Source of the DNA: a virus
Strand: one strand, 5' to 3'
Virus genome (UHGV): UHGV-0168042
Length of the DNA: 64,000 nucleotides
The position numbers were made by a program, and so were the translations under genes. The notes under the pieces are model-generated. The model had not been told where the DNA came from and searched no databases. It worked only from the letters and a program-made list of their open reading frames with translations. Below are positions 1-64,000 of the stretch, in pieces (position 1 is the first letter of the stretch; the number at the start of each line of letters is the position of its first letter).

Positions 1-1821
1 GTGCCGATTAAGGTACAAAAAGGCGGCAGCATGATGTAGCTGGTCATACTTTCCTCTGTTAAATGCCTCACGCACTTCGAGGTAAGCGTCAGCGTTGTTG
101 TAATTTTGGAAAAAACTATATGACAGCGTGACGAGCGAATGTCCTTCTCGCTGCAATGTCTGATAGAAGTTAATCAGGTCACCGTTAATATCATTAAGCA
201 GGTTGTGGCGAAATCCTGCATTCGTAAATACAGAACCGCCACCAACGAACGGTTCTATTAACCGCTTGCCGTGTGGTAGATGCTCAAGCACTGTAGGCAA
301 CTCTGAGAATTTACCGCCTACCCATTTGAAGATCGGACGCTCATATTCATCCGGAGTCCGGAGTTTTCTTGTGTAGGTAATGGTATTTATTGTTTTTGGC
401 TGTTTAGCTTCCACAGTCGCAAGAATGCGACACCCAATCCATTGCATAACAGGAACTGCCATGCTGTTGCCAATCGCTTTGTAACGCGGCCCGTCAGCAG
501 CGAGCATCGCGGCCTCTTCTTCGCTTAAATCTGGATAGTGATTGCGAAGGTATGCCAGTTCATCTGAGGAAATTGTTTTACGCTTTTCCGTAGGGATCAA
601 CGTATGCCCATCAGGAAAACCTTGCAGCCTTTCACATTCGACAGGGGTAAGACGGCGGACAGCTACTTCTGCGTTTCTTACTTCATAGCAAACGGCTGTT
701 GGATTTTGAGCCATTAGAGATGGTGAAGTATTCTTAGTTGCAGCATGTTGTGTACCGCTCATACGCTCAGGAAAAGCTAATGTAACAAGATGCTCATGGC
801 TTTCTTGCTCACGCGCCCGCAATGTACCATGCCCCTCTGACCAAAAACCTGCTCCTGTGCTGCTAAAAACGGCAAGGTCAGTGGCATCTTTAAAGTCTCT
901 TGCCTTTACTGTCGATGCGGTTTCATCGTCAATATATTCCCCAAATGCCGCCATCCTGAAAGCGTTTACGGCTTTCGTCGATTTCATACCGGGGGGCATG
1001 TCAGCGTGTAGGCATGGATTTAGGCTTTCGCCACTGATTGCAGCGCCATTTGCAATAATGGCGGAAGCGATTTCCTTCTTTTTTCGGCTCGGCGCAATAT
1101 TCCGGCGCACGCCTTCGAACTCAAAAAGTATCGTTGCGGGATCGAGGTCTGTTCGAGCACTTGCGACAACAAACACGCGTCGGCGTCGTTGCGCCACTCC
1201 GAAGTATTGGGCATCAAGGATTCTCCAGGCCACTTTTCGCTGCGGTCCATAAATACAACCACACTGCGGCCACTTTGGAGCATGGCAACTGGTTTTGACA
1301 TCCCACCGCCAGAACGCGTTACTTTTTCGCGATTCAGGTCGAGCACCTGGTTCGAATGGCGCATCTTCTCCAGCCAATCCGGCAAGGAAACATCCGAAGG
1401 CGTTATCTGCCGATGACAAGACTCCTGGGACATTTTCCCAGACGATAACGGCTGGTTTGAGAAATGACTCAGCCCGTTTGTCGTCAATTGCATTTGCAAG
1501 CTCCACATACTTTAAAGTTAGCGCGCCACGCTCATCATCAAGCCCACCACGTAATCCAGCGATACTGAATGCCTGACAAGGTGTTCCCCCGACGAGCACA
1601 TCAGGGGATTCGATTTCCCCAGCCAGGACTTTTTTGGCAAGTTTTGTCATATCGCCAAGGTTGGCGACATGGGGCCAGCGGTGCGCAAGAACGGCAGATG
1701 GAAAAGGCTCGATTTCAGCAAACCACGCCGGACGCATACCCAACGGTTCCCAGGCAATGCTCGCTGCTTCAATTCCACTGCAAACTGAACCATATCTAAG
1801 GTTAACGTTCTGCTTCACCAC
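1..1821 (-). CDS. dmt: Fused DNA methyltransferase: N-terminal C5-cytosine (Dcm-type) domain, C-terminal N6-adenine (Dam-type) domain; 3' end beyond window start
   Basis: Manual minus-strand translation is open from about 1821 to position 1 (not in ORF track because it runs off the edge). Contains GGTPCQAFS (PCQ motif) and WENVPGVL (ENV motif), then in the same frame [16 protein letters not shown] and [10 protein letters not shown] typical of Dam N-termini. GGAGG lies 6 nt upstream of GTG at 1819-1821. Confidence 0.8.
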
Positions 1822-2707
1822 CAACGGCCTCCACTAGCGAAGTGAACATCGCGGATAATTCAGCAGTAAACAGGATAAAGTCAGCGTCAAATCGTTGCGC
1901 AACATCCTCTCGATCAATATCGTCGTTCTGGTCGTACAATTCGTCGCTGAACGACAAAGCCTTGATACTCATATCGTCATTCAGTCTGAAAAATGCACGG
2001 TCTTGCCAGTTAACCGCAACTGTGGTTGCAACCTTACCAGCTTCTATATGACTCATGATCTCGTCGGATAGCAGGTCCACTTTTTTGCAGCGGACCGCGC
2101 CGCCATCATCAAGCAATGCTTTTAAGGTCGCTTCCTCACCGGCACGGAAACCGTTCGGGAAGCCATTTTTAATCCAGCCAGTGATGGTCAGTTCTAATGG
2201 GTCTTTCGGAGAGAAGGGGACAACGGGCAAGCTGCCAAGCGATTTCCGTAACAAAGCCAGCTGATCCTCTGCTTTTTTAGCACTGCTGGCCTCGACAAAA
2301 ACCAGATGATTGCTTCGGTCTATCAGGATTTTAGCTACTGATTTTCTCGTGAAAGCGCGAGGAAGAAGAGAGTGAAGCACTTCATCCTTCAGCGAATCTT
2401 TTTCGGTCTTCTTCAGCTTTCTGTCTTGCTCTTCTTCAAGTTTCAGGATTTTTTTCTGTAACTCTTCTTTGAGTACTTGAGAAGGTAGGATTTTTTCCTC
2501 TCGTTTATGCTGCATCAGAAGAAAACCCTGGTATTCATGGGTGAGGTTGTCGCCAAGAACGGGGGTCCAACCAGCTTTAGCCATATCCTGAGAACCGCAT
2601 GGGGTAAACACAAACTTGCTAAGGGCTGCATTTACTTCTGCAGTATCCCAGCTAACTTCGCGTGAAAGACGATAGATGAAGATATTTTTGAAAGCGACTG
2701 ATCTCAT
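1802..2707 (-). CDS. rdgC: RdgC-like recombination-associated protein
   Basis: 301 aa; N-terminus [17 protein letters not shown] resembles RdgC family; its last codons overlap the start of the methyltransferase gene (operon). Confidence 0.65.
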
Positions 2708-2720
2708 GTCTCACCATATG

Positions 2721-2750
2721 TGTTAGAAAATACATATTAATTATCTAACA
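2721..2750. promoter_or_regulatory. Operator-like inverted repeat TGTTAGA-N16-TCTAACA, 14-43 bp upstream of rdgC/dmt operon start
   Basis: Sequence TGTTAGAAAATACATATTAATTATCTAACA; perfect 7-bp arms, 16-bp AT-rich spacer; same architecture recurs at 4 other sites. Confidence 0.55.
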
Positions 2751-2766
2751 CAAATGGGTGCATTTT

Positions 2767-3420
2767 CTATCCTTTCTTGAAATCGAAGTTGCTAGCAGTG
2801 GCCTGAAAGGTTCCTCCTGCCTTGAAAGCTATGTCTCCGTTAGCGGTGACAGCAATATTTTCCCCTTTAACATTGATGTTGTTGGCTGATTTGACGTTAA
2901 CACTCCCTCCTGCATTCACGATTACATCAGCCGGACCAATGATATATATCTGCCCGGACTCATTCATGCCAATCCTTGAGCCTGCAGCCGTATTGGCAAT
3001 TTCATAGCCGCCACCAGCAGTTCGTACTTCAAGAATATTGTTGCGGTGAATAACGAAGTCTTTCGTTGCTGAGATTTGGGGGCGGGGAGGCGCTCCATCT
3101 ACTTCCGGCGGCGTCCAGCCGTTGCCTTTGCCAGATGCTTCTGGTGCAACGTTTGGAATTCCTCCCGGTGCATCCTGAGCGGCACCAACTATCATTGGGC
3201 GTCTGGTGTCTATTCGACCGTTAACATCTAAATAAGGAAACTCTACCCAGACCAGGTCACCTTTGACTGTGGGTACAAAAGCGTTTCCGATGGGTAACAG
3301 GTATTCCGCCCAGGGTAGATCGTCATCAGGAACGCCATTCCAGTCAGGTAAAACACGGACTTGAGCACGCATAAGCCCTGCCGGGTGCACAGTTCCAACA
3401 ATTTGCGCTCTACGCTTCAT
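2767..3420 (-). CDS. Phage baseplate central spike-like protein (gpV / Mu gp45-like)
   Basis: 217 aa; VKGDLVWVEFP...RRPMIVG resembles the N-terminal OB-fold motif of phage_base_V proteins; Gly-rich beta-helix-like C-terminus. Confidence 0.4.
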   Translation of the reverse strand: MKRRAQIVGTVHPAGLMRAQVRVLPDWNGVPDDDLPWAEYLLPIGNAFVPTVKGDLVWVEFPYLDVNGRIDTRRPMIVGAAQDAPGGIPNVAPEASGKGNGWTPPEVDGAPPRPQISATKDFVIHRNNILEVRTAGGGYEIANTAAGSRIGMNESGQIYIIGPADVIVNAGGSVNVKSANNINVKGENIAVTANGDIAFKAGGTFQATASNFDFKKG

Positions 3421-4397
3421 TTGTTCGGCACTCCCAATATCATTCGTGTTGTGTAGCCTACGCGGTCTTCAAAGTGCGCAACATTTTTTACTATCAGCTT
3501 ACGGGGCATTGATTCATCAATGCGGTTTTCCTGGTCATAGCGGTATACGATAATCTCTATCACCATCCCCGGTTTTATATCAGGATTGCCTGCGACTTCT
3601 ATATCCATTTTGGGGACGAGAGACAGCTGCATATTGCGAAGAGTTTCCATATCAGAGTCGGATATATAACGCACTGGGAGTGAGCTATCGCCATATTCGA
3701 CGTAGCCATCGGTCATGGAATACCCAACAAAACGATATTGATTCTTTGCTGTTGTCGCATGTTCCTGTTGGAGTAGGCGCATTTTGGACAAAGTGTATTC
3801 TGCTTTAGGGTTATTCCCCTCGTAGGTAAATGATGGCGTTTGCTTCATCAGATCAGCCAGGGTGTAAAAGTTAAATTCCCCCCGGCATACCCAACATAAT
3901 GCACCTTTGTCTCGCGCTATCTCCGAAAGCATTTTTGACGGTTTGTCACCGGCATTCAGATGATATGTAACTGCGCGTTTTAGCACGCTGCTGGTAATTT
4001 TAAGCTTGCCGGAATATGCCTTGAATATAGCGTCTGGTGTTTTGTTGGTATGTAAATTTGTGCGCGGGGAGGGGATCTTAAACCTGCGCACGTCTTCACT
4101 GACAGCAATAACGGTAACAACATCACCAGCCAGCATTGCAGACGTAACAAAGAAATCTGTTTTAAAAGTGCCTGCATTACCGTTTGGATCGCCCATTTCA
4201 GCCACCAGCGATGCACCGTATTTGGCTTTCCAGTCATCAATTACGGTGCCGGTAGCGTCATGAATTTCCAGTTTTAGCAAAGGGGCTTTGAGGCTGGTTT
4301 TTTCTACATATACTGCGGTAAAAATCCAGTCTCGTGGCACTTTGTTATCGTTAATGAGCACTGACTGTAGAAAATATTGTTGTAACTCCTGGGCCAC
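3417..4397 (-). CDS. Hypothetical phage protein, possibly baseplate/tail-associated
   Basis: 326-aa ORF overlapping the downstream spike-like gene by 4 nt; function inferred only from position. Confidence 0.35.
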   Translation of the reverse strand: MAQELQQYFLQSVLINDNKVPRDWIFTAVYVEKTSLKAPLLKLEIHDATGTVIDDWKAKYGASLVAEMGDPNGNAGTFKTDFFVTSAMLAGDVVTVIAVSEDVRRFKIPSPRTNLHTNKTPDAIFKAYSGKLKITSSVLKRAVTYHLNAGDKPSKMLSEIARDKGALCWVCRGEFNFYTLADLMKQTPSFTYEGNNPKAEYTLSKMRLLQQEHATTAKNQYRFVGYSMTDGYVEYGDSSLPVRYISDSDMETLRNMQLSLVPKMDIEVAGNPDIKPGMVIEIIVYRYDQENRIDESMPRKLIVKNVAHFEDRVGYTTRMILGVPNK

Positions 4398-4400
4398 TTA

Positions 4401-5168
4401 TCACCCCATAGATATCGAGGTTTCGGTAATAATACGTTTTGCGTCCAACTCCCATGCTGTGATCACGTCTGTAATCACACTTATCGGCGCTTGTGTGGCA
4501 TAAATACGCTCTTCTCCAATTGGTGCTGAAACATCCGTAAAGCCGACTTCTTTGGCATCCTGTATCGAGCAAATCAGCGGGACCGGGACACGAACAAGGT
4601 GAGTGGTTGCTTCAAATTGTGTACCTGTCATCAGGCGAAGCCGTGCGCCCAGCGAATTACACATCAGACTCATGGTCGCTTTATCAGTTGCCATTAACGT
4701 AACGTCATACGTCAGAATGGCCTGGGTGTATTCCAGTTCTGCTAAAGGCATTCCGGTATCTGGTTCGCAAAAACTGGCTACTTTTTTGCGGTCAATCTGC
4801 TGATCATCGTTGATATAATTGATATCCATAGTGCGTGAGATATTGACCAGGGGGAGAGCATCCCGGTTAATGTTCTGGTTTTCAGGTTTTCTCCCTTGCC
4901 CGGCATTTGCGCGACGAACTGCTTTAAGAAACTCGATCGCATTGTCGAAACGGGCCATATAGACACGCTCTGCTGGTGGACGATTCAGGAATGACGCAAA
5001 GCGTTTTTCTTCCGGCGCGGGGGCCACCAGTAAGATATCAGAAAAAATGTTGCTGATTAGCGTCGCAAACGCGTTATCCACGTTTTCAAAGCCCGTGGTC
5101 TGGAATTTTCCTGTGCGTAAGGTTTGCCATTCACCGGTTCGCGCCAGGAGGGTTTTATTTGAAGTCAT
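4401..5168 (-). CDS. Hypothetical phage protein
   Basis: 255-aa ORF in the same minus-strand operon. Confidence 0.35.
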   Translation of the reverse strand: MTSNKTLLARTGEWQTLRTGKFQTTGFENVDNAFATLISNIFSDILLVAPAPEEKRFASFLNRPPAERVYMARFDNAIEFLKAVRRANAGQGRKPENQNINRDALPLVNISRTMDINYINDDQQIDRKKVASFCEPDTGMPLAELEYTQAILTYDVTLMATDKATMSLMCNSLGARLRLMTGTQFEATTHLVRVPVPLICSIQDAKEVGFTDVSAPIGEERIYATQAPISVITDVITAWELDAKRIITETSISMG

Positions 5169-5968
5169 TCGATCACTCCGTTTTGAGTCGTATCAAAATT
5201 TCTGGCAGGTATGCAGTAGTAAAGCGAACCAACATGCTGTGTGCCGTAGCTAAAAATACGGTGCACGTACCACCAGCGGCGGGCTACGCCGTTTACCATC
5301 TCTTCATTCCATTCAAGAATTGAGCCGACGGGGACGTTATTTGCTGCAATACGCAGAATCAGAACATCATCGGTTAAGCCATCCTGCTCACCGTCTGCGT
5401 CAATCGCATGGAAAGAGTCACGCCCGTCAGGGTTATCCAGCACATAAACGATTTCAGGTTCCTGGTAAGTCAGTTCGCGTTGGTTGTTATCCAGTTCAGT
5501 GAATGACTCTTCTCCTGTTTCGTCGCTGACTACCCCATATGTGCCAACATCTGGTCGATATAAGAGAGCCTGAAACGCGTCTGGGCTGGATTCAATAATC
5601 AGCATCCAGTCTGCGCGGATTTGGTCGTTAAAGGCTTTATGCCCGTTATAGCGTGCTTTTAACTGTGGAGTCGGTTCTCTCCCAGCCAGGGAAGATGGAA
5701 GTATGGCTATATCTGATTCGCCAGCATCCGAAGTAAGGCCACCGTTGCTATCAGCAAAATTATCATGGCTATCAGCTTTGGCGGCGGGTTGCTCTTCCAG
5801 AATGCTGAATGAATCCGAACCGGTATTGCCATGTTCCGGCGCGCCTCCTGCATTCGCTTCAATCGGTGCTGGCGTTTCTCTCTGCGTGCTGTCATGTTCT
5901 GACTCCTTACTTGCCAGGTTTGCATCGTCAGCAAACCATTCGTCAAAACGGCCCATAAGCATCCTCAA
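5165..5968 (-). CDS. Hypothetical phage protein with acidic N-terminal region
   Basis: 267-aa ORF; D/E-rich N-terminal half; first gene of the 4-gene minus-strand operon. Confidence 0.35.
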   Translation of the reverse strand: MRMLMGRFDEWFADDANLASKESEHDSTQRETPAPIEANAGGAPEHGNTGSDSFSILEEQPAAKADSHDNFADSNGGLTSDAGESDIAILPSSLAGREPTPQLKARYNGHKAFNDQIRADWMLIIESSPDAFQALLYRPDVGTYGVVSDETGEESFTELDNNQRELTYQEPEIVYVLDNPDGRDSFHAIDADGEQDGLTDDVLILRIAANNVPVGSILEWNEEMVNGVARRWWYVHRIFSYGTQHVGSLYYCIPARNFDTTQNGVIE

Positions 5969-6118
5969 AGGTCGATCTGTCAGGTATCGAAAGGAAGATT
6001 TTCGGGAGATTGTGATTTTGGATGAAGGAGGGGGAATTCATAAAATGCACTTGCGCACAGTGCAACAGTGCGCTATAGTTATGGCATTCGGTAATCATCA
6101 CGGAGGATCAAATGACTA

Positions 6119-6421
6119 ATGACCAAAAAAATTAACATAAAGGATTTCAGGGATGCGTGGCTTGATGATTTTTTTGAATTTTCAACACCACATAGAAAGA
6201 TACCTCCTGATATTCATATGACATTGTCACGGAAGTTGGACATTATCAATGCCGCAACTACCTGTAAGGATTTAAGATCACCACCAGGTAATCGGTATGA
6301 GGAACTGTCAGGGAAGCTAAATGGCTATTCATCAGTAAGGGTGAATAAGCAATATAGGTTAATTTTTAAGTGGGTTAACGGAAAGGCCGAGGACTTGTAT
6401 CTCGACCCTCACAAATACTAA
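6119..6421 (+). CDS. higB: HigB-type toxin (RelE/ParE superfamily, plasmid maintenance killer protein)
   Basis: 100 aa; KDLRSPPGNRYEELSGKLNGYSSVRVNKQYRLIFKW matches HigB killer family; AT-rich; upstream near-palindrome TGCGCAC-N9-GTGCGC in the promoter region. Confidence 0.75.
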   Translation: MTKKINIKDFRDAWLDDFFEFSTPHRKIPPDIHMTLSRKLDIINAATTCKDLRSPPGNRYEELSGKLNGYSSVRVNKQYRLIFKWVNGKAEDLYLDPHKY

Positions 6422-6491
6422 AACAGATACCCGGTTACGGACCGGGTTCTGACCAGAGTCCACTTAATACGCACGCTAGTAAGGGCAAAAA

Positions 6492-6830
6492 ATGAAACAG
6501 GCAACCAGAAAACCGACGACCGTAGGTGATATCCTGCTGTACGAATACCTGGAGCCGTTAGAGCTGAAGATCAACGAGTTAGCAGAAATACTTCATGTTC
6601 ATCGTAACACCGTAAGTGCTCTTGTTAATAATAATCGTAAGCTAACGATGGATATGGCATATCGCCTGGCAAAAGCATTCGATACTTCTGTAGATTTTTG
6701 GATTAATCTCCAGACCGCAGTAGACCTGTGGGAAGTCGAAAATGACATGCGCGTTCAGGAAGAGTTAAGTCGTATCAATACTGCTGAAAAATTTATTTCT
6801 CAGCGGAACCTGAATAAAAAAGCAGCCTGA
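6492..6830 (+). CDS. higA: HigA-type antitoxin (XRE-family HTH, YbaQ-like)
   Basis: 112 aa; TVGDILLYEYLEPL...RNTVSALVNNNRKLT...FWINLQ pattern typical of HigA/VapI antidote proteins; directly downstream of higB. Confidence 0.75.
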   Translation: MKQATRKPTTVGDILLYEYLEPLELKINELAEILHVHRNTVSALVNNNRKLTMDMAYRLAKAFDTSVDFWINLQTAVDLWEVENDMRVQEELSRINTAEKFISQRNLNKKAA

Positions 6831-6851
6831 TATAGTAAAACACATACAAAA

Positions 6852-6881
6852 AGCCCACTTAACAAGTGGGCTTTCCTTTGG
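6852..6881 (+). terminator. Rho-independent terminator-like hairpin after higA
   Basis: AGCCCACTT-AAC-AAGTGGGCT followed by TTCCTTTGG; overlaps the GTG start proposed by the ORF track for the next gene. Confidence 0.4.
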
Positions 6882-6886
6882 AATTA

Positions 6887-7246
6887 ATGAACATTAAAAC
6901 TATCCGTACAGAACAAGATTATGAGGCCGCACTGCGTGCGGTAGAACCGATGTTCGATAACGAACCGGAAACGAACACCCCGGAAGGTAATTTCTTGGAG
7001 GTTATGTGTCTTCTCATTGAGGAGTACGAGAAAAAACATTACCCAATTGAGCCGCCATCACCTATTGAAGCCATTAAATCCCGTATGGAATAGCAAGGGT
7101 TGACCGTGAAGGATCTGGAACCGGCGATTGGTAAGTCAAATCGTGTTTACGAAGTGCTAAATGGGACACGAAATTTAACGTTACCTATGATTCGTCGTTT
7201 ACATTCCCAGTTTGGCATTCCTCTTGAAAGCCTAGTTGGTGTTTAA
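6887..7246 (+). pseudogene. HigA/YgjM-type XRE antitoxin-like gene interrupted by an in-frame amber (TAG) codon at 7091-7093
   Basis: Reading frame MNIKTIRTEQDYEAALRAVEP...IEAIKSRME-TAG-QGLTVKDLEPAIGKSNRVYEVLNGTRNLTLPMIRRLHSQFGIPLESLVGV continues in frame to TAA at 7244-7246; N-domain plus C-terminal HTH architecture matches YgjM-type HigA. Confidence 0.55.
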
Positions 7247-7306
7247 GTTTGGCAGTCTGGAGGGCCGATTTTACATAAAATCAAGGTTTAAATATTTGGT
7301 GATTAT

Positions 7307-8047
7307 ATGAGCACTGATTCATCAATAGAAAAGGAAAATGAAAAATCATCCGCCCAAAATCTGATAGAAGATGCTGTAAAAGATAAGTTGTTTAATAAGG
7401 TTTTTGCCTACATTTTTATTTCATTTTTAATTTCTAACTGGCGAGATATATTTATATTGTTGAAGTCAAAAGATGATGTTATGTATACATTATCTATGGT
7501 GTTTGTTGGGGAAAAGATTCCATTATTTGGGAATGTTTTTGTACCCTCATTCGTAGCTCATTTTGTCTTGCCTTTTATTTATGGTGTTGTGGCTTCAATA
7601 TTAGCCCCAATGTTAACTTTACTAATTTCTATGGTGACTGGCACAATATACGCTAAATTGAGAGAGATAGATAAAATTGAAGACAAAAAAGAACAAGTAA
7701 GAAAAATTAACAGAGACATTAATGATCTTACTAAGAAACGGAAAGACGTTGAAGAGCGTCTTGAAAAAGAAAAAGAAGAACATGAATCATTAAAAAGAAA
7801 GGTAGAAGAAGTTAGGGAACAGATTGAATGTGTGGATAGCGATATCCGTCATGTTATTAAATTATATAGAGAGAAAGGTGAGAGCTTAAATTCGTTGGAT
7901 GATTTTTATGAATTTTTTACTGCCGTGAAAAACTCATCTTTTCGTTCGGGTGATACAAATGACAGGGAGACACTTGAGGAGATTCTCTCAAAGCTTTCTG
8001 ATTCACTTGAAAAAATTAAATGCGATGCTAATAAAAAGGTGGGATAA
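7307..8047 (+). CDS. AT-rich membrane protein with C-terminal coiled coil (function unknown; candidate exclusion/defence cargo)
   Basis: 246 aa; two hydrophobic segments (FAYIFISFLISNW..., VPSFVAHFVLPFIYGVVASILAPMLTLLISMV) then K/E-rich heptad-like region; roughly 30% GC versus about 50% in flanks. Confidence 0.55.
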   Translation: MSTDSSIEKENEKSSAQNLIEDAVKDKLFNKVFAYIFISFLISNWRDIFILLKSKDDVMYTLSMVFVGEKIPLFGNVFVPSFVAHFVLPFIYGVVASILAPMLTLLISMVTGTIYAKLREIDKIEDKKEQVRKINRDINDLTKKRKDVEERLEKEKEEHESLKRKVEEVREQIECVDSDIRHVIKLYREKGESLNSLDDFYEFFTAVKNSSFRSGDTNDRETLEEILSKLSDSLEKIKCDANKKVG

Positions 8048-8068
8048 ACCCACCTTTGTTAATTTTTT
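8036..8068. terminator. Bidirectional rho-independent terminator between convergent genes
   Basis: GGTGGG-ATAAA-CCCACC hairpin flanked by A-run and T-run (TTTGTTAATTTTTT); stop codon of 7307-8047 lies in the loop. Confidence 0.5.
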
Positions 8069-9249
8069 ATGTACTCCATGAACATTTTTTCAGCTTGTGC
8101 TGGTGGTGTTCCAGCCATGACAAGCGCATCAATGAACGCCTGCTTCTTCAGTGCGAACTGATCGGCAAGGCGTTGCTGAAGTTCCTTATTTTTCTGTTTC
8201 TCACGTTGCAAGGCCGCTTCTTTTGCAGCCGCCCGTTTTTTCTGTGCGTCTGACAACTTTCTGGCCCTGGTCAATTGGTCACGTAGCTTGTCGATATTGC
8301 CGTTGTCCTTTGCCAGTTTTGTACTTAAAGCTGCCTGGCGCTTCTGATAGAGCCTCCATTCGCGTTTGGCGGCTTCAACGTTTGTTTTACTGCTTCGATT
8401 GCGATTAAACTCCTTCTCGTCTTCTTTTGAGAAGTGTTTGGTTGTACGGCGGCGATCGTCACCAAATGCAATTTGCGTTGCAGCCTTTTGTAGCGCACGA
8501 GCAATACTCATTTGCCAACTGGCGGACTGTAACCGCGTCATTGAGTGGATCACGTGTTTACAGGCGACGCCTTGCAGCTTCGGGTTGCGAACTTTTGGAT
8601 AGGCGTATTCTTTTGGCGGGGCCAGGGCAAAGTTACCCGCAGTAGCGATGTAACGATACCAGTATTGATGACGACCACAGTCACAATCGAAAGACACTCG
8701 CCCGGCGCACAGTGATTTAGTGATTTTGAGAGCTGATTTATCGTCTTCTGCGATGTCATCGACCATCTGATCCCATTCTTCAAAGCGTATCCGGACGATA
8801 TGGTGCTGGTGGACGGATATATCCGATGCTTCTACGCGGATATTAATCACGTTGTGGCGAAGAGATACGGGGGTAGCTCTTTTGATACCAGATCCGTCAT
8901 CCACGGCGTTATTTGCACGCTTAATATCGATTGCCTGGCTGGATGCCACCAGCTGGGCGTATGTGATGCCAGCCGTCTTGCTGTCATATTTTTCGCGTGT
9001 TTTACTCCGTAGCTTTTCGAAACCTTTCAGGTCGTCTCGCGTGAAGAACGTGCCGCCTTTTTTCTTCCCTAACTTGAGAATATCTTCGGCGGATTTGTTC
9101 CTCAGTCCACCTGGCGTCAGCGTCCGGTGAGCTTGTCGGCGCTTACGGGTTTGTTCTTTCCTGATAATCTCGAATATACGCGTGAAGTCCTTAGAGGACA
9201 GACCGTCAGTGATATAGCGCCCGTCCTGGTTTTTCAGGAAATCAGGCAT
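8059..9249 (-). CDS. Hypothetical protein with SWIM-type zinc-finger-like motif and basic coiled-coil C-terminus
   Basis: 396 aa; FDCDCGRHQYW...CKHVIH fits a CxC-Xn-CxH motif; C-terminal 120 aa K/R/E/Q-rich. Confidence 0.45.
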   Translation of the reverse strand: MPDFLKNQDGRYITDGLSSKDFTRIFEIIRKEQTRKRRQAHRTLTPGGLRNKSAEDILKLGKKKGGTFFTRDDLKGFEKLRSKTREKYDSKTAGITYAQLVASSQAIDIKRANNAVDDGSGIKRATPVSLRHNVINIRVEASDISVHQHHIVRIRFEEWDQMVDDIAEDDKSALKITKSLCAGRVSFDCDCGRHQYWYRYIATAGNFALAPPKEYAYPKVRNPKLQGVACKHVIHSMTRLQSASWQMSIARALQKAATQIAFGDDRRRTTKHFSKEDEKEFNRNRSSKTNVEAAKREWRLYQKRQAALSTKLAKDNGNIDKLRDQLTRARKLSDAQKKRAAAKEAALQREKQKNKELQQRLADQFALKKQAFIDALVMAGTPPAQAEKMFMEYIKN

Positions 9250-9571
9250 TTTCTATCTCCGGTTCCGCGCTTGCGTAATCACGGATCTTGTTCCTCAGCC
9301 ATGCCACATCAGGAAGAGTTAACGTGGTCCCTGCGGGCATTTCTTCCATTTCTGACTCATGGCCCACCAGCACCCGGAATACCCAGCGCAAATCTGCATT
9401 GCCATACGCCCTGTAGGCTGCAAGGTCTGAACGATATACTTCATCAATCTTTATCGTGTACTGGAAATTATCAGAGTGATACTCCGATACCCGCTTAATC
9501 ATTTCCTGGTGAAACAGCGCACGAAAAATATCGTCTTCAATGTACCTATCGTCGAGTCTGCTATAGCCCAT
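9242..9571 (-). CDS. Hypothetical protein
   Basis: 109-aa ORF overlapping the start of the SWIM-motif gene by 8 nt. Confidence 0.4.
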   Translation of the reverse strand: MGYSRLDDRYIEDDIFRALFHQEMIKRVSEYHSDNFQYTIKIDEVYRSDLAAYRAYGNADLRWVFRVLVGHESEMEEMPAGTTLTLPDVAWLRNKIRDYASAEPEIENA

Positions 9572-9764
9572 AACAAAGCCTCTCAGTCATAACCTGGTGG
9601 AAACTGTATGCAGGGTGTGAAATGCGAGAAACAGACAGGCCACCAGTTCAGGGGGATGTGGTTCATAAATCCCCTCACTGGTGACAAGTGACTTTCATTA
9701 ATCTTTATGCGGGGGCCAGCTTCATTTGCTGGCATTAGATTAAAAATTAAACGGAGTGAATGAC

Positions 9765-9899
9765 ATGGATGTTATCTTCGAATTATTAATGCTAATTGAT
9801 CTGTTTATGAACGCTTCATTGACCACGCAAATACTGGCGTCAATATTTTTGTTACTCTTCTACCTGGTATTGAGGGAGTTAACAAAGCTACTAATGTGA
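9765..9899 (+). CDS. Small hydrophobic peptide (44 aa), possible membrane peptide/toxin
   Basis: ATG preceded by GGAG 8 nt upstream; MDVIFELLMLIDLFMNASLTTQILASIFLLLFYLVLRELTKLLM; below ORF-track length cut-off; ends 1 nt before the convergent gene's stop. Confidence 0.25.
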   Translation: MDVIFELLMLIDLFMNASLTTQILASIFLLLFYLVLRELTKLLM

Positions 9900-10553
9900 T
9901 CAAAGTATCACGGTATCTTCATCAACTTCTTTCCCAGCCAGTGACTTTGGCTGGGAGGTGCCTGCTTTAACTTTTTCATGCCCAATAATGGACAGGAACG
10001 AAGCGAGTATGCCTGTTTTTTGCTCTTTCTCGACTGTACCGATCATCTGCTCTACGTAATCCGCACTGGCAACGTTGTGGTATACGGTCGCGTAGCAACA
10101 CAGGACCATCAGAATATGTTCCGGCCTGATATCCTGCCAGTTCACCCGGTAGACTTCTTCTCCGTTACCGTTGTATTCGGTGTCAACGATGGAGTCAGGG
10201 ATTTCGAAAGCACCTTTGTTATTTTGCGGCAGGGATAATAGCTTCTGGAGTTTTAACTCTCTGTATCTTTCCATCCCGACGATGATTGCTGCTCTGCCAT
10301 CGGCATGACGGGTCTTGAGAGTCACCTGGCTTGCTCCGGTGCCAGCGGAGATCGTTGGCGTTATTTCGTCTACCAGTACCTTAAATTTGCTTTTCCGCAG
10401 GGCTGCTATAGCTGGAGGAATTTTTTGCTTTTGCTCCAATGCTGACGCGGGAAGGGGTTTTACTTCGTTAATAATGAGAGCACCGTCTTTCAGTATTGCA
10501 GTGAGCATTTGAGGCTTGCTGGTGGTCAGGCTGAATATTGCGATCTTTTCCAT
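9900..10553 (-). CDS. Hypothetical protein
   Basis: Track ORF 9900-10595; preferred start is internal Met (MEKIAIFSL) with GGAGGA RBS about 8 nt upstream, downstream of a terminator. Confidence 0.45.
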   Translation of the reverse strand: MEKIAIFSLTTSKPQMLTAILKDGALIINEVKPLPASALEQKQKIPPAIAALRKSKFKVLVDEITPTISAGTGASQVTLKTRHADGRAAIIVGMERYRELKLQKLLSLPQNNKGAFEIPDSIVDTEYNGNGEEVYRVNWQDIRPEHILMVLCCYATVYHNVASADYVEQMIGTVEKEQKTGILASFLSIIGHEKVKAGTSQPKSLAGKEVDEDTVIL

Positions 10554-10579
10554 TGTCCTTCCTCCACGGATGACGGATA

Positions 10580-10606
10580 CAAAAAAAGGCCGCACATGGC
10601 GGCCTG
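10580..10606 (-). terminator. Rho-independent terminator on minus strand, immediately upstream of the RBS of 9900-10553
   Basis: Minus strand reads GGCCGCCATGTGCGGCC then TTTTTTT; implies a short leader transcript or sRNA ending here. Confidence 0.45.
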
Positions 10607-10821
10607 CTTTGGCGTTATGACTCCCTACCGCGCTTCGGCTGAAAGTTAATCGTCAAAAGAACCTTCAACGGGAGCCGTTAGCGCGATGGATTATGTGCAG
10701 TTTGTGATTTCCAAAATAGTGTCAACCACTTTTTGTGGATTTTATTTTTTGACCGAAATTTGGCCTAAATCATGTTGATGTAGTTGATTGTTTTTGTAAC
10801 ATAAAACTTCATTTTGTTTAC

Positions 10822-11445
10822 ATGAAGGACGGTGTAGTGAAGTTAAGGGTTTTAGGGACCGCGCTCGCGGCTATGTTGGGATGCGTATCTGTTAATACAG
10901 CCAATGCAACTGCGTTACCTGCACAATTCAGGGCAGGGCAGCAGGTTATGAATAACGCTGGTGGGGATCATTCACAAGCGGCAATTATGGACTTTTGCAA
11001 GAGAGAGGGCATTCCATTACGGCCTGTTGGAACTCAGTTTATTGGTAAAACTGACTTTTGCGTTTTTGCATATACAGCATATCTGACGGACAAAGCTATA
11101 ACAAAAACAGGTTATTCAACCAAAGATACTCTTTCCAGATTAAGTCAGGGATGGCAGCAATTCGAAGTGTATCGCCAGCAAGGATTAGGTGAGTTATTAC
11201 AACCACTTTTTATGCTTGCGTTGGTGCCCGAGGGGCAGCAATTTTTGGTTAAAAAGGGAATGCTTCGCCAAAGTGATATTGCCGGGTTCGATAGCATGAT
11301 GGCTTATGAGCGCAAACTAACCGAGCAGCGAAATAAAAAACCATCTGCTTCATGTGTGCAAAGTAAAACAGCAGAATACAGTGCAGTAGCCGGGCCTTTA
11401 GCCAAACAAATGGCAGAGCAATGGTGTAAAAAATACGGGCAATAA
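10822..11445 (+). CDS. Secreted protein with N-terminal signal peptide (unknown function)
   Basis: 207 aa; MKDGVVKLRVLGTALAAMLGCVSVNTANA signal-like N-terminus; AT-rich promoter region upstream. Confidence 0.5.
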   Translation: MKDGVVKLRVLGTALAAMLGCVSVNTANATALPAQFRAGQQVMNNAGGDHSQAAIMDFCKREGIPLRPVGTQFIGKTDFCVFAYTAYLTDKAITKTGYSTKDTLSRLSQGWQQFEVYRQQGLGELLQPLFMLALVPEGQQFLVKKGMLRQSDIAGFDSMMAYERKLTEQRNKKPSASCVQSKTAEYSAVAGPLAKQMAEQWCKKYGQ

Positions 11446-11465
11446 GTTACGCAGCGGAGGCAGAA

Positions 11466-11858
11466 TTGAAAAGATTGGCTATTGCTTTACTGGCGTCTTT
11501 CCCTTTGATCGCGAGCGCCGGAAATTTACAAGTTAAGTGCGGTCGGTTTGATATAAAAATCTATCCAGATGCCATATTTCTGAATGGGAATAAGGTTGAT
11601 AACGCACACCGAAAAACTGAATCTGACGTAATGAGCTATGTGTTCCAGGAGTATGCGGAGATGGGGGGAACTTACACGCTGTACTCGCTGGATGTTCCTT
11701 CTCGCGGTGATATGACATTATCCCATCAATGGCAGAACGCCGATGGCGAAGCTCTGCGCGAGGTTAAAACAGAAAAATGTGGCACTTTCCATTCTTTTAA
11801 AGGGAAAGCGCCAAATGTTAAATCTGTGCTTGAAAAACAGCGCGCAGGTGAGCTTTAA
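11466..11858 (+). CDS. Small secreted protein with signal peptide (unknown function)
   Basis: 130 aa; MKRLAIALLASFPLIASA then mature domain; RBS GGAGG upstream. Confidence 0.5.
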   Translation: MKRLAIALLASFPLIASAGNLQVKCGRFDIKIYPDAIFLNGNKVDNAHRKTESDVMSYVFQEYAEMGGTYTLYSLDVPSRGDMTLSHQWQNADGEALREVKTEKCGTFHSFKGKAPNVKSVLEKQRAGEL

Positions 11859-12166
11859 ACACCTTTAACCACGGAGATGCCGTTTCCTGCACGATAGCGG
11901 CGGGGAACGGAATTCTCCATCAGGTCACGAATTACTCCCGCCTCATGTAGTTCCTCTGTTTCCCAGTATCTGTTTGTCACCAGATCGAGGCTGGCTATGA
12001 CCTTGTGCCGGTCATTCGGCATAGCCAATTTTTCTGCTATAACCATCAGTGAAAACTCTTCATCCAGTAGGATTTGATACCAGACTTTTGACAGTTCCAA
12101 CTCTCTAATGAGGGTGAAGCGCCGCTCAAGTGTGGCGGCAGAATAAGTGAAATCTATTTTTTTCAT
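11855..12166 (-). CDS. Hypothetical protein
   Basis: 103-aa ORF downstream of the Rha gene on the minus strand. Confidence 0.4.
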   Translation of the reverse strand: MKKIDFTYSAATLERRFTLIRELELSKVWYQILLDEEFSLMVIAEKLAMPNDRHKVIASLDLVTNRYWETEELHEAGVIRDLMENSVPRRYRAGNGISVVKGV

Positions 12167-12225
12167 CGTGCGGATAATCCGATTATTTGGCAGTTAAATC
12201 CCCGGCGTCGCCGGGGATGCAGCAT

Positions 12226-13167
12226 TTAACTAACAATCCAGTCCATAGCAATAACATCCTCTGGAGCTAAATCAATAGCATGGATTTTCCCGTCACGGAT
12301 GGTGCGCCAGTGCTTTCGTGATCCACCTTCGGGCCACACCCATATACCTTCAGGCCAGGAAGAACGACGACACACTGTTGCGTATCCAGTCCTGATCTTC
12401 TCTCTGACGGTATGTAGTGACAGATTATCCTTTGGGCTTTCAGGCACAGGATGGTGGATTGCCTGAAACATCCCCATCTTTGGATGATACCAGCGTTTAT
12501 TGCGTGGTTCTGCCTCCGACATCACCTGCTTAAAGGCTTTCCGGAAGGGGGCCAGGGCCACAATGGAGCGTCGCGCAAGCAAACCATCTGGAGTTAAAAA
12601 CTCATGCGTATCGGTGGGAATCCGGAAAGCGTTAACCAGGTTGCGACATTTGGCTTCAGTCAGGCCACATTTCGCCGCCAGCTGGCGGTAGCCAATGTAG
12701 CCTTCCGGAATATTGCCTTTCTTTATTTGCTCGAGTGTTTCAGCGACCATCGATACTTGTGCTGATACCTCGGCTACCTGGGCATTTACGGCGTTGATCC
12801 GGCGTTCATGCTCAAGATGCATTTGCGCCATTTCAGCCAGGATTTCGGCTTTTGATTTTAACTGTACCCGGGCATTCTCCAGTTCGCGCCAGCGGTCCAC
12901 CAGCCGGGCGGTGAATTCCGGAGAGAGCTGCGCGACGACAATGATGCTGTCTCGTTTTCCTTGTTCGCCTTCAAATATGTAAGCCTTGGAAAATCGACGA
13001 GGGCCAACTGATTGTTTATTTTCAATTTCCACAGATTGTGGAAATTGGATCACACTCTTTTTAGCCAGTGTTTCGATAGTTCTCTTCACACTATCTTGGC
13101 GACTTCCTACCAGTTCCGCGATCTCAATGCTGGTCATTGTCGCTTTTTGAGAGATGGACAGATTCAT
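12226..13167 (-). CDS. Rha-family phage regulatory protein (antirepressor-like), copy 1
   Basis: 313 aa; MTSIEIAELVGSRQDSVKRTIETLA N-terminus typical of Rha family; start ATG overlaps stop of upstream Icd-like gene (ATGA). Confidence 0.65.
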   Translation of the reverse strand: MNLSISQKATMTSIEIAELVGSRQDSVKRTIETLAKKSVIQFPQSVEIENKQSVGPRRFSKAYIFEGEQGKRDSIIVVAQLSPEFTARLVDRWRELENARVQLKSKAEILAEMAQMHLEHERRINAVNAQVAEVSAQVSMVAETLEQIKKGNIPEGYIGYRQLAAKCGLTEAKCRNLVNAFRIPTDTHEFLTPDGLLARRSIVALAPFRKAFKQVMSEAEPRNKRWYHPKMGMFQAIHHPVPESPKDNLSLHTVREKIRTGYATVCRRSSWPEGIWVWPEGGSRKHWRTIRDGKIHAIDLAPEDVIAMDWIVS

Positions 13168-13382
13168 CAGTGCACCTCCACGCAGTTCATTGGCAGATTC
13201 CAGTAATTGAGGATCTCCATCGCATCAAGAGTGAAGCGTGCGGCAAAAATGCAGGGTTCTTCAGGAAGGTATGAACGAGCTTCTGCTTCGGTTGCAGCCA
13301 TGACGCAGATATACAGGTGTTTTTGGCAGGAATAGAAACGCCAGATAAATTCAGAATGAGTTGGGGTAGGGATAGTAGCCAT
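13167..13382 (-). CDS. icd: Icd-like host cell division inhibitor family small protein, copy 1
   Basis: 71 aa; EFIWRF motif shared with second copy at 54099-54323; translationally coupled to Rha. Confidence 0.45.
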   Translation of the reverse strand: MATIPTPTHSEFIWRFYSCQKHLYICVMAATEAEARSYLPEEPCIFAARFTLDAMEILNYWNLPMNCVEVH

Positions 13383-13694
13383 ATTGGCAGCCTCCTTTTG
13401 CTAATTTAAGGAGCTACCGCGTGAGGTTCCAATCTCAATGGCGGTAGCACTGACTGGGTTGGAACTACCGGCGCAAAAGGGAACCGGCCTGCCTTTCGGC
13501 AGCCCAGCCAGCACTACCATTGATCTCTGAGCTAAACGCTACGTATGGCTGTGCGATGGCATGACACAAGAAAAGACGCTTTCGGCGTCTGTGTCGCCTT
13601 TTGCATTATCCGGGGTTCCAATCCCGGCACCCGTTTTTCTAAGGTGCCGTAGAAATATACCCCACGATAATGCCAGGGCGCAACAGTCAGTATT

Positions 13695-13862
13695 TTATGC
13701 TTTGGCGGATTTCTTCCGGGCTTGCTTGCAGGCGTAGGCCATTGCTTTAGCTTTCACTTCATCCAGCTTCCCGGTAATCACTTCTTTTCCGAGAGTGACA
13801 AACCAGTCATAGCAACCGCCAGTAATGTTCTTGATTTGAAAGTTGAGGTAGCGAACAGTCAT
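13695..13862 (-). CDS. Small hypothetical protein (55 aa)
   Basis: ATG with GGGGGAG RBS 6 nt upstream; MTVRYLNFQIKNITGGCYDWFVTLGKEVITGKLDEV...; below ORF-track cut-off. Confidence 0.3.
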   Translation of the reverse strand: MTVRYLNFQIKNITGGCYDWFVTLGKEVITGKLDEVKAKAMAYACKQARKKSAKA

Positions 13863-14182
13863 TTTGACTCCCCCAGCGCGAATAAAGAATGCAGATTATC
13901 GCGTGAGTGGTGGACGACGAGTGATGGGAAAAGACTGTAGTTGTTCATAGTGTAGTGACTCCTTGCTTTCGGAGCCGCCATCGACTGTTCCACGGTCTGG
14001 TGGCGGCGCAATAAAGGCTGGAACACCGTGAGTCAACGGGGGCTTTTCAGCCACCTATATTGCACCGCCATAGGTATGGCGGGGGCAATAATACGAAAAA
14101 CTAAACAGTTTGTCTCAAAAAGTTGACCGGTGTGCCAATCGGTAGTGAATGTACATCGGAGAAATTTACAATTCAACTTAAA

Positions 14183-14212
14183 ATGTTAGAAAACTAATTT
14201 ATTAATTCAATC
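14183..14212. promoter_or_regulatory. Operator-like motif ATGTTAGAAAACTAATTTA (degenerate full site) overlapping the ref stop codon
   Basis: Near-identical 19-mer recurs in reverse orientation at about 43721-43740 and a 15-mer at about 33307-33323. Confidence 0.4.
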
Positions 14213-14772
14213 GCCATCTGATACAACGCCATTTCATCGGCATTGTGCCGTATGAAATCTGCTTTTCCGCCTATTTTTCCATCAGCATGAACAGGGACCA
14301 GCCAGGGATATTGTTCTCGGACCTCGGCTGGCGCTGCGTACTGGTGGTGCCATTTACACAAAGGGAGGACATATTTATGTGCGTTCTCTGCCGTTCTCCC
14401 GAAGATATGGTGCAGGGATACCACTGGGCTATGTTGCCCGTGAATATGGCAGGCAATGCAGGGGAGAGTACCGATAGCGGTCTGTATCCGGCGTTCATCG
14501 GCTGTGAGTGATCTGCCCTTCAGGCCGCGTGACGTGCGTGTTTTTTTGGGCGGAGCGGATACAGCTTTATCTTTTCTCCGCTGTTCATATTGCTTTGCTT
14601 TTTCAATTTTCTTTTGCCGATATTCAGGCGATGCGGCTTTTTCTCTCGCTCGCTGCTGCTGGCGTTGAGCTTGTTGAAGGCGCTTTGCCCTTTGTTCCTC
14701 TCGCCAGGCTGGGTCAGCCAATTTTTGCATGGCTTTTTGTCTCTGTTTCTCCCAATAGCTCTGTTTCTGCAT
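14194..14772 (-). CDS. ref: Ref-family recombination enhancement nuclease (HNH-like)
   Basis: 192 aa; CIACHIHGQHSPVVSLHHIFGRTAENAHKYVLPLCKWHH zinc/HNH-like motif; K/R/Q-rich N-terminus. Confidence 0.6.
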   Translation of the reverse strand: MQKQSYWEKQRQKAMQKLADPAWREEQRAKRLQQAQRQQQRAREKAASPEYRQKKIEKAKQYEQRRKDKAVSAPPKKTRTSRGLKGRSLTADERRIQTAIGTLPCIACHIHGQHSPVVSLHHIFGRTAENAHKYVLPLCKWHHQYAAPAEVREQYPWLVPVHADGKIGGKADFIRHNADEMALYQMAIELIN

Positions 14773-14820
14773 GATGGCTGCCTCTTACTTTTCAGCTATT
14801 TTTCTATGATTGATCAAAAC

Positions 14821-14850
14821 AGTTAGATATTCAAAATTGATTTTCTAACA
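14821..14850. promoter_or_regulatory. Operator-like inverted repeat GTTAGA-N16-TCTAAC upstream of ref
   Basis: AGTTAGATATTCAAAATTGATTTTCTAACA, about 50-78 bp upstream of the ref ATG. Confidence 0.55.
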
Positions 14851-15044
14851 CAAAACATTAATATCATTCCTGATAACTGTTTGGAGGACATGATGCTTAT
14901 AGCTTTAAGTGCGATCCACCAGCCATCTGTGAATGAGATTGGCCTGTTCTATGTGTTGTTTTTCGGGGCGTTGGCGCTACTTGAACTTGGTATTGAGCTT
15001 TTCGCAGTGCTTATGTTTTGCGTCACGATTTTGGGGAAATTTTG

Positions 15045-15668
15045 ATGGTGAAACGTGTTTTGAAAATTTACATCGCGGGGCCGATGACTGGTTATCCAGA
15101 TTACAACCGTGCTGCGTTTAATGCGAAAGCGAGCGAGCTGATGTCTGAAGGGCATATCGTTCTGAATCCAGCTGTGTTACCTGGTGGCCTTTGCCAGAGT
15201 GAATACATGGATATTTGCCTGGCAATGGTGCGTTCTGCTGATGCGATCTATCTGCTCAATCAATGGGAAGAATCGGTTGGTGCTCGCGCAGAGCACGCGC
15301 TGGCTGAAAAGCTGGGGCTGACTGTAATTTATGAGTCACAAACCAACATTGAATGCCAGGTTGCTCCGCATATTTACCGTGAACTGGTAAATGCGTTACG
15401 TGATGTTGCTATTGAATGTCACGGCACGGATCAGCTTCGCGCCCGCTTAAGCAAAACCCTTTCCAGTTACCTGTCTTTGGCTGAAGGATACAACCTCCGG
15501 CAGCGGAGAATGGTCAAATTAATCACGCGTTTATCTCAATCCCTGGCAAATGCCGAACCAACTAATCCGCTACCTAATGACGCAATGAATTATCTGAAGT
15601 CATGCGGCGTTGTTTCTGAAGATGCAGTTCGTTTTGTGGAGTTTATGTCTCAGAGGATGTCAGCGTGA
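15045..15668 (+). CDS. DUF4406 / nucleoside 2-deoxyribosyltransferase-like protein
   Basis: Internal Met start MVKRVLKIYIAGPMTGYPDYN; KIYIAGPMTG is the characteristic N-terminal motif of this family. Confidence 0.5.
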   Translation: MVKRVLKIYIAGPMTGYPDYNRAAFNAKASELMSEGHIVLNPAVLPGGLCQSEYMDICLAMVRSADAIYLLNQWEESVGARAEHALAEKLGLTVIYESQTNIECQVAPHIYRELVNALRDVAIECHGTDQLRARLSKTLSSYLSLAEGYNLRQRRMVKLITRLSQSLANAEPTNPLPNDAMNYLKSCGVVSEDAVRFVEFMSQRMSA

Positions 15669-15982
15669 GCTGGCGGGGATGGGGAAGGGCGGAAATCATG
15701 ATACTCCGCCAGTGCGCCGGGACTATGACAGTCGTGAGTATTGGGAGGCTGATCGGGCGTACCGGTAGTGCTGTCAGAACCAAAGCGCGGCAGCTGCGGA
15801 TCTGCATGATTCTGAAAGGAGACTTTCACCCGTCAGCCAAATACCGGCAGGGCGATATAGAACTGGCACGGCAGCTTCATCGGTGTGGTGTTCCCCGCCG
15901 TGAGATCGCAGAAAAACTCGAAATGCCCTTGAGCATGATTAATCAGTACGTTTATTTCGAAAGGAGAGTACATGAAGTCTGA
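15665..15982 (+). CDS. Small HTH-like regulatory protein
   Basis: 105 aa; overlaps upstream stop by 4 nt; ...GVPRREIAEKLEMPLSMINQYV resembles an HTH. Confidence 0.4.
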   Translation: MSWRGWGRAEIMILRQCAGTMTVVSIGRLIGRTGSAVRTKARQLRICMILKGDFHPSAKYRQGDIELARQLHRCGVPRREIAEKLEMPLSMINQYVYFERRVHEV

Positions 15983-16460
15983 AGGTTTAACGCCAGCACA
16001 ACTGGCAGAGCGTAACGCTGAGTATGTAACGGAAATTTCCCGACTTGAGAAAGAACGCTCGGCGCTGGCGGCGGAGAATGCTGGGCTGAAACATGCAATG
16101 GCTGTAACTCTTGAGCATGTGTCGGTCACGGATGCAGGGCAGGCCGGAGTTGCTGCAATGATTATCAACGATGCCCTGCACCACAGCGAAACTCCAGCCA
16201 CCGATGCTTTTCTGGCTGAAATTCGTGCGGAGGCTCGCAACGAGGGGATTAACTATACCGCAAGCCGTCTTGCTGCTGCTTTCAACCACGGATTTATCAA
16301 TAAGTCTTTACGTGAAGTTTTCGACGTTACACGCATGATTCTGTCAGCGAAAGAAGAGTTGGCTAATGAACCGCACCCGATTGATGGCCTGTCCGGTGAA
16401 TATGCGGAGAAATCCCTTGAAGAATGGGCGGAACAGATTCGCAAAGGAGCTGACAAGTGA
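15972..16460 (+). CDS. Ead/Ea22-like family protein (paralog 1)
   Basis: 162 aa; shares LAAENAGLK and PATDAFLAEIRAEA segments and C-terminal IRKG-x-x-K/Q end with paralogs at 16876, 17673, 22718, 23224. Confidence 0.5.
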   Translation: MKSEGLTPAQLAERNAEYVTEISRLEKERSALAAENAGLKHAMAVTLEHVSVTDAGQAGVAAMIINDALHHSETPATDAFLAEIRAEARNEGINYTASRLAAAFNHGFINKSLREVFDVTRMILSAKEELANEPHPIDGLSGEYAEKSLEEWAEQIRKGADK

Positions 16461-16867
16461 AGAAGATGATTTTTGTCGCGGCATTGTTGGTGAATATCCA
16501 ACAAGTGCATGCTTCAGCAGCTATTGTAGCCTCTACCGCCGCGACTACGGCTGCTGTAGCTGCTGCGAACTCTGCGAATATCGCAAACCAACAGGCACAG
16601 CGTGCTGCTAATGCATCAGCCAGCGTTCACTCAATCACCATTAAGAGCAGTAAGCAAAATCTGGGATTCATAACGTGCGGCACGCGTTCTAATGAAGCTG
16701 TAGGTTCACTTGGATGTACGGTATATGGGGGTAGTGAGAATAGAGAAATTCCATGGAAAACGTGGCCCGGATACGTTCTTGGCTCGAAGCTCCCGGCCAG
16801 TTATGAAGTAAACGCCGTATCGTTTGATCACTATAACGGCGTGGCAACGGTCTATTTTGCATATTGA
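16457..16867 (+). CDS. Secreted Ala/Thr-rich protein with signal peptide
   Basis: GTG start overlapping upstream stop; MKKMIFVAALLVNIQQVHA signal-like N-terminus. Confidence 0.45.
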   Translation: MKKMIFVAALLVNIQQVHASAAIVASTAATTAAVAAANSANIANQQAQRAANASASVHSITIKSSKQNLGFITCGTRSNEAVGSLGCTVYGGSENREIPWKTWPGYVLGSKLPASYEVNAVSFDHYNGVATVYFAY

Positions 16868-16875
16868 GGCTCCGC

Positions 16876-17676
16876 ATGAAATTCTCCAAATTTTCTGAGT
16901 TGGTGAATCGTATTTTGTTGAATCGTATTTTGTCCAACAACCACAGCCATCGTCGCGATATGGATGTAACGATCGTTGTTCATTCGCCTGGCAGCATTGG
17001 TTCAACACCCTCAGTTGAGGTTCAGTCAATTCACGCTGGTTTTGATTGGGATTCCGGGAAAGTGCTGATTTTCCCAGCACAGCCACTGACCACGCTAACA
17101 CCAGAACAGATTACTGATATTACTGATAGTGTGCGCAAAGGTCAGTCCTGGCACGCATATCAGGAATACAAGAAGCATCAAGAGCAGTTGGAAAAATTAT
17201 CGATTGAACTTGATACCGCAAAACAGCGCATTGCAGAGCTGGAGGGTAATCGCGCGGCGCTGGCTGCGGAGAATGCGAGACTGAAGGCGATATGTGAGGA
17301 TCGCCGCACGTTCATTATGAATGGCGTGCAGCTTGGTTTTATCAAGGTGCCAACAGTGGAAATAGATCCAGCTCTTGAAACAATTCGTATCGCCCTATCA
17401 CCACAAAAAACCACTCCTGCGACCGACACTTTCCTGGATGAAGTGAAGACTGAAGCACGCAAGGAGGGCGCTTACTTTGTGGCGAATAGAATGCTGGCTG
17501 CCTGGGAAGCTGGTTTTATTGATGATACTGCGAAGAACGCCGCGGATATTGCCCGGATGATTCTTACCTCTACTGAGTTTATGGCTAATGCGCGGGAAGG
17601 CGATTTTGACCGCTCATTCTCTGATGGTGTTCTCGAAGATATCGCTGAACAGCTTCGCAAAGGAGGCAGCCAGTGA
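16876..17676 (+). CDS. Ead/Ea22-like family protein (paralog 2)
   Basis: Track ORF from TTG 16864; ATG at 16876 preferred; contains AALAAENARLK and ends QLRKGGSQ. Confidence 0.5.
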   Translation: MKFSKFSELVNRILLNRILSNNHSHRRDMDVTIVVHSPGSIGSTPSVEVQSIHAGFDWDSGKVLIFPAQPLTTLTPEQITDITDSVRKGQSWHAYQEYKKHQEQLEKLSIELDTAKQRIAELEGNRAALAAENARLKAICEDRRTFIMNGVQLGFIKVPTVEIDPALETIRIALSPQKTTPATDTFLDEVKTEARKEGAYFVANRMLAAWEAGFIDDTAKNAADIARMILTSTEFMANAREGDFDRSFSDGVLEDIAEQLRKGGSQ

Positions 17677-18314
17677 GCGAGCTTTACTATCAGACGTTAC
17701 GTGAACGTTTTTCACCGAAACCAGCGCCTAAATGCTCTGTTTGTGGCGAGGAAATGTCAATGCAGCGCATATCTGGATCACATGTTGTTTATGCCTGTTC
17801 CGGCATGGAGGACGACGGATGCTTCAAAACTGGACGAACTTATGCTGACGAGCATTACAAAAAATCGCGCATAACAGTAGTTGATGATAGCGATCCTGAT
17901 GTGATTGAACTGCTGGAAGAGAACATGGAGATGGCTCTAACGCTTGAGAAGCTGCGTGTTGAGCTGGAGGCTGCTAAACAGCGTATTGCCGAATATGAAA
18001 GCAATTGCGGGGCGATGGTGGCGGAATGCCAAAGCAAAAAAGCAGCTCTTGAGGCAATTCTTAGCCATTGCCCAATTAATCATCCAGATATAGACATCGC
18101 ATGTATAGCGAACATCGCTCATAACGAATTAGGCGGGGCGAAAAGCACTACATCTAAGGCATACCTTGTAGAAATACAGGCACAAGGGGTGGAGGCATTC
18201 GCTTTGACGATGCGCGATACCGGAGATGATCCATTTTTTGATTCCGTTGCTTCTGCTTGCGCGGATGCAGCTGATAGGTTCGCTGCCCAGCTTCGAAAAG
18301 GAGGCAAACAGTGA
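17673..18314 (+). CDS. Ead/Ea22-like family protein with N-terminal zinc-ribbon (paralog 3)
   Basis: GTG start inside conserved junction; CSVCGEEM...YACSG...DGC; ends QLRKGGKQ. Confidence 0.5.
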   Translation: MSELYYQTLRERFSPKPAPKCSVCGEEMSMQRISGSHVVYACSGMEDDGCFKTGRTYADEHYKKSRITVVDDSDPDVIELLEENMEMALTLEKLRVELEAAKQRIAEYESNCGAMVAECQSKKAALEAILSHCPINHPDIDIACIANIAHNELGGAKSTTSKAYLVEIQAQGVEAFALTMRDTGDDPFFDSVASACADAADRFAAQLRKGGKQ

Positions 18315-18559
18315 GTAATACCGCACGACTACAGCTTGGTTTTTTACCGCTATCAAAAACCATCGTGTTGGCAAAAATGCGTGACTTAGGGGATGGAACA
18401 AAACGTCGTGTCGGCAATGATCGCGGTCGTGATGTAACCAACGAGGCCGCACAACTCGTTTGGCATCTAGTCATGGCTGAAGGCGGTGAAATTAATTGGG
18501 AGCTGGATGATGGTTCTCGCATGGTATTAAAGGCAGAAAAGCAGGAGCCACCACAGTGA
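18311..18559 (+). CDS. Hypothetical early protein
   Basis: 82-aa ORF, GTG start overlapping upstream stop. Confidence 0.4.
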   Translation: MSNTARLQLGFLPLSKTIVLAKMRDLGDGTKRRVGNDRGRDVTNEAAQLVWHLVMAEGGEINWELDDGSRMVLKAEKQEPPQ

Positions 18560-18849
18560 ATATCGACACCACGATAACGATTGATACGGCCCTAAATACC
18601 GGTCTGGCACTTCTCGGTTGGCTTTACATCATGTCCAGTACATGGCGATGGCTGGGTTCCATTTTCCTGAAACAGTGGAAAAAACGGCGCAAACAGGAAT
18701 TACGCCAGAAGGCATTAGAAGCGTTCTATGACGCATTTGAACTTAGCCGCATTGAACCAGGCACAACAGCCAGGATAGCGACAAAAGGCGACCTGATGAT
18801 AGTGATGTTCCGACAGGAGAAAGCAAATGGCAGCAAAGCGAATGACTAA
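18556..18849 (+). CDS. Hypothetical small membrane protein
   Basis: 97 aa; one hydrophobic segment (GLALLGWLYIMSSTW). Confidence 0.4.
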   Translation: MNIDTTITIDTALNTGLALLGWLYIMSSTWRWLGSIFLKQWKKRRKQELRQKALEAFYDAFELSRIEPGTTARIATKGDLMIVMFRQEKANGSKAND

Positions 18850-19051
18850 TCGCGAACTTGTTGATGCCGCGATTGAACTTGCTGGCGATTTTTATTCCAT
18901 GATGGGGTACACGCATCGCCCAGGCTTCAAATATTGGGAGTCTCCGCACCCGCAAGAGCAACGGGTATTTCAAATGGCCTGTCGCGCTTTTGAAGTTATT
19001 CGCGGTTCTGATGTGATGGACGCGGTTGCTGATTTGGAGGATGAAGAGTGA
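18827..19051 (+). CDS. Hypothetical early protein
   Basis: 74-aa ORF in the plus-strand operon. Confidence 0.35.
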   Translation: MAAKRMTNRELVDAAIELAGDFYSMMGYTHRPGFKYWESPHPQEQRVFQMACRAFEVIRGSDVMDAVADLEDEE

Positions 19052-19359
19052 ACACAATTAAAGAAATGCCGGTAGAACGTGATGAATATGGCTGCTGGAC
19101 ACATCCGGAGTATGAAAAGTTTTGCGCAGGTCGTGAATATATATCCACTGAGGAATTTGACGCCTGGATGAAGGAAAATAATCTTCAGTGGACTATTCGC
19201 AGTATGGATGAAGATGATTTTGATCTGGACGCAGCTGGTCCCGATATTGCCGCCTGGGAACCGGAGCGACCAGAGGGTGAAGGCTGGTTTGTTGGCTCTA
19301 TTCATGACACTGAAGATGGTCCAGTTTGTATCTGGCTGCGGGAGAAGGTTGCCGCATGA
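19048..19359 (+). CDS. Hypothetical early protein
   Basis: 103-aa ORF; acidic. Confidence 0.35.
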
Positions 19360-20048
19360 TCCAGACTATGCATGAAGTGAATTTATATAGCCGTATTGAT
19401 GGTTCTGGCTACAGAAACATATGGGTTGTTGGTGATCTGCATGGTTGCTACACCAGACTGATGTCCGAACTCCATCGTGTGGATTTTGACCCGGCGCAGG
19501 ATTTACTGATATCGGTTGGCGACCTTATCGATCGCGGTACTGAAAATGTCGAATGTCTGGAACTATTGCAGATGCCCTGGTTCAGGGCAGTAATGGGGAA
19601 CCATGAGCGGTTGATGCTTGATGCGTTAAGTCCTGATGGCAACGTGAATAACTGGCTAATGAATGGCGGACAATGGTTCTTCATGCTGGGCACTGATCAG
19701 GAAATATTAGCCAAGGCGCTGGTGGAGCTGGTAAAGCGTCTGCCATATATCATTGAGTTGAACACCGGGCATGAAACTATCGTTATAGCCCATGCCGACT
19801 ATCCAGGTGGAGAGTACCAGTTCGGTAAGGATGTGTCGTTTTTTGATGTTGTCTGGTCGCGCAGTCGCGTCGGTGATTCGATAGATGGCATTGGTGGAGA
19901 AATCACAGGCGCAGATCGCTTTATCTTTGGGCACACACCGGTACGAAGACCAAAAGCATACTGGAATCAGCACTACATAGACACGGGCGCGGTTTTTTGC
20001 GGAAATCTGACGCTAATGCAGGTGAAGGGAGGGCAGCTTAAAGTCTGA
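19356..20048 (+). CDS. Serine/threonine protein phosphatase (lambda PPase / PrpA-like metallophosphatase)
   Basis: Start ATG overlapping upstream TGA; [20 protein letters not shown] metallophosphoesterase motifs. Confidence 0.75.
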
Positions 20049-20074
20049 TCAAATCATTTACGCACTCAAAATCA

Positions 20075-20104
20075 CGTTAGAACATTGATTTTAGTTTTCT
20101 AACA
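20075..20104. promoter_or_regulatory. Operator-like inverted repeat GTTAGA-N16-TCTAAC upstream of the 20147 operon
   Basis: CGTTAGAACATTGATTTTAGTTTTCTAACA, about 45-70 bp upstream of the ATG at 20147. Confidence 0.55.
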
Positions 20105-20146
20105 TATTATTTTACCGATCGGAACAAAACAGAGTCGGTATGCATT

Positions 20147-21142
20147 ATGAGTGCAATAATCACCCCATATGTCGTAAATGAAACTGGTGTGGCTGTCTTT
20201 CCTGTAGATAAGCCCACCAGCAATTACATCGGCGCAGGACGCCGTTTTCTTATATCCCCATTGCCGCGTGAACAGGCTGAAAACACCCCTGATGGTGTCG
20301 TTGACCTGAATTATTCACTGGTTGCCAACCAGTCACTGGCACCCTTTTTTCAAAGTGAGCGTGTATTTAACGCGTTAGGTGGTGAGGATTCTCTCGTTCA
20401 CTGGGTTAGCACCAACATTCACGATTGCCAGGCGCATGATAAGCGCGATTGCAGCCACCAGCTAACCACCCATTTCTATAACGGTTCTGCCGTTCGCCTG
20501 TGCTGGAAGCATGATGCGGAATACATGATGAAGGGATACGGCAAGCTGGAAGACCAACTGTCACGGAATCGCGCCAACTGGATTATGAACTGGGCTGCCA
20601 GCGAGTTAAAACTTCCGCCAGATCGCGATCTGAGCATGGTTGAACTCACCTTTTGGGCCATTCGCCGGAATCTTAAAGACGAACTGCCTGATGAAGCTGG
20701 TCGCATTGCATTTTGTCAGCCAAAAACTGAAATCCCTACCGGTACGCTGAAAGAATCAGATATCACCTGGGAGCACAGTACCCGCGAGCTGGTGGACATA
20801 ACCGCAGAGCAGATCGTCAACCTGTCTGTAGATGAGGATTCCGGCCTGCTTTATATGCGCCGACCAAAAGCGGTCCTCGGTAAAAGCCCGGCTTATCTCC
20901 GGTTTGTGGTTTCTCGTCCGTGCATCGGATGCGGTGGCAAAGTTAACCACCCGTTCATGTACCGCGCCCGCTCGTTAAACGAACACGACCGCTGGGCTGT
21001 TCCTCTTTGCGATGACTGCGCCAGAAGCGCAGAAAACGATGTTCGGGCATGGGAAAAAGCACATGGCATACGCCTTTACGTAGCCGCTAACCAGCTTTTT
21101 GACTTCGCCATCGAGCGCGGAGTGATCACGTTCAATAACTGA
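20147..21142 (+). CDS. DUF968-like protein with C-terminal Ref/HNH-like zinc motif
   Basis: 331 aa; C-terminal CIGCGGKVNHPF...NEHDRWAVPLCDDC resembles the Ref HNH-like motif. Confidence 0.45.
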   Translation: MSAIITPYVVNETGVAVFPVDKPTSNYIGAGRRFLISPLPREQAENTPDGVVDLNYSLVANQSLAPFFQSERVFNALGGEDSLVHWVSTNIHDCQAHDKRDCSHQLTTHFYNGSAVRLCWKHDAEYMMKGYGKLEDQLSRNRANWIMNWAASELKLPPDRDLSMVELTFWAIRRNLKDELPDEAGRIAFCQPKTEIPTGTLKESDITWEHSTRELVDITAEQIVNLSVDEDSGLLYMRRPKAVLGKSPAYLRFVVSRPCIGCGGKVNHPFMYRARSLNEHDRWAVPLCDDCARSAENDVRAWEKAHGIRLYVAANQLFDFAIERGVITFNN

Positions 21143-21158
21143 TGAGGTGGATCAAAAA

Positions 21159-21839
21159 ATGAAAGAACGCGGGATGATTTTTAACGATGAGATGGTCAGG
21201 GCCATCCTCGAAGGAAGGAAGACGCAGACTCGCCGACCTGTAAAAAATGTCAGGGCCGATAACTGCCTAGTTATCCGTAAACCGACAAAGAAACGCAATG
21301 GTGTCTATACCCACGTTATGGATGCACCTGAACATGGTTTATGCCCGTTCGGTAACGTTGGTGATCGCATATGGGTCCGTGAGGCGTGGGCGATATTAGG
21401 CAATGAGGATGGTTGCAGTGTGGACTGGAACGACAACCTTTGTCGTGGCGATGAGAAGAACGCAGCAAGGATTTATCGGGCCAGTTGTGAGCAAAAGCCT
21501 GGTGATTACGGTTTGTGGTCGATACCCGATGATGCCGACTGGAAACCTCACACTGTGAATGAAAAGTTTGATGGCGGGTGGCGTCCATCAATTCACATGC
21601 CGCGCTGGGCTTCGCGTATTTTGCTGGAAATTACCGACGTGCGTGTGGAACGGCTGCGTGATATGAGCGAGGCAGATGCTAAAGCAGAAGGCGCATCTCC
21701 GGCGATGTACAAAATTACGCCGCCGGAAGCTGTTTATCGCGTTGGTTTTGGTGACATCTGGCGCAGTATTTACGGGCAGGATAACTGGCTATCTAACCCG
21801 TGGGTATGGGTAATCGAGTTTAAGCGCGTTCAGGAATAA
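21159..21839 (+). CDS. ASCH-domain-like protein
   Basis: Preferred ATG start with GAGGTGG RBS; N-terminal MVRAILEGRKTQTRR fits the GxKxxExR ASCH signature loosely. Confidence 0.4.
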   Translation: MKERGMIFNDEMVRAILEGRKTQTRRPVKNVRADNCLVIRKPTKKRNGVYTHVMDAPEHGLCPFGNVGDRIWVREAWAILGNEDGCSVDWNDNLCRGDEKNAARIYRASCEQKPGDYGLWSIPDDADWKPHTVNEKFDGGWRPSIHMPRWASRILLEITDVRVERLRDMSEADAKAEGASPAMYKITPPEAVYRVGFGDIWRSIYGQDNWLSNPWVWVIEFKRVQE

Positions 21840-21842
21840 ACC

Positions 21843-22721
21843 GTGAGTATGCATCAAGTTGTCAGCTTTTCAGGTGGACGAACATCGGCTTATCTCGTTC
21901 ATCTGATGGAAGCACAGCGAAAAGCTGGCGCTAGCGTCCATTTCATTTTTATGGATACCGGCTGTGAACATCCTCTGACGTATCGCTTTATTCGTGAGGT
22001 TGTGAAGTTCTGGAATGTACCGCTAACGGTGTTGCAGGTCGATATAAATCCAGAACTTGGGCAGCCAAATGGTTATACGGAATGGGAACCAAAGGATATT
22101 CAGACGCGAATGCCGGTGCTTAAACCGTTTATGGACATGGTTAAAAAGTACGGTACGCCATACATCGGCGGCGCGTTCTGTACTGACAGGCTAAAACTAA
22201 CCCCTTTCACGAAATATTGCGATGACCATTTTGGGCGAGGGAATTACATCACATGGCTGGGTATTCGTGCGGACGAACCCCGTAGGCTGAAACCGAAACC
22301 GGGCGTCCGGTATCTTGCCGAGCTGTCAGATTTTGATAAGTCGGATGTTATCCGGTGGTGGCGAAAACAACCTTTTGATTTGCAAATCCCGGAGCACCTC
22401 GGGAACTGTGTTTTTTGCATCAAAAAGTCAACGCAAAAGCTGGGGCTTGCATGTAAAGACGAACCAGGTCTGATGCGGGTTTTTAATGAACTGGTTACAG
22501 GCAAACACGTCAGGGATGGTCATCGCAGAACAGATAAAGACGTTATGTACCGTGGTCACCTGACGCTTGACGGGATTGCCAGAATGTATGCCGACAGCGA
22601 CTACAGAAATTTGTATCAGGCGATGGTGCAGGCCAAGCGGTTTGATACTGGTTCGTGTTCCGAATCATGTGAAATCTGGGGTGACCAATTGGAGTTGAAA
22701 TTCGAAGAGGTAGTGGCATGA
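21843..22721 (+). CDS. PAPS reductase-like PP-loop ATP pyrophosphatase family protein
   Basis: 292 aa; N-terminal SFSGGRTS PP-loop (SGGxDS-type) motif. Confidence 0.65.
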   Translation: MSMHQVVSFSGGRTSAYLVHLMEAQRKAGASVHFIFMDTGCEHPLTYRFIREVVKFWNVPLTVLQVDINPELGQPNGYTEWEPKDIQTRMPVLKPFMDMVKKYGTPYIGGAFCTDRLKLTPFTKYCDDHFGRGNYITWLGIRADEPRRLKPKPGVRYLAELSDFDKSDVIRWWRKQPFDLQIPEHLGNCVFCIKKSTQKLGLACKDEPGLMRVFNELVTGKHVRDGHRRTDKDVMYRGHLTLDGIARMYADSDYRNLYQAMVQAKRFDTGSCSESCEIWGDQLELKFEEVVA

Positions 22722-23227
22722 CAAACAAAATTGACTATCAAAAGCTTCGTGAAATTGCTGAAAAAACAAAAATTGCTGGTGAAGCGCCTGTAATGCCTTT
22801 CGATCAGCGAATTAATGCGCTTAACGATTTTATGAAGCACTTTTCGCCAGATATCGCGTTGGCATTATTGGATGAAGTTAAACGCCTGGAGGACACAAAT
22901 ATTGATGCTATGTGTCGAATTGCAGAGCTTGAGACTAATCTCGCGGCGCTGGCAGCGGAGAATGAGCTGGCTCGTAAGGCAGTTCAGGCATTCTGCGATG
23001 TTGTTGGCGACAACACCGAGGTTATCGCTGAGGTGGTTGGGCGAGATGGCGTTCTGGTTATTTTGGAGGCCATGAAGGCAACAGGAAATATGCCAGCCAC
23101 CGATGCTTTCCTGGCTGAAGTACGGGCGCAGGGCGTGGAGATGTTTGCGGAGTGTGCATACACGCTTGAACATCATGATCACGCAGTAGCCTTCGCCGCT
23201 GAGCTTCGCAAAGGAGGCAACCAGTGA
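22718..23227 (+). CDS. Ead/Ea22-like family protein (paralog 4)
   Basis: 169 aa; KIDYQKLREIAEK N-terminus, AALAAENELARK, PATDAFLAEVRAQG, ends ELRKGGNQ. Confidence 0.5.
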   Translation: MTNKIDYQKLREIAEKTKIAGEAPVMPFDQRINALNDFMKHFSPDIALALLDEVKRLEDTNIDAMCRIAELETNLAALAAENELARKAVQAFCDVVGDNTEVIAEVVGRDGVLVILEAMKATGNMPATDAFLAEVRAQGVEMFAECAYTLEHHDHAVAFAAELRKGGNQ

Positions 23228-23919
23228 GCAAGATTGACTATCAAGAACTGCGCGAGGCGGCGGAGAAGGCTACGAAAGGTAAGTGGGCTGTTGAATTCGA
23301 CGATGAGATTTACTCCACTGACGGCATAAACCATGAGCAAATAGCTATGGTGTTCAGTGAAAACGAATCTCGTGATGCTGAATTCATCGCCGCAGCCAAT
23401 CCGGCTACCGTCTTGGCGCTGCTGGATGAACGGGAAAGAAACCAGCAATACATCAAACGCCGCGACCAGGAGAACGAGGATATTGCGCTAACGGTAGGGA
23501 AACTGCGTGTTGAGCTGGAAGGCAAAGACAGCAAAATAGCCAATCTTACCGCCGAACGCGATGCTCTTCGTGAAGGTGAGATGGGCGACGCTAGGCATAG
23601 CAACACACGGGCCGCAGCTGATATCTACTTCCAACTGGTCGAGGAGTGCGAAATTCCTGCTGGCGGATCTCTGGTCGAGTACGTTGACGATATGCGCGAG
23701 AAGCTGGAAGCCGCAGAGAAGCGCATTGCAGAGTTAGAAAGTGGTTCTCAGGCACAAAAGTTAGTTGAAGCAATCATTGTTGCGATAGAAAACGAACAGG
23801 AAAGGCTTTTTGATGAAGATTACCTAATGGATTCGAAAGAATGCATTGACGTAATTCGTGAAGAAGTAAAGCGATGGAATGATTCCCGCGCCGCTGGCAT
23901 TCGCATCAAAGGAGAGTGA
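23224..23919 (+). CDS. Ead/Ea22-like family protein (paralog 5)
   Basis: 231 aa; GTG start in conserved junction; MSKIDYQELREAAEKATKGKW. Confidence 0.5.
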   Translation: MSKIDYQELREAAEKATKGKWAVEFDDEIYSTDGINHEQIAMVFSENESRDAEFIAAANPATVLALLDERERNQQYIKRRDQENEDIALTVGKLRVELEGKDSKIANLTAERDALREGEMGDARHSNTRAAADIYFQLVEECEIPAGGSLVEYVDDMREKLEAAEKRIAELESGSQAQKLVEAIIVAIENEQERLFDEDYLMDSKECIDVIREEVKRWNDSRAAGIRIKGE

Positions 23920-23920
23920 T

Positions 23921-24184
23921 ATGGCAACTTTGACAAAAAAAGAACAAGCATGGTTGAGCGAATTACAGGACGTTCTTGATCGCTGCCCATCACCGAAAAA
24001 AATTGGTTTTTACACCATTGGCGATAAAAGCATTTACCTGTATGACCTGCGCCGCATGGATGAAATCATGGAGGCTCTTGATAATCGTTCGTCAATGGAT
24101 TGGTGTGTTGCTGTTCATGATATGAATGCCGGATTTGATGAAAAGATTTTATTCCCCTCATCAGTTGAAAGCACTGCGGGTTAA
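23921..24184 (+). CDS. Hypothetical early protein
   Basis: ATG preceded by AGGAG; 87 aa (MATLTKKEQAWLSEL...). Confidence 0.4.
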   Translation: MATLTKKEQAWLSELQDVLDRCPSPKKIGFYTIGDKSIYLYDLRRMDEIMEALDNRSSMDWCVAVHDMNAGFDEKILFPSSVESTAG

Positions 24185-24194
24185 GGAGTAACAC

Positions 24195-25385
24195 ATGACC
24201 ACTATTACCAAAGAACGTATTGAATTGTTCATTAAAAATCCGCTTGAAAACGGGCTTACCCGTGGTGAACAAATGGAACTGGCACGGATTGCGCTGGCAT
24301 CGCTGGAAGCAGATCCAGTTAAACGAGTTAACTCAGATCAGATGCGCCGAGTCTGCTTAGAAGCTAATCGCCATTTAGATAAATATGACGCGATGGCGAA
24401 AGAGGTAAATAAGTTGCTTGGCCGCATCGCCCCGCCAGCGCCGGTAGTGCCGGAAGAAATCAGTACGACCCACACAATGCTGCCCGCCATGAGTGATCAG
24501 TTGATGGCGTTCGGTTATGTGAAGGGGTGGAATGCCTGCCGCGCGGCTATGCTTCATGCCGGAAACTTTCGGAAAAACGCGAATTCGTCAACCAATAATT
24601 TTCGGGATATTGCGGAAACGTCAACCAACTCTCCGGTAATTCCTGGTGAGGTGTTGTCCGCAATCCTGAAGTTTGCCAGAGTTCGTGCTGATTTCGATGA
24701 TTTTGACGGCGACAGACGAGGTATCGGTGATTGTCTGGATGAGGCTGAGCAAGAGCTTATCGTTACCATTAACAAATATGCCAGCCAGTTGGCAGCAGAA
24801 CCGATAGCGACTAATGACGTTCGAGAGCAGCAGACAGCCGTTCCACCAATACAGGCTGATGTCGCACAAGCAATTGAAAATCTCAAGCAGAAGTTAGTGG
24901 AATGCAATCGCTATAACTACTGCGCAGATGCAGTTAAAGGCGTAGAGGATGCCTGCCGTGCTGTTAGCTATAGCCAAGCCGACAATCAACCAGCATCTGG
25001 CAACCAGGCTGCCGAATCCAATCGCGGTAATGAGTGGACCGGCAATCCTGATATTGATAACGCCATCATCATGCTCGACCGCATAGATACGCTGGAAAAT
25101 TGCGATGATGACCGTATTGAGGCTGTTAAGGCTGTTTTGCGCAGACTGGCTGTCAACTCTCCGGTAACTCCGGATGGCTGGATAAGCTGTAGTGAGCGAA
25201 TGCCGGATACCAAAACAGCCGTTCTTGTTGCCGTGGAGTTTGACAGGAAAGGTGACTGGCGAATGAAATGGGCGACTTACATCCCTGGTCATCCTGACGC
25301 TAATGATGGGTGGATAATTCCTGGTGCGTCGTGGAAACCGTCACACTGGATGCAGCTACCAGAACCGCCACAGGAGGCGAAATGA
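24195..25385 (+). CDS. DUF551-like C-terminal domain protein
   Basis: 396 aa; C-terminal GWISCSERMP...WATYIPGHPDANDGWIIPG...SHWMQLPEPP resembles DUF551. Confidence 0.45.
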   Translation: MTTITKERIELFIKNPLENGLTRGEQMELARIALASLEADPVKRVNSDQMRRVCLEANRHLDKYDAMAKEVNKLLGRIAPPAPVVPEEISTTHTMLPAMSDQLMAFGYVKGWNACRAAMLHAGNFRKNANSSTNNFRDIAETSTNSPVIPGEVLSAILKFARVRADFDDFDGDRRGIGDCLDEAEQELIVTINKYASQLAAEPIATNDVREQQTAVPPIQADVAQAIENLKQKLVECNRYNYCADAVKGVEDACRAVSYSQADNQPASGNQAAESNRGNEWTGNPDIDNAIIMLDRIDTLENCDDDRIEAVKAVLRRLAVNSPVTPDGWISCSERMPDTKTAVLVAVEFDRKGDWRMKWATYIPGHPDANDGWIIPGASWKPSHWMQLPEPPQEAK

Positions 25386-25642
25386 TGGATGTAAAAGAGA
25401 AGGTTTTGCAGGTGATGCGTTCCCGTGCTGCCCTACAAGAGAAAGCTCTCGGCGGTGAATATCCATTCACGATAGCAACCTGGAATCTGCGGTTGGCAAT
25501 GGAGAAGGAATTTCCTGATGAAGAATGGCGTTCGGCAGATTTGCGCAAAATTCTTATGGAGCTGGCTAAAGACGGAACAGTATCCAAAGATACCCATGCC
25601 AGCCGGATTGGTCAGGCGGTATGGAGACTGGAGGTGAGGTAA
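25382..25642 (+). CDS. Hypothetical early protein
   Basis: ATG overlapping upstream TGA (ATGA); 86 aa. Confidence 0.4.
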   Translation: MMDVKEKVLQVMRSRAALQEKALGGEYPFTIATWNLRLAMEKEFPDEEWRSADLRKILMELAKDGTVSKDTHASRIGQAVWRLEVR

Positions 25643-25923
25643 TGGCTAACCTGCAACTTGCCGTTAAAGGTGAATACTTCGATGCCATGATTCGAGGGGA
25701 GAAAACGGAAGAGTATCGCCTGTGTAATGACTACTGGAATAAGCGCCTCGTTAACCGTAAGTATGACCGCCTGATTATCACAAAGGGATATCCGAAGCGC
25801 GAAGACTTCAGTCGCAGAATTGACGTCCCGTATAACGGATATGAAATAAAAACAATCACACATCCGCACTTCGGTGATAAACCGGTAAAGGTGTTCGCGA
25901 TAAAAGTGAAGATTAATAGCTAA
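25642..25923 (+). CDS. ASCH-domain-like small protein
   Basis: Start overlaps upstream TAA; GEYFDAMIRGEKTEEYR contains GxKxxExR signature. Confidence 0.4.
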   Translation: MANLQLAVKGEYFDAMIRGEKTEEYRLCNDYWNKRLVNRKYDRLIITKGYPKREDFSRRIDVPYNGYEIKTITHPHFGDKPVKVFAIKVKINS

Positions 25924-25946
25924 ATTTCAATTAACACGGAGTAATT

Positions 25947-26240
25947 ATGTGGCGCGGTAATAATCATGGCGGAAGCCAGATGATACTTACCGAATATACT
26001 TTCGACCACAAAACCAATAAATCACGTTCAGTATATTTGCTTCGGCACAATAGCCGCGTAAGAAATACCGTGCTGGAGCAAAATCTGACCGTCGAAATGG
26101 ATAATTTAGGAAGCTTCAAGCCAACAATATCGCTTGATGATTTTCCGTGTGGTTTAAGCGAAAGAGAAGCAATGCTGAAATTAGCAGAATGGTTACAAAG
26201 ATTAAGCATTGCTATTGAAGATAACTGGATTCAACCATAA
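25947..26240 (+). CDS. Hypothetical protein
   Basis: 97-aa ORF; start uncertain. Confidence 0.3.
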   Translation: MWRGNNHGGSQMILTEYTFDHKTNKSRSVYLLRHNSRVRNTVLEQNLTVEMDNLGSFKPTISLDDFPCGLSEREAMLKLAEWLQRLSIAIEDNWIQP

Positions 26241-26264
26241 TGAAAAACAGAAAGAAAGATTGCT

Positions 26265-26474
26265 ATGGCAACATTTAGTAAATTCGCAGTAATTATTATT
26301 TTATTAATTCCCCTCACTGTTACAGCAGGGGAACAGCAACATTGCACAAAAGAGAATGAACACCCTTTCATCGTTATTCAATGCGATGACGGAACGGTGA
26401 CTGTGGTTAATGTAAGAAATGACCGTGTAGCTGTTTGCCGTAAAGGCGAACCATGCAAGGAAATAAAACTATGA
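26265..26474 (+). CDS. Small secreted Cys-containing protein
   Basis: 69 aa; MATFSKFAVIIILLIPLTVTA signal-like N-terminus; 5 Cys in mature part. Confidence 0.4.
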   Translation: MATFSKFAVIIILLIPLTVTAGEQQHCTKENEHPFIVIQCDDGTVTVVNVRNDRVAVCRKGEPCKEIKL

Positions 26475-27220
26475 CAAGAATCACTAAAGAGCGTATTTCA
26501 GATATTATTTCCCGTATCGAAATGTATGGTCACGGTGCTGGATACACAGCAGATGAAGTATTGGAGCTTGCCAAAATAGCTTTAGCGCCTTGCAAGGATG
26601 GTAAAGCTATGACACTGATTGACTTGTTAGTGAAGGAATTATCTAAGGGGCGTGGATGGCCTGATGGAAAAGATTTTTGCCATCTATCCATTACGATGCC
26701 AGGTAGTAGTCGCGCTACGGTTCTTTTTGGTACGCGCCATAAAAATTACCAATCATCAAAGAATTATTCCATTGATGGCATTATTTGCGATATCAGTGAC
26801 CTTGATCGCAGTGCGTTTACATCGGTTGTCACTCGTGAACAGTATGAAGCAGCTCGCATAGCGTCTCAGAAAGTCAAGTCTGAAAGTAAGGCTTACAAGT
26901 TAGATTTTGAGCAATGGCTGGAGCAGCAACGCGGGGAAATCGATGTGGACTGCGGTTGTGTGTCTGCGGAAACATTCATGCACTGGTTGCGGGTAGCTTA
27001 TGAGGCTGGGAACCATCCGGTTCTTCCGGATAGTTCCCAACAAGCGCCCAGGAAAAGCGTAAAAACCACTCTGGAAAGAGGCTATCTTGAGGCCGCATTA
27101 AAGATTAAGCCGGGCCATACGCTAGGCGTCATTGATGCCATGTTGGTTCATGAAATGGCTAAGGCTTTATTGCCGCTGGTGGCTGATAAACATGAGGCGG
27201 GCCATGCCAACGAAAGCTGA
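26471..27220 (+). CDS. Hypothetical early protein
   Basis: ATG overlapping upstream TGA; 249 aa. Confidence 0.45.
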   Translation: MTRITKERISDIISRIEMYGHGAGYTADEVLELAKIALAPCKDGKAMTLIDLLVKELSKGRGWPDGKDFCHLSITMPGSSRATVLFGTRHKNYQSSKNYSIDGIICDISDLDRSAFTSVVTREQYEAARIASQKVKSESKAYKLDFEQWLEQQRGEIDVDCGCVSAETFMHWLRVAYEAGNHPVLPDSSQQAPRKSVKTTLERGYLEAALKIKPGHTLGVIDAMLVHEMAKALLPLVADKHEAGHANES

Positions 27221-27488
27221 GTTACAGGCTCGCGTAGAGATTCTTGAAAAAGAAAATGCGAGTCTAAAAGGAATGCTGGCGCGGGCGGAAAGGGAATTAT
27301 CAGGCAAATTATTGCCAGAAGAGCTGCCACCAGCAGATATACCTGATCGAGTGTCCTGGTGGATGAAGTATTTCCGTGCACCGTGGGAGGCGTTTTGGTG
27401 CTACGACCATCGCAGATGGTGTGATGAGCTTGATAGCAGTTTCCCCTATTTTGCGGAAGGGAACTCTTGCCCTGAATGTAGGAGTTAA
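27204..27488 (+). CDS. Hypothetical coiled-coil protein with C-terminal Cys motif
   Basis: Start chosen at second in-frame ATG (MPTKAELQARVEILEKENASLK); ends ...EGNSCPECRS. Confidence 0.35.
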   Translation: MPTKAELQARVEILEKENASLKGMLARAERELSGKLLPEELPPADIPDRVSWWMKYFRAPWEAFWCYDHRRWCDELDSSFPYFAEGNSCPECRS

Positions 27489-27757
27489 TGATGACCGGCG
27501 AGCTTTATTTTAAAATGTTTCTCGTTAGGAGTGCAGTCAAAATTTTTGGGCAATACAGGATCGAGAGGAATGCGATTAGGCATAGCCAATTCCTTATTAA
27601 CTGATTGGCAACGAGGTTGCGCTGATCCGTTGGTGATGAATAGTAGCAAAGCGCACAAAATCATCTGCGGTGGTTGATGTACATAACGCGTTTGCACCAA
27701 AGGTGTCTCTTTAATGTATACTGTATAAATGAACAGTATTGTTGAGGTGAAAACGCT

Positions 27758-28147
27758 ATGGGCTTCCCTTCTCCTGCGGCGGATTATGTTGAAAGCAGAA
27801 TTTCTCTTGATCAGCAACTAATCAGGCATCCATCAGCGACATACTTCATGCGGGCGGCAGACAGCCATCACCGTGAGGGAATATTGCAGGGTGCTTTGCT
27901 GGTGGTTGATTCTTCGCTTACTCCAGTTGATGGTTCGCTGCTTGTGTGCGCTATGGAGGGTGAATATCGCATAAAGAGATACAGGAAGTATCCGCGCCAG
28001 CACCTGGAGGATTTAAGCACCGGGAAGAAAGAGGCGTTACCAGTAGATGACGATGGATGCACGGGAAGTAATGCTGTTTTTGGTGTGATCACTCATGTCA
28101 TCAATGATGCCCGAAGTGGGGAGTTTGATGATTGTCCGGTTATTTAA
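27758..28147 (+). CDS. humD: UmuD'-like S24 peptidase-domain protein (P1 HumD-like)
   Basis: 129 aa; DYVESRISLDQQLI...SATYFMRA...GALLVVDSSL...EGEYRIKRY resembles the LexA/UmuD C-terminal domain; sits immediately upstream of phd-doc. Confidence 0.6.
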   Translation: MGFPSPAADYVESRISLDQQLIRHPSATYFMRAADSHHREGILQGALLVVDSSLTPVDGSLLVCAMEGEYRIKRYRKYPRQHLEDLSTGKKEALPVDDDGCTGSNAVFGVITHVINDARSGEFDDCPVI

Positions 28148-28219
28148 GCTGCAAAGTGCTGGTGCTTTATGCCTGTGAGGTTTATAATTGTGTACACATA
28201 ATGAGTACACGAGGTGTTT

Positions 28220-28441
28220 ATGCAATCCATTAACTTCCGTACCGCGCGCGGCAACTTTTCTGAAGTGCTCAACAATGTTGAAGCCGGGGAAGAGGTTGAA
28301 ATCACCCGCAGAGGCCGTGAGCCAGCAGTAATTGTCAGCAAGGCTACTTTCGAAGCCTACAAAAAAGCGGCGCTGGATGCTGAATTTGCATCCCTGTTTG
28401 ACACCCTGGACTCCACCAACAAGGAACTGGTTAACCGATAA
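28220..28441 (+). CDS. phd: Phd antitoxin (Phd/YefM family)
   Basis: [61 protein letters not shown] matches P1 Phd as recalled; GAGGTG RBS. Confidence 0.85.
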
Positions 28442-28821
28442 TGAGGCATATATCACCGGAAGAACTTATTGCGCTTCATGATGCGAATATAAACCGCTAC
28501 GGCGGCCTGCCGGGAATGTCTGATCCGGGTAGGGCAGAGGCCATTATCGGGAGAGTTCAGGCCAGAGTTGCCTACGAAGAGATCACCGACCTTTTCGAAG
28601 TCTCCGCCACCTACCTGGTGGCTACAGCGAGAGGGCATATATTCAATGATGCCAATAAGCGTACCGCGCTAAACAGTGCGCTGCTATTTCTACGCCGTAA
28701 CGGGGTGCAGGTATTTGATTCACCTGAACTGGCAGACCTTACCGTAGGGACTGCGACTGGCGAGATATCTGTATCTACTGTCGCCGCCACGTTACGTAGA
28801 TTGTATGGTTCTGCGGAGTAG
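28441..28821 (+). CDS. doc: Doc toxin (Fic-fold kinase, death on curing)
   Basis: 126 aa; start overlaps phd stop; [40 protein letters not shown]... matches P1 Doc as recalled. Confidence 0.85.
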
Positions 28822-28825
28822 ATTA

Positions 28826-29023
28826 ATGGCACGCAAATGCAACAAATTGTCCCATAAAGCGTTAAAGATGCTTCTTGATGGCGTGAGTCGCCGCGAGGTA
28901 AAGCAATACCTGGTTGGTAAGCAAATTGGTGCCAGGACCGCTATTGCTGTGTTATGCCGTCAGGAAATGGTTGTGCTTAAACAGAGAATGCTTGGTAGCA
29001 GACAAAGTGCTTCCAGTATTTGA
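28826..29023 (+). CDS. Small hypothetical protein
   Basis: Internal ATG with GGAG RBS; 65 aa. Confidence 0.3.
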   Translation: MARKCNKLSHKALKMLLDGVSRREVKQYLVGKQIGARTAIAVLCRQEMVVLKQRMLGSRQSASSI

Positions 29024-29027
29024 AAAG

Positions 29028-29061
29028 AAGCCCGCCATACCAAGCGGGCTTTTTGTTATTT
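29028..29061. terminator. Bidirectional rho-independent terminator
   Basis: AAGCCCGC-loop-GCGGGCTT followed by TTTTGTTATTT; sits between convergent operons. Confidence 0.55.
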
Positions 29062-29832
29062 CACCTCTTCTGTCGCTGTATCATTGGCCTGTTCTTCTTT
29101 GGCCCGTTCTGCAATCGCCGCACGGCATTTCGCCCTGGCTGTAGCGATTGCTTCTGCTCGTACATCGTCTGGAATCGTTGACGTTATATACATATCCAGT
29201 TCTTCGGCACGGAATACTGTTTGGTCCAGATATTCGCGTAGCATCCAGGTAAATTCGAAATCACACGCGATAATCTCTGCGCTACCTTCTGCACCATTTG
29301 GGAAATGAATAAATGCCTGTTTAGCCAAACCGATAACACGACATGCGGTTACCAAAACAGCGACAACCAGGTTTACATTTTCACACGCTACGGGCTGATT
29401 AACGCCGGAGATTACTCCATTTAACTGTCGGTTATATGGAAGGTAGTTTGAGATGCGTTCTACGCGCCATGTGCCAGTCAGGCTGCCATTTTTAAAGATA
29501 ATTGGTGTAACGGATAGCCCAAGCTCGCGTATAAGTCGTTGCGCTATAGCAGGATCATTAAACAGGTCTAATGCTACACATTCGAAAGACTGCGCAAGGG
29601 CAAACAGTTCTTCCAGAGAGTAGTCTTTGCCCCTGGCGGTGATGTAACGACGAACGCCGCTGTCTGCATCACTCCATATAGCTACGCCATGCTCTTCATT
29701 CAGTTCTTCATTAAAGCCGAGATACGTCATGATAGTGCGTTCAATCGTGTCAAACGGCAGTGACATGTCGGCGTTAACAGCCACCAGCAGGCCATTACGC
29801 AAGCGGTATTGAATTGTTTTAGTGCTTTCCAT
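29056..29832 (-). CDS. Hypothetical protein
   Basis: 258-aa ORF. Confidence 0.45.
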   Translation of the reverse strand: MESTKTIQYRLRNGLLVAVNADMSLPFDTIERTIMTYLGFNEELNEEHGVAIWSDADSGVRRYITARGKDYSLEELFALAQSFECVALDLFNDPAIAQRLIRELGLSVTPIIFKNGSLTGTWRVERISNYLPYNRQLNGVISGVNQPVACENVNLVVAVLVTACRVIGLAKQAFIHFPNGAEGSAEIIACDFEFTWMLREYLDQTVFRAEELDMYITSTIPDDVRAEAIATARAKCRAAIAERAKEEQANDTATEEVK

Positions 29833-29838
29833 GTCAAA

Positions 29839-30516
29839 TCACTCCACAACAAACCAGTCACAGGCCAGCAGGTCGCCAACTGAAGGCACCCACGGAACAA
29901 CTACACCTTGTGCATTTTTTAAGGCGAAATAAGCACCATACGGAACGAGGTCGCCGGGGAAATATCCCTTAATGGCTTCCATTCGTGCCGGGTACTGTCC
30001 TTCAGGAACCAGCCAGCAGAATTGGTCTTCGCCGTTCCACCCGCGTCGAGCAACTTTCTTGCCATCCTTCAGCCACATCAGCGCGTCAGAAAAGTCGGCT
30101 GCTTCAAGGTCGATTTCTTCTTGCTGGGTGGTGATGCCACCAGCAGAAATAGTTACGCTCCCGGTAAGATTAATCATCTCGCCGTTGTCATCCGTAATGA
30201 TGACCGTGGTTCCATTTTTGGAGGCGTCGTTAACCAGGCCATAGCGTTCCTCAAATGGTTTCTCCGGGACATAGAACAGATAACCGTTTTCATAAACGAT
30301 CAGATACCCGCCAGTTTTTGGTCGGTGTTTTTGTAAAAAAATTGCGTCAACACAAACTGTTGCCCCTTTAGGTTCAACGAGTTCGATGCTGCCCCAAAGT
30401 GGGGCATCAGTTACTCCGAAAATAACAACATTTTTGATTTTCGATGCACTAACGTTTTTGTGAGCTTTGTATTTGGGAAGGAGCTTAAAAAGCTCTTTCG
30501 TTGCCATGTTATTCAT
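29839..30516 (-). CDS. Hypothetical phage protein
   Basis: 225-aa ORF; C-terminal MWLKDGKKVARRGW motif is shared with the small ORF at 53195-53395. Confidence 0.4.
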   Translation of the reverse strand: MNNMATKELFKLLPKYKAHKNVSASKIKNVVIFGVTDAPLWGSIELVEPKGATVCVDAIFLQKHRPKTGGYLIVYENGYLFYVPEKPFEERYGLVNDASKNGTTVIITDDNGEMINLTGSVTISAGGITTQQEEIDLEAADFSDALMWLKDGKKVARRGWNGEDQFCWLVPEGQYPARMEAIKGYFPGDLVPYGAYFALKNAQGVVVPWVPSVGDLLACDWFVVE

Positions 30517-30530
30517 AGTCTTTTCTCTGC

Positions 30531-31025
30531 TTATAACTTTTCGTACTGAAGCGGTGTACGCTTGATTTCAACGCGGTCTTCCGATGTACTACCAAAGCCA
30601 CCAGCACCTCGCTCTGTTTCATCGAGTTCATCAACTTCTACCAGCGATACCGGTTCAACACGCTCAAAAATGCCTTGCATGACAGCCATTCCAGGCTTGA
30701 GGCAAATGCCTTCCCCGCCGGGATCAGCAATCAGTTTTGCCATGATTTCACCGCGATAATCGGAGTCGATAATTCCTACGCAGTTAGCCAGGCGAGTATG
30801 TTTTTTGCAGCCCAATCCGGATCGTGGATAGAGTTTCAGACACCAGCCGGGCGGGATCTCCATAGCCAGTCCGGTATACACCCACCAGCTTGAGGAAATT
30901 GCCCCATTGCTATCGACGCATGGTTTTATTTCAACAGCCTCAAAATCCATCGCCGCCGATCCGGAGGTGGCATAAGCTGGAAGTTTTGCTGCCGGATGTA
31001 GGCGTTTCACTTTTACGTAAATCAT
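30531..31025 (-). CDS. dut: dUTPase (deoxyuridine triphosphate nucleotidohydrolase)
   Basis: 164 aa; PRSGLG, GIIDSDYRGEI and RGAGGFGSTS dUTPase motifs. Confidence 0.8.
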   Translation of the reverse strand: MIYVKVKRLHPAAKLPAYATSGSAAMDFEAVEIKPCVDSNGAISSSWWVYTGLAMEIPPGWCLKLYPRSGLGCKKHTRLANCVGIIDSDYRGEIMAKLIADPGGEGICLKPGMAVMQGIFERVEPVSLVEVDELDETERGAGGFGSTSEDRVEIKRTPLQYEKL

Positions 31026-31498
31026 TGTTTTTTAGCTCTCTGCGTGAAGGTGTAAACCCGACGTTTGATATGTGGAACGGTAGGAACAGGAAGACAGGAA
31101 CTTTCAATAACTCCTTGCTCCTCCAGCGATCGCACCGCCCGCAAGAACTGCGACGTGTCGCCGCCAAACTGGCGGGCATAGGTGCTGCCGTTATGAAGTA
31201 TTTGAGCTATTACCCGAGCTTTTGTCTGGCTGTCACGATATGCGAATAGCCGCACGGCCTCTTCTGGCGCAATCGCTAACTGATAGCCTTTCCCGGCACG
31301 GTGTCGAATGAATCCATGCGCCAGTAGGTTTTTGAGTTCGTTACGAGTGCGAACAGATCCGTAATCCAGGAAGTGTGGATTGATAACGACTGGCTTAAAC
31401 CATTCCGTAGGTGCTTTAGCTAATAGAGCTAACAGCTTCCCGGACAATTCTGGATAGGAAGACGGGTAACAATTCAGAGATGGGTAATAAGTTTTCAC
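31022..31498 (-). CDS. Hypothetical protein
   Basis: 158-aa ORF overlapping neighbours by 4 nt. Confidence 0.4.
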   Translation of the reverse strand: MKTYYPSLNCYPSSYPELSGKLLALLAKAPTEWFKPVVINPHFLDYGSVRTRNELKNLLAHGFIRHRAGKGYQLAIAPEEAVRLFAYRDSQTKARVIAQILHNGSTYARQFGGDTSQFLRAVRSLEEQGVIESSCLPVPTVPHIKRRVYTFTQRAKKQ

Positions 31499-31839
31499 CG
31501 ACGCCCCCTTGCCGGATATCGACCTGCATTAGTATCCGGTGCAATAAAGCCGGTAGTGGGGCGAGTGAAAGCGAGATTAATCTTCTCGACCATAGTGCGA
31601 TAATTTTCCTGATAGTGGGCCAGGAGTTTTTCGGCGGCAATGATGGTTACTTTCCGGACGTAGCTTTCTGCTTCCTCCAGATTTCGCCAGTTTTTTTCGA
31701 GGGTAAACACAGGGACGGCCTCAAGCCCGGTCATGATGCCGAACACAACGACAGCATGACTGTTCTTAACACCAGCGGCGAAGGTTACGGTGTAACCATC
31801 TACCTTGAAGCGTCTTGATTCCGTGATTTGACTCTGCAA
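31495..31839 (-). CDS. Hypothetical protein (TTG start with AGGAGG RBS)
   Basis: 114 aa; operator-like half-site GTGTTAGAAA lies about 60 bp upstream. Confidence 0.4.
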   Translation of the reverse strand: MQSQITESRRFKVDGYTVTFAAGVKNSHAVVVFGIMTGLEAVPVFTLEKNWRNLEEAESYVRKVTIIAAEKLLAHYQENYRTMVEKINLAFTRPTTGFIAPDTNAGRYPARGRR

Positions 31840-31912
31840 AGCACCCTCCTAAATAGGCGAGGGTACTTTACAGCAAAGGCGTTAATCTAAAAAGATGTGT
31901 TAGAAATTTAAT

Positions 31913-32941
31913 TTACGAATCCATCAGGCGGCTATTAGCCCCCACAGACACGCCGCCACGGCGAAGATACCGCATAAGTGTTTCCGGTTTCTTCCATGTT
32001 CCTTCCTGCATGATCTCCACCATAGACACCTGCTTTTCAGCCATATCAATAGCGGCCCCGACGCGTGCACTATGCCCGGTCCACGTCCGGTATCTTCCTT
32101 TGTTTGGCGTAGCATCTCTTTTATTCAGCAACACCCAGGCGTCGCTGAATATTTTCTCCATTGCAGGTGCAGTAAGGGGCGTTGTCGTGATCCTGGCCTT
32201 ATTGCTACGGTGTATCGGCGGGAACAGCACTGCGTCAGGATGTTCGCGAAGCCCGGAAACATCCAGCCAGTCATTCAGCACAGCGGTAGTGCGACGGGAA
32301 AGCACCTTATCAAGCCCGGCGGCGGTCGTTATTGTCTTCGTGTGTGAAATATGTAGCGTGACAGTGTCACCTGTTTGGTCCAGATCTCCTACACGAATAC
32401 GCGAGATTTCCGACATACGCATCAGCGTATTGTATGCAACAAAGAGAAAAGCCCGGTTGCGCAGGTCCACCAGCCGTTCTGACCTGGACAACAGGACGTC
32501 GAGCAGTTTCAGATCGTCCCACCGCAGCGGTATAGCCTGGCCTGTTCGTTCGCCTTTTTCCGTTGCCGCTTCACGCCGGATGCGCCGCATAGCCAGAGAA
32601 ACACTTTTATCATCCGAAAGTGGCGGAAGGCCACAATGCGAAAGCAGCATGTTAAGCATGGCGTAGTGCTTATCAATGGTGGTCGAAGCCAGATCAGCAT
32701 CATGCAGCTGGAGAAAATACTCGCGGGCCATCTCTGGTGAGATCGGGAACCAGGCGAGCTGGCGAGCGTGACACCATCTCGCCCAGGAGTGAAACACTAA
32801 CCGGAGATCGCGCAAAGTATTCGGCGCGTAAGCCCCCCGGTCATTCATGAACCGCATAAAGTTTTCTGCGGCCTCCTGGTACTCTTTGCCAATGTTGCGC
32901 AGAAAACCACCGGAGCTGCCAGAGATAATTAATTCACTCAT
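31913..32941 (-). CDS. dre: Cre-family tyrosine site-specific recombinase (Dre-like)
   Basis: 342 aa; aligns by eye with P1 Cre: WFPISPEMAREYFLQL vs WFPAEPEDVRDYLLYL, LRNRAFLFVAYNTLMRMSEISRIRVGDL vs IRNLAFLGIAYNTLLRIAEIARIRVKDI, TWTGHSARVGAAIDMA vs AWSGHSARVGAARDMA; palindromic site about 150 bp upstream. Confidence 0.85.
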   Translation of the reverse strand: MSELIISGSSGGFLRNIGKEYQEAAENFMRFMNDRGAYAPNTLRDLRLVFHSWARWCHARQLAWFPISPEMAREYFLQLHDADLASTTIDKHYAMLNMLLSHCGLPPLSDDKSVSLAMRRIRREAATEKGERTGQAIPLRWDDLKLLDVLLSRSERLVDLRNRAFLFVAYNTLMRMSEISRIRVGDLDQTGDTVTLHISHTKTITTAAGLDKVLSRRTTAVLNDWLDVSGLREHPDAVLFPPIHRSNKARITTTPLTAPAMEKIFSDAWVLLNKRDATPNKGRYRTWTGHSARVGAAIDMAEKQVSMVEIMQEGTWKKPETLMRYLRRGGVSVGANSRLMDS

Positions 32942-33093
32942 GAAACTATTTCGCCTCTATATACAGATGACGCTACGCGAAAAATATAAAAATGACAGGG
33001 TAGCTATAAGTTAATTTTCAAAATACAAGCCTTTGATTCGAGGCGCGTATTTTCATTGATGTCAACACTGATCATCTACCCATGATTATAGCC

Positions 33094-33125
33094 TAACTTT
33101 AAATAATGCCAATTATTTAAAGTTA
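33094..33125. other. rox-like recombination target site (32-bp palindrome, 14-bp arms, 4-bp spacer)
   Basis: TAACTTTAAATAAT-GCCA-ATTATTTAAAGTTA; arms perfectly inverted; begins TAACTT like a loxP arm; matches the rox site of Dre recombinase as I recall it. Confidence 0.8.
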
Positions 33126-33306
33126 TAAAATGGCGATTTTTTTTAATCCATCACAGATTGATTCTGACCAGTAACACGTTGCCTTCATGGTCTTTAATTT
33201 GCGAAGTGTGGTTTATACAGTTGGTTTTCTAAAATTGATGACAAAAAATCACAGCTCTATCCTTTACTCACTCTGTTATTCGACATAAATTTGTCATAGT
33301 AATTTT

Positions 33307-33323
33307 ATGTTAGAAAACTAAAT
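33307..33323 (+). promoter_or_regulatory. Operator-like motif ATGTTAGAAAACTAAAT in the leader of the 33336 gene
   Basis: 15-mer identical to sites near 14183 and 43721. Confidence 0.4.
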
Positions 33324-33335
33324 CGAGTAGGAATA

Positions 33336-34373
33336 ATGAGTAAGAAGTCGATCGAGAAAGAGTACAAACGGTTCCTGCAAACCGCTGAACGGTGGAAAGA
33401 GCTGGTGGTCGCAAACTCTGTTTTCCATGATACCAGTTATGCTGGCGAGGAATTCCGCCATGTTGCATTAACGCATGACCAAAACATATTAGAAGAAGCT
33501 GAAAAATGTCTTGCTGAATGGAAAGCCTTCGTTGACATGTGTCGCGATGCCGACGGCAAAGCGTCGAACATTGTTGAGTCTGTATATTCTCCGATCCCAT
33601 TCATCATTGAGGACACCAATCAAAGCACGCATGTTGTTGTGCAAAGCGCTACAACAACACGTACATTTACACGTGAGCAATTGCTCAAAAAATACGACAA
33701 AATCATAAAGAAAAGCCTGAAAAATAGGGTTTTTTCTCAAATCGTAGGTGCTCTTGAAGAAGAACAGCGCTTCTTTGAAGCTGAGCCTGAAGGCGAGATC
33801 TACCGGGCGCGTAAAGAGGCATATACAGATGTTGTGCTGACAACAAACATCGAAGGCAGCAATGCCCTTTCTCGCTTTAGAGTTGGCGCACATGGCGCAT
33901 TGGTTTTCGCAAGACTACCGAAGACAACGATCCCCGTTGTCAATAATGTTGGTGAACGCCGGAGCATTACAATTTATTCTGGCGTCGAATCGGTACCTTG
34001 CAGCCTTCTCGGCGATTTTAACTTATATCGTGTTCGTGACCTGGAAAAACACCAGCCAAGCTACGTTGCGAAGTCGTACATCTTAAGGAACATCGATATT
34101 CGCAACGAAAACCTTAAGCAGAAATCCGCTAAGATGCTGGAGGATGCCGATCCGGCCATTCGCCATATCATTGAACGTAAGATTCGTACATCGCGTGAAG
34201 CAATGGCAAGGCTGGATAAAATGGATCTGGAATTGTTAGACGTAATGATGGCCTCTGGAGACGACCTGACCGGCATCAAACTGAATGAAGCGCGTAAAAA
34301 ATACGGCAAAGCAATCGAAGAACGTTACGGATACACATTCCCCCAAACGCAGCACGCCGCAAAGCTCTGGTAA
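33336..34373 (+). CDS. Hypothetical protein next to recombination site (candidate regulator; function unknown)
   Basis: 345-aa ORF; AGGAA RBS; sits between rox-like site and terminase in the position occupied by immunity genes in P1 (positional inference only). Confidence 0.45.
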   Translation: MSKKSIEKEYKRFLQTAERWKELVVANSVFHDTSYAGEEFRHVALTHDQNILEEAEKCLAEWKAFVDMCRDADGKASNIVESVYSPIPFIIEDTNQSTHVVVQSATTTRTFTREQLLKKYDKIIKKSLKNRVFSQIVGALEEEQRFFEAEPEGEIYRARKEAYTDVVLTTNIEGSNALSRFRVGAHGALVFARLPKTTIPVVNNVGERRSITIYSGVESVPCSLLGDFNLYRVRDLEKHQPSYVAKSYILRNIDIRNENLKQKSAKMLEDADPAIRHIIERKIRTSREAMARLDKMDLELLDVMMASGDDLTGIKLNEARKKYGKAIEERYGYTFPQTQHAAKLW

Positions 34374-34401
34374 TCACCACCGGCCCCGCACCGCGGGGCT
34401 T

Positions 34402-35910
34402 TTATATATCCAGATCCGGCATTTCGATATCCGCCAGAACCTGATCTCGGAAAGTTGCCATTTCGGCACCAATATCTTCATTAGCAGGCACATAGTCCAC
34501 CAGCATAGTGAAGCAGTAGGTATCCCATCGGTCAGGCGATTTGATGTTTAGCTTTTGCCGCATGTGCTCTTTGCGCATCATCGCCATTTTCCCCTCTTCA
34601 TTCAGTAAAAAGGGGATTTTTGACGCTTGCTCTGCCGTTTTAGGGTCACTGTCTATCCGCATACGCCCTGACTTTATGGCATCACGCGCCATAATATTTG
34701 CGTAGGCACGCTGATTAACAAATCGCTCCCTGTCTTTGTTCGCAAACATGGGTTTTCCCCACCGAATACGTACCGGGTTCGCACCACGACGCACCAACTG
34801 CGCACACGTATCAGAACCAAAACCATCAGCATCAACCGCGATTGTTATATTCGGGTATTTTTCCGGCGTACATTCGTTATATATGAAGTCAGCAAAGGCC
34901 AATGGGTCCATAGTGCCAGGCATCTCCATTACCTTAAAGTTAACAACGCGCCGCTTATCCCTGTGACCTGATACCTTGCAGATGTTGAGGACCGACTTAT
35001 CTCGCCCATTACCAACGTCAGCCGTTGCCACCCATCCCCAGTTTTTCTCCAACAACACCTTGCGGCGAGCAGCGCGATCGCATTCATCACGACCAAGCAA
35101 ATAGCCGTTAATTTCTCGTGGGAACTGACCAAGCACCTTGACCATGTACTCAATAGAATCGCGCCCGCCATATTCCAGAAGCTTCTCCTTGATGAATTGT
35201 GGTGTGACGAACGGTGATTCTTCCGAGTTAAGAACAATTGCTGTCCAGATCCCTTTCGGGTTGCCTGGGGTTTTTGCTCGAGAATGGTGCGAATCGTAGA
35301 AATAACCACTTGGCCTTGTTGGCTGGGATAGCATCAACATCCGGTTATCTTCTTCAGTAAGAGCACCGGTCATTACGCCGATCGCCTTATCAGATATACC
35401 AGATGCTTCATCCAGAATTAGAAGCAAATGTGCCGCGTGTTCCCCCGCCAGCGCTTCTTCGTTGCCGAGTCGATAACCTTTGCAGAGAACTTCCCAAATC
35501 CCCTTACGGGAGCGCTCATAAAACATGGTGTCAGAGAGGACAAAATAGGTCTGCAACCACCCATGACGCTTAACTGCATTCGCCCAATACTGTTTAACGT
35601 ATTTGAATACGCCTGTTTTTACCTGGCCTATCTTGTTAGCAACAATGATGACACGGGCATCGGGGAACAGGATCATAAAAATCAACAGCAACATCGCGGT
35701 AAGGGACGACTTCCCCGTTCCGTGTCCGGACGTGACGGTAGTCCTACTCCCCGTTTCCTGTACGGACTGAATGATCTGCTGCTGCTGGTGGGAGGGGAAC
35801 ATCCCAAAAATATCGACAACAGCCTGGGTAAAGTTGTAGCGGTATTTGATTACCATATCGCGCCAGCGTGGATCTCTGGTGACGCATTTAACCTTGCGCC
35901 CGCCAGCCAT
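34402..35910 (-). CDS. pacB: Terminase large subunit
   Basis: 502 aa; Walker A TSGHGTGKS, Walker B LLLILDEAS; immediately downstream of the small-subunit gene. Confidence 0.8.
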   Translation of the reverse strand: MAGGRKVKCVTRDPRWRDMVIKYRYNFTQAVVDIFGMFPSHQQQQIIQSVQETGSRTTVTSGHGTGKSSLTAMLLLIFMILFPDARVIIVANKIGQVKTGVFKYVKQYWANAVKRHGWLQTYFVLSDTMFYERSRKGIWEVLCKGYRLGNEEALAGEHAAHLLLILDEASGISDKAIGVMTGALTEEDNRMLMLSQPTRPSGYFYDSHHSRAKTPGNPKGIWTAIVLNSEESPFVTPQFIKEKLLEYGGRDSIEYMVKVLGQFPREINGYLLGRDECDRAARRKVLLEKNWGWVATADVGNGRDKSVLNICKVSGHRDKRRVVNFKVMEMPGTMDPLAFADFIYNECTPEKYPNITIAVDADGFGSDTCAQLVRRGANPVRIRWGKPMFANKDRERFVNQRAYANIMARDAIKSGRMRIDSDPKTAEQASKIPFLLNEEGKMAMMRKEHMRQKLNIKSPDRWDTYCFTMLVDYVPANEDIGAEMATFRDQVLADIEMPDLDI

Positions 35911-37274
35911 TAATCATCCTCCGGCGGTTCTATCGCGATATCATCATCTCCGGCGTCATACCCTGCATCAGATGCATCATAATCACCGTAAATTTCAGCC
36001 GTTGCCGAAGGGTCAATATCCAGCTCTTCGTCGTTGGCCTCGAATTCTCCAGCTTTACGCTCGCCATTGCGGTCGTAATCTCCGCAACCCAATTCTTCAA
36101 CAATGGTTGCCACATCCGCCCGGCGCTCTGCCAGCCATAGCGGATGGTTAGCCTGAAGCGTTGCAAACTCCCTTGCCTCTTTGTCCAGCTGTTCATCATC
36201 AACATCATTGACGTCAGAAACAGGTGGTTCGAGAAGAGTGATAGCTTTCGCCGCGCGCGCCGCGAGGATAGCCGGGACGCTGACACCCTGGCGCTCGATG
36301 TATTCAGCAACACCGATATCATCCAGTTCCTCGCGCTCACGCATACGTATAGCGGCGGCGATAACTCTGGCTGCGCGTGCGTCAGCGCCAATGCGATATT
36401 CAATCTCTTTGCCACGCTGTTCGGCCTGTAGGCGTGCTAATTCGAGTTTTTCTCTGGCCTCAGCCTCTTTGAATGCTTGCTGGCGAGCGCTCTGACGAAG
36501 CTTTTCATCCCCCTGTCGCAGCTTTTGTTCGGACTGATATATAGCTGCCAACCTACTGATAAAATCATTCATGTAGTAGGCCGCGTCACTGATTAGACCG
36601 AGAAGGCGCTGCCCAGGGTGCATTCCTTCTGGCTCTTTATCGCCCAAGGTGTCTATTTCCGCCTGTAGACGTTCGGCCTCCTGATCAACAATGCTTTGAT
36701 ACTGAAGTGCGCGCTCTTGCGCCATTTGAATTGCTAACCGCAGGTGTTCTTCTGCGCCGTTCTTCATCATATCGCGAGCCACATTCGTAGTTGGCAATGT
36801 GGCACGCTGCACAGCACCGTCAGGGATCATTGCAGAAGATCCCTCAATTTTTGGGGCACTTTTATCTTCTTCGGGGATCATTTTCGCCATTTTTTCGCGC
36901 AATGATCTCCTGACGGATTCTTTTATCTCATTGTTATTATTTAAATTATTTTCATGATCCGAAGTTTTCTTTCTCGGCATACTTCGGAAAGAACCTGCGC
37001 CCTGCGAATTGTCAATTTCTGTAAATTTTGTTTTTTCTGCACCCTCTTCCTGCTTTTTTGTTGCTCTTCCTGCCCGTTTTTTTTCAGGTGATTTGGTGCT
37101 TTTTTTTGTTGTCTTTACCTGCGACCGCACCTCATTTTTTTTCATATTGAGATGCTTTCTGGCTGTATTGAAGCTAAGGCCATGCTCCTCACAGTATTCC
37201 TTTACAGTGATCCCTTTTTCTTCACGCAACGCTATAAAGCGGGCGCGGTGCTCCTCCCAATTAACCAGACTCAT
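35910..37274 (-). CDS. pacA: Terminase small subunit-like protein with N-terminal HTH and acidic C-terminus
   Basis: 454 aa; N-terminal GITVKEYCEEHGLSFNTARKHL HTH; six GATC sites cluster within about 36680-36960. Confidence 0.55.
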   Translation of the reverse strand: MSLVNWEEHRARFIALREEKGITVKEYCEEHGLSFNTARKHLNMKKNEVRSQVKTTKKSTKSPEKKRAGRATKKQEEGAEKTKFTEIDNSQGAGSFRSMPRKKTSDHENNLNNNNEIKESVRRSLREKMAKMIPEEDKSAPKIEGSSAMIPDGAVQRATLPTTNVARDMMKNGAEEHLRLAIQMAQERALQYQSIVDQEAERLQAEIDTLGDKEPEGMHPGQRLLGLISDAAYYMNDFISRLAAIYQSEQKLRQGDEKLRQSARQQAFKEAEAREKLELARLQAEQRGKEIEYRIGADARAARVIAAAIRMREREELDDIGVAEYIERQGVSVPAILAARAAKAITLLEPPVSDVNDVDDEQLDKEAREFATLQANHPLWLAERRADVATIVEELGCGDYDRNGERKAGEFEANDEELDIDPSATAEIYGDYDASDAGYDAGDDDIAIEPPEDD

Positions 37275-37663
37275 AAAGCAACACCACGCTTTTTAACGGC
37301 GGCATTCCACAGCTTATTCGCCATGTCCACCAGCTCTCGTTGCTCTTTTCGCGCCTGTTCGACTGATTTCCTGCTACAGTTTTTAACCAGTAAACTGCCG
37401 TATTCAGGGGTTCGCCCACGCACCTTGAACTGATATCCGTTCAGGCCATGCAACCAGTATTTTCGTGGGTAAACACGATCATCAAGCTCACAGATTGCCC
37501 TGCTTGAACGAACAAAATGACGAATGATGTTAGTTACACTTACTCGTGAAACATGGAGATGAGGGTATTTTTCTTTGGCGAGAGTGGTAATTTCAGTGAC
37601 TGTCAGATAGCAGTCAGCCCTGATCATGATATCCGCAATTTCTGCGCTGCTGATTTGTTCCAT
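37271..37663 (-). CDS. Hypothetical protein upstream of terminase (position of P1 late promoter activator Lpa)
   Basis: 130-aa ORF overlapping the terminase small-subunit start; operator-like site about 80 bp upstream; identity by position only. Confidence 0.3.
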   Translation of the reverse strand: MEQISSAEIADIMIRADCYLTVTEITTLAKEKYPHLHVSRVSVTNIIRHFVRSSRAICELDDRVYPRKYWLHGLNGYQFKVRGRTPEYGSLLVKNCSRKSVEQARKEQRELVDMANKLWNAAVKKRGVAL

Positions 37664-37741
37664 TAATCCCCCGGCAGGAAATGACCGAGGGGATGATAAT
37701 GAGAATGTTAAAACTGTATAGACTGGTAAAAAGATGATTAT

Positions 37742-37769
37742 ATTAGAAAATTAATATTAAATACCTAAC
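37742..37769. promoter_or_regulatory. Operator-like inverted repeat ATTAGA-N16-CCTAAC
   Basis: ATTAGAAAATTAATATTAAATACCTAAC in the 108-bp intergenic region upstream of 37271-37663. Confidence 0.45.
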
Positions 37770-37770
37770 A

Positions 37771-38163
37771 CTACCAGCGAGACAAACGAACAACATGTTT
37801 CACTTTTGCGATCCACTGTCCGCGATAACTATTGATTACGGCCTGTGCCAGCTTCAAATTGGCTTCAAAATCAGCCTTACTACCATCAGACTCCACCAGC
37901 ATTCCTCCATCTATTTCTGGTAAACATAGATAATCCTGCTCAACCTGCAGCGGCATTGATGGCTCTCTGAATGGCGTTACTTGCTCTGCTTTCCAGCGAA
38001 ATCTAACCCTCATCCCCCTGGTGGTCATTACTAGATAGCCTGTTATAGTGCTTTTATGGCCCACATCAGTACGCGTGGCATTGCATGACACGATCTTACA
38101 GTTAGCGATAGACCACTCCATATTGGTGGCCTGTTGAGTGCTTAATTTGGTAGTCCCGTACAT
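37771..38163 (-). CDS. Hypothetical protein
   Basis: 130-aa ORF. Confidence 0.4.
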   Translation of the reverse strand: MYGTTKLSTQQATNMEWSIANCKIVSCNATRTDVGHKSTITGYLVMTTRGMRVRFRWKAEQVTPFREPSMPLQVEQDYLCLPEIDGGMLVESDGSKADFEANLKLAQAVINSYRGQWIAKVKHVVRLSRW

Positions 38164-38738
38164 CAGAAAGCCTCCCAGTCAGTCGCGATAATATCCACAC
38201 CAGTTGCAAACCAGTCTGTCTGCGCCTGTAAATCACCATTCATCATTACCAGGCGAGGCATCACCATCACATCGCACCCTTCCACAATATCGAATGCCTC
38301 TTCCGGCAAGAATTCGAAGAGCTTTTCTTTGCTGCCAATGCTGCCACGGAACATCGATATATAGCTCCCTTTAGGCCATGATGTCCGCCGGGCATCAAGC
38401 CCTTTCATCATCCAGTAAAAAGCCGAGGAAAAAGGGATATTCTTTTTGCCAATGATTACATTATTCGCTTCTGTGTACTTCAGGAACTTAACTAACCTTA
38501 CCATTGACTCGGATAACGCAACGTATGGCTCATGATTGATTGCTGACACGCTTACACCGTGCAAATCCACGCTTACCACTGTCATATCACCGCTCTGTGC
38601 GGTTTCGATATTGACGCCTTTGCGAACTAATGAGGCGTAAAGTTCCTCTCGCTTTTTGGTCCAGCGTTCCCGCTTCCCTATGAAGTCACTCAAAATGAGA
38701 TCTTCTTCTGCATATGCGTTATCGTTCGCCATTAACAT
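38163..38738 (-). CDS. Hypothetical protein
   Basis: 191-aa ORF overlapping the downstream gene by 1 nt. Confidence 0.4.
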   Translation of the reverse strand: MLMANDNAYAEEDLILSDFIGKRERWTKKREELYASLVRKGVNIETAQSGDMTVVSVDLHGVSVSAINHEPYVALSESMVRLVKFLKYTEANNVIIGKKNIPFSSAFYWMMKGLDARRTSWPKGSYISMFRGSIGSKEKLFEFLPEEAFDIVEGCDVMVMPRLVMMNGDLQAQTDWFATGVDIIATDWEAF

Positions 38739-39113
38739 AACGTCTCCTTTTTTACACGCGCGACTATCCCCCGGAAGTACCGGTAGTGATGTCGTAACTT
38801 CGTATTAATTAAGGGGTACAGCCTGAGCGGCTATATGATGAATTGAAAGGAGTTGTGGCGGTGGTGCCTCCACCTGCCAGGTTAGCCACTCCTGGCGACG
38901 TCACTTATCAGAACGTAGTGAATGAAAATGGCTTCGTCACGAGCGCATAGCCGCAATTACCACAACGGAAACGGCGCTCACGCTAATTAAACGCCTTTTC
39001 CTGTTGTGCGCCGTGCTCTTCCGGCTGTCACACCGAATCGCCAGGATGGTGAATCCGCAGTCCGACGCTATGAACGGGGCTTGCACATTCCGGCTACCTG
39101 GTGTGCCCATGCA

Positions 39114-39137
39114 GTGTTAGTAAAAGGTACCTAACAG
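39114..39137. promoter_or_regulatory. Palindrome GTGTTAG-N10-CTAACAG (operator variant with shorter spacer)
   Basis: GTGTTAGTAAAAGGTACCTAACAG between tRNA-Ile and the 38163-38738 operon. Confidence 0.35.
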
Positions 39138-39190
39138 CTACACCAGACCGCTAACGACGCATGTGCCATACGCCGTGTTACAACCAAATG

Positions 39191-39266
39191 TGGTGGCCCC
39201 TACCGGACTTGAACCGGTGACCGTGCGATTATGAGTCGCCCGCTCTAACCACTGAGCTAAAGGGCC
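39191..39266 (-). tRNA. tRNA with CAU anticodon, most similar to tRNA-Ile2 (lysidine-modified, AUA-reading)
   Basis: GGCCCTTTAGCTCAGTGGTTAGAGCGGGCGACTCATAATCGCACGGTCACCGGTTCAAGTCCGGTAGGGGCCACCA; cloverleaf folds; anticodon stem-loop identical to E. coli ileX as recalled. Confidence 0.8.
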
Positions 39267-39420
39267 AGATTACTGTTAATTACGCTTACGCTTTTTGCCA
39301 GAACCGCGTAAGGCTTTTGCCGCTTGCTCTACCCCGTATGCAACCACCAGCAGAAATAAAAATGTCCACCAAGGGTTCTTGTCGGCAAACGTCCAAAATT
39401 CCATCATGTTCTCTATTTGG

Positions 39421-40248
39421 TTATTTCACCGGAACAAACGGAACAGCGGTATTACTGGTCATATACTGCGGTAGCGTTCCGTTCCATTTGTTGATCGCTT
39501 CCAACTCCATAACGCCGGGGTTCTGGCGCAGAGCCTCACCGCGTAAACGAATGGCATCAGCTTCAGCCTGGGCTTTTGTGCGAATGGCATCGGCCTGTCC
39601 GGCAGCTTCTGCGCGCAGCATGTTGGCTTCTGCTTCGCGTTGCTTGACTTCCTGCTCGCGTTGCAGAGTTTTCTGGTTCGCCGTGACTTTGGCATTAATG
39701 CTGTCGATAACGGTTGGCGGGTACTCCGGCTTGCCCACATATGAGAGGCTCATTACCTGAATACCGATGGGCGTCATTTCTTCCTGGATGTCTTTAAGAG
39801 CTGCATCCAGTAGTTCAGACTTGCCACCGTCGATAAATTTGTCGGTGGTCATTTTGCTGGCCAGTCGGTTAAGTGCGTCGGCAATCTTCTGGCGCAGGTC
39901 GGTGTCGGTAATGTCATCCACGCCTTTGCGGTAGGTCTGAAATACAGTTGTGACTTTTGCCGGATCAACCTTGTAAGCTACACCAATGTGGTAACCAATT
40001 GTTGTCCCGTCGCTCATTTGGAAGCTGAACGGATCATCATAGGTCTTCATTTGCTTAAAGGTCGGGAAGATATAAACTTCTGTGTTCCAGCCTGTCCAGT
40101 AGCGACCAACGCCAACTACTTCGCCGACACCTTTATCATCCCCCAGCTTATTTACTTTGATCCCTACATTGCCTGGTTCTACCCGGTCGCATCCGGTCAG
40201 ACATAAAGAACCAAAAATAATCGCTGCACTAATCAACGTTTTTTTCAT
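39421..40248 (-). CDS. SPFH/band-7 domain lipoprotein
   Basis: 275 aa; lipobox LTGC after signal peptide; Ala/Glu/Gln-rich C-terminal region typical of SPFH proteins. Confidence 0.6.
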   Translation of the reverse strand: MKKTLISAAIIFGSLCLTGCDRVEPGNVGIKVNKLGDDKGVGEVVGVGRYWTGWNTEVYIFPTFKQMKTYDDPFSFQMSDGTTIGYHIGVAYKVDPAKVTTVFQTYRKGVDDITDTDLRQKIADALNRLASKMTTDKFIDGGKSELLDAALKDIQEEMTPIGIQVMSLSYVGKPEYPPTVIDSINAKVTANQKTLQREQEVKQREAEANMLRAEAAGQADAIRTKAQAEADAIRLRGEALRQNPGVMELEAINKWNGTLPQYMTSNTAVPFVPVK

Positions 40249-40465
40249 TAATCAATTTCCTGGTTTTTTCACGAAAAAAGACTACTGCAAAAGCCGGGTA
40301 AATGAGCGCGAGAAGGACTCCCAACAATACAAGTATTGTGCTGTCAGATGAGATCATATTTGGCAAAAGCCAAACATACAGAACCAGTGACACAATCAAA
40401 CAGAGGACGACATAAATATATAACCGCACCCATAGCGTTCGACATTTGTTCGGATTGTTCTGCAT
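40229..40465 (-). CDS. Small integral membrane protein (possible SPFH partner)
   Basis: 78 aa; two hydrophobic helices; overlaps start of the SPFH gene. Confidence 0.45.
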   Translation of the reverse strand: MQNNPNKCRTLWVRLYIYVVLCLIVSLVLYVWLLPNMISSDSTILVLLGVLLALIYPAFAVVFFREKTRKLINEKNVD

Positions 40466-40783
40466 CCTCTCACTCCATTATTTAACGAATAAAAAAGCTG
40501 CGGTGCCTGGTGCCTCCAGGTGACGTTAACCAGTTAACAATTAACGCCGGGATGTTTGACTTAACCACTAAGGAGGATTGTTTTAACTGTTCCGCGTGCG
40601 CAATGGGACGGTTTTCAAGACTGCTTGAGCACCATGCTCCCTACTCTCCCGTTATTGTGGCGACCGGTGCTGATCTCCGGCTTGCGGTTATTTCAGACTC
40701 TCACGGGCGTTTAATTGCCCCGCCGAACAGCTCTTTTCCGCAATAGCTGCAATGTCTTTCGCGCATCAGCCTGCGCATTCACC

Positions 40784-40875
40784 ACAATGTTGAGAACACT
40801 GGTTGTCACGCTGCAACGCAACATTTATTCATAGATTGGGATATGACCCCGTTACGCCAGTGTTCTCAACGTTGT
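40784..40875. repeat. Near-perfect 19-bp inverted repeat flanking a 54-bp segment
   Basis: ACAATGTTGAGAACACTGG ... CCAGTGTTCTCAACGTTGT (18/19); intervening segment contains TTGTCA and TAGATT promoter-like hexamers. Confidence 0.4.
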
Positions 40876-41022
40876 AGTGCCGGTTACGGTTCCGGCCAGG
40901 CCTCTTCCTCAACGGGGTGTTCTCCATACGGACTACCGTTTATTGGTCGTTCCTGCGGTTTATGTTGTGAAGCCAGATGCTTATCTTCTGGTTGCTTCAA
41001 AGAGCTGCACTTCATCACAACG

Positions 41023-41096
41023 GTAAGGGTACTTCGTAGGGATTCGAACCCTCTGCCAAGCACGGCGATCTCCGACGTCGCAAAATACCCTTACCT
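41023..41096 (-). other. tRNA-like fragment (T-arm GGTTCGAATCC plus acceptor-like stem); probable tRNA remnant
   Basis: Contains GAGGGTTCGAATCCCTA and terminal GGTAAGG/CCTTACC pairing but cannot be folded into a canonical cloverleaf. Confidence 0.3.
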
Positions 41097-41103
41097 GTTG
41101 TGT

Positions 41104-41179
41104 TGGTGCCGGTTAACGGACTCGAACCGCTGACATCCTGCTTACAAGGCAGGCGCTCTACCAACTGAGCTAAACCGGC
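41104..41179 (-). tRNA. tRNA-Thr (anticodon UGU)
   Basis: GCCGGTTTAGCTCAGTTGGTAGAGCGCCTGCCTTGTAAGCAGGATGTCAGCGGTTCGAGTCCGTTAACCGGCACCA; canonical stems. Confidence 0.8.
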
Positions 41180-41181
41180 AT

Positions 41182-41258
41182 TGGCGATGGTGGGTGGATT
41201 CGAACCACCGACCGACAGCTTAGAAGGCTGCTGCTCTATCCTACTGAGCTACACCATC
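41182..41258 (-). tRNA. tRNA-Arg (anticodon UCU, AGA/AGG-reading)
   Basis: GATGGTGTAGCTCAGTAGGATAGAGCAGCAGCCTTCTAAGCTGTCGGTCGGTGGTTCGAATCCACCCACCATCGCCA; 2 nt from tRNA-Thr. Confidence 0.8.
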
Positions 41259-41710
41259 ACTTGCCGGGTACGTCTCCGGCGAGGGCTTCCACCTCCGTAT
41301 GCTTTTCGGCGCACCGCGCCCTGGCTGCAATTCGGTAACAGGGGATGCACAACCCTGGCTTCCAGCGTGATTAGCGCCTTCAGCATGACGGGATATACCC
41401 GTAGTAGGATGTTATCCCAGAAAGCCATTAATCAATGGCTGTTACGCGGGAGGGACGTAACAGGTAAGGGCGCTGACCAGAAAGACCTGACCCTTCTCAT
41501 TCATCTGGTTAATCACACCAGCGCCCTTGCCTGTTATGCCTCCCCGTTCCCTAATACACAGACGGGGACACTCTGCGGTCGATTTTTTGACGGGGGACGA
41601 CTCATACCCCGTGGCGTCTGGCTTCTTAGGCCGCTACCATCATCAGATCATCGTTTGCATTTACTTTAATGGTCAGTTTATAAACCGCCGCAAAGTCGCT
41701 AACCATGACG

Positions 41711-41742
41711 AAAACCCTAAAAAAGCCCACCCGAAGATGGGC
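41711..41742 (-). terminator. Rho-independent terminator on minus strand
   Basis: Minus strand: GCCCATCTTCGGGTGGGC followed by TTTTTTAGGGTTTT. Confidence 0.5.
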
Positions 41743-41761
41743 AAATACGCTACATCTCACA

Positions 41762-41840
41762 CAAGAAAGAAGCCGACTGCCTGAGCTGGATTCACTTTCA
41801 AATGCCCGCTGAAAGGGATCACAAGTCGGCTTCTTTCTTG
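41762..41840. repeat. Perfect 16-bp inverted repeat (long stem-loop) with about 45-nt loop
   Basis: AAGAAAGAAGCCGACT ... AGTCGGCTTCTTTCTT; lies just upstream (minus strand) of the terminator in an ORF-poor region. Confidence 0.4.
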
Positions 41841-42463
41841 ATGCGGCACTCTCTCCGCCCGTCACCGCTCTGTCTCGGTTGTCGCGTTTGCCACGCCAGC
41901 CGTAACGAGGTTTAAAGTCTTTGCACGTTTCCATCACTCGACTGCCGTCTGTGGCTGTTCGTTGCAGCGGGGGTGCCTCCCCCTGGGGATATCCCCGGCC
42001 TTACCCCATTCTTTCAAGACACAATGCAAGGCCACATCCGCATAGGTGCATTACCGCAACATTAAGGAGACTCAGGGCAAAAGGTAACCGCCACAAAAAT
42101 CCCTATGCCTCCTTAATGTTGAAGATGTGCATTGATGATTAGATGCAGCATGTACCGTTACTCTCTGCCGGACCATCATCAATAAACACCTTAAAAAGGC
42201 CTTCCGTGGCTCAACATGTATTGTCGTTTACTCCGCAAAGTGCTCTCTCTGAAACCACTTTCCGCACTAAACCTGCTGAACTTTGGCCTGCACGGTGCCA
42301 AAGCGTGCTCTTGCGTTACTATACTTTTCTAACACTTTAATTTGTTAAATGCTGGTGGGCGAACAATAACCAATAAGTGACTATCAAGCCCAGCAAGCGA
42401 AACGTGGGTACCGCCCACCAGCAAGGAAAATTCTATGTTAAGTTACCTTCACAATCAATACAT

Positions 42464-42491
42464 TCGAATTGTGATTTTAGATTTCTAACAC
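42464..42491. promoter_or_regulatory. Operator-like site ATTCGA-N16-TCTAAC (left half degenerate)
   Basis: Spacer ATTGTGATTTTAGATT resembles the spacer of the 20075 site; a second half-site TTTTCTAACAC lies at about 42325-42335. Confidence 0.35.
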
Positions 42492-42492
42492 A

Positions 42493-43701
42493 TTATTTCC
42501 CGTAAAGATCTTCTACACCCCCATTATTCTTATCCCATTCGTTCGCCCATACCCGGCAAGCGTCAATGATTTCCTGACGACGATCTCCTTGCATGAACGG
42601 AATGCTTTCATGGAAACAGCTTGGAATGCAGGCCACACTGAATACAGTATCAAACTCCGTCTGCTTGATTGCCTCCAGCGTCTCCGGACGCATTTTTAAT
42701 TCATCGATTGGCGCATCCTTAGAGTCCATAATCCGGCGATATAAGCACGGAAAATCCGTCTCCAGGTACGCCATAATTTTATCTGCGAGACATTCGTCTA
42801 TGTCGGTATTCCAGTCCTTTTCGAAGCCCGGCAGGCGATAGTAAAGCGGCGTTCCCCATACCGATGGGATCACATCCATCGTTAACAGGCGATTGGTTCT
42901 GATTTGTTGATGGTAATTAGCCGTCAGCAGTGCTTCGCCACGCTGCCCAGTTTCCGCAACCAGGCCGTGCGGATACTCATGGATGTAGGCAATGGCATCC
43001 CTTCCGTCATACATAAGTGGAAATGTCTCTGGTCTTTGTCCCATGCCACAAGCACGGTTCAGATCGTGACCAAGCTGTGAGCACTCTCGCTTTAATGTTT
43101 CGATAATGCTCTGCGCTGTAGCCAACTTTTTACGCAGTGTGACGCCTTCGCCTTGATAATCAATGCATTGCTGATTGAGCTTGGTTAAACGCTCTTTTAG
43201 TTCCCGGCGCTCTCTTTTCAGCGTGCGGTTATCCTTCTCCGCAACATCCAGCCGCTTTGTCAGGCTGGGCGGATAGTCTTTTTTGTAACGGTTCAAATCG
43301 GCTTCGGCAGATTTACGCAGTGTATTTGCCTGTTCAAGACGCGCTTCCAGATTGCCGATCTCATTACGCATATTCGCGGCAAATTGATTAACTGCATCAC
43401 CCAGGCTTTCAACTGTCGCTGATACGCCTGTGACTTGTGAAAAACGGATCAAGCCATCATTAACGGCTTGTTGGTATTCCTCAAACTGATCCACCAGCTT
43501 ATTGTAATCAACTGCCCCATCATCAAGCAGCTTGTTGATTTCCGCCACCAGGTTATCTGTAGTGGCAATGACACTCTCGTGCAGTCGCTTTGACAGGTCA
43601 TCACCCGGATTCCGTTTCTGTATAAGAGCGATTTGTGTGCGCAGCGTTTCAATTGCTGTCGAGATAATTTCCAGATTAGAAGTATCAGTGTGTTGACTCA
43701 T
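42493..43701 (-). CDS. Hypothetical protein with N-terminal coiled coil
   Basis: 402-aa ORF; operator-like 19-mer about 20-38 nt upstream of the ATG. Confidence 0.5.
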   Translation of the reverse strand: MSQHTDTSNLEIISTAIETLRTQIALIQKRNPGDDLSKRLHESVIATTDNLVAEINKLLDDGAVDYNKLVDQFEEYQQAVNDGLIRFSQVTGVSATVESLGDAVNQFAANMRNEIGNLEARLEQANTLRKSAEADLNRYKKDYPPSLTKRLDVAEKDNRTLKRERRELKERLTKLNQQCIDYQGEGVTLRKKLATAQSIIETLKRECSQLGHDLNRACGMGQRPETFPLMYDGRDAIAYIHEYPHGLVAETGQRGEALLTANYHQQIRTNRLLTMDVIPSVWGTPLYYRLPGFEKDWNTDIDECLADKIMAYLETDFPCLYRRIMDSKDAPIDELKMRPETLEAIKQTEFDTVFSVACIPSCFHESIPFMQGDRRQEIIDACRVWANEWDKNNGGVEDLYGK

Positions 43702-43720
43702 TGCTGTTCCCGTTACTTTG

Positions 43721-43740
43721 TTAAATTAGTTTTCTAACAT
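43721..43740 (-). promoter_or_regulatory. Operator-like motif ATGTTAGAAAACTAATTTAA (minus orientation) upstream of 42493-43701
   Basis: 19/20 identical to the site at 14183-14202. Confidence 0.45.
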
Positions 43741-43814
43741 ATTTTATTAGTTTGATGACGGTATCGGAAGATGCAATAAACAAAAAACCCGCTAATTGGC
43801 GGGTTTTTATGCAA

Positions 43815-44129
43815 TTACTGTGTTGCAGCCTGATAAATAAGATACGCGATAAATACAGGTACGATGGCCCATTGCAGCAATGAAAGTAGCCTCATTACTG
43901 TTATTGGGGTAACTCCATCCACGTATTGTTTCTCTGACATTTTCCCTAACCAACTAACCGACAACAGTGCCGAGTTTTCACCCAATTCCAGCTCTCTGAG
44001 AGCTTCACGGATTAACGGCGCTGTCACAGCCTTAACCGGTGTGCTCAACGTGATACTCCGCGTCCTCCCCGCATCGTCAGCGAACGCCAGACTCACATAA
44101 TATTTTTTGCTCAATGTACAAACTCCCAA
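43815..44129 (-). CDS. Hypothetical small membrane protein (start uncertain)
   Basis: Track ORF 104 aa; C-terminal hydrophobic helix LLSLLQWAIVPVFIAYLIY. Confidence 0.3.
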   Translation of the reverse strand: MGVCTLSKKYYVSLAFADDAGRTRSITLSTPVKAVTAPLIREALRELELGENSALLSVSWLGKMSEKQYVDGVTPITVMRLLSLLQWAIVPVFIAYLIYQAATQ

Positions 44130-44311
44130 TCATCAGCGCTTGCACTTTCCGGGGTTATGTGAACCTTATCGCCAGTAACAATATTGCGAGCTTCAAAACT
44201 TCCATTGATACGTTTCGAGATCTCAATACATAGAGCCTGCTGCCATGAGCGACGACGAGCGATAGCATTAGTTCCTGCAGGGATAAGTTCTGCCACGTTA
44301 AGTAAACGCAA
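44111..44311 (-). CDS. Hypothetical small protein
   Basis: 66-aa ORF. Confidence 0.3.
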   Translation of the reverse strand: MRLLNVAELIPAGTNAIARRRSWQQALCIEISKRINGSFEARNIVTGDKVHITPESASADDWEFVH

Positions 44312-44325
44312 AACGATTTCTCCGT

Positions 44326-44820
44326 TTAATCAAGACAAACATACTCCGTGATAGCTTTTATGGCTTCAGCGGCACTGCGCGCCTCAAAGCAGTAGTAACC
44401 GGCTTCAGTGAGGCGAGTCATCCAGACGAGTTGTTCGGGAGTCAGGCGATTTCTCCCATGTTTCATCTCAATGCGCATTCCGTGGTATCCCCCACAAGCA
44501 AGGTCTATAGAAAGATCGGGATATCCCTTCTTTTGGCCCTCTGCCACCATTTTTATTGCCGTCCTTATGCCTCGCAGGCCACCGTTTGGAGTGGCGTGAG
44601 TATGCTCATACACATAACGCATATTGCGATACAACCAGTCCAGGACGCGAACCTGCTCGTAATGCTCATGGTTCCTTTTGATTAGATCTGGGTTTTTCTC
44701 CAGTTCTCTAAGAGCTGCGGCATGTGGGGATGTTTCAGAATATTCACTGCGACGCCTTCTCTTTCGCGCTATTTTTCTAACACACCCATTGATACTGAAT
44801 ATGCGAAATAATAACAACAA
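44326..44820 (-). CDS. VRR-NUC domain nuclease-like protein (start uncertain)
   Basis: C-terminal YPDLSIDLACGGYHGMRIEMKHGRNRLTPEQLVWMTRL resembles VRR-NUC (PD-(D/E)xK); track start is TTG and an operator half-site TTTTCTAACAC lies inside the first 15 codons. Confidence 0.5.
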   Translation of the reverse strand: MLLLFRIFSINGCVRKIARKRRRRSEYSETSPHAAALRELEKNPDLIKRNHEHYEQVRVLDWLYRNMRYVYEHTHATPNGGLRGIRTAIKMVAEGQKKGYPDLSIDLACGGYHGMRIEMKHGRNRLTPEQLVWMTRLTEAGYYCFEARSAAEAIKAITEYVCLD

Positions 44821-44956
44821 CGTTAGATTTGTAAAACAAGAGAGATACTACTCAAGGATGGTCTATATGCAACAGGTCGGATTTGCTTTTAGAGTAAAGA
44901 GTGACCTTAATCAACAAGGAGGGTAAATCGCATGGCATTTACCCAACCTGTTATTT

Positions 44957-45217
44957 TTAAAGGGTTATTTTATCCTGTTCGGATAATTCTTTGATTGTCT
45001 TGTCGATTGCGATCAACCAACCTTCATAGGTTAAATCATCAACAAGTTCTACCAACTTATCATCGGTGTGAGGAAAGTATATCCAGCTCCAGTTCGCAGG
45101 GTTTTCTGCTTTTCGCAGCGTAAAAACCTTCTTGTATCGGTGGAACTCAAGGATATACCCCTTCGATATGGAATATTCCTTTAGGTCTTCGACCGTAAAC
45201 CTACGATTCTTTCGCAT
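44957..45217 (-). CDS. Hypothetical protein
   Basis: 86-aa ORF downstream of the DarB-like gene. Confidence 0.4.
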   Translation of the reverse strand: MRKNRRFTVEDLKEYSISKGYILEFHRYKKVFTLRKAENPANWSWIYFPHTDDKLVELVDDLTYEGWLIAIDKTIKELSEQDKITL

Positions 45218-45219
45218 GG

Positions 45220-45654
45220 CTACCCCATGATTCGATATTTCTCTATAGACTCGTCGTAACTTATGTACACGTATGGCTCTGTATCATCAGCATAAGGTGC
45301 GACTTCCAGAGCATGAACGGGATTGTATACCGCGTCATTTTCCAGGCGATCGCTCGAATACAGATGCCCAGCCAAAACCGTAAGCGCCGGGCGACTCATT
45401 TTGTAGATCTCTGCCACATCACTATCTACAACTTGTCCAAATGATATGTCGCCGCGCTCCAGCAATATCGTTTTGAGCGCGGGCCACCACGGACCATAAA
45501 GGTGATAAAGCTGTGGATTTTTCTTCAGTCTTTCTACCATGCCATCAAGATAAACTGTCAGGTATTCTTCTTCACTCCTGCCATTGAGCGCCTGCGGCAA
45601 GATTTCCTCAAGGTAGGATTCCGTCGGTTTTACAGTGTCAATTAGTGTCGTCAT
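45220..45654 (-). CDS. Hypothetical protein
   Basis: 144-aa ORF; AAGGAG lies 25 nt upstream of the ATG with a hairpin in between. Confidence 0.45.
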   Translation of the reverse strand: MTTLIDTVKPTESYLEEILPQALNGRSEEEYLTVYLDGMVERLKKNPQLYHLYGPWWPALKTILLERGDISFGQVVDSDVAEIYKMSRPALTVLAGHLYSSDRLENDAVYNPVHALEVAPYADDTEPYVYISYDESIEKYRIMG

Positions 45655-45690
45655 TCAAATTCGGCCCCGGTTGGGGCCGCTCCTTATCTG
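45655..45690 (-). promoter_or_regulatory. Hairpin inserted between Shine-Dalgarno and start codon (split RBS)
   Basis: Minus strand: AAGGAG-CGGCCCC-AACC-GGGGCCG-AATTTGA-ATG; folding brings the SD to about 7 nt from the ATG. Confidence 0.35.
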
Positions 45691-48600
45691 TTAGGCCGCA
45701 TCGGCGATTATTTTACGCAGTTCATCTACCGAGTAACGCGTAGATACCATCCACGCCGGACGGTCAAAGTTCACATCAGCAACCGGGTTTGCTTCAAAAT
45801 TCCAGAAACGCCCGCCAATCTTCTTAATCGCGTCTTTGGCGTTCCGTATTGTCGAGGAACCTGGCTGGTCGGCAATGAGATAAACCGCGCCAACGTCTTC
45901 GCTGACGCTCCACCAGCGCCCGCGAACACGCGCCTTAGCGCGAATCGGCTTATCATTAACCACAATGATATAGTCATCATTCGCCGCTTCATCAGCTCTG
46001 GCTTCAGCCACTGCCGCCTGCTCTTCTCTTTTGCTTTCAGCCTGCTCAAGCCTTTCCGCGATCTCTGATTCAGTGGCCCCGCCGTTTTTCAGCGATACAT
46101 AGTCCTGCCATGTTGCCGATTTGAGCGTATCCGGCAACTCATTCACATAGTCGCCGTCTTTCAACTCACGGGCGCGACGGGTAGCCATTTCTACCAGGCG
46201 ATTAACAGAAACAGCATCAGCAAAATCGTCCTTACTAATGTGTTTTTCATCAAATGCATTGATGACAGCCCCCACCTTAATCCACTGTGCTGCTGGTGAT
46301 TCCAGGGGGTTATCAGCCTGAACAATGGCAAGTTTCGCTCCATCTACCCCATTATTCGCCAGCTGTTCCAGTGCCGCCCATCCATCTGCATCACTGAGTG
46401 ATTTATATTGCTCAAACAATGCATCGCGCCAGGCCACCAGCGCAGAACGTGTTTTTTCGATCTTCGCCTTAATTTTCGCGATCTTGACCTGATTAAACAT
46501 CCGTTCAATATCATCGATATTGCTAAAGGCTTTCATCCTGCCCTGGAATAAACGGTATGCCAGCACGGTCCTCCAGAATGATTCCAGACCTTCTCCGGAC
46601 GGTTTGCGGAACAAGCTAAGAATATCTTCAGAAGTGACTTTATTAAGCGAACGACCTGACAGACCACGCCCAGCCATCCAGTTTTCGAACTCCTGGGCAA
46701 CATCATCCATCGTTGCCTGTGCGCCCCATGCCTGCATTCCCTGGATGTAATCATACCCATACAATGCCTGGAGGAATCCCTCGCCGTCCACGATATTCAG
46801 CGGGTTATCACTGGCTTGTATTTTTGCCACTTCACGCTTCAGCGCCTCGTCGTTGCCATCAGGATATATCCATCGCTCAGGTGCTATATCCGATGCTCGC
46901 CCGATTTTTTGGCCTATCACGCCATCATAGGTCGATGACAGCGCGATCTGACCATCATCTGTGCGATAAGCCCAGTATTTAATAGCTGACCCACCGCCCC
47001 ATGCATTACCAGGTTTACCAGCAATAACATTCATTACCCCATTGCGAATAGCATCATAGAACTGATCGCGAGTAAGTATTGTTGATAGCTGGTGGCACTG
47101 AACACCACGCGCAGCCGTTGCGCGCGATTCAGCTACCCCCTCTTCAAAAGTTACCGCTTCAATCACTGAGTCAAACGGTAATGTTACGATTGATCCAGGT
47201 GATCGAGCGTAACGGCTTGCTCTATCCAGCCAGGCGATACGACAGAGGTATTGTGCTTTTTCACCATCAATTTTTTCCACCCGGACAATCGCTGTTGTTT
47301 CGCGATCATCAATGACTGCACGGTAATAACTACCTTTATGCAACAGAATGTTCTTGTCAGTGCGCATATATTCTTGCGGGTTCTGAATAACATCGATACT
47401 GATATCCAGCACACCAGACTTAATAGCGCGCTCCACATCACCACGAGAGCGTTTCATTATGGTATCCGCGTCTTTTGCCCTGGTGATCGCAAACCGCAGC
47501 ACCCGCGCACGTTTTCTGTAGCTACTCAACTGCTCAAGCGCGTATTTTTGCCCATTCCTGTTCGTACCCGCTTTTATCAGGTCGTCAAGATTGCGCTGGT
47601 AATACTCTATCTGTTCCATCGCGCTTTTCAGTTCTGTCTCCATCATGCCGATATCTTTTCCGGCGGCGTTTGCCGCTTTCAGGTAGATATCGAGAGCATT
47701 GTTGGCCTCGCGCTGTGCTTTCAGTTTCAGACGTTCTTCACGCTCTTGCGCCTGGCGAGTCATGATTGCGCGGCGTTCTTCCGGGTTTGCCGCCAGCATA
47801 ATGGCGCGTTCATCAGCATCATCCGCATCACCATTGGCGATCTCTGACATGTCGGAGGTCATCACCATCTTGATCCAGTCTTTCTTACGTTTCAGCGTAT
47901 CCAGACGGAAGTCGTCGAATGTGCCTTTGCCACAATAGTAGTGAACATTGACCTTCTCTTGCGGTGAACCTACGCGCGCACCGCGCCCATTTCGTTGGTC
48001 GATACTGGCTGGTGTCCAGGGTAGTGTCAGGTGGTGGATATCGGTTGTCCCGATGTGCAGGTTAATACCTACTTCAGCCTTCTTGTTACAGATTATGATA
48101 CGCGTGCGACCTTCGTTATAGTCGGCGGCAATACCTTCCATGCCCTCAAGGCCAGCATCATTTTTAGCTGAGAGATAATCCTCATATTGGGCAAGTTTGC
48201 TGTAGTAGGTTTCCCATGCCCCTTCTTTGTATTCACCGTTTTTGTTTGGAGTAGGTTCGGTCGGCTTATTCACCTTCTTCAGCTTGATGCCGCCAGCCTG
48301 GCTAACTGTCGTCGCATTGATAATGCCAATCTCCTGCTCCGGCATTTGCAGTGCACTGGCGATAATACGGCGCAGCTTCTGGTGCTGGGCTTTTTCATCA
48401 ATAAAGACGATCTGCTTACCGTTCTTCAGACCTTCACGAAGATTTTCGATCAGCGCGGCATACTTCGGCGGGATGGGGTGCGATACCTGCTGCATATCAA
48501 TGCCGGCAGCCGCAATGGCCTTCAGTATTTCAGCTTCCAGTTCAATGCTGGCACGTATTTCAACATGCGTCGGATGTTCACTAAAAGCGGTCTTCACTAC

Positions 48601-51600
48601 CTTGCTGGTACGCGTACTGACCAGCCCGCCAGCGCCGTCTTCCTCGGCCTCATCAACATCATCTGCCACTTTACCGCCAGCTACTTTTGGCAAGGCATCA
48701 GCAATAGCTTTTACCTGGTCTGCAAGCTCAACGGGGAACTGGAATGTAATCGCACTGGCATACAGATCCGGGTCTATAGCAACCTTGTCCATGTCACGGA
48801 TGATGGAGAAGATGAAATCATCCGGTTTGTCGTTAGTGATATGCCCGTTTTCATCGACTGTCAGCTCATCATTGCGACTTAACTCCTGAGCACGCTTACG
48901 AAGCTCTTCATAAGCAGTCTCCTGCTCCCCTGTCATCGGGATCTGCAAGGTGTTCTCGATGATGTCGGGAATTTTAACCGTCGCTCCGACATCTGCAGCA
49001 GTCTTCAGAGTGGTCCAACGATGGAAAATACCACGCAGGCCGTCAAGGTTCTGGAAGCCCACCAGCCCCTGCTTCTCTTCCACTTCCCCGGAAATTTTCT
49101 GGACCTGAACTGTGGCTGTTTTGCCAAACACACGAACGAAATCATCAGGCGTAATGATGCCCATGCGCATCCACTCTTCCTGCGGAATGACAGTAGACAG
49201 CATGTTGAAGGCATCAATCGGACTGTTCACCAGCGGTGTTGCCGTCAGCATGACTACACCACGCCCGTTGTTGCGTTTCATCATGTACGCAGCTTTTACA
49301 ACCATGTCGCGGGCCATCTTGGATACTGCCGGGTTAGGCAAATATGCCAATTGTCCCGCTTCACGCCCGGCATTAAAGGAGTTGCGGTAGTTATGCCCCT
49401 CGTCGGCAATCACGCTATCGAAGTTCATATCCTCAAAGTACGGGATATTCTGCTTCTTCGTTGTACCGGTATTCGCGGCCTGATCCTTAATCTTGTTCTT
49501 CTTCTGCGCATCACGGTGTTTACCGGACGCCAGGTCAAGACGCCCCATTTCCACAGCATTAAAGACAGCTTGCTGTGAGTTCTCCTCGATGGTTTTTTCT
49601 CGTAGCGGGATAGACGCGAATTGTTCTTTTGTCATGATGACCGTTCGCCAATTTGACGACGGGATCATGTTCATGCGCTGAACGATAACGGCGCTGGCGG
49701 ACTCTTTCACAACATTTCTGGTAAGAGGCTGCCCGTTACTGTCGAGGCGTGGTTCGCCATTTTCATCAAGCACCGGCGCGGTCAGAATATTTCCGCTGTC
49801 ATCACGAACTTCATCCAAACCGATAAACATCATATTGGCGAAGGCATCAGCACTGTAGAAACTCTGTGCCTCGTGATACCAGTTCTGATAAACCGCCTTC
49901 GGAACAACAATACACGTGCGTTTAGTGCGACCTGTTTCGAAGTTATACGCCTCAAGCGCAAGCGCGGTCGTGGTTTTACCCAGCCCGGTACCAAATCCCA
50001 TGATGCCGCGCCCATCTTCTGACAAGCGCCGAACTTCTTCATTCTGATAAGTAAGAGGAATGCGCTTTCCACTAAGCCCTTCCAGGCCAAGCGGTGCGTC
50101 AGAATGCGTGAACGGAATGAAACCATTGAATGCGTCGTTATACTCGCGGGCTATCTGATCAGCCTGCGGGTGAGTGCGTAACCAGTCGTTAAAACTAACT
50201 TCCAGTTGAGCAATTTTATCCAGGTACTCGTTAGCGTTCTGCCCACGCGGTTTAACACCGTTCAGGTAGTTTTCTAACTGGTTCAGGAAGCCGTCTTTAT
50301 TGTTGGCCTTCTTGAACTCATTCCCGTTTTTGCCGTTTACGGTTCGTAGCTGATAGCCGGTAAATACCCCGTCCTTACCTTCGTAATCGTCCGGAGATAC
50401 CAGAATGCCATCGACGACCTTCAGATCAGGTTCAGTGTACTTAAACTCGTCATAGCCCTGCTCTGCCAGGAACTCTTTTATCAAGCGGCGATCCAGCCAG
50501 CGGGCATTCAGATTAACGGTGACTTTATTTAGTGGCGTGAAAATGCGTTTCTCTTCGATTTTCGCCAACTGACGCTCAAAGTTCGCTTTCTGCTCACCTG
50601 TTGACGCATCACGCCAGCCCACCAGCAATGCTGTTTTGGTTGCAACATCGCCGCTGGTGGCGCGGTCCATCGGCAGCAGACAGCCATACCCATCAATAGC
50701 GATATCATCAAATTTCGCCAGGTATTCAAGGGCCGCGTCGTCGTCCTCTGGCAGTTCACCAGCAAACGCCTCACGAAAGTCTCCCAGCGTTATAGGATTA
50801 AGGGCTACATCACTGAAAAGATGTGCTATCACTTGTTCAGGACGTGTAAAGTCAATACCGGCAGCACCATCCGTTACATCAAGTCGCCCTGCCAGAAGGT
50901 CAGAAGTGGAACCATCCTGTTTCACATTGCCAGTGAACGTCATCCAGTTTTTAGCGCCAGCTTCAGCAAGCCCATTCAGCTTAATGGCGTGCGGTGGTCC
51001 ATACTTCGCAACTTCTGCTGCCGCCAAGCGGGATGCATCTGCCAGTTTGTCATCAACGTTCACACCCAGGTTACGCAAATCAAGTGCCTTGTTGATCAAC
51101 TGACCTATCAGCGCACCGCGCATAACGCGCTCCCTGTCTTTTTCTCGCTGCTTGCCAGCAAAGCGAATCATTGCTGCCACTTCATCACTGACAACCGATG
51201 GATAGTCGGACGCGATCGCCGATATCTGGTCCCATGACAAAGCCAGAATCCCGTTTGTTGACTGGAACGCGATCTGCAGATCGCCAAACGTCGAAACACC
51301 ATATCGACTTACATCAAGCGCGGAGGATTTGGTTGTCGTGTCCTTAACCCATTTCAGACCATCAAACTCATGCCAGATACCGCCTACAAGGCGTTTATCG
51401 CCCACTTTCGCGCCCTGCCATGCCTGAGTAGTTACGCCGAGCAAATCCCAATTGATGCGACTATCAAAGCGACGAGATAGCGCGGTTTTCATCGACTCAT
51501 TGGATACACGACCGTCTTTTTTCACCACCAGGGTATTGCGGAAGCTGGTACGTTCCATGTCGCCGTAAACAAATCGCTTCCCTTCGGTTGTAAACCATTT

Positions 51601-52527
51601 TCCTTTGAGGAAGGTATCCCAAAGGACGTTTGCCGATTTGAGTGTTGAATCATCCGTGTCGGGGATCATCTCCAGGAAGGTTTCCGGGTGTTTACGCAAT
51701 ACCCATACGTCCACCACGGTATCTGTACCGGATTCGCTGAACGTACCAGAAGGCATACGATGTGCGCCCAAAAATTCCGCTTTACGGCTGACTTTATCGC
51801 GCAATTTTTTATATTTCGCACCATCGGTCATGCCATTCGGCACCACCAATACGATAAGCCCACCAGGCTTAACCTTGTCGATCGTGCGCAGCACAAAGTA
51901 ATTGCCAACGTTCTTCTCGTTTGCATATGCCGGATCAAGCCCGGCGACACCGGAACGCCCTTCACCAAACGGTACGTTACCAACAGCGTGGTCATACATT
52001 GCGTCTTTCGCCGCCAGTGCCTCAAACGCCCCGATATTCACATCGTCTTCCGGGTGCAAAAGCTGGTTTATTCGACCAGAAATCGGAGACAGTTCGGCGC
52101 TGGTCATTATCATGCCCTGCCGTTTTGTCTCCTGGAAAATACCTGTGCCCGCTGATGGTTCCAGTACGTGCCCGTCATCAATACCGTAGTCAGCAAACAG
52201 ATCCCATATACCTTCAGCCATAAACTGTGGCGTGTAGTATTCGTATTGGCTGCCCTCACCATCTGTCAGGCCACCTTCACCGGTATACCCGGCAAGAATC
52301 TGACGTTGTTCGTCAGTTAATTTCGCCCCATCGAAGCCGGGCGGAAGGGAATTAAGAAGATTTACTGCGGCGTTGTTTGCTGCCCGGCGTGTTTTCTGAA
52401 TACTGACGCCATCGGCTTTCCTGACGCCAAAGGTCGCAACAGCACGTAATTTATGCAACCGACTAACAATCTCAATCAGTTCGCCTAAGCTGGAGGCTTC
52501 ACTGATTGAATGAAGTAGTTTGTCCAA
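45691..52527 (-). CDS. darB: DarB-like giant methyltransferase-helicase protein
   Basis: 2278 aa; N-terminal N6-adenine MTase-like region (VGNVPFGE, DPPY-like), central SF2 helicase motifs (GFGTGLGKTTTALAL Walker A, ADEGHNYRN DExH box, QRNGRGARVGSPQ motif VI); TTG start with GAGGGGG RBS. Confidence 0.8.
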   Translation of the reverse strand: MDKLLHSISEASSLGELIEIVSRLHKLRAVATFGVRKADGVSIQKTRRAANNAAVNLLNSLPPGFDGAKLTDEQRQILAGYTGEGGLTDGEGSQYEYYTPQFMAEGIWDLFADYGIDDGHVLEPSAGTGIFQETKRQGMIMTSAELSPISGRINQLLHPEDDVNIGAFEALAAKDAMYDHAVGNVPFGEGRSGVAGLDPAYANEKNVGNYFVLRTIDKVKPGGLIVLVVPNGMTDGAKYKKLRDKVSRKAEFLGAHRMPSGTFSESGTDTVVDVWVLRKHPETFLEMIPDTDDSTLKSANVLWDTFLKGKWFTTEGKRFVYGDMERTSFRNTLVVKKDGRVSNESMKTALSRRFDSRINWDLLGVTTQAWQGAKVGDKRLVGGIWHEFDGLKWVKDTTTKSSALDVSRYGVSTFGDLQIAFQSTNGILALSWDQISAIASDYPSVVSDEVAAMIRFAGKQREKDRERVMRGALIGQLINKALDLRNLGVNVDDKLADASRLAAAEVAKYGPPHAIKLNGLAEAGAKNWMTFTGNVKQDGSTSDLLAGRLDVTDGAAGIDFTRPEQVIAHLFSDVALNPITLGDFREAFAGELPEDDDAALEYLAKFDDIAIDGYGCLLPMDRATSGDVATKTALLVGWRDASTGEQKANFERQLAKIEEKRIFTPLNKVTVNLNARWLDRRLIKEFLAEQGYDEFKYTEPDLKVVDGILVSPDDYEGKDGVFTGYQLRTVNGKNGNEFKKANNKDGFLNQLENYLNGVKPRGQNANEYLDKIAQLEVSFNDWLRTHPQADQIAREYNDAFNGFIPFTHSDAPLGLEGLSGKRIPLTYQNEEVRRLSEDGRGIMGFGTGLGKTTTALALEAYNFETGRTKRTCIVVPKAVYQNWYHEAQSFYSADAFANMMFIGLDEVRDDSGNILTAPVLDENGEPRLDSNGQPLTRNVVKESASAVIVQRMNMIPSSNWRTVIMTKEQFASIPLREKTIEENSQQAVFNAVEMGRLDLASGKHRDAQKKNKIKDQAANTGTTKKQNIPYFEDMNFDSVIADEGHNYRNSFNAGREAGQLAYLPNPAVSKMARDMVVKAAYMMKRNNGRGVVMLTATPLVNSPIDAFNMLSTVIPQEEWMRMGIITPDDFVRVFGKTATVQVQKISGEVEEKQGLVGFQNLDGLRGIFHRWTTLKTAADVGATVKIPDIIENTLQIPMTGEQETAYEELRKRAQELSRNDELTVDENGHITNDKPDDFIFSIIRDMDKVAIDPDLYASAITFQFPVELADQVKAIADALPKVAGGKVADDVDEAEEDGAGGLVSTRTSKVVKTAFSEHPTHVEIRASIELEAEILKAIAAAGIDMQQVSHPIPPKYAALIENLREGLKNGKQIVFIDEKAQHQKLRRIIASALQMPEQEIGIINATTVSQAGGIKLKKVNKPTEPTPNKNGEYKEGAWETYYSKLAQYEDYLSAKNDAGLEGMEGIAADYNEGRTRIIICNKKAEVGINLHIGTTDIHHLTLPWTPASIDQRNGRGARVGSPQEKVNVHYYCGKGTFDDFRLDTLKRKKDWIKMVMTSDMSEIANGDADDADERAIMLAANPEERRAIMTRQAQEREERLKLKAQREANNALDIYLKAANAAGKDIGMMETELKSAMEQIEYYQRNLDDLIKAGTNRNGQKYALEQLSSYRKRARVLRFAITRAKDADTIMKRSRGDVERAIKSGVLDISIDVIQNPQEYMRTDKNILLHKGSYYRAVIDDRETTAIVRVEKIDGEKAQYLCRIAWLDRASRYARSPGSIVTLPFDSVIEAVTFEEGVAESRATAARGVQCHQLSTILTRDQFYDAIRNGVMNVIAGKPGNAWGGGSAIKYWAYRTDDGQIALSSTYDGVIGQKIGRASDIAPERWIYPDGNDEALKREVAKIQASDNPLNIVDGEGFLQALYGYDYIQGMQAWGAQATMDDVAQEFENWMAGRGLSGRSLNKVTSEDILSLFRKPSGEGLESFWRTVLAYRLFQGRMKAFSNIDDIERMFNQVKIAKIKAKIEKTRSALVAWRDALFEQYKSLSDADGWAALEQLANNGVDGAKLAIVQADNPLESPAAQWIKVGAVINAFDEKHISKDDFADAVSVNRLVEMATRRARELKDGDYVNELPDTLKSATWQDYVSLKNGGATESEIAERLEQAESKREEQAAVAEARADEAANDDYIIVVNDKPIRAKARVRGRWWSVSEDVGAVYLIADQPGSSTIRNAKDAIKKIGGRFWNFEANPVADVNFDRPAWMVSTRYSVDELRKIIADAA

Positions 52528-52536
52528 AGGATTACC

Positions 52537-52581
52537 CCCTCTAAACCGTAAAAATTCCGCTATGCGGTACGGTTGAGAGGG
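52537..52581 (-). promoter_or_regulatory. 14-bp-stem hairpin that occludes the Shine-Dalgarno of the DarB-like gene
   Basis: CCCTCTAAACCGTA-N17-TACGGTTGAGAGGG (13/14 pairs); on the mRNA the 3' arm contains the AGAGGG of the SD, 7 nt before the TTG start. Confidence 0.4.
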
Positions 52582-52677
52582 TATGGAGAATGTTATTTTC
52601 AGGGGGACGATACTACCGTCAAAATCACATACTCCCCATAGTTTGCCTACTTATTAACCCATGACCGGGAGAAAAAT

Positions 52678-53163
52678 ATGGCAAACATTGAACCTCGCTG
52701 GCTAATTGAAGCCCGTAAGCACATTGGCCTGACTGAAATAAAAGGCGCTAAACACAACCCTGAAATCGTTCAGTTCTGGCGCGACATCAAGCGCGGCGGA
52801 ATTAAAGACGATGAAACGCCGTGGTGCGCAGCATTTGTCGGTGCAATGCTGGAACGTGTAGGCATCCGCTCAACAAGATTTGAGTCGGCAAAATCCTATC
52901 TGGATTGGGGCGAGAAATTAGATACACCGGCATACGGATGTATCGTTGTATTTACCCGCGTAGGCGGTGGGCACGTAGGCTTCGTTGTCGGACGCCGCGC
53001 CAATGGCGATCTGCTTGTCCTGGGTGGGAACCAGGGGGATGCGGTTAATATTCGCGCATTCCCAACATCAAGAGTGTCTGGCTATCGCTGGCCTGCTGGC
53101 GAACCACGCAATACCGCTCTGTTACCAGTCGGAGACGCAGCAACCTCAACTAATGAGGCATGA
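52678..53163 (+). CDS. TIGR02594-family protein (putative cell-wall hydrolase-like)
   Basis: 161 aa; W..EAR.HIGL.EI.G...NP.I..FW...PWCAAFVGA...GGGHVGFVVG pattern. Confidence 0.45.
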   Translation: MANIEPRWLIEARKHIGLTEIKGAKHNPEIVQFWRDIKRGGIKDDETPWCAAFVGAMLERVGIRSTRFESAKSYLDWGEKLDTPAYGCIVVFTRVGGGHVGFVVGRRANGDLLVLGGNQGDAVNIRAFPTSRVSGYRWPAGEPRNTALLPVGDAATSTNEA

Positions 53164-53194
53164 AAAAGCCCCGGCCAGGCCGGGGCATCACGCT

Positions 53195-53395
53195 TCAAGT
53201 CACCATCCAATCATTACCGATTATATCAGCCGTCGATAAATCAACTTCCCGGATCTGGAGTCCATTAATACAAAACCATCCGGTAGTAGAGTAATTATCA
53301 GGCCAGGCCCATACACCAACACTCCATGCTTTACGGCGGCACACTTCAGCCTGTCCTTCCCTGATTTTTTTTACCGCCTGCATGATGTCCATCAC
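53195..53395 (-). CDS. Small hypothetical protein
   Basis: 66 aa; start overlaps stop of Rha copy 2; shares KKxxRxxW motif with the C-terminus of 29839-30516. Confidence 0.3.
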   Translation of the reverse strand: MMDIMQAVKKIREGQAEVCRRKAWSVGVWAWPDNYSTTGWFCINGLQIREVDLSTADIIGNDWMVT

Positions 53396-54099
53396 TCACC
53401 TCCCCAACCGATCACCTGGAATTGCCCCATTTTGGGGTGATACCAGCGTTTTCCTCGGTGTTCAGCCTCCGACATCATCCGGTTAAAAGCATTCATGAAG
53501 GGAGATAAGGCCACGATGGAACGACGCGACAATACCCCCTCTGGAGTTAAAAACTCATGCGTATCGGTGGGAATCCGGTAAGCGTTAACCAGGTTGCGAC
53601 ATTTGGCTTCAGTCAGGCCGCATTTCGCCGCCAGCTGGCGGTAGCCAATGTAGCCATCTGGCATATTGCCCTTCTTGATTTGCTCGACGGTTTCAGCGAC
53701 CTGGCTAACCTTTGACTCAACAGCATGAAGCCGCTTTTGCTGCTGAACTGCATTTGCAGCCATTGCGGCGATCATCTCTATTTCGGTCAACGGCTGGCGT
53801 ACTTGTTCTTCCAGTTCGCGCCAGCGGTCCACCAGCCGGGCAGTAAACTCAGGACAAAGCTGTGCGACTACAATGATACTGTCTCGTTTGCCTTGCTCGT
53901 CGCTAAATCGGAACACCTGAATTAATCGAGAACGCCCCATTACATCTATTTTTGGTTCATCCTCAATTTGAGGACGAACAATAACGCCGGATTCGGCTAA
54001 TGTTTCAATGGTACGCTTCACATTGTCATGACGTTTTCCCACCAGCTCCGCGATCTCAATGCTGGTCATTGATGGCTTTTCAAGAATGCAGATATCCAT
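53392..54099 (-). CDS. Rha-family phage regulatory protein (antirepressor-like), copy 2
   Basis: 235 aa; MTSIEIAELVGKRHDNVKRTIETLA; central region near-identical to copy 1 (KRDSIIVVAQL, TARLVDRWRELE, GYIGYRQLAAKCGLTEAKCRNLVNA). Confidence 0.65.
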   Translation of the reverse strand: MDICILEKPSMTSIEIAELVGKRHDNVKRTIETLAESGVIVRPQIEDEPKIDVMGRSRLIQVFRFSDEQGKRDSIIVVAQLCPEFTARLVDRWRELEEQVRQPLTEIEMIAAMAANAVQQQKRLHAVESKVSQVAETVEQIKKGNMPDGYIGYRQLAAKCGLTEAKCRNLVNAYRIPTDTHEFLTPEGVLSRRSIVALSPFMNAFNRMMSEAEHRGKRWYHPKMGQFQVIGWGGE

Positions 54100-54323
54100 C
54101 AGTGTGCCTCCGCAATGCCGGGATTGGTAATATTGCGATACCAGGGATTAGTGTTTGGTTGTGGGGAAGTAGAGAAACGACCAGTAAGAACACCATGCTG
54201 ATCAGGGATCAGAGAACGGGCTTCTTTTTCGGTTGCGGCAATTGCGAAGTGATCGCAGTGTTTTTGCAGGGAGTGGAAACGCCAGATGAATTCTGGACGT
54301 GAGCAAGGATTGGCATTAACCAT
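54099..54323 (-). CDS. icd: Icd-like small protein, copy 2
   Basis: 74 aa; EFIWRFHSLQKH; coupled to Rha by ATGA overlap. Confidence 0.45.
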   Translation of the reverse strand: MVNANPCSRPEFIWRFHSLQKHCDHFAIAATEKEARSLIPDQHGVLTGRFSTSPQPNTNPWYRNITNPGIAEAH

Positions 54324-54653
54324 AGTTACGGCCTCACTAACAGGTTTAACAACCTGCTACCCGCTGTCAAACAGGTGGCAGGACGTGACAGGGTTGACAG
54401 ACTGGCGTTAGTGAAACCAGCAGGCCGAAGCCTCCCCATCACGCCCCACCATAATTCGGGCGTAACGCGGTTTACGGACACAAAAATACCGCAATATCGG
54501 AAATCTGCGGTTGTCCGCACTAACATTCAGGCTGTCAAACCTGGTCGCAGAATTTGCTACGACGGCATGAATATAAGCCTGAAAACATGGAAGATCAACT
54601 AAAAATTTCAGCAATGGATGACTTCAGTCGATGATGCAGATCATACATTCCGA

Positions 54654-54681
54654 TTTAGAAACAGCAAATTAATTTTCTAAC
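54654..54681. promoter_or_regulatory. Operator-like inverted repeat TTTAGA-N16-TCTAAC upstream of icd/rha copy 2
   Basis: TTTAGAAACAGCAAATTAATTTTCTAAC, about 330 bp upstream of the icd-like ATG. Confidence 0.5.
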
Positions 54682-54736
54682 ACAAATCATCGAGCGAGCA
54701 TTTTCCGATCATTGGGATGCTTTGTAGACACACAGG

Positions 54737-55699
54737 TCATCCCCTAAATCCCGCAGGGATTGACCAATCCTCCCGGTCAAATTCAGACCGATAGCCACGC
54801 TGTTTCATCAGGTCAAAGGCTTCACCAATGGTTACACACCCCTGGGAGCCAGAATAATCCATTGAGAAATCCAGGGCACTGGATTGTTTAGGCTTATTCA
54901 CTGCGGTAGCGGCACTACGTATCCATGCAAATTTTTTTGCCAGCTTTTCAGCGGTACGATACAGAGCCTGCCGTTTTGCGTGCCCCTCGTCTGAACGACG
55001 CTTTGCAGCTCTCGCTTTTGCCGCCGCCAGGCAGTGGTTGGTATGTTCTTCACTGATTACTGGTTTTTTATCCAGCCCCCCATTATCCGCTTGAGAACTA
55101 TTTGCTGGTGAAGCCTTTGGCTGAACCGCGCATGATCTTTCTCTTCTTTTGGCTATAGAGTGACTCTTATTTTCTATTGGCTGTTCATTTTGAACATGGG
55201 GGGACTTGTTCAATTTGAACAGGGGGTTCCCAGTTTCAAAAAAATAACGAACCTTTGAAATCAACTGCTTAACCAGTTTTGTGGCGTTGGCAAATTTGAT
55301 GCCCTGCTTACCCCCTATCTCCATTGCTACATGAATAAAGTGGAGAAATTGTGTCGTAAACCGATATACGTTACACACCTGGGCATTGTTATTCGCTACC
55401 TGATGTTGCTTAACAAGCATTCCGCACTTCGTCGCTTCAGCAAATGCCCGGCGCACAGTAGAAATACTGCGTCCTGTAATCTCGGACATATCAGCATATG
55501 AGCGACGGATCATGTATTCATCGGTAGACCCTGCCAGGTTGGCGAACTCGGCAATAATGGCGCTATGTGAAGGGGAAAGAAGACCGCTATGACGAGCAAA
55601 AAAACTCAACTGATGACCTTTGATTTTTTTGTGGTATTCAGTGTTGTTTTTATACTCAGAAGTGTTGAAAGTTACTGAAACTGAATTTAAAATACTCAC
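54737..55699 (-). CDS. HTH-domain protein, possible replication/regulatory protein
   Basis: 320 aa, GTG start; N-terminal third AT-rich with HTH-like ...MSEITGRSISTVRRAFAEATKCGML; inverted repeats upstream. Confidence 0.4.
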   Translation of the reverse strand: MSILNSVSVTFNTSEYKNNTEYHKKIKGHQLSFFARHSGLLSPSHSAIIAEFANLAGSTDEYMIRRSYADMSEITGRSISTVRRAFAEATKCGMLVKQHQVANNNAQVCNVYRFTTQFLHFIHVAMEIGGKQGIKFANATKLVKQLISKVRYFFETGNPLFKLNKSPHVQNEQPIENKSHSIAKRRERSCAVQPKASPANSSQADNGGLDKKPVISEEHTNHCLAAAKARAAKRRSDEGHAKRQALYRTAEKLAKKFAWIRSAATAVNKPKQSSALDFSMDYSGSQGCVTIGEAFDLMKQRGYRSEFDREDWSIPAGFRG

Positions 55700-55729
55700 C
55701 AGATAGTTCCGTGAAAAAATCTATCTACC

Positions 55730-55757
55730 GTATAAATCTATGGCAGTGGATTTATAC
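55730..55757. repeat. Inverted repeat GTATAAATC-N10-GATTTATAC upstream of 54737-55699
   Basis: Perfect 9-bp arms; a second palindrome AGTGTAT-ATAA-ATACACT at about 55854-55871. Confidence 0.45.
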
Positions 55758-55762
55758 ACCCA

Positions 55763-55796
55763 AAAAGCCGCTTCTCAGCGGCTTTTGCTTTTTTGG
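55763..55796. terminator. Rho-independent terminator (bidirectional) after the upstream minus-strand operon
   Basis: AAGCCGC-TTCTCA-GCGGCTT flanked by A-run and TTTTGCTTTTTT. Confidence 0.55.
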
Positions 55797-55899
55797 CAGT
55801 CGCTACCGGAGCAGTGACCGCGATCCTACTCGATCCCATCCACCAGGATCAACAGTGTATATAAATACACTATGTTAGAAATTTAACTTAACAAGGCGA

Positions 55900-56898
55900 T
55901 TACCCCCTTCTGGAAACAAAGAGTAACGGGGTGGTGTTTTTGTTCTCCTTCGGTGATAACTCTGGTTCTTTCTTGCCTGATACCGGTAAGCCATAAGTAG
56001 CATTTGCCCCAAGAGATTCAAGCATCGCAGCCACTATGCGGGCATCATCTTCAGACTGCATACGGCAAAGCGCCCGGCGCTGTTCTGCGCTGATAAAAAC
56101 AGGCATTTCCTGGATAGCATCACGCAAAATCCGGCGGCATTGCTTTGCATTTTCCCCCTGGCTTTCCATCATCGCTGTTTGAGCGCGCAGCTTTTCTCGA
56201 AGCTGTATGTTTTCCACTTCAAGGAGCATCAATTCTGATTCCAGGGCTTCACGATGTGCAGATTCGAGCATGGCTTGCTGATTTTTCATTGCTGAAAAGT
56301 GGTGAACCAGATCCGTAGCAGCGTTATCGGTAAAACCTTGTTCGATAAGTGCTGCATGAATAGCCGCATCGCGCTCTTCTGCTGATTCAAGCATCAGGCT
56401 TTTCTTGTCGAGGCTGATATAGTTAGGCACAGTTACGTAATCAAAGCCGTGGAAAGACTTTACCAGGGATACAGATGAATCTGGACCAGATGTAGCCCAC
56501 GACCAACCACCAGCACCAGAATTAATCATGCCCTGAACAATACGCCCGGTGTCTGTATCCAGTATTTCCTGCGTATGCGTAACAATGCCGTTGTCGTCAA
56601 TCGAAATGTCGATAGTCCTGTTTGACGGCACGTTCTCCAATACAACAGGCTTCCCATCTACCATCACAACAGAGACTTCCGGCAAGTTCAGGCTTTTCGT
56701 TTTGTTATAGTGCATCGCCCGGCGACCATGACCGTAATAACCATACATCTCACCCAGCGCGATACGCTCTTTTGTTTCTGGCGAGTTGAATGTGTCTCGT
56801 ACCGACTGAATGACATAATTTCGGTTGTTCTGCGGTGTGTGTTTGCGGATTTTCTCTACCAGGGAGAAGCGATCCGTAACAGTATTCAGTGATTGCAT
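55900..56898 (-). CDS. Hypothetical head-module protein (possible prohead protease/scaffold; positional)
   Basis: 332 aa; C-terminal half coiled-coil-like; lies downstream of the portal-like gene. Confidence 0.35.
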   Translation of the reverse strand: MQSLNTVTDRFSLVEKIRKHTPQNNRNYVIQSVRDTFNSPETKERIALGEMYGYYGHGRRAMHYNKTKSLNLPEVSVVMVDGKPVVLENVPSNRTIDISIDDNGIVTHTQEILDTDTGRIVQGMINSGAGGWSWATSGPDSSVSLVKSFHGFDYVTVPNYISLDKKSLMLESAEERDAAIHAALIEQGFTDNAATDLVHHFSAMKNQQAMLESAHREALESELMLLEVENIQLREKLRAQTAMMESQGENAKQCRRILRDAIQEMPVFISAEQRRALCRMQSEDDARIVAAMLESLGANATYGLPVSGKKEPELSPKENKNTTPLLFVSRRG

Positions 56899-56911
56899 TA
56901 TTTCCCTCCGG

Positions 56912-58594
56912 TTAATTGCTCATCACAAATTTTGCAAAGTTTATTAACTGTTCTGGCGTCCAGTTTTCCGGATCGTCACCGGACGACAACGGCGCGGATT
57001 CGTACATACCATGCTCGTTGTTTTGCTCTGATTCATTCGCCTTAAACTCTTTGATCATGGTGTTGAGAGTGTCATCGTCGATGTGCAACTGCTCAGTGAA
57101 CAGATAACGCATAAACGCGTCACTACCAGCCAGTTTCGGGTTGTTCTGGATCTGGTCCATAATTTGGGAGATGACAGCAACAAAGTTGGCGCGTGCATCC
57201 AGTTCCCGGTTTTCCTCTTCCTGGATAGCAGTGTTCATTGAGTTGAATTGCACGTCATAAGGGCGGTTTGTTTCGGTGTAAACCTTGCCGTATTTATAAG
57301 CGAGGTGAATGTCCAGAAGCCGATAAATAGTTCGCTGGGCGGCCTGTCTGATCCAGTTCGCACGCAATGCAGCCTGGATAGCAGTTTGCTGCCAGCCGCC
57401 TTCTCCAAGCCCTCCGCTCATCTGATCAGCCCAGCCAAGCATTGTTGCGTCAATGCCGAGGCTTGCAGCAAGCTGCCGGAGGTGAAACATAACGTCTTCG
57501 ATACCACTGATATCTGCGGGTATGGATTGCGTATCAATGGTGATGCCGTTCTTCCCGTCTCCCATAACAGGTATCAGATGGTTAAGCACAGTCGGAATAG
57601 CGTTGGCATTAATCGACCTTTGCGCCACCAGGTCACTATGACGCTTCAATGCCTGGCTGACGCCACGCGTATAGTTCGCCGCATTAACCGGGTCCAGTGT
57701 GTTCGTCGTAAGAGCAATCAGGCGGTCAATTTTGGCTGCATTATTTCGCGTTGATTTCAGCGCGGCGAGCGAAGCACATAAATTAAGGTAAGGTTCATAG
57801 CTGTATTCCAGGAATGAAGTTCCGTAATTCTGCGTCTCCATTAACGGCTTATCAGCCTGATCACTTAACAGTGAGTACCCTTTTGTGCCGTAGCTAACCG
57901 GAATAACTTTATGCTGTGGCGTCCAATAGGGATTTTTCATGGAAACCAGATTCCACGGTTCGGTTATTACTCTGCGCAAACTATGCGTATCCAGAATGTA
58001 ATCACCACTGAAACCTACCAGCTGGCTACCACGATAAAACTCCTGGACGAAGTGTGGCAGAGTGTAATAACTGGACTCAATGCCTGTTATCCCCCTGCCC
58101 TGTTCAGCATAAGGTCGGACATAAGACACCCCAAAGATCGCCATAATCATGGCCCATGAAGGAAGTCCGTCATTAATCATCGCCCCCAAATCAGCGGTTA
58201 ACTCTTCACATCTACTTACTGCCTCGGCATCGGAACCATCCTTTGGCGAAAGGATGAATGCTTGTCCGGTTTTTTTTGAAGGCGCAAGCGCATGTGCAAT
58301 GTGAATATTTAAAGCCGTCGAGATAGTCGGGCTTTTAGCCATCGTTTCCAGGATGTTGTACTTTTGCAGGCGCTCGCCGGGCAGTTCAGCGGATAAAGAA
58401 ATTGAATCTGCTTCACTCGTCATGCCATCGCTATTGCTCCCCAGGATGCCTGGACGTAAAGCAGACAGGCCGGAACGAGCAACGACACTATGTCCGCTCG
58501 TAAAAACGACCGGATCGGCGGGCGTAACATCACCACCGTTGAAGGCTTTCTTCAATGCTGACAGAAAGCCTTTGTTTTTGTCTTTCGTTGCCAT
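56912..58594 (-). CDS. Putative portal-like protein (positional/size inference)
   Basis: 560-aa ORF; acidic C-terminus; no motif confirmation possible. Confidence 0.35.
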   Translation of the reverse strand: MATKDKNKGFLSALKKAFNGGDVTPADPVVFTSGHSVVARSGLSALRPGILGSNSDGMTSEADSISLSAELPGERLQKYNILETMAKSPTISTALNIHIAHALAPSKKTGQAFILSPKDGSDAEAVSRCEELTADLGAMINDGLPSWAMIMAIFGVSYVRPYAEQGRGITGIESSYYTLPHFVQEFYRGSQLVGFSGDYILDTHSLRRVITEPWNLVSMKNPYWTPQHKVIPVSYGTKGYSLLSDQADKPLMETQNYGTSFLEYSYEPYLNLCASLAALKSTRNNAAKIDRLIALTTNTLDPVNAANYTRGVSQALKRHSDLVAQRSINANAIPTVLNHLIPVMGDGKNGITIDTQSIPADISGIEDVMFHLRQLAASLGIDATMLGWADQMSGGLGEGGWQQTAIQAALRANWIRQAAQRTIYRLLDIHLAYKYGKVYTETNRPYDVQFNSMNTAIQEEENRELDARANFVAVISQIMDQIQNNPKLAGSDAFMRYLFTEQLHIDDDTLNTMIKEFKANESEQNNEHGMYESAPLSSGDDPENWTPEQLINFAKFVMSN

Positions 58595-58658
58595 GAATCA
58601 CCGCAAATTGTTTCCAGTTTTGCGGCAGCATAATCAGTATGTGATTTCAGCGGTTGGT

Positions 58659-60056
58659 TTAGTTTTCCGTACGGCAATTATTTAGATCTGTAGAATTTTC
58701 AAACATAGCAAAGTTCAGACCTTTCCCTTCGCCAAATTCACCCTCAATTTCATCAGATACAGCAGACAAAATACGACGCAGATCAACATCGCCACCGCCG
58801 AACATATCGCCCAATGCCTGTTGTTTATGAGTCAGCTCGTCGTTGATTTTTTGCGCCATTTTTTTGAATGCTGCCCCCATACGCTTCGCACTGCGATTAT
58901 TTGCTACGATGAATAACGCCAATGCCTCAGCTTCCGGTGTACTGTCGCCGAATAACCCCCTTTGGGCGATCACTTCTTCAACGGCCTGACCGTTGTCTTT
59001 GGCTTCACGTACAAGATTAATTGCTTCCTGGAGTGCTGCTATCGCCTGTGTATCCAGGCCATTAACCTGCTCTATACCGTCCACTAAGCCTGTTACTGCG
59101 TCATGGTGAGCGTCGCCAGACAGCGACTGCATTTGCGCAAAATCGCTGGCTGCCGTATTTAATGCGGTCAGGATATTACGCATTTCCGGATCTGGCTCTT
59201 CCGACACCAGCCGAACAAGCCTTTCATCCTTGTACGCTTTGGCAAAAATTGCATTCTGGATGCGATCGATAAGCTGTTTCGTGGGACGCCCATCGGCAGT
59301 AAGCAAGCCTGCCGTCGCTGTATCGCCAATTTCGCGCAAAAACGCACGAATAAACGCATCATTGGACCGCGCCAGCAGATTTCCATCATCTGAAGGATTA
59401 AATAGCGCCATGACGCTCTCAGTGAGAAATTGCGCATCCGCATACGCTTTTTCACTTGCTGCCATCTCTTGCAGATCGCTAATGTTTGAATCGCGGGCAA
59501 ATTGAGCGCGGTCTACATCTGTGAGTCTTTCTCGCACCAGTACGGGCATAGACATTTGCGAAATTTCGTCAGGATTCAGACCAAACTCTTTCGCATGGTC
59601 GATCAGGTACTGGCGATACTCATCCGCCTGTCCTTGCTCATAGGCACGCCAGATACCCATACTCCTTCCGTTGCCGGATTCAACAACGTTGTCCGGACCA
59701 ACTATCGGCGCTCCGTGGCTGCTCATACCGGAATCCGTTAATTGTGCCGGGCGTAAATTGGAGGCAATACGGTTAACCTGGAGTTTGCTGGATAACCGGG
59801 TACGATCTCGTGGTTGGAGTTCTTCCGGGAAGGCCGGGTTAATCGTACCGTCAAGGTTGTTCGAAATGATCAGACTGCTGGCATCAACGACCTTAAAAGC
59901 CGTCTTTACCTCTGCACCTTTGCTGGTGACTACGTAGCTACTTCGCCCCAGGCGTGTTTCTTTCCTCTCTAATGAAGAAACCAGAGCAATGACGCTGTTA
60001 ATATCTGTGGCCCCGGAAAGCGCAGAAGTAACTGATTTGTTCAAAATACACTCCAA
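58659..60056 (-). CDS. Hypothetical structural/internal protein
   Basis: 465-aa ORF. Confidence 0.4.
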   Translation of the reverse strand: MECILNKSVTSALSGATDINSVIALVSSLERKETRLGRSSYVVTSKGAEVKTAFKVVDASSLIISNNLDGTINPAFPEELQPRDRTRLSSKLQVNRIASNLRPAQLTDSGMSSHGAPIVGPDNVVESGNGRSMGIWRAYEQGQADEYRQYLIDHAKEFGLNPDEISQMSMPVLVRERLTDVDRAQFARDSNISDLQEMAASEKAYADAQFLTESVMALFNPSDDGNLLARSNDAFIRAFLREIGDTATAGLLTADGRPTKQLIDRIQNAIFAKAYKDERLVRLVSEEPDPEMRNILTALNTAASDFAQMQSLSGDAHHDAVTGLVDGIEQVNGLDTQAIAALQEAINLVREAKDNGQAVEEVIAQRGLFGDSTPEAEALALFIVANNRSAKRMGAAFKKMAQKINDELTHKQQALGDMFGGGDVDLRRILSAVSDEIEGEFGEGKGLNFAMFENSTDLNNCRTEN

Positions 60057-60138
60057 CGATAGAGAAAGCTGTGAGTGTAAAAAGTGTGTGATTTATGTGA
60101 GAACAGATAAGTGAAAGGGGCATTTCAGCCCCTTTTGA

Positions 60139-60507
60139 TTACCCGGCATAACCGTTAGCTTTCACCCAGCTTATGGTCTGCTCTTTAGCCTGCTCCAACG
60201 TAAGGAACTCGCCAACATAGTTTGATATCCCACGCAGCGCATCAATAAATTCCATTTGTGTGGACTTTGTGAAGACACCGCCCAGGAAGTCAGTCACTAT
60301 CTTAGGGACTTCATCTACAACAGGATCAGTCTGTTGTTGCGGTTCCGCTGCCGGTTGCGCGGCAGTCCCCAGGCCCAATTTCAGCATCACATCAACAATC
60401 TGCTTACCAATGGTGACGCGTTGCAATACTGGCGCAGTTTTCTGCGCCTGCATTAGATCTGATAGCTCTTTACCTAATTTCAGGCGGTCTAAAACAGAGA
60501 TGGTCAT
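60139..60507 (-). CDS. Hypothetical protein
   Basis: 122-aa ORF; start overlaps upstream stop. Confidence 0.4.
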   Translation of the reverse strand: MTISVLDRLKLGKELSDLMQAQKTAPVLQRVTIGKQIVDVMLKLGLGTAAQPAAEPQQQTDPVVDEVPKIVTDFLGGVFTKSTQMEFIDALRGISNYVGEFLTLEQAKEQTISWVKANGYAG

Positions 60508-62471
60508 TAAGCACCTCCCTGCTGAATTTCAGCCAGAATGTTGATCAGGTAGTCAACTGCTGCACCAACAGTGGCTTCGTTCTCGTCGTATCGACCTGCA
60601 CTGATTAGAGCGTTTGCTGCTTCCTGCACATGATCAAGTTCAGCACTGATGACCGTCAGATCGCGGGATGTAAACTGCTCCGGCACGGATTTCAGGTACT
60701 CCAGTGCTTTATCTGCCTCCTGATCAGCTTCACTTGCTGATTCACCAGCTTCTTCTGGCTCCGGCTCCTGTTCTGGTGCTGGTTGTGGTTGTGATTCCGG
60801 CTCAACCACATGCTCTGTTTTTACTTCGCTTGAATGATTTTGAAGGGCGTTATACACGTCCATAATGAAAAGGTTCTCCCCATCACCAAGTGGATACGCC
60901 ACGTTTGGAAACGCTTTGCGGAAAAGAATTTTCACTTGCGCCTTGAATGTTTTCAGGTCACTGCCAAACAGGTCTACATAGCCATCAATATGTTTCGACA
61001 TGCTGGACACAACCAATTGGCCTGCAAAATCTTTCAGCTCATCTTCATCAGGAAGATAAAGCAACTCGTACTGGCTGACTTCTTCATCTGTCAGTTTACG
61101 GTCATACGTAATGATACCGTGACGAGCATATTCGTAATACTGATCAGCCTGGTCAGGACGATCAAGCACGGCTTTATTTCCATCCGGCACAGCACCAACA
61201 CCAGCCGGGCGAGATTGAAGTGCATAGTGGTATTTACCTACATCCTGGCTCTCTGGTTGTGATACTGGGTTCGTCTCGGGGTCTGTCTGTGGTGGTTCGG
61301 GGTCTTCCTGCTGGCCTGGTAACACATCAACTTTATATTTATCTGCGTTATGCTCTCGGTAGGCTTTAAGTAATTTGGTTGCAGCATCTGCCAAACTGCC
61401 TCCTTTGACAGCACTGGCATCAATACTGAATTTACCTTCAGGTGCTACTATCGTAACGAAATTGTCACTGCCGGACGTGATATAATTAACTTCAGCGCCA
61501 TTATCCAGCACTGTTTTTCCGTCAATGGCAAGATTATGTTTTACATGTCGCAGCTGGTCACTAAACGCTCGTTCCTTCGTTTTTTCACCTTTAGCAGACA
61601 ACAATTTATCGCGTTTTTCTTGTAATTCCTCGTTGATGGCTTTCTGGGCATCAAGTTTTTTTTGCATCTCCGTAAGAGCAGCACGCTTTTCAGTCAGCCC
61701 ACGTTGCGCAACGTCCACCTGATCAATCATTATTGACCGTTCTTCTGCCAGTTTATCTGCTTCATTGAGATAACTCTCAATATCTGCCTTCATTTTGTCC
61801 TGGCGCTCTTTTGCTTTCTTAAATTTTTCGCTGTTACGCTCAATCAAATTAGATAGCGCCTGGCATACCTGGCTTAAAGAAACATCTCTCCCACCAATCG
61901 GGGCGACAACGTGAGTTACGTTACGCTTATTAAGTAAAAACTGAAATGCAACAAGCTCGTCGTTACTCTTTATTTTTGCCCCGTCAGCTGTTGGAGAGTG
62001 GAAAATTATGCTTGTACTCTGCCCGTCAGTAAGCGGTATCTGCGCGGTCAAAACAGGGATATTAGCTACCCGGCGTACACGACCGATAATCGCACCACCA
62101 ATACAATTACGTCCATTTTCATCGGTCCCGGCTTCATCAGTCCCTGCCATAATATTCGTACCATTCAGGCCACGATTCAGCGCACGGACGAAAGCTCGCA
62201 TTGTTTGAGCTAACCGAATTCTGGTTGTAGTTATGGACTCAAACATAGCTTCGTCAGACACAACCAGAATTTCATTGCCCATATAGGCAAGCTCAATATC
62301 TTCTAAGGTCGCCGCCTCAAAAATCAGGTCATCTTCGCTTAATTCTTCTGAAGACCAGCGACTTGGCACATAGCCGGGGATCGTATCAGCAAAAGTAGAC
62401 TGAATATTAATTCGTAAAGGATTGTTAATCATGCTCATCCTCCAGGCGCGCGATTTCTTCTTTAAGAGCAC
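60507..62471 (-). CDS. Large hypothetical protein with central coiled coil and acidic tail (DarA-like by size/position only)
   Basis: 654-aa ORF. Confidence 0.35.
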   Translation of the reverse strand: MLLKKKSRAWRMSMINNPLRINIQSTFADTIPGYVPSRWSSEELSEDDLIFEAATLEDIELAYMGNEILVVSDEAMFESITTTRIRLAQTMRAFVRALNRGLNGTNIMAGTDEAGTDENGRNCIGGAIIGRVRRVANIPVLTAQIPLTDGQSTSIIFHSPTADGAKIKSNDELVAFQFLLNKRNVTHVVAPIGGRDVSLSQVCQALSNLIERNSEKFKKAKERQDKMKADIESYLNEADKLAEERSIMIDQVDVAQRGLTEKRAALTEMQKKLDAQKAINEELQEKRDKLLSAKGEKTKERAFSDQLRHVKHNLAIDGKTVLDNGAEVNYITSGSDNFVTIVAPEGKFSIDASAVKGGSLADAATKLLKAYREHNADKYKVDVLPGQQEDPEPPQTDPETNPVSQPESQDVGKYHYALQSRPAGVGAVPDGNKAVLDRPDQADQYYEYARHGIITYDRKLTDEEVSQYELLYLPDEDELKDFAGQLVVSSMSKHIDGYVDLFGSDLKTFKAQVKILFRKAFPNVAYPLGDGENLFIMDVYNALQNHSSEVKTEHVVEPESQPQPAPEQEPEPEEAGESASEADQEADKALEYLKSVPEQFTSRDLTVISAELDHVQEAANALISAGRYDENEATVGAAVDYLINILAEIQQGGA

Positions 62472-63045
62472 GTGTCTTAGCTACTTCCTGAGACAAGGCA
62501 GCTTTAACGTTACCCGTATCTTGCATTACTTTGTCTGACTTGCTCTGGAGTTTAGACAGTTTGTCGTTAGCATTAGCGATATCTTCACGGAGTGCATCAC
62601 GTGATTCTTTCGCTTCAGCTAATTTCTGAGCGTTAGATTTAACTCCCTGCCGCTTCTTATTTCCGTCATCAATATTTTTTGCTGCACGAGCAAGTTTTCG
62701 AGCTAATGACTTCTGGAAAGAAGTTGCTCCGCGATTAAATAAAGCCGCAAGAGATTGCCCCAAAGCCGACATTGTTTTTCCTGGCTTGAACGGTACTGTT
62801 TTACCATTCAGTTTGATCCCAGATATATCACCGGTATCGTTAACCTGAACTTCCATTGTCTGTTCATCAATACCAATAAGGGTAAACGTGCGCGTCATGA
62901 TCCCATCTTTCTTCCTGCCATTACTTGCAGGGATCACCCTCGCTATCTTGTAACCACCTTTGCTGATTTCTTTGACGAGTTTTGCCAGCCCCTTTTCGTT
63001 TAACTCATCATAATTAAGAAGAACATAATTATTCTTATTTGACAT
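62425..63045 (-). CDS. Hypothetical coiled-coil protein
   Basis: 206-aa ORF. Confidence 0.35.
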   Translation of the reverse strand: MSNKNNYVLLNYDELNEKGLAKLVKEISKGGYKIARVIPASNGRKKDGIMTRTFTLIGIDEQTMEVQVNDTGDISGIKLNGKTVPFKPGKTMSALGQSLAALFNRGATSFQKSLARKLARAAKNIDDGNKKRQGVKSNAQKLAEAKESRDALREDIANANDKLSKLQSKSDKVMQDTGNVKAALSQEVAKTRALKEEIARLEDEHD

Positions 63046-63481
63046 CCCAGTCTCCTTTACGCTTTTCGATCGTAAACTGGCGCTCTATGCAGTCATTGAT
63101 AGGGAAAATGCGATAAAGCGGATTCAGTCGGCAGTTACCGTTAGTCAATGTGACTTTCAGATCCCACTTCGTTGGCTCAAGATATTTCGTATCGATGAGC
63201 AAATACTCTTCTCTCTCACCGCGTTTTGAGGCGTCAACTGGTCGCGTTTTCCCTGAAATAACCACAGATGGATTTTTCAGGTCTTGCAACCAATATTCGA
63301 TTTGAGCATTGCTGACCCAGCTTCGCTTAACACGTAGCGAAACAGGAAATGCTATAGCGGATTCTTTCACTACAGCGTCTCCAATACTCAAAATCTCAAC
63401 ACTCTTGCGACGAAAAATGAAACGGTCAATGATGGCAACAAATGCCATGATAAAAATGAAATAATTTCCAAAGTTACCCAT
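63035..63481 (-). CDS. Membrane-anchored protein, possible lysis regulator (antiholin-like by position)
   Basis: 148 aa; N-terminal hydrophobic helix YFIFIMAFVAIIDRFIF. Confidence 0.3.
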   Translation of the reverse strand: MGNFGNYFIFIMAFVAIIDRFIFRRKSVEILSIGDAVVKESAIAFPVSLRVKRSWVSNAQIEYWLQDLKNPSVVISGKTRPVDASKRGEREEYLLIDTKYLEPTKWDLKVTLTNGNCRLNPLYRIFPINDCIERQFTIEKRKGDWDVK

Positions 63482-63807
63482 TATTTCTCTCCACCTTTTC
63501 CCCCATTCGCTATTACGCTTAAGAGATTCAAGACGTTACTAGCTCTGGACTTCAAGCCCTGTAAAATTTCACTACCGTTGTTACTGGCAATCAGAACAAC
63601 GCAGAAAATGATACCTTCAGGCCATTCTTGGCTAACCGCCACCCCATACCCCGCAAGCCCGGCTGTTACCGCAGTAAACAATTCACTCGCAAGATTGAGC
63701 AGGGACGCAGAAATGCGCCCGTCTCTAACTCCGAGAAGGAATACGCCGGTTCCACTTAGTAGGGATGTTATGACTACTACAGCCAGATTTTCATAATCTG
63801 CAAACAT
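63481..63807 (-). CDS. Holin-like small membrane protein
   Basis: 108 aa; 2-3 hydrophobic segments, charged C-terminus GGKGGEK; GGAGGGG RBS. Confidence 0.4.
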   Translation of the reverse strand: MFADYENLAVVVITSLLSGTGVFLLGVRDGRISASLLNLASELFTAVTAGLAGYGVAVSQEWPEGIIFCVVLIASNNGSEILQGLKSRASNVLNLLSVIANGGKGGEK

Positions 63808-63910
63808 ACCCCTCCAGAAATAACATCTAATGCGCCACTAACTTAGTCAGTTTGTTATTTCCTTACAGGACATCTTCTAGGATCGTATCCTTAGCATACA
63901 AGGGAGACAT

Positions 63911-64000
63911 ATGCTTATTGGATACATTCGCATATCAACAAATGATGATGCGCCGCGCGATAAATGCACTCTATCTTGTGCGATAAATGGCATCCACGCG
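63911..64000 (+). CDS. Serine recombinase (invertase/resolvase family) N-terminus; continues past window end
   Basis: MLIGYIRISTNDD... matches the conserved MxIGYxRVSTxxQ start with catalytic Ser; AGGGAG RBS 5 nt upstream; only 30 codons in window. Confidence 0.4.
   Translation, partial: MLIGYIRISTNDDAPRDKCTLSCAINGIHA

Follow-up and report, generated by a model that had tools for sequence, protein, structure and literature searches.

The segment of UHGV virus genome UHGV-0168042 in which three tRNA genes surround a small membrane-protein operon raises the question of how the operon came to lie among tRNAs, and whether a tRNA gene was its point of entry. The window (the whole stretch of 64,000 nucleotides that was analysed) matched phages and plasmids of the P1-like and D6-like kinds at 92-98% nucleotide identity, with the same gene order. 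The closest overall relative is pRHB04-C06_3 (CP058021; 96.5% over the whole query). Positions 40761-41745 are 93% identical to P1, and the backbone on either side of the region shows 95-97% identity to D6. The span appears to be the already-described tRNA/moron segment of a D6-like, P1-related phage-plasmid. The literature on D6-like elements describes a "tRNAs region" in which tciA/tciB are morons (PMC6799933). We are fairly confident of this identity, the reality of the tRNAs and the cargo-slot reading developed below, taken jointly.

All features of the segment are on the minus strand (Table 1). From 5' to 3' of that strand, the order is a structured leader, tRNA-Arg(UCU), tRNA-Thr(UGU), long hairpins, a dead tRNA-Ser, a 78-aa membrane protein (TM78), the SPFH lipoprotein, a TciC-like peptide and tRNA-Ile2(CAU). 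Downstream of tRNA-Ile2 are early genes for a Tad2-like protein and then Lpa.

Table 1. Features of the tRNA and cargo region, in window coordinates
Feature	Position	Strand	Evidence
Shorter family hairpin downstream of tRNA-Ile	38961..39008	-	Pattern match; fold z = -2.7
tRNA-Ile2-type, anticodon CAU, 76 nt	39191..39266	-	ARAGORN; Rfam RF00005 66.7 bits
43-aa TciC-like single-helix peptide	39276..39407	-	BLASTP vs P1 TciC, 39% identity, E 2e-8
275-aa SPFH/Band-7 lipoprotein	39421..40248	-	Pfam PF01145 7.8e-31, 107.9 bits
78-aa two-helix membrane protein, first gene of cargo pair	40229..40465	-	ORF, two hydrophobic helices
Short conserved hairpin CCTGGAGGCACCAGGCACCGCA, upstream border of cargo slot	40499..40520	-	Multiple alignment
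Truncated tRNA-Ser(UGA)	40597..40649	-	Alignment with intact 87-nt tRNA-Ser of D6 and pRHB04-C06_3
Second long hairpin, 23-nt arms, 91% complementary	40780..40879	-	Repeat search; fold z = -5.27
Long hairpin "type A", 6-bp + 15-bp stem, one bulged A	41016..41102	-	Fold; same element in P1, RCS47, D6
tRNA-Thr(UGU), 76 nt	41104..41179	-	ARAGORN; Rfam 74.9 bits
tRNA-Arg(UCU), 77 nt	41182..41258	-	ARAGORN; Rfam 72.1 bits
Family hairpin upstream of tRNA-Arg, 27-nt arms	41456..41538	-	Repeat search; fold z = -4.49
tmRNA-tag-like mini-ORF ANDDLMMVAA*	41626..41658	-	Rfam tmRNA_permuted 25.4 bits, E 0.0064

ARAGORN at default thresholds called three tRNAs, and no others, in the 64-kb window, each of them encoded on the minus strand. 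Rfam agreed on each (all exceed the RF00005 gathering score of 29 bits), so that the three intact genes of the initial annotation, Ile2-CAU, Thr-UGU and Arg-UCU, stand to the nucleotide. CCA is encoded in all three. The tRNA with anticodon CAU shares 89.5% identity with the chromosomal tRNA-Ile(CAU) of E. coli, found in 5,426 of 5,426 genomes of that species, and its body is related to ileX/ileY and not to Met or fMet tRNAs. PGAP labels an identical copy on a plasmid tRNA-Ile; in the P1 record the P1 copy is tRNA-Ile2, with a stated 89% identity to ileX. The sequence also has C4:G69 and C5:G68, which we take to be TilS determinants. The gene is assigned to the Ile2 (lysidine) type reading AUA, with lysidine modification of C34 and charging by IleRS predicted. 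The tRNA-Thr is near-identical to that of P1. The tRNA-Arg(UCU) occupies the place of the P1/D6 tRNA-Asn(GUU) and has an identical acceptor stem in the allele comparison; this Arg allele is present in 15 of ~121 first-position tRNA genes of relatives, and no GenBank phage record was ≥95% identical to it.

The codons read by these tRNAs had been proposed to be rare in enterobacteria, which is borne out for E. coli: compared with a sample of 49 kb of annotated E. coli K-12 genes, they are 2-3.5 times commoner in the window ORFs (per 1000 codons, AUA 11.8 vs 3.4, ACA 14.1 vs 7.2 and AGA 6.3 vs 1.8). TCA shows 12.6 vs 6.3. The further proposal that the tRNAs help to translate AT-rich cargo does not hold, as the SPFH gene has 50% GC (window 47.9%) with 0 AUA, 0 AGA and 6 ACA codons, and only the 78-aa gene is AT-rich (39% GC). 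The codon bias is genome-wide and not specific to the cargo. The tRNAs would add decoding capacity for the A-ending codons AGA, ACA and AUA, which are read by minor host tRNAs, and we lean slightly towards codon supplementation as their main role. It cannot account for the whole family of arrays, since those of relatives include tRNA-Asn(GUU) and tRNA-Tyr(GUA), readers of common codons. These two tRNAs are colicin E5 targets and the Arg tRNA is a colicin D target; the first gene of the array alternates between Asn and Arg on one scaffold, and a gene with a Tad2-like anti-Thoeris domain lies just downstream in the shared orientation. Such features favour the view that phage tRNAs are mainly anti-defence spares, standing in for host tRNAs that anticodon nucleases, colicins or retron effectors cleave or deplete. 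Rescue of infection from tRNA-targeting defences by phage tRNAs has been published, with tRNA-Tyr acting against retron-Eco7 PtuAB and tRNA-Lys against PrrC (PMC11555353). All three window tRNAs nevertheless read host-rare codons enriched in phage ORFs, and no anticodon-loop peculiarity was demonstrated in them, so we regard defence as a rather unlikely main role. The two roles are compatible and not mutually exclusive.

The operon between the tRNAs occupies a slot with several alleles. Among 82 related loci, 34 carry the TerB-like TciA with the small TciB (located by tblastn with P1 TciA and TciB), 33 the SPFH pair, 7 another phage type, and 8 are empty. The SPFH pair is thus far from being conserved at this position in all relatives, and is swappable cargo and not backbone, as the initial annotation had supposed. 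The arrangements were TciA-TciB-TciC-Ban (32 loci), TM78-SPFH-Ban (26), empty (8), TM78-SPFH-p43-Tad2-like (6) and TciA-TciB-p43-Tad2-like (2). TciA and TciB, present in 34 relatives, were not found in the window by tblastn with the P1 proteins, and only the TciC homologue is left of the P1 tci module. This 43-aa homologue, missed by the initial annotation, is kept in the empty, TciAB and SPFH alleles of D6 type and is backbone, not cargo. Alignment of the SPFH, TciAB and empty alleles placed the slot borders exactly, at the short conserved hairpin and at the tciC-like start codon. The RCS47-type SPFH allele keeps the 3' end of the D6-type p43 gene. From this distribution, slot alleles would exchange between P1-type and D6-type backbones, probably by homologous recombination through the flanks, where the conserved tRNAs and hairpins could plausibly supply the homology for cassette exchange.

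A different origin had been suggested, in which the SPFH operon integrated site-specifically into a tRNA gene and a 74-nt tRNA-like fragment was left over from the target. tRNA genes are common integration targets, and two features of the locus would suit such an event. The 74-nt element (41022-41095, minus strand, inside the type A hairpin) contains the canonical T-loop 11-mer GGTTCGAATCC, whose only other copy in the window is the T-arm of tRNA-Arg, and a truncated tRNA-Ser lies ~130 nt upstream of the cargo. The element itself lies ~550 nt away from the cargo border, directly follows tRNA-Thr in ~90 of 126 relatives, including the tciAB-carrying P1, and is nearly unchanged whether the slot holds TciAB (P1, D6), holds SPFH or is empty. 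This argues against its being an insertion remnant. At its borders the cargo meets a hairpin and a start codon, not a former tRNA gene; no tRNA fragment, direct repeat or integrase was found there, and no integrase ORF in 37500-43000. A genomic island in a tRNA gene, with an integrase and a duplicated tRNA 3' part, was likewise rejected. The truncation of tRNA-Ser is a separate event, and SPFH-carrying relatives have this tRNA intact. We consider entry through a tRNA gene very improbable, and retain exchange between slot alleles as the preferred account.

The real tRNA remnant is this tRNA-Ser(UGA), which the initial annotation missed. Its 5' 53 nt are left, with the anticodon loop included, and the 3' ~30 nt together with the following hairpin were lost by a 157-bp deletion with 9 bp of microhomology (40593-40601). 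Among the PLSDB matches listed, none spans the deletion junction in one piece and ten cover it in two; the deletion appears to be private to the window.

The 74-nt element does not fold as a cloverleaf, as had been noted. Its minimum-energy fold is a long hairpin (-40.8 kcal/mol, z = -5.5; none of 200 shuffles reached this stability) with a perfect 10-bp terminal stem. ARAGORN made no tRNA call at default settings, and a 644-nt search gave no Rfam tRNA match at E<=10; at 70% thresholds ARAGORN returned only poor, mismatched calls across the whole region. The only tRNA-like part is a T-arm-like 17-mer. The type A hairpin contains the T-arm-like GAGGGTTCGAATCCCTA, and this core suggests descent from a tRNA.

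The element belongs to a family of long hairpins whose stems measure roughly 20 bp. Within the window the family motif occurs at this locus only, and the fold z-scores of the hairpins range from -2.7 to -7.9. Type A is present in ~91 of 126 loci, whichever cargo is carried. The second long hairpin, with the base CACUACAAC / UUGUGGUG-AAUGCGC, is of the same kind and is conserved in P1, D6 and RCS47. The shorter member downstream of tRNA-Ile reads CACAAC-A-GGAAAAGGCG ... CGCCGUUUCC-GUUGUG and was flagged as terminator-like. Across the family, we found five interior types enclosed by one conserved stem; of its 21 positions, 6 show compensatory double changes. The canonical T-loop is present in type A and type D (GTAGAGTTCGACTCTCTAC) and absent from three of the five interiors. 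Across 47 relatives, one compensatory pair (CG 31 / UA 11) was seen in the hairpin upstream of tRNA-Arg. The compensatory differences between types could alternatively mean that each type is an independent inverted duplication. In types A-D, G-U pairs in the tRNA sense would become A-C mismatches if the opposite strand were transcribed. The reverse applies upstream of tRNA-Arg, where the hairpin has A-C mismatches in the tRNA sense that would be G-U pairs on the opposite strand, so that no single strand of action fits the whole family. Most likely, the long hairpins that share the conserved base, at least four in the window, act as RNA in the tRNA sense. They may be processing or stabilising structures of the RNase III-substrate type that separate the tRNAs from mRNA. 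The predicted stems of 21-23 bp, strong z-scores and compensatory changes can be set beside RNase III sites, which are about two turns of dsRNA cleaved in vivo; we put forward a predicted role as nuclease-processing or stabilising sites only tentatively.

The opposite strand of the same sequence has been read as coding. In the P1 and RCS47 records, upl and plp are annotated on the plus strand with predicted promoters, and on the plus strand of the window an open frame of 96 aa (40843-41133) matches the last 96 aa of P1 Plp, a putative lipoprotein, at 99% identity; the hairpin would then be a by-product of coding. That ORF crosses the hairpin in antisense and continues for 30 nt into tRNA-Thr. 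Its product is a low-complexity sequence rich in Cys and Ser, and the C-terminus ...RRDSNPLP... is the antisense of the T-arm motif. Its length follows the hairpin swaps (125 aa in P1, 139 aa in RCS47, the 96 C-terminal aa open in the window), and the other interiors in relatives cannot encode the same protein. A protein-coding origin is highly improbable, and the annotated plp ORF of P1 is probably a mis-annotation of structured RNA.

Upstream of the tRNAs, outside the span originally annotated, lies a mini-ORF resembling a tmRNA tag (GCA AAC GAT GAT CTG ATG ATG GTA GCG GCC TAA). The peptide is conserved in 101 of 126 loci and, in a set of 185,579 species representatives, turned up on P1-like DNA only. 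Its Val-to-Ala changes use two different Ala codons. Most relatives have an in-frame TAG upstream of the tag and no start codon, so that in these it cannot be an ordinary ORF. Like the mRNA-like domain of tmRNA (SsrA), it is a ten-codon tag that starts with AND and ends with VAA-stop, has U and A at positions -5 and -4 before a resume-like GCA codon, and in most relatives lacks a start codon. Unlike tmRNA, it has no tRNA-like domain: membership was rejected since only the tag was found, with no domain having a G3:U70 acceptor stem and CCA. The Rfam match came from a local 1.2-kb search and lies below the gathering score of 47, ARAGORN called no tmRNA in the window or ~130 related loci (60% thresholds gave only arbitrary domains), and no similarity to E. 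coli ssrA was found outside the tag. All of this, with three of the five hairpin interiors lacking a canonical T-loop, weighs against the reading of the 74-nt element and its family as a functional tRNA-like RNA, either a T-arm decoy or part of a trans-translation-like system using the tag as template. The T-loop hairpins inside types A and D, the conserved start-less tag ~530 nt upstream of the 74-nt element and the Rfam match speak for that reading, which we judge quite unlikely. Equally speculative is a broader version, in which the ~2-kb "non-coding" tRNA stretch of the P1/D6 family would be a translation-RNA island (a trans-translation mimic or decoy, or an RNA-processing platform) built from interchangeable tRNAs (the Asn-to-Arg switch on one scaffold), T-loop-bearing hairpins and the tag template.

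The segment is most likely a single polycistronic early transcript, as the stretch from 41718 to 39000 showed no strong promoter or terminator within it; strand, spacing and the annotation of the P1 ban operon point the same way. Against this reading, a terminator-like hairpin lies upstream of the tRNAs at 41719-41742, and a P1-type C1 operator is absent from the window.

The cargo proteins agree with the initial description of an SPFH/Band-7 lipoprotein with a small membrane partner. The Pfam match covers residues 22-208 (gathering score 23.6), and PHROG 200 "lipoprotein" matched at 1.4e-114. Read from the translation, the signal peptide ends in the lipobox L17-T18-G19-C20 (MKKTLISAAIIFGSLCLTG-C20; pattern [LVI][ASTVI][GAS]C) with Asp at +2, and the protein is a predicted bacterial lipoprotein, its acylation likewise predicted. 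At the nucleotide level, the SPFH gene is 88-89% identical to genes in phiP27, Stx phages and P88. The 78-aa gene overlaps the SPFH start by 20 nt; its product matched PHROG 1130 "membrane protein, moron" (2.4e-15) and shares 48% identity (E 2e-21) with the membrane protein that precedes the SPFH lipoprotein in P88, a P2-like phage. An SPFH-NfeD operon was rejected, the partner having no NfeD match in Pfam or NCBIfam. The two-gene pair in P88 and the SPFH gene in phiP27 both lie inside early regions. No anti-phage defence match was found for the SPFH, TM78, p43, 191-aa and 130-aa proteins (PADLOC-DB v2, E<=0.1). The SPFH protein may be an HflK/C-like lipid-anchored scaffold, which Asp at +2 should keep in the inner membrane facing the periplasm. 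With its two-helix partner it would probably form a membrane microdomain or cage that alters envelope physiology early in lytic growth. Envelope protection, modulation of FtsH and exclusion of other phages are possible roles, and any specific mechanism is doubtful.

The region is already known as the P1-family tRNA/moron region, with the SPFH allele in sequenced phages such as RCS47, so that, apart from some unexplained RNA hairpins around the tRNAs, little in the finding is out of the ordinary. Between tRNA-Thr and tRNA-Ile, P1-type and D6-type backbones share a cargo polymorphism with two clean states plus an empty one, which offers a convenient natural system for testing how TerB-like and SPFH membrane modules benefit a phage. 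The first tRNA, which alternates between Asn and Arg while the acceptor stem stays identical, illustrates compactly a change of tRNA identity. The conserved hairpins and the tmRNA-tag-like motif are apparently undescribed in the literature, though the model phage has been studied for 70 years.

In phages T4 and T5, too, tRNA clusters are accompanied by small stable RNAs and by nuclease processing sites, and the tRNA genes are embedded in a polycistronic phage transcript with non-tRNA structured RNAs, as is likely in the window. They have no sequence relation to the window; the P1/D6 hairpins have stems of ~21 bp with a conserved base and interchangeable interiors. The nearest solved relative of the SPFH protein is HflK (PDB, E 2.4e-4). 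Like HflK/HflC, it has a Band-7 domain followed by a coiled-coil and is predicted to be membrane-anchored and to face the periplasm. Unlike them, it has a lipid anchor instead of a transmembrane helix and scores far below the equivalog cut-offs (TIGR01932, 25.3 bits vs 134.4; TIGR01933, 23.5 vs 159.4), so that it was rejected as an equivalog and a link to FtsH is only conjectural. P88 has this two-gene module as well (membrane protein and SPFH lipoprotein), and prophage SPFH lipoproteins include phiP27 L05, the P88 gp12 pair and Pasteurella PM0222 (PMC9872710).

The ban-operon region of P1 (NC_005856) has the order tRNA-Asn, tRNA-Thr, (upl/plp), tciA-tciB-tciC, tRNA-Ile2, ban. The window shares with it homologous, near-identical tRNA-Thr and tRNA-Ile2 genes, the hairpin after tRNA-Thr, a tciC homologue directly before tRNA-Ile, and the leader with its tag-like motif and its "dicF-like" region terminator. 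It differs from P1 in its first tRNA (Arg(UCU) for Asn(GUU)), in the membrane-protein and SPFH pair where P1 has tciA-tciB, in D6-type downstream genes (Tad2-like protein, Lpa, PacAB) where P1 has ban-dbn, and in lacking the C1 operator. D6 (NC_050154) and the D6-like plasmid prophages (pYU39_89, PMC6799933) have the backbone of the window on both sides, and D6 reads Asn-Thr-Ser...TciA-TciB...Ile where the window reads Arg-Thr-(truncated Ser)...TM78-SPFH...Ile. RCS47, vB_EcoM-Ro157c2YLVW and pRHB04-C06_3 have the SPFH lipoprotein in the slot as in the window, annotated as "putative serine protease" or "lipoprotein". Unlike the window, pRHB04-C06_3 has five tRNAs (Arg, Tyr, Thr, Ser, Ile) and a type D hairpin interior, and RCS47 has a P1 backbone with tRNA-Asn.

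The SPFH gene pair lies in a segment with counterparts at 92-98% identity in P1-like and D6-like phages and in over 1,100 plasmids from E. coli, Klebsiella and Salmonella. The flanks of the window are D6-type, with Lpa and PacAB downstream and a PmgS-like gene upstream. We gathered 120 further IMG/VR loci by a pattern joining the end of tRNA-Thr to the start of the next hairpin, oriented and typed them together with five annotated references, and typed the cargo slot in the 82 loci whose downstream sequence was long enough. The slot holds TciA-TciB-TciC-Ban in 32 of these and TM78-SPFH-Ban in 26, TM78 being a small membrane protein and SPFH a Band-7 lipoprotein. An empty slot with a TciC-like gene and D6-type genes was found in eight loci, another phage type (integrase, glutaredoxin-like, PhoH-like) in seven, TM78-SPFH-p43 (p43 is a TciC-like peptide) with D6-type genes in six, including the window, and TciA-TciB-p43 with D6-type genes in two; one locus ends after TM78-SPFH.

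The SPFH pair is present in only 33 of the 82 loci, on both P1-type and D6-type backbones, the alternatives being TciA-TciB or an empty slot. The alleles diverge exactly between a conserved short hairpin, CCTGGAGGCACCAGGCACCGCA, and the TciC-like start codon, and because the differences are confined between these two landmarks, the pair is interchangeable cargo; its reading as cargo in the initial annotation holds. That annotation also had the cargo arriving at a former tRNA gene, which does not agree with the two cargo junctions, both of which lack tRNA sequence, direct repeats and an integrase. RCS47, which carries the SPFH allele on a P1 backbone, retains the 3' end of the D6-type p43 gene, which points to transfer of the cargo between backbones by homologous recombination. 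A 5.9-kb contig labelled 'MAG: Bacillota bacterium' (L131, JAFAFU010000017.1) contains two stretches, about 1.5 kb in total, that are about 95% identical to the window; it is probably mis-binned or a contaminant.

Features of the tRNA locus and of other regions of the window
Feature	Position	Strand	Support or description
191-aa protein	38163-38738	-	Pfam Tad2-like domain
Hairpin after tRNA-Ile	38961-39008	-	
tRNA, anticodon CAU (Ile2)	39191-39266	-	ARAGORN; Rfam 66.7 bits
TciC homologue (p43), 43 aa	39276-39407	-	39% identity, E 2e-8
SPFH, 275 aa	39421-40248	-	Pfam Band_7/SPFH 7.8e-31; 20-nt overlap with TM78 gene
TM78, 78 aa	40229-40465	-	ORF; two hydrophobic helices
Conserved short hairpin	40499-40520		
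Truncated tRNA-Ser(UGA)	40597-40649	-	
Long hairpin	40780-40879	-	
Plp ORF	40843-41133	+	
87-nt hairpin	41016-41102		
74-nt element	41022-41095	-	
tRNA-Thr-UGU	41104-41179	-	ARAGORN; Rfam 74.9 bits
tRNA-Arg-UCU	41182-41258	-	ARAGORN; Rfam 72.1 bits
Leader, invariant blocks	41259-41401, 41540-41717	-	
Hairpin upstream of tRNA-Arg	41456-41538	-	
Tag-like motif	41658..41626	-	
D6-specific stretch	41743-42492	-	
Terminator-like hairpin	41742..41719		intrinsic-terminator-like
Promoter	42458..42430		sigma-70-like
Long inverted repeats	42350-42423, 42119-42195, 42057-42121, 41762-41840		
C4 loci, isrK-like RNA, c4-a1b1 element	13437-13524, 13569-13647, 54371-54456, 54524-54576	-	C4 loci 76.7 and 68.8 bits

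In the whole 64-kb window, ARAGORN called three tRNA genes and no more; each lies on the minus strand and encodes its CCA end. With Rfam scores far above the gathering score of 29 for the tRNA model, these genes are real. The CAU gene shares 89.5% identity with a chromosomal gene annotated as tRNA-Ile and found in 5,426/5,426 complete E. coli genomes, a plasmid copy that is 100% identical to it also carries the annotation tRNA-Ile, and the P1 homologue, 89% identical to ileX, is annotated as tRNA-Ile2; the earlier assignment of the CAU gene to Ile2 is therefore sound.

In D6 and in pRHB04-C06_3, the closest plasmid, a tRNA-Ser(UGA) gene of 87 nt separates the hairpins from the cargo. The window retains the 5' 53 nt of this gene, anticodon loop included, a remnant overlooked by the initial annotation; the rest of it and the next hairpin have gone in a deletion of 157 bp that shows 9 bp of microhomology. 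Among the PLSDB matches listed, none runs unbroken across the deletion junction, and the ten plasmids with full coverage of the query match it as two pieces. The deletion is also absent from the IMG/VR loci, and tRNA-Ser is intact in relatives with SPFH. The deletion is recent, private and unrelated to the arrival of SPFH.

Eight bases past tRNA-Thr lies a 74-nt element, previously read as a tRNA-like remnant, which is the core of an 87-nt minus-strand hairpin with a stem of 6 bp, a bulged A and 15 bp (-40.8 kcal/mol, z = -5.5). Its sequence also follows tRNA-Thr in P1, D6 and RCS47 and in about 91 of 126 loci, tied neither to this phage nor to the SPFH allele; it is a conserved hairpin instead of a scar. 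Searched as a tRNA, it gave no ARAGORN call and no Rfam match at E<=10, and ARAGORN at thresholds of 70% and 60% returned only noise for a tRNA or tmRNA. The element contains GGTTCGAATCC, an 11-mer that occurs only twice in the window, the second copy being in the T-arm of tRNA-Arg, and since it is common only to these two, descent of the element from a tRNA is plausible.

In other relatives, the conserved stem base CAYAAC-A-GGUAAG...CUUACC-GUUGUG encloses one of four additional, unrelated interiors (43-64 nt). These alternatives all fold strongly (z from -5.4 to -7.9), and pair-preserving two-sided changes were found at 6 of 21 stem positions across the five hairpin types. The G-U pairs in types A-D (the window has type A) become A-C mismatches if the opposite strand is read, an asymmetry that argues for these hairpins acting as RNA, in the same sense as the tRNAs. 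At least three more hairpins with a similar base are present in the window, where the family (21-27-bp stems, 14-54-nt tops, base CAYAAC...GUUGYG-RUGAAUGCG) is confined to the tRNA locus. A 21-23-bp stem has the size of an RNase III substrate. Our best guess is that the hairpins would be processing or stabilising structures of a polycistronic tRNA-mRNA transcript. The P1 ORF annotated as plp ('putative lipoprotein'; 4352-4729 (+) in the P1 locus, L001) reads the hairpin and the 3' end of tRNA-Thr in antisense. The T-arm motif, read in the same way, gives its C-terminus (...RRDSNPLP...), and the ORF changes length when hairpins are swapped. It is probably a mis-annotation and no gene.

Codon usage was compared between 62 approximately called ORFs of the window (16,240 codons) and 65 annotated E. 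coli K-12 genes. Per 1000 codons, ATA occurs 11.8 times in the window and 3.4 times in the E. coli sample, ACA 14.1 and 7.2, AGA 6.3 and 1.8, and TCA 12.6 and 6.3. The enrichment of the first three fits codon supplementation by the three window tRNAs, and that of TCA would likewise have suited the lost tRNA-Ser. The codon bias expected from the initial annotation is real, but it does not point to the adjacent cargo in particular, and this cargo is not AT-rich: the SPFH gene has 50% GC and neither ATA nor AGA codons. Phage tRNAs may also replace host tRNAs destroyed by anticodon nucleases, a role described in the literature (PMC11555353, PMC10264068). Because the Asn and Tyr tRNAs of relatives read common codons, this role stays live as a rival or a complement to supplementation.

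Across about 127 loci, ARAGORN detected Thr-UGU 115 times, Asn-GUU 106, CAU 88, Ser-UGA 40, Tyr-GUA 34, Arg-UCU 15 and Ile-UAU once. The array is modular: in the typed loci its first position is Asn or Arg, and Tyr and Ser are optional. Comparison of the window's tRNA-Arg with the Asn genes of P1 (L001 4778-4853) and another relative (L005 5367-5441) showed identical acceptor stems and discriminators (GATGGTG...CACCATC-G-CCA) and different D-loops and anticodon arms. The D-loop change in the Arg allele is an extra A at the position of A20, a determinant for ArgRS, and the T-arm of the Arg allele is present in the Asn gene of Ro157c2YLVW. At one position and on one scaffold, this pair of alternatives looks like the product of recombination or of a switch in tRNA identity. 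At >=95% identity, the Arg allele is absent from the GenBank phage collection. One IMG/VR relative (L089) carries, about 1955 nt downstream of tRNA-Thr, an Ile2 gene with anticodon TAT instead of CAT, which would read AUA without lysidine. A tRNA-Asn/(Tyr)/Thr/Ser array with hairpins was also found in another phage type (L028, L043, L068, L109, L114, L121 and L125), in IMG/VR contigs of up to about 106-111 kb that encode an integrase and a glutaredoxin-like protein, joined in L121 by a PhoH-like protein; therefore the RNA module itself moves between phage families.

About 370 nt upstream of tRNA-Arg, we detected a mini-ORF with a resume-like GCA codon (GCA AAC GAT GAT CTG ATG ATG GTA GCG GCC TAA). 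Its product, ANDDLMMVAA*, resembles the SsrA tag ANDENYALAA, and the Rfam permuted-tmRNA model scores 25.4 bits here (E 0.0064 in a 1.2-kb search), below its gathering score of 47. The motif recurs in 101 of 126 loci, P1 among them, with the variants ANDNLMMVAA and ANDDLMMAAA (via two different Ala codons) and one synonymous change. It could be a functional mimic or the relic of a tmRNA once captured, and with the hairpin family it is the only item here that might repay more work. In the window, which has TAT, the motif could end an ordinary 26-aa ORF. Upstream of it in most relatives, however, stands an in-frame TAG, and a start codon is absent. A complete tmRNA is not supported, as no tRNA-like domain was found by ARAGORN in the window and about 130 loci or by inspection of acceptor/T-arm pairings by hand. 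The best local alignment of E. coli ssrA to the tag region scores 23, within the shuffle range. Among 185,579 GTDB species representatives, the search for a bacterial source returned P1-like contigs only, and the peptide string was not found in the literature searched.

The leader around this motif comprises two blocks that hardly vary among 47 distinct relatives (per 30 nt, 0-3 columns are polymorphic) and, between them, a hypervariable stretch (9-27 columns per 30 nt). We claim no overall fold for the leader (492-501 nt), because the RNAalifold consensus gave one fully compensatory pair only, which is too little. Next to it, a D6-specific stretch of about 750 nt without a plausible ORF has a sigma-70-like promoter, an intrinsic-terminator-like hairpin and long inverted repeats, and may be an uncharacterised non-coding RNA. 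Elsewhere in the window, two C4 antisense-RNA loci, an isrK-like RNA and a c4-a1b1 target element fit the published description of two immunity-type regions in D6-like plasmids.

Three ORFs lie between the tRNA genes in the same orientation, among them a TciC homologue that had been missed before. The family assignment of the SPFH protein, made with Pfam, is firm. HflK is its closest solved relative, weakly (E 2.4e-4), and it does not reach the HflK/HflC equivalog cut-offs. We found no NfeD partner for it, no defence-system match for the locus proteins using PADLOC and no internal promoter for the pair in a consensus scan. Its N-terminus is a lipoprotein signal (...LTG-C20) followed by Asp. 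By the Lol-avoidance rule, Asp at +2 after the lipidated Cys predicts inner-membrane retention, and on that basis the protein would be a periplasm-facing HflK/C-like scaffold that may act on the envelope in early lytic growth. Just downstream of tRNA-Ile, a 191-aa protein contains a Tad2-like (Thoeris anti-defence 2) domain (residues 103-190, 1.1e-9, 39.1 bits with the cut-off at 25).

The P1 homologue of this region lies inside the annotated ban operon, in the order tRNA-Asn, tRNA-Thr, upl and plp on the opposite strand, tciA-tciB-tciC, tRNA-Ile2 and ban; P1 C1 operators were not found in the window. A study of D6-like plasmid prophages named this the 'tRNAs region' and regarded tciA and tciB as morons (PMC6799933). 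The P2-like phage P88 has a similar pair of membrane protein and SPFH lipoprotein in its early region, the partner proteins being 48% identical, and in phiP27 and Stx phages the SPFH gene adjoins int-xis; the two genes thus form a module that is mobile among temperate phages of E. coli. Overall, the parts of this locus are known and their combination is new, in a phage family that has been studied extensively.

Follow-up and report, generated by a model that had tools for sequence, protein, structure and literature searches.

Background

Duplexes of 23 bp are classical substrates of RNase III, and stalks cut by this enzyme are known from the rRNA operon, the N-leader and sib of lambda, the early sites of T7 and the maturation of DicF. 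Another well-described device is the thrS operator, which places a mimic of an anticodon arm in a leader. Three consecutive G-C pairs are the hallmark of initiator tRNAs, and we know of no precedent for a bacterial RNA that mimics the initiator tRNA.

The closest described RNA is sRNA-17 of E. coli K1 RS218, which is encoded in a prophage of the mEp460 type, is 193 nt long, was mapped by RACE and was seen on Northern blots (PMC7719688). Its authors assume an upstream promoter, although their RACE does not tell primary from processed 5' ends, and 'degenerative' copies of sRNA-17 in P1-like plasmids are given in the supplement of the same study (PMC7719688).

Here, we analyze a 64-kb stretch of DNA (the window), which is a P1-like phage-plasmid and contains a conspicuous inverted repeat. 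We conclude that this repeat (40780-40879) forms the stem of a structured RNA that is unannotated and conserved among P1-like and lambda-like phages, and that the repeat is not a DNA switch.

Results

The inverted repeat and its fold

The initial annotation described 19-bp inverted repeats around a 54-bp segment. Reading of the sequence confirmed the complementarity of the 19-nt arms at 18 of 19 positions (40784-40802, ACAATGTTGAGAACACTGG, against 40857-40875, CCAGTGTTCTCAACGTTGT) as well as the 54-nt spacer, and the repeat finder extended the arms to 23 nt each (40780-40802 and 40857-40879), of which 21 positions (91%) are complementary. The fold of the minus-strand RNA has an energy of -47.4 kcal/mol (z = -6.45), and none of 200 shuffles was as stable; for the plus-strand RNA, the corresponding values are -41.0 kcal/mol and z = -4.63. 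The hairpin was retained when the repeat was folded in a 471-nt context. A search for inverted repeats (17 nt or longer, within 150 nt) found only six in the entire window, four of which are located in one untranslated stretch of 1.4 kb that also contains the 40780-40879 repeat. Given fold energies below those of the shuffles and the rarity of such repeats, the inverted repeat is more than a chance occurrence. The near-perfect 23-bp stem, with its fold energy of -47.4 kcal/mol, also has the approximately two helical turns of dsRNA that an RNase III site requires.

The minus-strand RNA is ~ 100 nt long, and its 23-bp stem, P1, closes a three-way junction with two branches, P2 and P3. The 5' arm of stem P1 (40857-40879, minus strand, CACUACAACGUUGAGAACACUGG) is supported by the repeat finder, RNA folds, the covariance-model alignment and the covariation of its columns; it pairs with the 3' arm (40780-40802, minus strand, CCAGUGUUCUCAACAUUGUGGUG), and in the window the 23 pairs include one mismatch and one wobble. 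The P2 helix CGUA/UAUG (40830-40856, minus strand) encloses the linkers AC and AAUC and an anticodon-arm-like hairpin, GGG-GUCAUAU-CCC (40850-40838, minus strand), in which 'CAU' occupies 40845-40843; the whole branch reads CGUA-AC-GGGGUCAUAUCCC-AAUC-UAUG. The remaining part (40803-40829, minus strand, AAUAAAUGUUGCGUUGCAGCGUGACAA) is folded into the variable hairpin P3 and the junction. The sequence and length of P3 vary among relatives, while the hairpin is kept, with compensatory changes in all four pairs. The inner-helix pattern that forms part of our definition of the family, a P2 capped by GGG-NUCAUAN-CCC and flanked by (G/A)AC and AAUC, is present in the window.

Genomic context in P1-like phage-plasmids

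BLAST showed that 821 bases around the repeat match phage P1, D6, P7, RCS47 and hundreds of P1-like plasmids. The neighboring tRNA genes and ORFs are all on the minus strand, as is the sense of the hairpin RNA. Read on this strand, the region begins with a promoter-like site (42458-42430), followed by ~ 1.2 kb without credible ORFs, in which three long hairpins (41449-41545, 41762-41840 and 42057-42121) and a terminator are found. Next come tRNA-Arg(UCU) and tRNA-Thr(UGU) (41104-41258, minus strand; ARAGORN and Rfam), then a long-stem module with a T-arm (41016-41100), the 40780-40879 hairpin, an sRNA-17-like stretch and a truncated tRNA-Ser. The latter is followed by ORFs for a small protein and an SPFH protein, by a CAU-anticodon tRNA and by a Tad2-like gene. 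The tRNA-Ser(UGA) is represented by its 5' part (40596-40649, minus strand), as determined by alignment with pE2863-2 and the FWSEC0003 plasmid, in which it is annotated as tRNA-OTHER or tRNA-Ser; relative to these two plasmids, the gene is shortened by a 166-bp deletion.

The homologous stretch of phage P1 belongs, according to the P1 annotation, to the C1-controlled ban operon and follows tRNA-Asn and tRNA-Thr. These data show that the hairpin of the window lies in an early transcription unit which is untranslated and rich in tRNA genes and which corresponds to the ban operon of P1. Our search of the literature on the P1 transcriptome and the ban operon yielded nothing useful, and a search for the literal sequence of the element gave no match.

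Several further features of the region were recorded. The tRNA-Arg(UCU) (41182-41258, minus strand) sits in the slot of the P1 tRNA-Asn, and sister plasmids have an extra tRNA-Tyr between tRNA-Arg and tRNA-Thr, making the tRNA set of the locus variable. The 166-bp deletion mentioned above also took out the 3' arm of another module. The hairpin at 41762-41840 and the terminator at 41725-41742 match the 'dicF-like region' of phage P1 by position. The Tad2-like (anti-Thoeris) gene and the SPFH/Band 7 gene (38163-38738 and 39421-40248, minus strand) lie downstream in the same orientation, which fits an accessory or anti-defense region. Elsewhere, the window encodes C4 antisense RNAs at two separate loci (13437-13647 and 54371-54576, minus strand), one with isrK and one with the a1b1 target motif.

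Covariation and the strand of the RNA

The search for relatives of the element started from single arms, which gave partial BLAST matches to unrelated lambdoid phages and led to mEp460, phiNP and EPP-1; in these phages, the same inner motif lies inside long stems whose arms differ in sequence. Scanning of viral contigs with a pattern then gave 98 unique contexts. A covariance model, R1, was built from a seed of 12 lambdoid-prophage copies only, with the window sequence excluded. In the 64-kb window, R1 found a single match, at 40777-40879 on the minus strand, over the full model length (36.8 bits, E 7.3e-8), and on the plus strand of the window there was no match even at E values up to 10.

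These data raise an important question: do the arms vary in a manner that preserves pairing in RNA, or is their complementarity a property of the DNA? We used a segment-anchored alignment of 54 unique full elements, which is independent of R1. In this alignment, 96% of stem P1 pairs were canonical, compared with 73% after column shuffling and 37-60% in shifted registers, and compensatory variants were present in 19 of 20 columns. In P2, all pairs (100%) were canonical, each column showed 3-4 pair types, and compensatory variants were present in all five columns. The columns of stem P1 contained 194 G.U pairs and 9 A.C pairs; such a bias indicates an RNA read from the minus strand and argues against both a DNA-level repeat and the opposite strand.

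The same picture of covariation was provided by a model-based alignment (A5) of 23 distinct non-seed sequences, which were fitted to the R1 structure, a procedure that favors pairing: 93.1% of the cells were paired, compared with 64.5% in shuffles (none of 500 reached the observed value) and 39-43% with slid partners. Changes on both sides were found in 30 of 33 pairs, including all 21 modeled pairs of stem P1, and the three GGG/CCC pairs were invariant. The segment-anchored and model-based alignments replaced a MAFFT alignment of divergent copies (A2), in which the 3' arms were misaligned, and a model alignment of all loci (A4) was left out of the counts as it was contaminated by reverse-strand matches of the palindromic stem.

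Thus, the 'large RNA hairpin' considered in the initial annotation is borne out as a minus-strand RNA structure with compensatory changes, a bias of G.U over A.C and a conserved family behind it. The element is a member of a widespread and apparently undescribed family of structured phage RNAs.

Searches among known RNA families

Rfam 15, applied at gathering and at permissive thresholds, returned no family at the window site, only sub-threshold look-alikes of miRNA hairpins, and there was no Rfam match in the homologous leaders of mEp460, phiNP and EPP-1. YrlA, C4, isrK and DicF-type sRNAs were excluded, as none of their Rfam covariance models matched at the site. The element is also not a tRNA gene: ARAGORN and Rfam RF00005 call only three true tRNAs. 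The put RNA of HK022 was rejected after putL and putR had been read from the HK022 genome, since they have no sequence or architecture in common with the element, and R1 found nothing in the HK022 loci. Finally, a Nus-factor boxA or nut site was considered and rejected. The GCUCUUUA core is not a conserved single-stranded segment; the 3' arm is paired and covaries with the 5' arm, and it contains UGCUCU in some copies, GUGUUCUU in the commonest copy and GCCCUU or GCUCAG in others.

Distribution of the element

In lambdoid prophages, the element is part of a constant arrangement: it comes after an intrinsic terminator, and between it and the start codon of yfdP, the first early-left gene of these prophages, are a GGAGAAAC that is conserved and a small hairpin. 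A lambdoid copy adjoins yfdP in 2493 of 5426 complete E. coli genomes. In K-12, the CPS-53 prophage has yfdP but has lost the element, and K-12 datasets are therefore uninformative here. Phage P1 itself has two copies. Full-length R1 matches occur in ~ 20 enterobacterial genera, including Escherichia, Shigella, Citrobacter, Enterobacter, Kosakonia, Leclercia, Mixta, Erwinia, Pantoea and Yersinia. Outside Enterobacterales, the genome-wide pattern scan gave approximately the number of matches expected by chance, and nearly all of them failed R1. Two exceptions were recorded: a 34-bit match in an Acidobacteriaceae MAG (L162 2550-2622, minus strand), which may be due to chance or be a distant relative, and a partial match in L197.

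Exchangeable inserts between conserved arms

The inserts were surveyed by a scan for the 3' flank GTTGTGGTGAATGC, which is conserved. Many unrelated inserts of ~ 30-130 nt, some of which carry one or two T-loop hairpins, were found between one and the same pair of arms (CACAAC(A)GGUAAGAGCAUU ... AAUGCUCUUUCCGUUGUGGUGAAUGC; CACAAC...GUUGUGGUGAAUGC). Conserved arms around differing inserts indicate that the stem acts like a scaffold whose cargo can be exchanged. A strict anchored test for stems upstream of the 3' flank, which misses stems with a bulged A, was positive in 24 of 115 contexts and in none of the controls; a second test based on duplex energy had an uninformative control.

In the window, at least three such modules are present (41545-41449, 41100-41016 and 40879-40780). 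The second of them, the long-stem T-arm module (41016-41100, minus strand), has the structure CACAAC-A-GGUAAGGGUA...UACCCUUACC-GUUGUGA and a perfect T-arm, AGGGUUCGAAUCCCU. It folds with -40.8 kcal/mol (z = -5.44), is 100% conserved in phage P1 and received no tRNA call from ARAGORN or Rfam. Its ends, CACAAC...GUUGUG, are the same as those of the 40780-40879 hairpin.

Related variants were also observed. Several hairpins of the untranslated leader have ends of the type CAAC...GUUG(C/U)GGU(G/A)AAUGC in common with the 40780-40879 hairpin. In phiNP and EPP-1 (L005 2396-2522 and L006 2530-2650, both minus strand), a stem of this kind holds a small hairpin flanked by a pair of T-loop hairpins, GGUUCGAUUCC and GUCCGUUCAAUUCGGAC, and this structure, a tRNA-like four-way junction, has no Rfam match. 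At the usual lambdoid site of the CAU arm, between the terminator and GGAG, locus L119 (547-635, minus strand) has the same stem with a wholly different insert.

Similarity of the P2 tip to the initiator tRNA

In 45 of the 54 unique copies of the anchored alignment, the P2 cap is GGGCUCAUAACCC (GGGCTCATAACCC), which is identical over 13 nt to positions 29-41 of E. coli tRNA-fMet (metZ reads ...tcgggctcataacccga...) and includes the three consecutive G-C pairs. The first relatives were collected with a pattern forcing GGG.TCATA.CCC, so that the invariance of CAU is partly a matter of ascertainment; copies recovered via the 3' flank alone (GGGCCCAUAACCC and GGGACUCAUAACCC) retain CAUA. By comparison of sequences, the predicted tip of P2 is a copy of the anticodon arm of the initiator, tRNA-fMet: three G-C pairs close a loop of 7 nt, NUCAUAN.

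In the window and in phage P1, the cap is GGGGUCAUAUCCC, which keeps the three G-C pairs, U33, CAU and A37. Loop positions 32 and 38 (loop GUCAUAU in the window) differ from those of tRNA-fMet, and the C28-G42 pair of tRNA-fMet is absent from the window hairpin; mimicry in the window is therefore only partial. A search for cis targets complementary to the 7-nt loop found nothing recurrent within +/-1.5 kb at all loci.

Link to sRNA-17

The primers published for sRNA-17 (PMC7719688) place this RNA on the strand that matches that of the element. In mEp460-type prophages, the 5' end of sRNA-17 (CGUUGUGGUGAAUGC...) falls within the long homologous stem, in its 3' arm, and the 3' end of sRNA-17 lies at the terminator that precedes the three-way-junction element. 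The window contains a homologue of the 5' two-thirds of sRNA-17 (40650-40789, minus strand, GUGGUGAAUGCGCAGGCUGAUGCGC...), identified by alignment A6 and BLAST, with 97.3% identity to mEp460 over 146 nt. This copy comprises the first ~ 140 nt; it starts at 40789, in the 3' arm of the hairpin, and is followed by the tRNA-Ser remnant and not by a terminator. The last 10 nt of the 3' arm of stem P1 (40789-40780) thus correspond to the mapped 5' end of sRNA-17. The promoter scan found no sense-strand promoter in the window upstream of the sRNA-17-like 5' end.

Discussion

A proposed processing stalk with a tRNA-like cargo

Taken together, a 23-bp duplex, an RNA end mapped in the homologous duplex and the lack of a promoter upstream of that end in the window make it most likely that the stem is a processing stalk. 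According to this model, stem P1 would be a stalk in a polycistronic noncoding precursor and would most likely be cut by RNase III. Such a cut would free a tRNA-mimic cargo of ~ 55-70 nt and also give the sRNA-17-like RNA downstream its 5' end; in P1-like plasmids, the 3' end of this RNA would be set by RNase P at the following tRNA. More speculatively, the cargo, whether freed or embedded, could engage something that reads the anticodon arm of the initiator; candidates are the 30S P site together with IF3, MetRS and a tRNA-fMet-cleaving toxin of the VapC type. The conserved three-way junction is more than a simple RNase III site needs, and the role that we assign to the cargo is a guess. A processing stalk combined with a tRNA mimic is the best-supported reading of the data, and we give it about an even chance of being correct.

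Alternative explanations

Could the repeat act at the level of DNA or be a by-product of other sequences? The initial annotation proposed a small invertible promoter element, in which the 54-bp spacer flips between repeats of 19-23 bp and carries a promoter, and inverted repeats flanking a short segment with hexamers loosely like -35 and -10 boxes agree with it. The two hexamers are indeed present (TTGTCA at 40803-40808 and TAGATT at 40832-40837), but they are 23 nt apart, a gap too long for a sigma-70 promoter, and the promoter scan found no promoter in the segment. The two hexamers are simply complementary to conserved features of the RNA, TAGATT to the AAUCUA linker and TTGTCA to the 3' strand of P3. 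The annotation was right that no recombinase gene is adjacent: none was found within ~ 2.5 kb, and the flanks encode SPFH, Tad2-like and coiled-coil proteins and hypothetical proteins. Among 583 plasmid records, the native orientation aligns with at least 95% identity in 569, and in 538 records the match covers at least 80% of the query, whereas a construct with the 54-nt segment inverted never aligned in full length above ~ 89% identity; only one orientation is thus present, and the G.U bias indicates pairing in RNA. The invertible-promoter proposal retains next to no probability, and we regard it as settled that the repeat is not a phase-variable promoter. A boundary of DNA modules, with arms kept as short homologies for cassette exchange between phages and an incidental RNA fold, would account for the homology to unrelated lambdoid phages that begins or ends exactly at the arms, for a hybrid copy that arose by recombination of two elements (L082) and for the same arms around many different inserts; since it leaves the compensatory changes in the arms, the 194:9 ratio of G.U to A.C and the covarying P2 and P3 unexplained, we consider it highly improbable. 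The opposite strand of the homologous stretch is annotated in phage P1 as plp, 'putative lipoprotein', and the repeat might be an accident within this plus-strand coding sequence or, in a region rich in tRNA-like pieces, part of a decayed tRNA pseudogene. The plp frame is open in the window, but its TTG start in P1 is replaced by CTT, the Cys/Ser/Gly-rich product has no Pfam match, the frame runs antisense through tRNA-Thr and the T-arm module, and PGAP leaves it unannotated in most plasmids. A pseudogene is contradicted by the absence of ARAGORN and Rfam tRNA calls at the element, and compensatory pairs would not be kept in it. The probability of either origin is accordingly minimal. The P1 genes plp and upl (window 40756-41133, plus strand; L003 2301-2870), which are antisense to the noncoding RNA array and tRNA-Thr, are probably mis-annotations.

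Other explanations accept the RNA but assign it a different function. The junction could stay in a long transcript as a cis-acting leader that controls yfdP in lambdoid prophages or downstream RNAs and genes in P1-like plasmids. Its initiator-like anticodon arm might sit in the P site of the ribosome or bind MetRS or an initiation factor, or the junction might modulate termination or read-through. The thrS operator is a precedent, and the constant lambdoid position, always directly after the intrinsic terminator and before GGAGAAAC, the small hairpin and the yfdP start codon, suits such a role; in P1-like plasmids, however, the element is followed by noncoding RNA and tRNA sequence and not by an ORF. 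Moreover, no conserved site complementary to the loop was found near start codons, the boxA-like UGCUCU is not conserved (the commonest copy has GUGUUCUU, which covaries with the 5' arm), and there is no similarity to HK022 putL/putR. We therefore consider a cis leader possible but rather unlikely. Alternatively, the mimic of the initiator arm, either excised or embedded, might be an anti-defense decoy that soaks up a nuclease of the host or a plasmid that cuts tRNA-fMet in its anticodon loop (VapC/MvpT type) or another tRNA-directed immunity factor, acting alongside the tRNA genes of the phage itself. Phage tRNAs are reported to counter tRNA-cleaving defenses, which counts for this possibility, as do the cap, which in most copies matches the anticodon arm of tRNA-fMet exactly over 13 nt, the location in an accessory region that is variable and contains phage tRNA genes as well as a Tad2-like anti-Thoeris gene, and the T-loop hairpins in other cargos. 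This support is purely circumstantial, the window copy deviates at loop positions 32 and 38, and a decoy function seems quite improbable; it is, however, compatible with the processing model and not exclusive of it.

Implications

The processing-stalk model can be extended, with due caution, to the entire set of modules. Enterobacterial temperate phages would then possess a cassette system of noncoding RNAs, in which a conserved stem of ~ 22 bp is cut by RNase III, the cargos are exchangeable and the mimic of the initiator arm acts in trans. Within this system, the mimic would be a decoy for tRNA-fMet-cleaving toxins or tRNA-directed immunity, or it would bind the 30S P site and IF3 and bias initiation during phage development. 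We consider this extended reading, as a whole, unlikely.

If our interpretation is true, phage P1 and, via lambdoid prophages, about half of the complete E. coli genomes carry an unannotated RNA motif supported by covariation. A motif that copies the arm of the initiator tRNA would sit in a modular array of processed noncoding RNAs and represent a new RNA family to curate, and the annotation of plp and upl in P1 would appear to be a misreading of the antisense RNA array. The virulence-linked sRNA-17 would gain a structural context. Moreover, a testable link would be established between phage RNAs and either the machinery that recognizes the initiator tRNA or the defense systems that target tRNAs.

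Comparison with known systems

With the DNA inversion switches fimS, hin and P1 cin/cix, the window repeat has in common only short inverted repeats around a short segment; unlike them, it has no nearby recombinase gene and no promoter inside, and it occurs in a single orientation in 583 plasmids. The put RNA of HK022, a temperate coliphage without N, is likewise a structured early-leader RNA of ~ 70-100 nt, but it consists of two adjacent stem-loops without a closing stem or CAU hairpin, and the element is located downstream of the terminator and not upstream. In the thrS operator, as in the element, a hairpin copies the anticodon arm of a specific tRNA, and YrlA, a tRNA-like Y RNA (RF02553), is likewise closed by a long stem that bears tRNA-like pieces at the tip; the sister modules carry T-loops. 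The element differs from both in that it has no Rfam match to YrlA and no synthetase or Rsr gene nearby, and that the tRNA mimicked is the initiator.

RNase III stalks are a further parallel. In these stalks and in the element, a duplex of at least 20 bp is formed from the flanks of a structured RNA inside a polycistronic transcript, and in the homologue of the element an RNA 5' end maps within the duplex. Distinctive features of the element are a stem sequence conserved across modules and a cargo that is a tRNA-like junction and not rRNA or mRNA, and its cleavage is a prediction. sRNA-17, which was described without reference to the stem family or the anticodon-arm motif (PMC7719688), is the RNA downstream of the stem and not the hairpin or the three-way junction; it shares with the element the type of locus and the strand, and its mapped 5' end lies in the homologous 3' arm.

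Follow-up and report, generated by a model that had tools for sequence, protein, structure and literature searches.

An unannotated phage RNA with a predicted arm antisense to host tmRNA in the ORF-free tRNA-operon leader of a D6-like phage-plasmid

We find that a stretch without open reading frames in a D6-like phage-plasmid encodes, on the evidence of comparative sequence analysis, an RNA of about 180 nt (41717-41541, minus strand) that belongs to a large and unannotated family of enterobacterial phage RNAs. The RNA begins with an arm that appears to be antisense to host tmRNA and continues into a linker, a tag-like frame of ten codons and two predicted pseudoknots. The best explanation, which we advance tentatively, is that the RNA pairs with host tmRNA and thereby either blocks the tag template of the host or, as seems likelier, substitutes for it.

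The window (the whole 64-kb stretch of DNA that was analysed) is a D6-like phage-plasmid of the P1 family, 97.5% identical to phage D6. Within it, the segment of interest is by homology the untranslated front of a minus-strand lytic transcription unit and corresponds to the leader of the C1-controlled ban/tRNA operon of P1. The segment is a composite of separate modules and not one long non-coding RNA: read along the minus strand, operator and promoter boxes are followed by a hairpin leader, a terminator, the ~180-nt RNA, a long hairpin, a 3′ domain of the P1 family, and tRNAs (Table 1). A preliminary description of the segment had proposed a long structured non-coding RNA or a decayed gene; the segment is indeed non-coding and structured, but it is not a single long RNA, and a decayed gene finds no support. 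That description had highlighted a 17-bp stem and the terminator, which are peripheral, and the tmRNA-related RNA directly downstream of the terminator went unnoticed.

Table 1 Features of the segment and of the adjoining tRNA genes, listed in minus-strand order.
Feature	Position	Strand	Remarks
Operator-like box 1	42471-42498	minus	Core GTGTTAGAAAT at 42491-42481; directly 3′ of the pmgS-like stop codon
Sigma-70-like promoter TTGATT-17-TAGAAT	42430-42458	minus	Predicted; consensus scan
Operator-like box 2, GTGTTAGAAAA (42335-42325)	42315-42348	minus	Overlaps TTAACA (42348-42343) / TATAGT (42323-42318)
D6-group hairpin-rich leader	41746-42310	minus	~570 nt; z = -4.85
Intrinsic terminator GCCCAUC-UUCG-GGUGGGC + U6	41719-41742	minus	Stem-loop 41742-41725
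5′ arm, 48 nt	41670-41717	minus	Predicted antisense to host tmRNA nt 56-107
Linker, 11 nt, UUAAAGUAAAU	41659-41669	minus	Resume codon preceded by U(-5) and A(-4)
Tag-like frame GCA AAC GAT GAT CTG ATG ATG GTA GCG GCC TAA	41626-41658	minus	ANDDLMMVAA*
Two-part helix around frame end and stop codon	41612-41639	minus	Outer 41639-41636/41615-41612; inner 41632-41630/41622-41620
Pseudoknot PK2 (predicted)	41578-41611	minus	S1 41611-41607/41595-41591; S2 41601-41598/41581-41578
Pseudoknot PK3 (predicted)	41541-41577	minus	S2 41577-41572/41562-41557; S1 41568-41563/41546-41541
M hairpin, 27-nt arms	41449-41545	minus	Inverted repeat; 3′ side of the ~180-nt RNA
P1-family 3′ domain	41259-41448	minus	~91% identical to P1; up to the first tRNA
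tRNA-Arg(UCU), tRNA-Thr(UGU)	41104-41258	minus	41258-41182 and 41179-41104; ARAGORN, Rfam; downstream members of the unit

The earlier statement that the segment contains no convincing ORF was borne out. The largest mechanical ORFs comprise 162 aa (plus strand, antisense to the tRNAs) and 103 aa (minus strand), none of the mechanical ORFs of the segment has a Pfam match, and the four that were checked (103 aa and 59 aa on the minus strand, 65 aa and 73 aa on the plus strand) each carry an interruption or a frameshift in close relatives; the 103-aa frame meets a stop at codon 85 already in phage D6. Among the 30 plasmid records listed, of 119 matching, none carries a CDS annotation under the D6-specific part. 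A protein-coding reading was rejected for want of a Pfam match and of conservation in the checked ORFs. That the segment is instead a pseudogene is scarcely credible: mechanical ORFs of 59-162 aa are present, and hypothetical proteins are annotated here in a few database records, but the frames that could be checked are broken, and substitutions in the helices are compensatory and follow no codon pattern. The comparative alignment that had been proposed as a check likewise revealed helices kept by compensatory or G-U changes on the minus strand, with no codon-like conservation.

Description of the segment as highly structured was also justified. On the minus strand, none of 100 shuffles was as stable as the native sequence either for 41746-42310 (MFE z = -4.85) or for 41259-41745 (MFE z = -4.02). 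To call it GC-rich was an overstatement, in that its GC content of 50.4% lies slightly above the window mean of 47.9% (sd 2.8) and ranks 58th among 314 windows of equal size. The hairpin-rich leader of the D6 group is present in 119 plasmids (84-99.5% identity) and, by sequence comparison, absent from P1. Both of its large hairpins show compensatory changes, with one position of the 17-bp stem occurring as G-C, A-U, and C-G; this stem, a perfect inverted repeat (41762-41778 / 41824-41840), had been reported as a perfect one of 16 bp. The further palindromes mentioned alongside it all lie in the segment, namely an inverted repeat CAACATTAAGGAG...CTCCTTAATGTTG at 42121-42057 (minus strand) and the short G/C palindromes GGGGATATCCCC and GGGGGAGGCACCCCC at 41997-41971. 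The terminator is canonical, as had been claimed, with a 7-bp stem, a UUCG loop and T6; it is kept in all D6-like and P1 loci and occupies the same place in a lambdoid-type contig (L040). A hairpin followed by a terminator resembles the 3′ end of an sRNA, DicF is produced by processing plus termination (PMC5069750), and part of the homologous P1 leader is labeled "dicF-like region" in the P1 record, all of which would fit a division-inhibitor sRNA of the DicF type. We regard such an sRNA as highly improbable, however, as no Rfam match to DicF appears at E <= 10 and the ~100-nt "dicF-like" module of P1 is absent from both the window and D6, leaving the terminator as the only shared part.

At the upstream end of the segment, the operator-like site noted previously proved to be real. 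The window contains 19 copies of the motif RTGTTAGAAAW where 4.6 are expected (0 of 100 shuffles reach 19), and two of them lie inside the segment, at 42491-42481 and 42335-42325. The C1 box of P1 is absent, and this different, dispersed 11-mer stands in equivalent places: box 1, which forms a direct repeat with box 2 and is kept in 10 D6-like relatives, corresponds to the place that holds the C1 operator Op72 and Pban in the P1 annotation. The predicted sigma-70-like promoter between the two boxes is the sole promoter-like site that a scan of 38500-44000 returned, and its hexamers are kept in relatives. The TTAACA/TATAGT pair previously suggested as a promoter is present, but it was missed by the consensus scan because its 19-nt spacer is too long. 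At the other end of the unit, positions 41100-41745 are ~91% identical to the P1 sequence between the Op72/Pban site and trnA/trnT, and both P1 and D6 have tRNA-Asn(GUU) in the first tRNA position.

To place the ~180-nt RNA in a family we used a covariance model, R1, built from non-P1 phage copies only. Its sole match in the 64 kb is 41545-41717 on the minus strand (91.8 bits, E = 1e-21), and it also matches P1, D6, and every relative tested. Members of the family occur in 732 phage records and, among E. coli genomes, in 670 of 5426 (~12% of complete genomes); they span P1-like, lambdoid, T1-like, FelixO1-like, N4-like, and Vi1-like phages. The 180-nt core is the only unit common to these phage families, the elements that flank it varying from one to another. 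The expression setting is always lytic. Wherever tRNAs are nearby the RNA is co-oriented with them; in lambdoid prophages it lies between the Q antiterminator and the holin gene, in N4-like and Vi1-like phages inside or beside tRNA clusters, and in the T1-like phage Sa179lw it has its own promoter (TTGACA-17-TAGATT), which ends 11 nt before the RNA. In the window a strong terminator lies 2 nt upstream, and expression of the RNA therefore requires read-through or antitermination, which for P1-type phages weighs against the mechanism proposed below. The Rfam scan recommended earlier matched the tRNAs and otherwise gave only sub-threshold matches to tmRNA_permuted and beta_tmRNA (E <= 10), with none to DicF, C4, GOLLD, or ROOL at that threshold, and neither Rfam nor the literature that we searched describes a tmRNA-like or an anti-tmRNA element from such phages.

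The central part of the RNA resembles the tag template of a tmRNA. The frame has neither an AUG start nor a Shine-Dalgarno sequence, and its first in-frame stop falls at codon 11 in 159 of 159 elements, whereas frames 1 and 2 are irregular. The 37 nucleotide versions of the frame encode 22 peptides, with the profile A-N-[DES]-[DENS]-x-[FYMVI]-[LM]-x-[AV]-A. Codons 1, 2, 9, and 10 vary mainly in the third position; the first two vary synonymously only (GCA/GCU and AAC/AAU), and codon 10 is represented by all four Ala codons. These patterns are suggestive of selection at the level of the peptide rather than proof of it, because the third-position changes in codons 9-10 are bound up with pairing in the helix that encloses them. 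Of 84 distinct elements, 71 have a linker of 11 nt, 80 have U(-5), and all have A(-4). In E. coli tmRNA the linker likewise measures 11 nt and the corresponding positions are occupied by U85 and A86, residues to which established work on tmRNA assigns a frame-setting role. A small hairpin upstream of the resume codon (GUUU/AAAC) is invariant and hence yields no covariation signal. The outer stem of the helix around the stop codon covaries by eye across classes (CUGA/UCAG, CUGG/CCAG, UGGC/GCCA, UGCAA/UUGCA), but the formal covariation counts for this helix are weaker, since the MAFFT alignment displaces the classes relative to one another.

Covariation supports the presence of two H-type pseudoknots after the frame. 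The stems of PK2 are 98-100% paired (S1 97.8%, S2 100%), three pairs in each being changed on both sides, and the S2 variants GUCG/CGAC, CCGA/UCGG, CCAG/CUGG, CCAA/UUGG, and CUAG/CUAG all pair. Both stems of PK3 are 100% paired with compensatory changes, and its eight S2 and ten S1 variants all pair. In a plain MAFFT alignment 13 pairs are changed on both sides, a number that none of 500 shuffles reached, and slid-partner controls gave 0-4. Formal pair counts refer to this MAFFT-only alignment (A2), which was used because realignment with a covariance model (A3) mis-placed the 3′ strand of PK3 in the P1 class; the cross-class variants come from a rule-based parse. A closing P2 helix (UUUGCGG with CCGCAGA) was considered and rejected, as it is unsupported in other classes and the same bases covary as stem 2 of PK3.

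The 5′ arm appears to be a diverged reverse-complement copy of the part of host tmRNA that comprises the 3′ half of PK1, the linker, the resume codon, and tag codons 1-6 (nt 56-107). When aligned locally to the reverse complement of E. coli ssrA, arms of the main classes score 38-46, which is ~6-9 sd above shuffled arms (mean 18-19, sd 3), and those of two divergent classes score 32 and 24. The window's own arm scores 38 (z = 6.0; 1 of 200 shuffles reached 39), and alignment to the sense strand of ssrA gives scores of 15-22, that is, no signal. For most classes RNAduplex predicts 36-40 bp between arm and tmRNA at -41 to -49 kcal/mol (z -5 to -9), compared with -18 to -31 kcal/mol between the arm and the element's own tag region. 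In a class of short elements only tmRNA nt 79-107 are complementary, with 22-24 bp predicted at -24 to -30 kcal/mol. Across the sampled Enterobacterales the tmRNA target hardly varies; in Yersinia and Sodalis it has diverged and the predicted pairing is weak. An invariant block of the arm, GUUUUCG, is the complement of the host codons GA[C GAA AAC]. Neither nhmmer nor the phage covariance model matches the phage RNA to E. coli ssrA, and the antisense relation was revealed only by direct local alignment together with duplex folding. PK2/PK3, the M hairpin, the 3′ domain, and the leader have no homology to ssrA in either orientation, and the tag half is weakly similar to the sense strand of E. 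coli ssrA (z = 1.6). The antisense similarity could in part be a relic of an ancestral inverted duplication.

These features would be accounted for by the following mechanism. During lytic growth the ~180-nt RNA would be released from a precursor at processing sites provided by the long hairpins on its flanks and by the tRNAs downstream. By its 5′ arm it would anneal to host tmRNA and mask the resume codon and tag codons 1-6; the predicted duplex ends where host PK1 begins, so that the phage linker and tag template would occupy the host's own position. Host Ala-tmRNA and SmpB would still rescue stalled ribosomes, adding the phage tag ANDDLMMVAA instead of ANDENYALAA, and the net effect would be a tag template swapped in trans. 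That phages of at least six unrelated lineages use such an RNA to hybridize with host tmRNA and supply a replacement template for the C-terminal tag is possible, though we would not call it probable. Predicted phage tags such as ANDDLMMVAA, ANDDVVLMAA, ANEEMYLAVA, and ANDEQFLAVA have neither the SspB-binding NY motif nor the canonical LAA end.

An intermolecular helix of ~38 bp beside the template might, however, hinder loading of the mRNA channel or be cut by RNase III, and either effect would favor plain inhibition. The RNA would then be an antisense inhibitor or sponge that blocks the resume codon and the tag, perhaps with the help of RNase III, so that trans-translation is off or reduced in lytic growth; the frame would go untranslated, and together with the pseudoknots it would contribute to stability, folding, or protein binding. 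This reading draws on the same complementarity evidence as a tag swap, no tRNA-like domain would be needed, and where a promoter is present the arm stands at the extreme 5′ end of the transcript, as is typical of base-pairing RNA seeds. There is also a precedent for either reading, in that trans-translation in cell-free systems is suppressed when synthetic oligonucleotides complementary to tmRNA are supplied (PMC3384345). Left unexplained, however, would be why every element has exactly 10 codons and a stop (159/159), why the peptides have a tmRNA-like profile with synonymous variants, why the linker has 11 nt with U(-5)A(-4), and why the phage tag departs from the host tag at precisely those positions where the RNA would otherwise anneal to itself. 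We judge inhibition alone to be unlikely, though deserving of serious weight.

Little weight, by comparison, is due to the view that the segment is a mostly inert leader or processing scaffold for the tRNA/ban operon, in which the tmRNA-like piece is a decaying, captured fragment of ssrA that hitch-hikes with phage tRNA clusters. The RNA does have tRNAs and relics of tRNA-like elements around it, P1 dispenses with the D6-specific leader, and several modules come and go between relatives. But a relic would not retain compensated pseudoknots, a frame of 10 codons in 159 of 159 elements, and an invariant arm across six lineages, and the RNA is also present in 732 phage records.

We also weighed whether the phage RNA has, or could borrow, a tRNA-like domain. 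ARAGORN detected no tmRNA, one-piece or permuted, in the window or in ~165 related loci. No strand complementary to the 5′ flank of the RNA, as an acceptor stem would demand, lies within 900 nt, and 41259-41745 contains no T-arm with a T-loop, T-loops being found only in flanking modules of some other phages. RF04321, whose gathering score is 47, reaches 25.4 bits in the window (over the tag stretch) and 33-34 in Bp4 and Pylas; beta_tmRNA gives a sub-threshold 15 bits, and RF00023 has no match. A canonical or permuted tmRNA was rejected, ARAGORN being negative and the 7 nt before UUUUCG having no acceptor partner 100-900 nt downstream; these 7 nt are the 3′ strand of the preceding M hairpin.

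The M hairpin is probably a processing or punctuation stem. It shows G-C to G-U changes on the minus strand and 2-3 double changes, and in lambdoid and T1-like settings the RNA is likewise flanked by homologous stems (AAGRGCAYUG...CAGUGCUCUU). We note that the M stem resembles GGGC/GCUC of tRNA-Ala and that some copies carry T-loops. That the hairpin is an alanine-accepting minihelix was considered and judged improbable: its G-U alternates with A-U and is not at 3:70, and its 3′ tail is UUCC, not CCA. A self-sufficient, non-canonical phage tmRNA, two-piece or rearranged, would have to take its tRNA-like domain from a neighbor, for which the candidates are M hairpins (some with GGUUCGAAUCC T-loops), a tRNA-shaped downstream element in lambdoid leaders, or an adjacent tRNA. 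Perfect T-loops and acceptor-like stems do occur in some M hairpins and in that tRNA-shaped element, Bp4 and L049 have a tRNA-like gene <=12 nt after the RNA, and permuted two-piece tmRNAs exist (PMC11915505). Nevertheless, ARAGORN is able to detect permuted forms and was negative throughout, the 5′ flank has no complementary acceptor strand, the G-U of the M stem is misplaced, the window's M hairpin has no T-loop, and the 180-nt core alone is shared while its flanks vary between families, all of which makes self-sufficiency quite improbable. Beyond the M hairpin, the P1-family 3′ domain, which is not common to non-P1 phages, is nearly invariant in 11 diverse P1-family sequences, and covariation is therefore uninformative on its predicted fold; at the site of one of its hairpins, three different sequences occur.

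Nearly all bacteria use trans-translation for quality control, and the pathway is a current target for antibiotics. If our preferred reading, in which the RNA anneals to host tmRNA, is true, P1, a classic model phage, and hundreds of therapeutic-type coliphages, Salmonella phages, and Klebsiella phages carry an overlooked RNA gene directed against this pathway. The RNA would be the first natural anti-tmRNA and possibly the first tag template given in trans to host tmRNA, a new kind of viral control over protein fate and ribosome recycling in which a virus re-programs the quality control of ribosome rescue by a trans-acting split-tmRNA mechanism. It would help to explain the persistent ORF-free gaps in lambdoid late leaders and phage tRNA clusters, as well as phages that depend on the charging of tmRNA but not on tag-directed proteolysis. 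The hypothesis is immediately testable, since it predicts exact peptide tags for which mass spectrometry data can be searched. The minimal result is an RNA family, supported by covariation and missing from Rfam and from genome annotation, that fills an annotation gap.

Among known systems, the leader of the P1 ban operon (NC_005856) has an orthologous position, repressor control (putative in the window), no ORF, and the same tRNA slots after it. It differs in its upstream gene (dmt, as opposed to a pmgS-like gene here), in its operator (a C1 box versus RTGTTAGAAAW), and in its leader, which measures ~150 nt as against the 570-nt D6-specific one and includes the "dicF-like" module missing here; the tmRNA-related RNA is unrecognized in the P1 annotation. 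GOLLD and ROOL are large, phage-associated structured RNAs next to tRNA genes. Like them, the phage RNA is a structured non-coding RNA of phages and prophages that adjoins tRNA genes, but it is much smaller, has an architecture that appears tmRNA-derived and an evident antisense target, and matches neither in Rfam. With tmRNA itself (RF00023) it shares an AUG-less frame of 10 codons starting A-N-D/E and ending A/V-A, U-A at -5/-4, a GCA/GCU resume codon, an 11-nt linker, a stop codon within a helix, and H-type pseudoknots after the frame. Unlike tmRNA, it has no detectable acceptor stem, T-arm, G3-U70, CCA end, or closing P2, only two pseudoknots, and no ARAGORN or above-threshold Rfam match, and its 5′ region is the apparent reverse complement of PK1 to codon 6 rather than a tRNA-like 5′ half. 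Complementarity to tmRNA is shared with the synthetic anti-ssrA oligonucleotides that serve to stop trans-translation in cell-free translation and ribosome display (e.g. PMC3384345), which are artificial, short DNA with no template of their own and for which the literature searched offered no natural counterpart. The coding piece of two-piece tmRNAs (RF04321, RF01849-51), which gives the best Rfam match of the phage RNA (sub-threshold, 25-34 bits), likewise bears a tag, is an incomplete tRNA mimic, and needs an RNA partner. In two-piece tmRNAs that partner is an acceptor piece, transcribed together with the coding piece and attached to it by way of the acceptor stem and P2; for the phage RNA no acceptor piece was found, and its predicted partner is the complete host tmRNA, engaged via an antisense arm over the tag template. 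Finally, mycobacteriophage DS6A is reported to have a CDS-less tmRNA (PMC11915505), likewise a partial tmRNA encoded by a phage; DS6A keeps the tRNA-like half and has no tag frame, whereas the family described here would be its mirror image plus an antisense arm.

The valuable content of the segment is a ~180-nt RNA on the minus strand, which is, by comparison with its relatives, the local representative of a widespread, unannotated phage RNA family that is related to tmRNA and complementary to host tmRNA. The existence and architecture of this family are well supported. A sensitive BLAST search of phage genomes with 41259-41745 matched P1-like phages and gave ~70% matches to 41523-41716 in the N4-like phages Bp4 and Pylas and the Vi1-like phages phiMAM1 and phiEa2809, all in unannotated ORF-free gaps and on the same strand as adjoining tRNA genes. 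When the window's version was compared with related loci by BLAST, the unit common to phage families came to about 190 nt only (41716-41523), and the element turned up in over 150 viral contigs in two pattern scans of IMG/VR. From 18 copies, P1-like phages excluded, we built a covariance model; it has one match in the 64-kb window (41545-41717, minus strand; 91.8 bits, E = 1e-21), matches all relatives tested and has no match in E. coli ssrA, the tmRNA gene. Among 50,697 phage records, 732 contain the family, almost always unannotated; they include Ackermannviridae, Felixounavirus, Schitoviridae, P1-like and lambdoid phages and T1-like siphoviruses of E. coli, Shigella, Salmonella and Klebsiella. 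Of 5426 complete E. coli genomes, 670 carry it, at 583 places on plasmids and 152 on chromosomes, and it is present in 618 plasmids. We note that OR844942.1, filed as Enterococcus phage Efm 3-10, has a 75%-identical copy of this enterobacterial-phage RNA (58463-58602), which points to mislabelling, contamination or a chimeric assembly.

Reading the window side by side with its phage matches revealed a frame, GCA AAC GAU GAU CUG AUG AUG GUA GCG GCC UAA (ANDDLMMVAA*), that is shared with the N4-like and Vi1-like matches and directly preceded by ...UAAAU, with neither an AUG nor a Shine-Dalgarno sequence. The tag of E. coli tmRNA is ANDENYALAA, and as a predicted peptide ANDDLMMVAA has the form of a tmRNA tag. 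P1 and D6 share this predicted tag, and that of the T1-like phage Sa179lw is ANDDVVLMAA. Apart from tRNAs, an Rfam scan gave one signal only, on this stretch: RF04321, the permuted-tmRNA model, matches at 25.4 bits in the window, and Bp4 and Pylas reach 33-34 bits, all below the gathering score of 47. Codon 11 is the first in-frame stop in 159/159 elements, and the remaining two frames are irregular. The 22 peptides encoded by 37 nucleotide versions fit A-N-[DES]-[DENS]-x-[FYMVI]-[LM]-x-[AV]-A; codons 1 and 2 show synonymous changes only (GCA/GCU, AAC/AAU), and four Ala codons are in use at codon 10. By this pattern of substitution the frame behaves like a translated tag, and we regard it as very unlikely that the element is a hitch-hiking relic. 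Of 84 distinct elements, 71 have an 11-nt linker ahead of the resume codon, 80 have U at -5 and all 84 have A at -4; E. coli tmRNA likewise has an 11-nt linker, AAAAAAUAGUC, with U85 and A86 at -5 and -4, the bases that set the frame in tmRNA. In four Vi1-like contigs (L153, L197, L209 and L226) the invariant block is doubled (GGUUUUCGUUUUCGUUG); in the Vi1-like contigs the first two codons are GCU AAU, not GCA AAC, and the tags are ANDSEVLMAA and ANDNTFLAVA.

The proposed structure contains 13 base pairs that are changed on both sides (47 cells) in a plain MAFFT alignment, a number matched by 0 of 500 column shuffles, and sliding the partners by 1-3 columns left only 0-4. Its two pseudoknots, PK2 and PK3, have four stems, of which three are 100% paired and the remaining one 97.8%. 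A rule-based parse of 88 distinct sequences listed GUCG/CGAC, CCGA/UCGG, CCAG/CUGG, CCAA/UUGG and CUAG/CUAG as variants of PK2 stem 2, and eight variants of PK3 stem 2 (for example CGCAG/CUGUG, CAUGG/CCGUG, CGGAG/CUCUG and CGUGGU/ACCAUG). A two-part helix, the outer stem of which covaries too, holds the last part of the frame together with its stop codon. ARAGORN, which recognises permuted tmRNAs as well, made no tmRNA call, either in the window or across about 165 related loci, and no acceptor strand complementary to the bases before the RNA was found downstream; looking upstream, these bases are part of an adjoining hairpin. A hidden, non-canonical tRNA-like partner for the RNA is, in our estimate, unlikely.

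Conservation in the family is strongest in the block GUUUUCG, which together with GCGAC and UUUGCGG makes up a 34-52-nt 5' domain. Over its full length this domain aligns, in reverse complement, with E. coli ssrA nt ~53-107, a stretch that takes in the 3' half of the pseudoknot PK1, the A-rich linker, the resume codon and codons 1-6 (GCAAACGACGAAAACUAC). In antisense local alignment the main classes score 38-46 and two divergent classes (L012, L018) 32 and 24, against a mean of 18-19 (sd 3; maximum 28-34 in 500) for shuffles and only 15-22 for the arm against the ssrA sense strand. For the window's arm z = 6.0, with the observed score met by 1 of 200 shuffles, and the rest of the segment has no likeness to ssrA in either orientation. 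RNAduplex predicts 36-40 bp between arm and host tmRNA in most classes (-41 to -49 kcal/mol; z of -5 to -9) and 22-24 bp with tmRNA nt 79-107 in the short class of elements, whereas pairing of the arm with the element's own tag region reaches only -18 to -31 kcal/mol. Phage and host tags differ at codons 3-6, the bases that the arm would otherwise bind. The tmRNAs of Salmonella and E. coli differ at codons 4-5, which read GAA ACC in Salmonella. The target hardly varies across Escherichia, Citrobacter, Raoultella, Serratia, Erwinia, Providencia and Proteus, genera that match the hosts of the family's phages; in Yersinia and Sodalis it differs, and the predicted pairing falls to -23 to -31 kcal/mol.

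What these comparisons show is a conserved, structured RNA that has no tRNA-like domain, a predicted template for a tmRNA-type tag and an arm complementary to the template region of host tmRNA. From the complementarity we infer that the arm anneals to host tmRNA, and an action of the RNA on trans-translation is a specific proposal that can be tested. We tentatively prefer a reading in which the phage RNA substitutes its own tag template. In such a swap the 5' arm would pair with host tmRNA, the intermolecular helix would stand in for PK1, the phage linker (11 nt, with the same U-A context as the host's) and frame would take the host's position, and the phage tag would be added by host Ala-tmRNA with SmpB. 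We favour it because it is the sole reading that uses all of the conserved features: frame length, peptide-like conservation, resume context, pseudoknots, the missing tRNA-like domain and the avoidance of self-complementarity. The alternative of plain inhibition, in which the arm would block host tmRNA or lay it open to RNase III, is possible but doubtful; in its favour, synthetic anti-tmRNA oligonucleotides suppress trans-translation in vitro (PMC3384345). The proposed mechanism has weak points: a 38-bp helix beside the template may be unfavourable for its loading, a strong terminator lies immediately upstream of the RNA in the window's lineage, the similarity of the tag half to the ssrA sense strand is modest (z = 1.6), and the antisense similarity could be partly historical.

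In every case the RNA is positioned for production during lytic growth, and it has the same orientation as the tRNAs wherever these are nearby. Specifically, in lambdoid prophages it lies in a ~1.1-kb ORF-free gap from the Q antiterminator gene to the holin gene, the late leader; the P1 and D6 copies come after a terminator, within an early lytic operon under repressor control; and in Bp4, phiMAM1 and Pylas it lies within or next to tRNA clusters. The T1-like phage Sa179lw has a predicted promoter of its own for the RNA (TTGACA-17-TAGATT, the -10 hexamer ending 11 nt before it) and, ~470 nt downstream, a hairpin followed by a T-rich tract that looks like a terminator by eye and was not among the scan's calls for that strand. 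In lambdoid and T1-like contexts the RNA is bracketed by long hairpins (M hairpins) with conserved stems, AAGRGCAYUG...CAGUGCUCUU or, in fuller form, CAACAGGUAAGRGCAYUG ... CAGUGCUCUUUCCGUUGUGG, and tips that vary strongly and measure 30-90 nt; perfect T-loops (GGUUCGAAUCC) are found in a few of the tips. A late leader has several copies of the hairpin, and they flank the RNA in L014, L017, L018, L023, L056, L141, L143 and other related loci. We read the M hairpins as stems for processing, perhaps of an RNase III type, or for punctuation, perhaps derived from tRNAs. Separately, lambdoid late leaders carry a tRNA-shaped element 3' of the RNA (about +215 to +345 from the tag start in L199; also in L017, L023, L014, L086 and L141), with an acceptor-like stem UGUGGUG/CACCACA, D-arm-like and T-arm-like hairpins that are canonical in L199, and a 60-130-nt insertion in place of the anticodon arm; ARAGORN made no call on it.

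Nucleotide identity places the window in the P1 family of phage-plasmids, as a D6-like member (97.5% to Escherichia phage D6 across 41100-42600; about 91% to P1, P7, SJ46 and RCS47 across 41100-41745). The homologous place in P1, on the tRNA strand, is the ban operon leader, annotated there as the C1 operator Op72 with the promoters P1ban and P2ban, an ORF-free "dicF-like region", trnA and trnT, then tciABC, trnI and ban. The first tRNA slot holds tRNA-Arg(UCU) in the window and tRNA-Asn(GUU) in P1 and D6, a difference that looks like an anticodon-arm exchange because the 5' acceptor strand is identical; the relative L003 has Arg(UCU), Tyr and Thr tRNAs here, and the content of this slot is fluid. 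Near tRNA regions, sub-threshold Rfam matches to the sRNA family STnc100 (gathering score 47) occur in P1 (locus L002, 3307-3426, minus strand; 33 bits) and Bp4 (locus L011, 292-372; 29 bits).

Positions of features in and around the segment (window coordinates unless P1 is named)
Feature	Position	Strand	Remark
Stop codon of pmgS-like gene	42493	-	segment comes next
Promoter favoured by consensus scan	42458-42430		TTGATT-17-TAGAAT
Hairpin with 13-bp inverted repeats	42057-42121		CAACATTAAGGAG / CTCCTTAATGTTG
Perfect stem	41762-41778 / 41824-41840		17 bp
Mechanical ORF	41626-41937	-	103 aa
"dicF-like" module	P1 (locus L002) 4614-4715		insertion point equivalent to window ~41746-41761
Terminator	41742-41719		7-bp stem, UUCG loop, then U6
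tmRNA-related RNA	41717-41541	-	~180 nt
Counterpart of M hairpin	41545-41449	-	27-nt arms
tRNA-Arg(UCU)	41258-41182	-	downstream of segment
tRNA-Thr	41179-41104	-	after tRNA-Arg(UCU)
Exact RTGTTAGAAAW copies	14183-14193, 14841-14851, 20095-20105, 31897-31907, 33307-33317, 43730-43740, 44773-44783, 54673-54683, 55872-55882		
Inverted RTGTTAGAAAW pair	2720-2751		

Everything in the preliminary description of the segment was found again, apart from small corrections. The palindromes lie where it placed them, the canonical terminator is present (Table), and its perfect stem is present but 17 bp long, not 16. The high degree of structure is borne out by folding against dinucleotide shuffles (z = -4.85 for 41746-42310 and -4.02 for 41259-41745), and the operator-like site belongs to a real dispersed motif, RTGTTAGAAAW (19 copies against 4.6 expected; two in the segment), whose copies probably mark a promoter set under the phage's C1-type repressor. 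The TTAACA/TATAGT pair exists, but its spacer is 19 nt and a consensus scan prefers another pair (Table); GC content is only mildly raised (50.4% vs 47.9%). No mechanical ORF has a Pfam match, four checkable ORFs, the 162-aa ORF not being counted, are broken in close relatives, and the D6-specific part has no annotated CDS in the 30 listed records of 119 related plasmids. We give next to no credence to a pseudogene: of the two interpretations first offered, a long structured non-coding RNA or a decayed gene, the non-coding, structured character stands, and the segment is neither a single long RNA nor a decayed gene. One mechanical ORF of 103 aa spans the 17-bp hairpin and the terminator and finishes in the tag frame (...KVNANDDLMMVAA*); this in-frame overlap appears coincidental, because the ORF has a stop at codon 85 in D6 and is frameshifted elsewhere.

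Alignment with ten relatives and P1 indicated that the segment is a mosaic, in which the upstream ~750 nt (42492-41746) occur in the D6 group only and the terminator and everything downstream of it are common to the window and P1. Compensatory substitution maintains the two large hairpins of the D6-group part: the 17-bp stem has, at one position, G-C, A-U or C-G depending on the plasmid, and the 42121-42057 stem changes from GGG/CCC to GAGU/ACUC. The 39 bp between the inverted repeats of the latter have the window's orientation in seven loci and are exactly reverse-complemented in L010 (plasmid CP058619) and L125, which we take to be a tiny DNA inversion within the hairpin, by template switching or site-specific inversion. 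The ~100-nt module that P1 annotation names "dicF-like" lies between the 17-bp hairpin and the terminator in L003, L004, L006 and L008 and has no copy in the window or D6; its helices also change in a compensatory manner (GCAUGG/CCAUGC to GUAUGG/CCAUAC; GUUGCCA/UGGCAAC to GUGAUCA/UGAUCGC), and it is probably a structured RNA module of its own. That the hairpin and the terminator make up a DicF-type sRNA is highly improbable.

In the full-text literature searched we found no description of the element, its tags or a natural anti-tmRNA RNA, a passing mention in a P1 genome paper, beyond "dicF-like region", being possible. Compared with tmRNA, the phage RNA is missing defining features (acceptor stem, G3-U70, T-arm, P2 and scores above curated thresholds) but has those of an mRNA-like domain, and it resembles the coding piece of a two-piece tmRNA without the acceptor piece. 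The tmRNA database paper (PMC11915505) gives a total of 79 unique bacteriophage tmRNA sequences and sets out standard, intron and permuted forms, none of them like the phage RNA. Mycobacteriophage DS6A has a CDS-less tmRNA that consists of the tRNA-like half only, the mirror image of the RNA described here; inhibition of E. coli tmRNA is reported for it (PMC11915505).
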